From NCBI GenBank assembly GCA_913020725.1, contig CAJWCD010000115.1:1-11643 (forward strand): DNA of 11,643 nucleotides, written 5' to 3'. The position numbers and the translations under genes are program-made. Numbering within the stretch: position 1 is the first letter of the stretch; every line of letters starts with the position of its first letter. The notes beneath the pieces are model-generated. The model made no database searches, had not been told where the DNA came from, and saw only the letters and a program-made list of their open reading frames with translations. Positions 1 through 11,643 of this stretch are shown in pieces. This stretch comes from an uncultured Pseudomonadota bacterium. GTDB taxonomy: Bacteria > SAR324 > NAC60-12.

Positions 1-105
1 TGGGCTACGGCCACAAACCAGAAACAGCGAGGGGTCAAATGGCAGTTCACCATCGAAGACGCACGCACAAAATTGACTTCACTCTACCCTAATATTATTA
101 ATTGA
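1..105 (+). CDS. IS630-family transposase, C-terminal 34 aa (5' truncated by window edge)
   Basis: Frame +1 reads WATATNQKQRGVKWQFTIEDARTKLTSLYPNIIN*. This matches the recalled C-terminal motif W..RN......WQFT..DAR.KL..LYP of IS630 transposases. It is not in the ORF track because it lacks a start. Confidence 0.85.
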   Translation, partial: WATATNQKQRGVKWQFTIEDARTKLTSLYPNIIN

Positions 106-116
106 CAAAGCACTAG
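1..116 (+). mobile_element. Right end of an IS630-family insertion sequence
   Basis: The transposase stop (103-105) lies inside TTGACAAAGCACTAG (102-116), which ends in CTAG. IS630 elements insert at TA, often within CTAG, and their terminal IR typically abuts the stop. The left IR is outside the window. Confidence 0.8.
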
Positions 117-286
117 AAGGCGATACCGTCTTCTACATCGATGGACGAGATGGGATGTATCACATTAGTCAACAATTTGCTATCCCAGTGAGACTAGACC
201 CTGCAGGAGAGGATGAGTGGCAAGCAGAACTTGACTTCTACAACCGCACCTCTAACTGCGCGTCGTTTACATCTCAGAATCGCTAG
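113..286 (+). pseudogene. Possible 3' remnant of a gene interrupted by the IS630 element
   Basis: A stop-free frame of 57 codons is open from the CTAG target site onward: LEGDTVFYIDGRDGMYHISQQFAIPVRLDPAGEDEWQAELDFYNRTSNCASFTSQNR*. The composition is protein-like, but no family is recognised. Confidence 0.35.
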
Positions 287-401
287 CTGCGAACGCAACC
301 CCAAAGATGGGCAGTGCTACTGCTGGTAGTACCTGCCCGTTGTCTAGTGCCTTCTTCAGTCCAGCAAATCCACTCTCTACAATAATCTCCAACGCTCGCA
401 T
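267..401 (-). CDS. Small hypothetical protein or C-terminal gene remnant (44 aa from ATG 401; frame open to 518)
   Basis: MRALEIIVESGFAGLKKALDNGQVLPAVALPIFGVAFAASDSEM has an amphipathic then hydrophobic pattern, with GAGG a few nt upstream of the ATG. It overlaps the 113-286 frame tail-to-tail. Confidence 0.3.
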   Translation of the reverse strand: MRALEIIVESGFAGLKKALDNGQVLPAVALPIFGVAFAASDSEM

Positions 402-733
402 GTGATCGCCTCTCGGGCTGGTATTACATGCTGGCTTGGCACGCCGGTGAATTCCGTGGGGAGGACTCTCCTGTAACCCGAGTATCGGCCCAAGACCTAA
501 ACTCACGAGGCAGCGCACTCTGCAGACTTAAGGGTGCCCCCTGTCACTATTGTTCCGATCAGTATGAAATGGAGCTCTTGTAAAGGAAAAAGAGGGGGGT
601 GAAGATACTGGCTGGGAGAGGATTATTGGTTGCCCAGCCTCTGGGCTGAAATTTAGAGGTTTAACACCCAACCTTAGACGAGCGATAGGTACAATTTAGC
701 GAACTTATCTAAGGGCAAAAATTCGGCTTAAGT

Positions 734-753
734 GTTACCCATAGCGTTACCCA
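734..753. repeat. Tandem direct repeat GTTACCCA x2 (candidate tyrosine-integrase arm-type sites)
   Basis: GTTACCCA occurs at 734-741 and 746-753 (12-bp period). It lies about 70 bp beyond the tRNA 3' end, separated from it by an AT-rich tract. Confidence 0.55.
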
Positions 754-822
754 CGAGGTATTATTTTGTTTTTAGGATTTTACTGTAATTAAAGAAAACT
801 CTTTGAAAACAGGATATTAGGT

Positions 823-898
<76 letters not shown>

Positions 899-915
899 TT
901 CCGGAAGGAGTATTC

Positions 916-943
916 AGGTTACGAAATTCCCGGAAAATTTCAA
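916..943 (-). promoter_or_regulatory. Candidate sigma70 promoter for tRNA-Thr
   Basis: Minus strand TTGAAA-16 nt-TAACCT, ending 17 nt upstream of the tRNA 5' end. Confidence 0.4.
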
Positions 944-975
944 CTCAATCCTGCGGTCTTGCAAAAGCTCAGCGT

Positions 976-2061
976 TCACGCCGGCAGTGCTTCAGCAGGA
1001 CGGGCCGTGGATTTGCTGACGATGAGTTGGCCGCATGCGCCCTGCACGTCCTGCCCCTTCGAGATACGCAGGGTCGCAACCACCCCACGGCCAAGCAGAT
1101 GTTGCTGAAAAGCACGGACGTCCTCCCAGTCCGGACGCTGGTACTTGCTACCGGGGGCTTCGTTGTAGGGGATGAGGTTGACCTTGAACTTGAGGCCGTG
1201 GAGCAACCGGATAAGCCGCTTGGCGTCGTCAACCGAATCGGTCACACCCTTCATGAGGATGTACTCGAAGGTGATGCGCCTATGCGATTCAAGGGGGTAT
1301 GCCTTGCACGCCTCCACAAGCCGCTGGAGGTTGTAGGTGCGGTTGACCGGCATCAGTTGGGTGCGCACCTCGTCGGTCACACCGTTAAGCGAAACCGCGA
1401 GGTTGGCCTTGACGCGCTCCTGCCCGAATTTACGAATTTGCGGGAGCAGTCCGGAGGTGGAAACGGTGATACGCCGCTGCGAGAAATTGAAGCCATATTC
1501 GTCCGTGAAAATCTCCAGTGCCCGCATCACGTTGGCGTAGTTGTGAAACGGCTCGCCCATGCCCATGAAGACGATGTTGCGCAGGTTGCCGCCGTCCGGG
1601 AGGTCGCACCTTGCCGCCAGCACCTGCATGACAATCTCGCCCGGAGTGAGGTTGCGGACCAAACCCATCTTGGCGGTCTGGCAAAAATCACAGCCCATGG
1701 CACAACCCACCTGCGAGGAGACGCACACCGTGTGGTGATCCGCGTGTTCCATCAGCACCGACTCGATGCTGCGCCCATCCTCAAGTACAAAACGGTACTT
1801 AATGGAACCGTCCTTGGAATGGAGAGCTTCGACAGGCTCCAAGCGGCCAATCCGGAAATGCGCACCCAGCGCGAATTTTGCAGGTTTGCCAAGGTTGGCC
1901 ATCTCCCCGAACCCAGCCACCCGCCGCTGGTAAAGCCAGGTGTACACCTGATCCGCCCGGTAGGCTGGAAGGTCTTGCGAAACCATCCACTCACGCAACT
2001 CCTGACGAGTCACATCCTGAATCAGCGGTATCGGATTCGATGGAGAAATAGAGTCGGACAT
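976..2061 (-). CDS. rlmN: Dual-specificity 23S rRNA (A2503-C2)/tRNA methyltransferase RlmN, radical SAM
   Basis: 361 aa. Contains CVSSQVGCAMGCDFC (CxxxCxxC plus the upstream catalytic Cys), RNLTPGEIV, NIVFMGMGEP, ITVSTSG, ITFEYIL, VNLIPYN and the C-terminal GACGQL (methyl-carrier Cys). Confidence 0.97.
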   Translation of the reverse strand: MSDSISPSNPIPLIQDVTRQELREWMVSQDLPAYRADQVYTWLYQRRVAGFGEMANLGKPAKFALGAHFRIGRLEPVEALHSKDGSIKYRFVLEDGRSIESVLMEHADHHTVCVSSQVGCAMGCDFCQTAKMGLVRNLTPGEIVMQVLAARCDLPDGGNLRNIVFMGMGEPFHNYANVMRALEIFTDEYGFNFSQRRITVSTSGLLPQIRKFGQERVKANLAVSLNGVTDEVRTQLMPVNRTYNLQRLVEACKAYPLESHRRITFEYILMKGVTDSVDDAKRLIRLLHGLKFKVNLIPYNEAPGSKYQRPDWEDVRAFQQHLLGRGVVATLRISKGQDVQGACGQLIVSKSTARPAEALPA

Positions 2062-2090
2062 TGAGACTGGGGTTTATTTGGTGACTTTTG

Positions 2091-2119
2091 ATTCTACGGG
2101 AAAAACCCAACTCCCGCAA
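2091..2119 (-). promoter_or_regulatory. Candidate sigma70 promoter for rlmN
   Basis: Minus strand TTGCGG-17 nt-TAGAAT, 29 nt upstream of the ATG at 2061. Confidence 0.5.
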
Positions 2120-2240
2120 CTGCTTTCTAGCATCCCCAGAACCGAGCAACAGTCTCTGTCTACGAACAGGGGGTCTCCGCTTCAACAATGTGATTTAAGC
2201 GCACTACAGCGATTCGGTCACCAACTGGACGTCAATGATA

Positions 2241-2290
2241 TTGTCAATTCTTGTGAATTTGTGTATGGTTAGACTTTGCTAGTCTGACAA
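2241..2290 (+). promoter_or_regulatory. Candidate sigma70 promoter for the transporter operon, overlapped by two FadR/GntR-type operator boxes
   Basis: TTGTCA (2241-2246)-17 nt-TATGGT (2264-2269). TGGTTAGACTT (2266-2276) and TAGTCTGACAA (2280-2290) fit TNGTNNNACNA with 1 and 0 mismatches. Confidence 0.45.
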
Positions 2291-2360
2291 GGATTGGACT
2301 AGGTAATAATACGGCTGCATAGTCGCCATTTTTAGATTCAATAATCGTTTGGAGGTTATC

Positions 2361-3305
2361 ATGAAAGGAATCGTTGTCGCACTGTCTTTGGGGTTCACTC
2401 TGCTGATGGGAGGTTTGTCTTCTCCAGTTTGGGCGGATTCCAAGGATGCCATCAAGATCACACTCCATGACTGGACGGGGCAGTACGTCACCACCAAGAT
2501 CATGGGTGCAGTGCTCAAAAAGGGGGGCCACGCGGTGGAATATGTGCAGGCGGACTACATCGCCCAGTTTGCCGGTCTACAGTCGGGCGACCTGCACGTC
2601 GCCATGGAAATTTGGGAAACCACAGGGCGGGACGCGATGGATGCGGCCACTGCCACGGGCAAGGTCGAGAATCTTGGTGAAACCGGAATGAAAGCCATTG
2701 AGGAGTGGTGGTATCCCTCCTACATGGAGGAACGCTGCCCGGGGTTACCCAATTGGGAAGCCCTCAATGACTGCGCCGCAGTGTTCTCAATTCCAGAAAC
2801 CGCCCCTCATGGCCGCTATCTCGGTGGTCCCGTCACTTGGGGTGGTTATGACGACGAGCGTGTCGAAGCGCTGGAACTCGATTACGAAGTGGTCCATGCT
2901 GGCACCGACGCCGCGCTCTTCGCGGAACTAGAATCGGCCTACCAGCGCAAGGCACCTATCCTGCTTTGGGTCTATGCCCCACACTGGGCGGTTTCCAAGT
3001 ACAAGGGCAATTGGATCGACTTTCCCAAGTACACCGCCGAGTGCTACAACACTCCCTCATGGGGTAGCAACTCACACATGGCGTATGACTGTGGCAAACC
3101 CCGAGGACCGATTTGGAAGGTCGCCTGGTCCGGGGTGAAAGATAAGTGGCCCAGTGCCTACAAGGCCATCAAGAACTTCAACATCAACAACGATGAAATG
3201 GGCCAGATGATCGCTGAAATTGATCTTCAGAAAAAAAAGCTAGAGGACGTCGTCGCCGCGTGGATGCAGAAGAACCAATCCCGCTGGAGCCAGTGGCTCC
3301 AGTAA
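2361..3305 (+). CDS. ABC transporter substrate-binding protein, glycine betaine/proline (ProX/OpuAC) family, TmoX-like
   Basis: RBS GGAGG at 2351-2355 and a signal peptide (MKGIVVALSLG...VWA-D); 314 aa. Motifs EEWWYP, CPGLPNWEALNDCAAVF, GRYLGGPVTW, ERVEAL, YDCG and KVAWSGVKDKWP resemble TMAO-binding TmoX-type proteins as recalled. Confidence 0.9.
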   Translation: MKGIVVALSLGFTLLMGGLSSPVWADSKDAIKITLHDWTGQYVTTKIMGAVLKKGGHAVEYVQADYIAQFAGLQSGDLHVAMEIWETTGRDAMDAATATGKVENLGETGMKAIEEWWYPSYMEERCPGLPNWEALNDCAAVFSIPETAPHGRYLGGPVTWGGYDDERVEALELDYEVVHAGTDAALFAELESAYQRKAPILLWVYAPHWAVSKYKGNWIDFPKYTAECYNTPSWGSNSHMAYDCGKPRGPIWKVAWSGVKDKWPSAYKAIKNFNINNDEMGQMIAEIDLQKKKLEDVVAAWMQKNQSRWSQWLQ

Positions 3306-3383
3306 CGCGGTGCAGCCTCATGCCCTGTTCACGCTAGAAATGCGGCTGAGCCTTCCCCACTCTGCCCTCTCGATGCTCTAGGC

Positions 3384-3421
3384 CATTGCGGATACCATGC
3401 GCTCTTCGGGTATCCGCAATG
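3384..3421 (+). repeat. Perfect 13-bp inverted repeat between binding-protein and permease genes
   Basis: CATTGCGGATACC (3384-3396), a 12-nt loop, then GGTATCCGCAATG (3409-3421). There is no U-tract directly after it. Confidence 0.8.
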
Positions 3422-3497
3422 TGCTGTCCCTACCAGTCCCTGTTTTTTCTCCCCGGTTCATGATACTTTCCCAATTTTCACCCCGTTGGGAAAACAC

Positions 3498-5483
3498 ATG
3501 AACCGGTTCTTCCTGAGAAAATCCACACAAGGATGGTTGCTTCTCATCCTGTTGCTTGGGATCGTCCTCCTGTTCGATGCCGGACTCTTCCCCCAGTGGT
3601 CCCTCAAGTACCCCATGGCGTGGCGGATTCCTCTGCGCTACTGGATCACGGACCTGATGCACTGGCTGGTGAACGACACCCCTAGCCTCATCAACCTCAC
3701 CGGCATCACCTTCAAGGAAATCACCCGTTTTATTGCTGCCCTTCTCACCTACCCTCTCGATTTTTCCATTGATCTGCTTTCCACCGGATTCCGCTTTGAA
3801 CCGGGAGACGGACCTGCGGACATTCCCCGGCTCCCGTGGTTGACGGTTGCGGGGTGCAGCCTCTGGCTAGCCCACCGCATGGGTGGGAAGCACCTCACGC
3901 TACTGGTGGGTGCCTGTTTAGCGTACCTCATCGCCTTTGGCCAATGGACCAGTGCAATGATGACCCTCTCCTCCATTTTGATCGCAGTGCCGATTGGAGT
4001 GGTAGGTGGCGTGGCATTGGGGATTCTGGCCTTCCGGGTGCCCGGTTTAGAAAAACCGGTCACCACCCTGCTCGATTTGATGCAGACCGTGCCCGTTTTT
4101 GCCTACTTGGTTCCGGTGTTGTTCCTGTTCGGCTTTGGTCCCGTGGCGTCCATGATCGCCACCATCATCTATGCCATGCCGCCGATGGTACGCACCACCA
4201 TACTCGGCCTGCAACGGGTTCCGGAAGACATCGTGGAGTTTGGGAAAATGGCGGGTTGCACGTCAAGACAGCTACTCTGGAGGGTGATGATGCCTTCTGC
4301 CCAACAAACCCTGATGGTAGGTGTCAACCAAGTGATTATGCTCTCGCTCAACATGGTGATCATCGCCTCCATGATTGGAGCAGGCGGCCTGGGGTTTGAT
4401 GTCCTCTCCGCCCTGCGGAAGCTTGATATTGGTGCGGGATTGGAAGCTGGGTTAGCAATTGTCGTACTGGCAATTATCTTGGATCGTCTCAGTCAAAAAT
4501 ATGCCGAACTGCACGGGCATTACCAATACTCGGCCCATAAAACGACATGGGTTCAGCAGTACCGCCTGTTGTTCCTGATTGCCAGTGTCTCGCTGTTGCT
4601 GGGAGTGCTGTGGTCTCCCTTGCACACGTTTCCGGAGCCGTGGGAGGTGACCACCGCGCCATTTTGGGAGGCACTCGTGAAGTGGATTAACATCAATCTC
4701 TTTGACTACCTCGATGCTTTCAAAAACTTCATCCTGCTCAACGTGCTGATTCCCGTCAAACGCTTTTTGCTGAAAGCCCCATGGCCTGTGACGGTTGTCC
4801 TCGTCAGTTATGCCGGCTACCGTCTTGGCGGCTGGAAACTCGGAGTGGGGTTACTGGCTTTGGTGTTGTTTTTAGTCGTCAATGGTCTCTGGCCCAAGGC
4901 GATGGTCACAGTGTACCTTTGTGGGATGTCCGTGCTGTTTGCCGCATTGCTGGGTGTGCCTTTGGGGGTGTGGGCTGCCGAGAATGAACGGGTGCATCGA
5001 ATCTTGATGGTCGGGGTGGACACCCTACAAACTCTGCCCTCGTTTGTTTACCTCATGCCCGTGGTGATGCTCTTCAAGGTCGGAGATTTTTCAGCGATGA
5101 TCGCCGTGGTCGCCTACGCCATTGCCCCTGCAATTCGCTACACGGATTTGGGAATTCGCAAAATCCCCGCACCCCTGCTCGAAGCTGCGGTCATCTCCGG
5201 GTGCACACGCCATCAGCTCCGCTGGCAGGTCAAACTCCCCCTTGCCTTCCCAGAAATCATGCTGGGCATCAACCAAACGGTGGTGATGGCGTTGAGCATG
5301 CTAGTGATCACCGCCTTGGTCGGCACCCGGGAGTTGGGGCAGGAAACCTACATCGCCCTCACCAAAGCCGACACTGGACGTGGCTTGGTCGCTGGAGTGG
5401 CCATCGCTTGCATCGCAATGATCGTTGACCGGCTCATCAGTGTCTGGAGTCTGGAGCGCAAGCGACAACTGGGCCTAGCTTAA
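3498..5483 (+). CDS. Betaine/proline-family ABC permease with two fused ProW-like membrane domains
   Basis: 661 aa, hydrophobic. Two copies of the ProW core: LDLMQTVPVFAYLVP / VDTLQTLPSFVYLMP; EAA loops VPEDIVEFGKMAGCTSRQLLWRVMMP / IPAPLLEAAVISGCTRHQLRWQVKLP; GVNQVIMLSLNMVII / GINQTVVMALSMLVI. Confidence 0.92.
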   Translation: MNRFFLRKSTQGWLLLILLLGIVLLFDAGLFPQWSLKYPMAWRIPLRYWITDLMHWLVNDTPSLINLTGITFKEITRFIAALLTYPLDFSIDLLSTGFRFEPGDGPADIPRLPWLTVAGCSLWLAHRMGGKHLTLLVGACLAYLIAFGQWTSAMMTLSSILIAVPIGVVGGVALGILAFRVPGLEKPVTTLLDLMQTVPVFAYLVPVLFLFGFGPVASMIATIIYAMPPMVRTTILGLQRVPEDIVEFGKMAGCTSRQLLWRVMMPSAQQTLMVGVNQVIMLSLNMVIIASMIGAGGLGFDVLSALRKLDIGAGLEAGLAIVVLAIILDRLSQKYAELHGHYQYSAHKTTWVQQYRLLFLIASVSLLLGVLWSPLHTFPEPWEVTTAPFWEALVKWININLFDYLDAFKNFILLNVLIPVKRFLLKAPWPVTVVLVSYAGYRLGGWKLGVGLLALVLFLVVNGLWPKAMVTVYLCGMSVLFAALLGVPLGVWAAENERVHRILMVGVDTLQTLPSFVYLMPVVMLFKVGDFSAMIAVVAYAIAPAIRYTDLGIRKIPAPLLEAAVISGCTRHQLRWQVKLPLAFPEIMLGINQTVVMALSMLVITALVGTRELGQETYIALTKADTGRGLVAGVAIACIAMIVDRLISVWSLERKRQLGLA

Positions 5484-5538
5484 TCTGGAAACAGTTTGCG
5501 TGTATCGATCGCGGATCTTAACAAAGCCTAAGAACACC

Positions 5539-6423
5539 ATGATTGACGAAATTAGCCGACGTGTGGAAACGCTGTCGTACTGGCAGCAACCGATCCTGAG
5601 TGCCCCCCTAGAGGGCGGCATCACCAACCGCAACTTTCGGGTGAAGCACGGTGACGAAACTTTTTTCGTGCGTCTGGGTGAGGACATTCCGGTTCACGGA
5701 GTTTATCGCTTCAACGAACTCGCCGCCAGCCGCGCTGCCCATGCCGCCGGACTTTCTCCGGAAGTCGTCCACGCCGAACCCGGAGCGCTGGTGCTGCGTT
5801 TCATCGAAGGACAGACACTGAACGCGGCAGAAGTCCGGAATCCGAAACGGCTTCTCACGTTGGTTGATCTGTTGAAAACCTGCCACCATGAAATGCCCAA
5901 ACACCTGCCCGGCACCGCGTTGACCTTCTGGGTGTTTCAGGTGATCCGGGGCTACGCAAAAACGCTGCGCGAGGGTGAAAGCCGCATGGTTCCAGTCCTG
6001 CCACGCTTTCTCGAAATCAACTCTGCGTTGGAACACACGGTTGGTGCCATTGAACTGGTGTTCGGACACAACGACCTGCTCGCGGGTAACTTCATTGACG
6101 ATGGCAAGCGGCTTTGGTTGATCGACTGGGACTACGCTGGCTTCAACAGTCCGCTTTTTGACCTTGCCAACCTTACTTCCAACAACGAGTTTTCGGAAAA
6201 GCAGGAGCACACGCTGTTGGAGGAGTACTTCGAATCGCGTACTGACAAGGACTTGTGGCGGCGCTACCACGCCATGAAGTGCGCGTCCTTGCTGCGCGAG
6301 GCGATGTGGGGCATGGTTTCAGAAATCCACTCCGAACTGGATTTCGATTTCGTCAAGTACACCGCCGAGAACCTTGAACGCTTTGAAAAAGCCCACACCC
6401 ATTTTGTGGAAAATATTGCATGA
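5539..6423 (+). CDS. Choline/ethanolamine kinase-like phosphotransferase (APH/ChoK superfamily)
   Basis: 294 aa from ATG 5539. ATP loop LEGGITNRNF, Brenner motif HNDLLAGNF, and metal-binding motif LIDWDYAG followed by PLFDLAN. Confidence 0.9.
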   Translation: MIDEISRRVETLSYWQQPILSAPLEGGITNRNFRVKHGDETFFVRLGEDIPVHGVYRFNELAASRAAHAAGLSPEVVHAEPGALVLRFIEGQTLNAAEVRNPKRLLTLVDLLKTCHHEMPKHLPGTALTFWVFQVIRGYAKTLREGESRMVPVLPRFLEINSALEHTVGAIELVFGHNDLLAGNFIDDGKRLWLIDWDYAGFNSPLFDLANLTSNNEFSEKQEHTLLEEYFESRTDKDLWRRYHAMKCASLLREAMWGMVSEIHSELDFDFVKYTAENLERFEKAHTHFVENIA

Positions 6424-6441
6424 CCGCTTCAGCATGGAAAA

Positions 6442-6476
6442 TTCGTTCATCCTTCGACACGCACAGGACGAACGGG
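6442..6476. repeat. REP-like intergenic palindrome
   Basis: CGTTCATCCT (6444-6453)-TCGACACGCAC-AGGACGAACG (6465-6474), 9/10 paired. It resembles the dispersed CCCTTCGACAnGCTCAGGACGAACGG-type repeat family as recalled. Confidence 0.6.
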
Positions 6477-6546
6477 ACACATTGAAACCACTATTTTTTC
6501 TAAATCCGTGTCCATCAGCGGCAATAAACCTTTTTCCTCAATGATT

Positions 6547-9042
6547 ATGACCACCCCCGTTCCGGAACATGCACAACACGTCATCATCGGCGGTGGCATC
6601 ATTGGATGCAGCGTCGCCTACCACCTCGCCAAGGAGGGCGCAAAGGATGTCCTCTTACTTGAGCGCGGACAACTCACCTGCGGCAGCACCTTCCACGCCG
6701 CCGGACTCGTGGGGCAGTTGCGCAGTTCGGCCAACACCACACGGCTGCTCAAGCACAGCGTGGACCTCTACCGCACCATTGAGTCGGAAACCGGACAGGC
6801 CACGGGCTGGAAGATGAACGGCGGATTGCGGCTCGCCTGCACCAAGGAACGCTGGATCGAACTCAAGCGCCAGGCGACCACTGCCCACAGCTTTGGGCTG
6901 GAGATGGAACTGCTCTCTCCGGACGATGCCCAAAAGCTCTGGCCGCTGATGACGACTGACGATTTGGTCGGAGCCGCCTTTCTGCCCACTGACGGACAGG
7001 CCAATCCCTCCGACATCACCCAAGCCCTCGCCAAAGGGGCACGGATGCGCGGGGTGCGGATCATCGAGGAAACCCCGGTCACGGGCATCCGGGTGGAAAA
7101 CGGACGCGTCGCCGCCGTGCAAACCCCAAACGGGGAAATCCGTTGCGAGGTCATCATCAACTGCGGAGGTCAGTGGGCCAAGCAGATCGGGCGCATGGCA
7201 GACGTGACGGTGCCCTTGCAATCCGTGCAGCACCAGTATTTGATCACCGAACCCATCGAGGGCGTGACCCCGGACTTGCCGACCCTGCGCGATCCGGATC
7301 GGCTCACCTATTGGAAGGAGGACGTGGGCGGTTTGTGCATGGGCGGCTACGAACCAAACCCGGTCCCGTGGGCGTTGGACGGCATTCCGGAGGATTTCAC
7401 GTTCCAGCTGCTTCCGGAAAACTGGGAGCATTTCGAACAGTTCATGCAACCTGCGGCACAGCGTGTTCCGATTTTTGAGCAAGCGGGCATCCGCAAGTTC
7501 ATCAACGGCCCAGAATCCTTCACCCCGGACGGAAATTTCATGCTCGGTGAAGCCCCGGAGTTGCAGAATTTCTTTGTGGGGGCTGGCTTCAACGCCTTTG
7601 GCATTGCCTCCGCAGGCGGGGCGGGGAAGTCGCTCGCGGAGTGGGTGCTGGCCGGGGAGCCGCCGCTGGACTTGTGGGTGGTGGACCTGCGGCGTTTCAG
7701 CACGGTGCATCAGGACGAAGCATGGGTCCGGAACCGCACCCTTGAACTCTACGGCAAGCACTACACGCTCAGTTGGCCGCACGAGGAGCACGAAAGCGGT
7801 CGCCCAAATCTGACCTCGACGCTCTACGACACGCTCAAATCGCAGGGCGCGTGTTTTGGCTCCAAGCTGGGCTGGGAGCGTCCGAACTGGTTTGCACCCG
7901 CCGGAGTGCCGCCCAAAGATGAGTGCTCCTACGGACGGCAAAACTGGTTCCCGCACGTTGGCGAGGAACACCGGGCCGTCCGGGAACGGGTGGGAGTGAT
8001 CGACCAAAGTTCCTTCGCCAAATTCCGGGTGGTTGGACCTGATGCGGAATCCGCACTCTCCCGGATTTGTGCAAACAACGTGGCCAAACCGCCCGGTTCG
8101 CTCACCTACACGCAACTGCTCAACTCGCGGGGCGGCATCGAGTGCGACCTGACGGTGGCCCGCTTTGCCGAAAACGAGTTCTACTTCGTCACAGGCACCG
8201 GATTCCGCACCCACGATTCCGCGTGGATTCGCAGTCAGCTCAGACCCGGAGAGCAAGTGGAGTTGCAGGACATCACCGAAGAGGGCGCGGTGCTTTCCGT
8301 GATGGGTCCGGCCTCCCGTGAGGTGCTGTCCGCCCTGACCGGGACACCGTTGGACAACGAGCGGTTTCCGTTCGGAACCTGTCGAAAACTTGATCTCGCG
8401 CTCCCAAAAGCTGTAAATCCCTCCTGCGCCCCCCTTTGCCAAAGGGGGGATGGGGGGATTTGGGCGCTCCGCATCACCTACGTCGGCGAACTTGGCTGGG
8501 AGTTGCACCTGCCCCGTGAAGCGGCGAAACCGATTTACGACGCACTCTTCGAGGCCGGAGCTGCGCACGGCATCGCCAACGTGGGCTACCGTGCCATCGA
8601 ATCGCTGCGGCTGGAAAAAGGCTACCGTGCTTGGGGGGCCGACATCACGCCGGACAGCACTCCACTCGAAGCGGGACTCGGCTGGGCCGTGAAGCTCAAA
8701 TCCGGCGTGGAATTCAGTGGGCGAGAGGCTTTGCTAACGCAACAGCAGGCACCTTTGACAAAGCGGCTGGTTGGCTTCACCGTTGCTGATCCGGAGGTGG
8801 TGCTGCTTGGGCGCGAATCAATTTTTCGCAACGGCGAACTTGTGGGCTGGCTGACCAGCGGGGGGTGGGGTTATACTGTCGGACAGAACATCGGCTACGG
8901 CTACGTCCGCAATCCCATAGGCGTGGACACCGAATTCCTGAAATCCGGAAACTACGAACTGGAAGTAGCCTGCGATCGCATTCCCTGCACCCTGCACCTG
9001 AAGCCCTTGTACGATCCCGGAATGCAACGCATCCGGAGGTGA
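6547..9042 (+). CDS. FAD-dependent oxidoreductase with C-terminal GcvT/THF-binding domain (dimethylglycine/sarcosine dehydrogenase family)
   Basis: About 831 aa (ATG 6547 or 6541). Contains IIGGGIIG (FAD), GSTFHAAG (flavinylated His position), NGPESFTPDG, GWERPNWF, DQSSFAKF, GGIECDLTV, RITYVGELGWELH and SLRLEKGYR. Confidence 0.95.
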   Translation: MTTPVPEHAQHVIIGGGIIGCSVAYHLAKEGAKDVLLLERGQLTCGSTFHAAGLVGQLRSSANTTRLLKHSVDLYRTIESETGQATGWKMNGGLRLACTKERWIELKRQATTAHSFGLEMELLSPDDAQKLWPLMTTDDLVGAAFLPTDGQANPSDITQALAKGARMRGVRIIEETPVTGIRVENGRVAAVQTPNGEIRCEVIINCGGQWAKQIGRMADVTVPLQSVQHQYLITEPIEGVTPDLPTLRDPDRLTYWKEDVGGLCMGGYEPNPVPWALDGIPEDFTFQLLPENWEHFEQFMQPAAQRVPIFEQAGIRKFINGPESFTPDGNFMLGEAPELQNFFVGAGFNAFGIASAGGAGKSLAEWVLAGEPPLDLWVVDLRRFSTVHQDEAWVRNRTLELYGKHYTLSWPHEEHESGRPNLTSTLYDTLKSQGACFGSKLGWERPNWFAPAGVPPKDECSYGRQNWFPHVGEEHRAVRERVGVIDQSSFAKFRVVGPDAESALSRICANNVAKPPGSLTYTQLLNSRGGIECDLTVARFAENEFYFVTGTGFRTHDSAWIRSQLRPGEQVELQDITEEGAVLSVMGPASREVLSALTGTPLDNERFPFGTCRKLDLALPKAVNPSCAPLCQRGDGGIWALRITYVGELGWELHLPREAAKPIYDALFEAGAAHGIANVGYRAIESLRLEKGYRAWGADITPDSTPLEAGLGWAVKLKSGVEFSGREALLTQQQAPLTKRLVGFTVADPEVVLLGRESIFRNGELVGWLTSGGWGYTVGQNIGYGYVRNPIGVDTEFLKSGNYELEVACDRIPCTLHLKPLYDPGMQRIRR
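8415..8461. repeat. 47-bp palindromic element lying in frame inside the GcvT-family gene
   Basis: AAATCCCTCC-TGCG-CCCCCCTTT-GCC-AAAGGGGGG-AT-GGGGGGATTT. The inner 9-bp stem is perfect and the outer 10-bp stem has one G-T pair. It encodes NPSCAPLCQRGDGGI. Confidence 0.85.
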
Positions 9043-9093
9043 TACCCGACACGGCTGTTTTCAACATCATCCTTTTCACCCAGCATACGGCGT

Positions 9094-9873
9094 ATGAACC
9101 TTCACGAAGTTGCAACCTGCCTATTGGAGGAGTTCGACGCTCGCAGACCGAGTGCCATTTTTGGACGCTCTGATTTGAACCTCAGCATCGATGACGCCTA
9201 CGACGTGCAATTCGAGGTTGCGGCCATGCGTCAGTCCCGAGGTGAACGCGTAGCTGGATACAAAATTGGCTGCATCAGTGACACGATGCAAAGGCAGCTT
9301 GGAATTGACCATCCCGTGTTTGGCCACGTGTGGGACTCGGAAATCCATCGATCTGGCGCCCATCTACGACCACAGGACTTCGATGGTTTGGCGATTGAAG
9401 GCGAACTCGCGATTCGACTTCAAGACGATGTCCCCTCTTCGGCATGGCTACGGAACAACCCTGAAGTGGTGGCTCGTCACCTAGCCGTCATTGAACTGCA
9501 TAACTATGTGTTCCGTGGTGCGGAATCAAATAGAGCGGCTGAACTCGTCACGAATAATGCGATCCATGCCGGGGTGGTCATTGCCGACGAGGAAGCAGCG
9601 TCAAACAATTTCAACCCGAATTCGATATTGCAAGTAGATCGAAACGCGGAACGCCTTGGAGAAGGGGTTGCGGCTCATCTCCAAAATGGCCCCGTTGACA
9701 TTGTGGCGGCCGTATCTGAGCATCTCGAACGCCGTGGACTCCACCTAATGCGAGATCAGATCATACTTACGGGCTCGCCCTTGCCCCTTTGGAGGGTTGC
9801 ACCCGGAGATCGTATCACTGTGCGCTGTGATGGTCTTGCCGACGTTTCTTGTACGATCGCGGAGTGGCACTAA
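9094..9873 (+). CDS. 2-keto-4-pentenoate hydratase/decarboxylase-like protein (MhpD family, FAH superfamily)
   Basis: 259 aa. Motifs SIDDAYDVQ, GERVAGYKIG, QRQLGIDHPVFG, IEGELAIRL, NNAIHAG and QIILTGS. Divergent from canonical MhpD, so the substrate is not assignable. Confidence 0.85.
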   Translation: MNLHEVATCLLEEFDARRPSAIFGRSDLNLSIDDAYDVQFEVAAMRQSRGERVAGYKIGCISDTMQRQLGIDHPVFGHVWDSEIHRSGAHLRPQDFDGLAIEGELAIRLQDDVPSSAWLRNNPEVVARHLAVIELHNYVFRGAESNRAAELVTNNAIHAGVVIADEEAASNNFNPNSILQVDRNAERLGEGVAAHLQNGPVDIVAAVSEHLERRGLHLMRDQIILTGSPLPLWRVAPGDRITVRCDGLADVSCTIAEWH

Positions 9874-9945
9874 CAAATTGCTCAACCGGAGCGGCGGTTG
9901 GGCGCGTGTTCTGTGTTTCGGAAGTCGCTGACCACCGCCCGGTTA
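9868..9945 (+). mobile_element. Truncated integron attC-like site
   Basis: The stop codon lies in CACTAAC (R''-like), followed by AAATT and GCTCAAC (L''-like with an extra C). Left arm AACCGG-A-GCGGCGG pairs with CCACCGCCCGGTT (9932-9944) with a single bulged A. The sequence diverges after GTTA (9945), so R' is missing. Confidence 0.65.
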
Positions 9946-10196
9946 CGGGGCTAATGAACACCATTCTGACTGCGCTCATCGCCTCTACGTTCTACCCGAC
10001 CAAACCGGAAATGAGGGGCGTCGTTTTACAGGGGGCCGTCGTTCCCATTACTCCGTAAATTCAATAAAAACTCGCAAAACTCAGGTTAGTCTAGCGCAGG
10101 TGGTTCTATTACCAATAGGGTCTACTAGGAATTGCTATAAGTTGAATCTTGAGCCGCTCCGTGGATACTGAACGGGACGCTTTGAAAGCAACTGCA

Positions 10197-11300
10197 ATGG
10201 GAGGACACTTGAAGCTCGGATTTTTCACGATGCCGATTCATCCGGCATCCCGCGACTACACCCAAACGCTCCGGGAGGACCGTGAAGCGATACTGTTGGC
10301 AGACCGTCTGGGGTTCGCCGAAGCATTCATCGGAGAGCATTTCACGGACCTCTGTGAAACCATTCCCTCCTGTCTGTCCTTCATTGCGAGCCTTGCCCAC
10401 GACACCCGGCAGATCAGGCTGGGCAGCGGCACAGTAAACCTGCCGAACAGCCATCCGGTGCAGGTCGCGGCGCACGTTTCCATGATTGATCACTTGCTGG
10501 AAGGTCGCTTTCTCTTCGGCATTGGCCCTGGAGGGCTGCGCTCCGACTGGGAGGCGATGGGCAATCTGGACGCAGACCGCAACGCTATGTTTGTGGAGGC
10601 GATTGAGCAGATTCTTGCGATTTGGACGGAGGAGGCGCCGTACAACCTGAAAGGACGCTACTGGACGGTTTCCACCGAGCAAACCCTGATCCCAGAAGCC
10701 GGACAGGGTATCATCCTGCCGCCTTTCCAAAAACCGCACCCCCCGATTCTGGTGACCGCGATTGCACCTCATTCTCGGGGAATCGTTGCAGCGGCGGAGC
10801 GTGGTTGGAGCCTGATTTCTGCGAATTTCACGCACACGAAGTGGATTGCGACGCATTGGCCGAAGTATGTGGAGGGCTGTGAGCGGGCCGAACGTATGCC
10901 GGACCCTGCGGATTGGCGGGTGGCCCGCAGTATTTTTGTTGCTGAGGAGGACGCCACGGCACGGCGCTACGCCCTCGATCCGGAAGGTGCGTATGGCTAC
11001 TACTACTGGAATTTGATGACGAAGCGCCGGAGGGGCAATGCGCTGGGTGTCTTCAAGGAGGATCCGGAAATGCCGGATTCCGAATGCACCCTCGACTATG
11101 TGCTGGAGCGGCTGGTGCTGTGGGGCAGTGTGGAAACGATGGTCGAGAAAATCCTTGTCCTGCGCGAAGAACTTGGACCCTTCGGCACTCTGCTTTACTG
11201 TGGACACGACTGGGTGAATCCCGAACTCGCCCGGCGTTCCATGGAACTGCTGGCCACGGAGGTGTTGCCCCGAGTCAATCAGGCGTTGGGGGAGACCTGA
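10197..11300 (+). CDS. Luciferase-like (LLM class) flavin-dependent monooxygenase
   Basis: Motifs KLGFFTMPIHP, ADRLGFAEAFIGEH, TRQIRLGSG, HPVQVAAHVSMIDHLLEGRFLFGIGPG, PFQKPHPPI and SMELLATEVLP. Start is ATG 10197, or TTG 10209 behind GGAGG (10200-10204). Confidence 0.92.
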   Translation: MGGHLKLGFFTMPIHPASRDYTQTLREDREAILLADRLGFAEAFIGEHFTDLCETIPSCLSFIASLAHDTRQIRLGSGTVNLPNSHPVQVAAHVSMIDHLLEGRFLFGIGPGGLRSDWEAMGNLDADRNAMFVEAIEQILAIWTEEAPYNLKGRYWTVSTEQTLIPEAGQGIILPPFQKPHPPILVTAIAPHSRGIVAAAERGWSLISANFTHTKWIATHWPKYVEGCERAERMPDPADWRVARSIFVAEEDATARRYALDPEGAYGYYYWNLMTKRRRGNALGVFKEDPEMPDSECTLDYVLERLVLWGSVETMVEKILVLREELGPFGTLLYCGHDWVNPELARRSMELLATEVLPRVNQALGET

Positions 11301-11333
11301 TCCAAGGCTGAGACAACATCGGCGGCATGGAGT

Positions 11334-11643
11334 TCAGGCTGCGACCTGTTGTGCTGTGGGTTGGAGGTTGAGAAACTGCATCATCCAACTCGCCGATCCG
11401 CCTGTGGACAATGCTCCGGCGTTCGCCATACCCACCGCGTGTTCCTTTGCACTGAAATCTGTCGTGTTCGTGCCTACGTCCGCGCTGAACGTCTGAGCGT
11501 AATCGTTTACCCTCGTTGCATAGCTGATCGCTGTTTGACGGTAATCGTCTGTAGTGTTTTGATACCCTAATGCCGTGTCCCGCGCCGCCTGTGCTGCCGT
11601 CTTTGCCGCCTCAACAACGGTACTCGTACCCCACGCAATCACG
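11334..11643 (-). CDS. Partial ORF resembling a phage structural/tail-fibre-like protein (5' end outside window; C-terminus possibly truncated)
   Basis: Ala/Thr-rich EAAKTAAQAARDTA followed by TTDFSAKEHAVG...GGSA, reminiscent of SAKE(W/Y/H)A repeats of phage fibre-like proteins. The frame is open at the window edge. Confidence 0.45.
   Translation of the reverse strand, partial: VIAWGTSTVVEAAKTAAQAARDTALGYQNTTDDYRQTAISYATRVNDYAQTFSADVGTNTTDFSAKEHAVGMANAGALSTGGSASWMMQFLNLQPTAQQVAA

Follow-up and report, generated by a model that had tools for sequence, protein, structure and literature searches.

A predicted import, phosphorylation and N-demethylation gene cluster for methylated ethanolamines in a SAR324 bacterium

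What would a TmoX-like uptake system, a choline-kinase-fold kinase and a folate-dependent flavin demethylase do together? The question is raised by four intact, co-oriented open reading frames at 2361-9042 on the forward strand of an 11,643-nucleotide contig from an uncultured marine SAR324 bacterium (hereafter the window), which encode in order a TmoX-like binding protein, a fused double ProW permease, the kinase and a DMGDH-family flavoprotein. The first-pass annotation had read them as a route that imports, phosphorylates and demethylates a hydroxylated N- or S-methylated osmolyte. Here we use sequence comparison and conserved gene context to ask how far this reading holds and which substrate it favors.

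Results

Reading the ATG starts from the sequence reproduced both the coordinates and the claimed gaps of 192, 55 and 123 nt, and Pfam and NCBIfam profiles together with solved-structure matches upheld the claimed protein families. A 299-nt divergent spacer separates the binding-protein gene from rlmN on the reverse strand (976-2061; Radical_SAM and RlmN_N domains; TIGR00048, 396.5 bits, cut-off 290), a radical-SAM rRNA/tRNA methyltransferase gene that marks the upstream boundary and lies outside the module. The spacer holds a forward-strand promoter-like hexamer pair (TTGTCA, 17 nt, TATGGT; 2241-2269), which is weak evidence; sigma-70-like matches across 1900-11643 were not above chance (1 found, 3.4 expected from shuffles). 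Between the binding-protein and permease genes, a perfect 9-bp inverted repeat read from the sequence (GCGGATACC ... GGTATCCGC; 3388-3417, forward strand) may form an mRNA hairpin and was not called by the terminator scan.

Two further co-oriented genes, overlooked earlier, lie downstream of the flavoprotein gene. One of them, starting 51 nt past it (9094-9873, forward strand), encodes an FAA-hydrolase-family protein resembling HpaH/MhpD hydratases or decarboxylases (PF01557, 30.1 bits; HpaH model, 88.4 bits, below the cut-off of 351.5). None of 60 related loci carries a homologue, and the gene is a doubtful member of the module. The only non-coding terminator-like site from the binding-protein gene to the end of the co-oriented run is a stem-loop at 9879-9904 (forward strand; 10-pair stem, 6 G-C pairs), terminator-like sites overall being no more frequent than chance (8 found, 10.0 expected). 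Given this position and the proximity of the FAA-hydrolase-family gene, transcription as one unit may extend beyond the four genes claimed.

The first gene (2361-3305, forward strand; ATG at 2361, GGAGG ribosome-binding site 7 nt upstream) encodes a periplasmic substrate-binding protein of OpuAC fold (PF04069, 164.1 bits) whose best solved relative is Ruegeria pomeroyi TmoX (4xz6, E 2.9e-70). The earlier label of "TmoX-like" suits its fold and nearest relative and fits its pocket less well. Of seven pocket residues (W38, W85, G89, E114, W160, W203 and Y205), four are shared with characterized TmoX from R. pomeroyi and Pelagibacter HTCC1062, including Glu114, counterpart of the TmoX Glu that hydrogen-bonds the ligand oxygen. 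The other three of the seven TMAO-contacting positions differ. The window protein falls in a kinase-linked subfamily whose copies all replace TmoX F106, F220 and W222 by G/A, W and Y, respectively (G/A89, W203 and Y205 in 7 of 7), whereas four unlinked paralogues carry M/I/F, F/Q and W.

As with TmoX, the binding protein is partnered with a fused ProW-type permease (3498-5483, forward strand; ATG at 3498), here a 665-aa chain with two transmembrane domains (two BPD_transp_1 matches) that hits the choline ABC permease model TIGR03416 in two stretches (414.1 bits, cut-off 363). Permease orthologues (51-60% identical) adjoin the kinase in eight loci. In seven of these, orthologues of the binding protein, the permease or both stand beside the kinase/flavoprotein pair, as they do in Ruegeria sp. 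THAF33, in Salipiger abyssi and in a genome from the same family as the window. Unlike TmoXWV systems, the window cluster has no tdm or tmm nearby and no TmoV-type ATPase. The lack of any ABC ATPase gene within the cluster had escaped the first-pass annotation; in 5 of 7 related transporter-bearing loci such a gene sits between binding protein and permease. A tblastn search of the 93.3%-complete assembly found no ProV-type or TmoV-type ATPase, its best ABC ATPases being TOBE-type with 41-43% identity. As encoded in the window, the transporter is incomplete.

The third gene (5539-6423, forward strand; ATG at 5539) encodes a small-molecule kinase of the choline/ethanolamine-kinase (APH) fold, assigned to clade kin1 and single-copy in the genome (PF01633, 74.2 bits against a cut-off of 29; PF01636, 66 bits). 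Its HxDxxxxN and DWxY motifs are intact when aligned to the solved relatives 3dxq (E 5.5e-23) and LicA (4r77, E 5.4e-15). In the lic operon (LicA with LicB, LicC and LicD), as in the window, the kinase gene adjoins a transporter; unlike that operon, the window has no cytidylyltransferase or LicD, and the partner of its kinase is a catabolic flavoprotein. The best NCBIfam model is GntI, a pre-guanitoxin N-oxide kinase (167.6 bits, below the cut-off of 357), which is also the curated model that each of the three kinase clades matches best (136-168 bits against the same cut-off), so that another hydroxyl acceptor is possible.

The fourth gene (6547-9042, forward strand; ATG at 6547, alternatives at 6541 and a GTG at 6508) encodes an FAD oxidoreductase joined to full-length GcvT folate domains (Pfam DAO, FAO_M, GCV_T and GCV_T_C), a four-domain architecture identical to that of DMGDH, sarcosine dehydrogenase and Arthrobacter DMGO (4pab, 5l46 and 1pj5; E 5.6e-166 to rat DMGDH, 4pab). 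Numbered on the 844-aa frame from 6508, the covalent-FAD His63 is conserved and His242/Tyr268 align with the DMGO His225/Tyr259 dyad. Based on this architecture and these residues, we predict the same chemistry, in which the flavin oxidizes an N-methyl amine and folate captures the one-carbon unit.

Relatives and neighbors set the flavoprotein apart from DMGDH, sarcosine dehydrogenase and DMGO. It falls in a separate, supported 22-member clade of kinase-linked enzymes (clade A), and the genome's paralogues on contigs C133 and C39 fall outside; the C133 copy adjoins MttB, RACo and MTHFR-like genes, a betaine route. Its conserved neighbors are kinase, phosphatase and ethanolamine genes, not betaine genes. 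Rat and human DMGDH, DMGO and the C133 and C39 paralogues also differ from the window protein at its HAAGLVGQLR, DGQ and GPES motifs; the first of these is common to the kinase-linked clades, and those five proteins lack its Arg. The Arg is not exclusive to kinase-linked enzymes, as it also occurs in a kinase-less Sinorhizobium meliloti homologue (52% identity) encoded between taurine and aminoethylphosphonate genes. Another paralogue in the genome, on contig C114, is 50% identical to the window flavoprotein with the same sequence signature, making it a candidate enzyme for a second demethylation.

We surveyed 60 species-level loci gathered by kinase similarity, in which related genomes are not independent. 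In 41 of them, spanning five or more phyla, a gene of the DMGDH family lies no farther than 1.5 kb from the kinase (26 on the same strand, 15 on the opposite one). Ten loci scored as non-adjacent comprise three with the gene in the same cluster and seven that truly lack it, and nine are indeterminate. The kinase/flavoprotein pairing, which the first-pass annotation had placed in other bacteria too, is thus syntenic across phyla; the fusion survey yielded no reliable support for apparent kinase fusions. Against a same-genus relative, dN/dS is 0.10 for the kinase and 0.09 for the flavoprotein, values that indicate purifying selection, and together with the adjacency in 41 loci they argue that the grouping exceeds chance. 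All five inspected plasmid-borne orthologues of at least 60% identity are adjoined by the kinase and a DeoR regulator.

These results bear on whether there is a dedicated pathway at all. The cluster could instead be a TMAO/choline importer (TmoXW) that supplies Tdm and BetA encoded elsewhere, an ordinary dimethylglycine/sarcosine dehydrogenase and a LicA-type kinase for surface decoration. TmoX proteins bind TMAO and, as characterized, choline as well (Kd 2.5 uM; PMC8918994), and the assembly yielded no ProU/TmoX-type transporter other than that of the window. The genome also carries a true Tdm (contig C199; NF053776, 1221.9 bits, cut-off 1100) and BetA (contig C128; 829 bits, cut-off 732), so that the earlier statement that no TMAO demethylase is present is correct for the window and incorrect for the genome. 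With the ligand-binding Glu retained, TMAO or choline could be imported. We nevertheless regard the absence of a dedicated pathway as very improbable, since the pocket signature sets the binding protein apart from characterized TmoX and from the unlinked paralogues in related genomes, the pair is syntenic, and the flavoprotein clade is distinct from the paralogue in the betaine-type cluster. In addition, the window has neither licC, as had been claimed, nor licD, and a genome-wide LicD search returned only a 33-position partial match outside it.

We identified five separate contexts elsewhere that link the pair to ethanolamine or phosphoethanolamine. In four SAR324 loci a full-length homologue of phosphoethanolamine N-methyltransferase (PMT; 5wp4, E 1.9e-57; Plasmodium PfPMT 3uj6, E 3.2e-39, residues 4-250 against 12-265) lies directly upstream of an orthologous kinase 67-70% identical to that of the window. 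Seven PMT residues, which we take to be catalytic or phosphobase-site positions, align identically. The PMT pathway of plants, nematodes and Plasmodium shares the intermediates proposed here (P-Etn, P-MME, P-DME and P-Cho) and runs in the opposite direction, by SAM-dependent methylation; the query used found no PMT homologue in the window or genome. EutBC adjacency occurs in 1 of the 60 loci, that of Xanthobacter autotrophicus DSM 431, with the order DMGDH2-kinase2-IMPase-DMGDH1-binding protein-ATPase-permease-kinase1-EutB-EutC (EutB, NF011649, 721.7 bits, cut-off 554). One inspected plasmid, from Nitratireductor OM-1, carries kinase-DMGDH-eutH beside DeoR. In two Planktophila loci the kinase precedes an ethanolamine-permease-like gene (TIGR00908, 362.4 bits, below the cut-off of 381.75) and has GS-like, ALDH and SDR genes on its flanks. 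Finally, Salipiger abyssi encodes IMPase and DeoR beside transporter-kinase-DMGDH-ETF beta/alpha-FolD-PurU-amidohydrolase-GS family-ALDH-Fe-ADH, a set that by product names fits the gamma-glutamyl ethanolamine route (PMC10132767).

None of these contexts points to another amino alcohol, which argues against the possibility that the substrate is a different hydroxylated N-methyl amine, whether another N-methyl amino alcohol or an N-hydroxy or N-oxide compound that, as with GntI, receives the phosphate on N-O, with the ethanolamine genes being lineage-specific add-ons. The GntI matches would fit such a substrate, as would a binding protein that is nearest to a TMAO binder and keeps Glu114, the varied transporter types beside the pair (ABC, EamA, APC and EutH) and the additional OYE/FadH-type flavoprotein and second methyltransferase in the SAR324 loci, whose EamA neighbor matches no solved transporter, LicB included. 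Those GntI scores fall below the curated cut-off and may reflect GntI being the sole named member of its branch, and we consider a different amine unlikely.

Discussion

We consider the most likely mechanism, at a probability of roughly 55%, to be that a methylated ethanolamine is imported and O-phosphorylated, and that its phosphate ester is then oxidatively N-demethylated in a THF-dependent reaction. The TmoX-like protein would hand the cationic amino alcohol, N,N-dimethyl- and/or N-methyl-ethanolamine, to the fused permease, powered by an ATPase from elsewhere. The kinase would form phospho-dimethylethanolamine or phospho-monomethylethanolamine, trapping the solute and supplying the anionic handle used by DMGDH-family active sites, a phosphate ester for the window flavoprotein in place of the carboxylate of the DMGDH family. 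The flavoprotein would oxidize the N-methyl C-N bond of the tertiary or secondary amine and pass electrons to ETF, and its GcvT domain would capture the resulting iminium, or formaldehyde, to give 5,10-methylene-THF. Flavin amine dehydrogenases cannot oxidize a quaternary nitrogen, making choline itself a chemically unlikely substrate of the flavoenzyme, and TMAO, carnitine, gonyol and sulfocholine likewise.

Steps past this demethylation are not encoded near the window cluster, which has no DeoR, phosphatase or ethanolamine-consuming genes, and tblastn found no EutB or EutC in the assembly. Elsewhere the pair travels with ETF, FolD/PurU, genes consuming free ethanolamine and an IMPase-family phosphatase that scores 276.6 bits (cut-off 275.15) with histidinol-phosphatase HisN, an esterase of amino-alcohol phosphates. 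In such fuller regulons a second kinase/demethylase pair could finish demethylation to phosphoethanolamine, from which the phosphatase would free ethanolamine for EutBC or the gamma-glutamyl route.

The steps could also run in reverse, the flavoprotein demethylating free N-methylethanolamines and the kinase then phosphorylating ethanolamine, for example for a phospho-lyase or lipid synthesis. None of the results fixes the step order, the kinase is a choline/ethanolamine-kinase-family enzyme, and the window is without a phosphatase. From gene context we infer that the kinase acts first: a HisN-like phosphatase alongside enzymes for free ethanolamine implies that phosphorylation is transient and precedes demethylation, and would make a terminal kinase futile. 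Two kinases and two demethylases in one operon also fit phosphorylated intermediates better, no class-III aminotransferase or phospho-lyase gene adjoins the pair in annotated loci, and characterized DMGDH-family substrates bear an anionic group (PMC5082570). We therefore give the reverse order a low probability.

We found no literature description of this kinase/flavin-demethylase route. The closest precedent is the cobalamin-dependent choline:THF methyltransferase of Eubacterium limosum (MthK/MthB/MthC/MthA), in which phosphorylation of choline precedes N-demethylation onto THF and the phosphate is proposed to stand in for the carboxylate normally bound by the demethylase family (PMC12155760). 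Its product, dimethylaminoethanol phosphate (PMC12155760), is the compound proposed as substrate here. Compared by description only, MthK is a serine-kinase relative whereas the window kinase has the choline-kinase/APH fold, and the Mth demethylase is an MttB-family enzyme of an anaerobe acting on a quaternary amine whereas ours is an FAD/ETF-linked dehydrogenase for tertiary and secondary amines only. Biochemical work on MthK/MthB, an enzyme type unlike ours, has demonstrated kinase-first demethylation (PMC12155760). The core logic of the first-pass annotation is retained in our reading and its breadth is not, as the context points to N-methylated ethanolamines rather than to S-methyl compounds or osmolytes in general. 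Together, conserved gene context best supports a predicted module that imports, phosphorylates and demethylates these compounds and in which the phosphate would serve as anionic handle.

Organization and conservation of the module

The module consists of four co-oriented genes on the plus strand, encoding a periplasmic binding protein (2361–3305), a fused double permease of the ProW type (3498–5483), a kinase of the choline-kinase fold (5539–6423), and a DMGDH-family flavoprotein (6547–9042), and the gaps of 192, 55, and 123 nt listed in the first-pass annotation were reproduced from the sequence. A 299-nt divergent spacer separates it from rlmN upstream. Downstream lie an FAA-hydrolase-family gene (9094–9873, 51 nt past the flavoprotein), a terminator-like stem-loop (9879–9904), and a luciferase-like monooxygenase gene (10149–11300); in no related locus does either gene accompany the module, and promoter and terminator scans of the window gave no excess over chance. 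The window is an entire contig (C115, 11,643 nt) of a 3.45-Mb assembly in 204 contigs that is 93.3% complete. The closest relatives of its proteins come from SAR324-cluster metagenome-assembled genomes, with kinase identities of 67–71% and of 83% to the counterpart in a same-genus genome. Values of dN/dS against the same-genus locus L003 (0.10 for the kinase, 0.09 for the flavoprotein) indicate purifying selection.

A perfect inverted repeat (9-bp arms, 12-nt loop) occupies 3388–3417, in the spacer that separates the binding-protein gene from the permease gene; it may stabilize or attenuate the mRNA and so adjust how much binding protein is made relative to permease. A paralogue of the luciferase-like gene, 84% identical, is found elsewhere in the source genome (C148:87–1175), and neither copy recurs with the module in related loci. 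A 663-aa OYE/FadH-type Fe-S flavoprotein (Oxidored_FMN and Pyr_redox_2 domains) precedes the kinase in SAR324 loci (L007:7887–9878), whereas its 78%-identical orthologue in the source genome adjoins Ldh_2 and amidase genes (C132:5936–7942), which indicates that the module was rearranged in the window lineage.

A survey of gene neighbourhoods, suggested in the first-pass annotation, found the pairing of kinase and GcvT-domain enzyme elsewhere: 41 of 60 species-level loci have a DMGDH-family gene no more than 1.5 kb from the kinase, on the same strand in 26 and on the opposite strand in 15 (mostly freshwater Actinobacteria). Because these loci were gathered by kinase similarity and close relatives are not independent samples, the counts describe the kinase neighbourhood and carry no statistical test. 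Ten of the 60 have no such gene within 1.5 kb despite flanks of at least 3 kb, three of which (L020, L021, L045) still hold a DMGDH-family gene in the same cluster, and nine are too short to score. Carriers of the pair span SAR324, Alpha-, Beta-, and Gammaproteobacteria, Planctomycetota, Chloroflexota, and Actinomycetota. Five plasmid- or chromid-borne orthologues of at least 60% identity were inspected in cultured strains, and all five adjoin the kinase and a DeoR regulator. Among relatives of the window the kinase is patchy (9 of 41 searched genomes, the window's own counted). We conclude that the module is real and conserved, and incomplete in the window.

The suggested search for kinase, GcvT, and binding-protein fusions yielded no reliable ones. 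It returned 23 longer proteins with a kinase domain, 16 of which also align to the flavoprotein; three kinase proteins are joined to permease sequence, and one candidate, P0142, has a DAO domain by Pfam yet no alignment to the flavoprotein. All candidates are single-member clusters and most are without the last 40–60 kinase residues. We read these proteins as frameshift or gene-calling artefacts and did not count them as evidence for pairing. Two full permease-kinase 'fusions' (P0121 and P0122), 72% identical to each other and from different long contigs, carry about 160 out-of-frame Arg/Pro/Gly-rich residues at the same place, most likely a recurrent frameshift from systematic assembly error, the alternative being a real shared frameshift.

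A distinct clade of kinase-linked flavoproteins

Members of the DMGDH/SARDH/DMGO family were defined by the order DAO, FAO_M, GCV_T, and GCV_T_C in a single chain of about 800–850 aa, and the window flavoprotein has this order, with 251.4, 61.4, 265.9, and 71.2 bits, all above the Pfam cut-offs. Its GSTFH63AAG segment corresponds to GSTWHAAG in the rat and human DMGDH sequences, and we take the histidine to be the covalent FAD attachment site. His242 and Tyr268 align with His225 and Tyr259 of DMGO, the catalytic dyad named in PMC5082570.

The source genome encodes four DMGDH-family members including this one. In a tree of 41 rows (35 full-length kinase neighbours, three re-extracted sequences, and three paralogues from the source genome, with ten shorter family members omitted), the window flavoprotein falls within a well-supported 22-row clade of kinase-linked enzymes. 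The paralogues on contigs C133 and C39 lie outside this clade, and the one on C114, at a contig edge and 50% identical, is its sister. Kinase-linked clades and the C114 paralogue have HAAGLVGQLR, DGQ, and GPES in common; the equivalents of GLVGQLR are GLTTYFH in rat and human DMGDH, GLVFQTN in DMGO, GLITHFI in C133, and GLLPLFN in C39, all of which have DGH or DGL for DGQ and GPI for GPES. Arg72 of HAAGLVGQLR, numbered on the 844-aa ORF from 6508, is a candidate phosphate ligand. The separate clade, the altered signature residues, and the different gene context are indirect hints that the substrate may be other than the carboxylates dimethylglycine or sarcosine. Databases usually label the flavoprotein 'dimethylglycine/sarcosine dehydrogenase' or 'FAD-dependent oxidoreductase' and the kinase 'thiamine kinase-like' or 'phosphotransferase'; routine annotation misassigns the pair to betaine catabolism.

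HAAGLVGQLR is not exclusive to kinase-linked enzymes, because a kinase-less DMGDH-like gene on a Sinorhizobium meliloti Ak57 megaplasmid (L084:9001–11478, 52% identical) carries both it and GPES. This gene sits beside DeoR, between taurine/sulfoacetaldehyde and aminoethylphosphonate genes, and its product may be a demethylase for N-methyl-taurine or N-methyl-aminoethylphosphonate. The occurrence of the signature here hints at a larger subfamily that may act on 2-aminoethyl compounds with non-carboxylate anions. The C133 paralogue (39% identical to the window enzyme, without the GQLR signature) belongs to a cluster (L067:330–9068) with an MTHFR-like gene, a RACo corrinoid activase, an MttB-superfamily methyltransferase (782.8 bits), and, on the other strand, an unassigned 602-aa ORF, probably a betaine-to-dimethylglycine route.

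The kinase

By profile the kinase belongs to the choline/ethanolamine kinase family (APH fold), with 74.2 bits for PF01633 (cut-off 29) and 66 bits for PF01636 (cut-off 23.2). Alignment to 3dxq and LicA 4r77 matches two segments, fgHnDllagNfi and liDWdYagfN, which we take to be the HxDxxxxN catalytic loop and the DWxY choline-kinase motif. Relatives are abundant in ocean metagenomes (7,996 scored, single 90%-identity clusters holding at most 1,667 member sequences). The best-scoring model for all kinase clades is GntI, the pre-guanitoxin N-oxide kinase, though at 167.6 bits for the window kinase and 136–157 bits for other clades it stays below the NCBIfam equivalog cut-off of 357. That an N-hydroxy kinase is the best model in every clade speaks for another hydroxylated N-methyl amine as the substrate; with all scores below cut-off, we consider this unlikely.

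A lic system needs LicC and LicD beside the kinase, whereas the window annotation shows neither. The first-pass annotation had seen no LicC-type cytidylyltransferase, and none is among the window's profile matches; across the genome, the LicD profile PF04991 matched only in part, over 33 positions of contig C100. An EamA neighbour of the SAR324 pair was rejected as a LicB-type choline permease, as it had no solved-transporter match (best E 0.39, unrelated proteins).

Binding protein and transporter

The first-pass annotation called the binding protein TmoX-like, and TmoX is indeed its nearest relative by sequence (4xz6, E 2.9e-70), but the full seven-residue TMAO pocket is not conserved. This pocket comprises W55, W102, F106, E131, W177, F220, and W222 (PMC8918994). 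Four of the seven are identical in the window protein, among them the Glu bonded to the ligand oxygen, and three are changed (F106 to G, F220 to W, W222 to Y). All seven kinase-linked copies (window, L013, L016, L020, L021, L024, L080) have G/A, W, and Y at these positions, whereas four unlinked TmoX-like paralogues of related genomes have M/I/F, F/Q, and W, as in characterised TmoX. Because the pattern divides kinase-linked from unlinked copies, the window protein appears to represent a separate specificity subfamily, and it could possibly bind TMAO or choline. Ocean surveys take tmoX counts to stand in for TMAO use, and if these TmoX-like binding proteins do form a specificity class of their own, that would bear on such counts.

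TmoXWV has a TmoV ATPase partner and a tdm/tmm link; by contrast, no ATPase gene adjoins the binding protein or permease in the window, and Tdm, though encoded in the genome, lies on a separate 3-kb contig. Both Tdm and BetA are encoded on contigs other than the window. A choline or TMAO importer could also stand beside a plain DMGDH and a LicA-type kinase as a mere chance neighbourhood, which, set beside the recurring pair and the kinase-linked clade and pocket pattern, seems very improbable.

The first-pass annotation overlooked that the window has no ABC ATPase gene between binding protein and permease. An ATPase adjoins the permease in the operon in five of seven related permease-bearing loci (L013, L016, L020, L021, L034), as well as in a genome of the window's own family (G023), Ruegeria sp. 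THAF33, and Salipiger abyssi; binding protein leads directly to permease in the window and in the alphaproteobacterial locus L024. In the L024 genome a 60%-identical ATPase sits in a second TmoX-type operon, which makes supply in trans plausible. No ProV-type ATPase was found in the window assembly, whose best ABC ATPases are TOBE-type with 41–43% identity, and the module ATPase would either be encoded in sequence that the assembly lacks or be shared with another system. The true TMAO demethylase gene of the source genome (C199:643–2997, locus L082; NF053776 1221.9 bits, cut-off 1100) reaches the end of its 3-kb contig, where its transporter context is unassembled; the missing TmoV-type ATPase is possibly in these surroundings.

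Ethanolamine and phosphobase contexts

Five gene contexts elsewhere point to ethanolamine and its phosphate. In four SAR324 loci, a full-length phosphoethanolamine N-methyltransferase (PMT) homologue lies directly upstream of the orthologous kinase (L004:177–920, L008:9246–9995, L010:9229–9984, L029:9246–9995), matching the second domain of Arabidopsis PMT1 (E 1.9e-57) and nearly the whole chain of Plasmodium PfPMT (E 3.2e-39). Seven PfPMT positions that we take to form the catalytic dyad and phosphobase site (Y19, H132, Y160, Y175, R179, Y181, K247) are all identical in the aligned SAR324 homologues. Phosphobase methylation is usually attributed to plants, nematodes, and protozoa alone, which makes the SAR324 homologue notable in itself. 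With the query used, no PMT homologue was found in the window genome.

In Xanthobacter autotrophicus DSM 431 the order is DMGDH2, kinase2, IMPase-family phosphatase, DMGDH1, binding protein, ATPase, permease, kinase1, EutB, EutC. Nitratireductor sp. OM-1 has a DeoR gene beside kinase, flavoprotein, and eutH, and in two Planktophila genomes the pair lies between GS-like/ALDH/SDR genes and an ethanolamine-permease-like gene (TIGR00908, 362.4 bits, just below the cut-off of 381.75). Salipiger abyssi JLT2014 combines IMPase and DeoR with binding protein, ATPase, permease, kinase, and flavoprotein, then ETF beta, ETF alpha, FolD, PurU, amidohydrolase, GS-family, ALDH, and Fe-ADH genes. ETF together with FolD and PurU fits a dehydrogenase that gives electrons to ETF and one-carbon units to folate. 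The module phosphatase reaches the HisN cut-off (276.6 against 275.15 bits), and histidinol-phosphatase HisN hydrolyses an amino-alcohol phosphate. By product names only, the last four Salipiger genes match the gamma-glutamyl route for ethanolamine that PMC10132767 shows in Phaeobacter. For the window genome, tblastn found no EutB or EutC, and its two IMPase-family genes are both in unrelated contexts.

A proposed kinase-coupled demethylation route

Most likely, the module demethylates methylated ethanolamines by a route that couples a kinase to a folate-linked flavoprotein, a reading to which we assign a probability of about 0.55. Dimethyl- and monomethyl-ethanolamine would be taken up and converted to their phosphate esters, the dedicated DMGDH-like clade would demethylate these onto folate, and, in fuller versions of the module, a HisN-like phosphatase would then dephosphorylate the resulting phosphoethanolamine. 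The flavoprotein retains the covalent-FAD histidine, the equivalents of the DMGO dyad, and complete folate domains, and the kinase its catalytic loop and choline-kinase motif. Flavin amine dehydrogenases require a tertiary or secondary amine, so phosphocholine and TMAO are poor candidates, and the phosphate esters of dimethyl- and monomethyl-ethanolamine are competent ones. Kinase, phosphatase, and free-ethanolamine enzymes in one regulon make sense together only under transient phosphorylation, from which we infer that the demethylations take place on the phosphate esters; the reverse order, with demethylation before phosphorylation, we think improbable.

In Eubacterium limosum, MthK phosphorylates choline and so lets the MttB-family enzyme MthB demethylate it, and the authors of PMC12155760 argue that the phosphate replaces the carboxylate normally bound by the MthB family, the product being dimethylaminoethanol phosphate. 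That type has a corrinoid MttB-superfamily methyltransferase beside the kinase, whereas the window kinase adjoins a flavoprotein, and the MttB homologue of its genome is on C133, next to RACo and a DMGDH paralogue and away from the kinase. In full-text searches of a literature collection with few subscription journals, we found no description of a kinase-coupled DMGDH-type demethylase or of oxidative demethylation of phospho-methylethanolamines. More tentatively, at slightly less than even odds, the module would stand for a widespread, undescribed aerobic phosphobase catabolism in SAR324, Alpha-, Beta-, and Gammaproteobacteria, freshwater acI Actinobacteria, and Chloroflexota, joined in SAR324 to a bacterial PMT in a node of phosphobase methylation and demethylation, the methylation half of which has so far been known only in plants, nematodes, and protozoa. 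The hypothesis lends itself to direct testing, as cultured strains (X. autotrophicus DSM 431, Ruegeria sp. THAF33, and S. abyssi JLT2014) carry the module in complete form.

Methanogens and partly methylated phospholipid head groups are sources of dimethyl- and monomethyl-ethanolamine. Both compounds also arise from anaerobic choline demethylation (PMC12155760). If true, the route would account for what becomes of these two amines under aerobic conditions, a step missing from the methylated-amine cycle, and would be a second, mechanistically independent case in which phosphorylation fits an amino alcohol to a carboxylate-type demethylase family.
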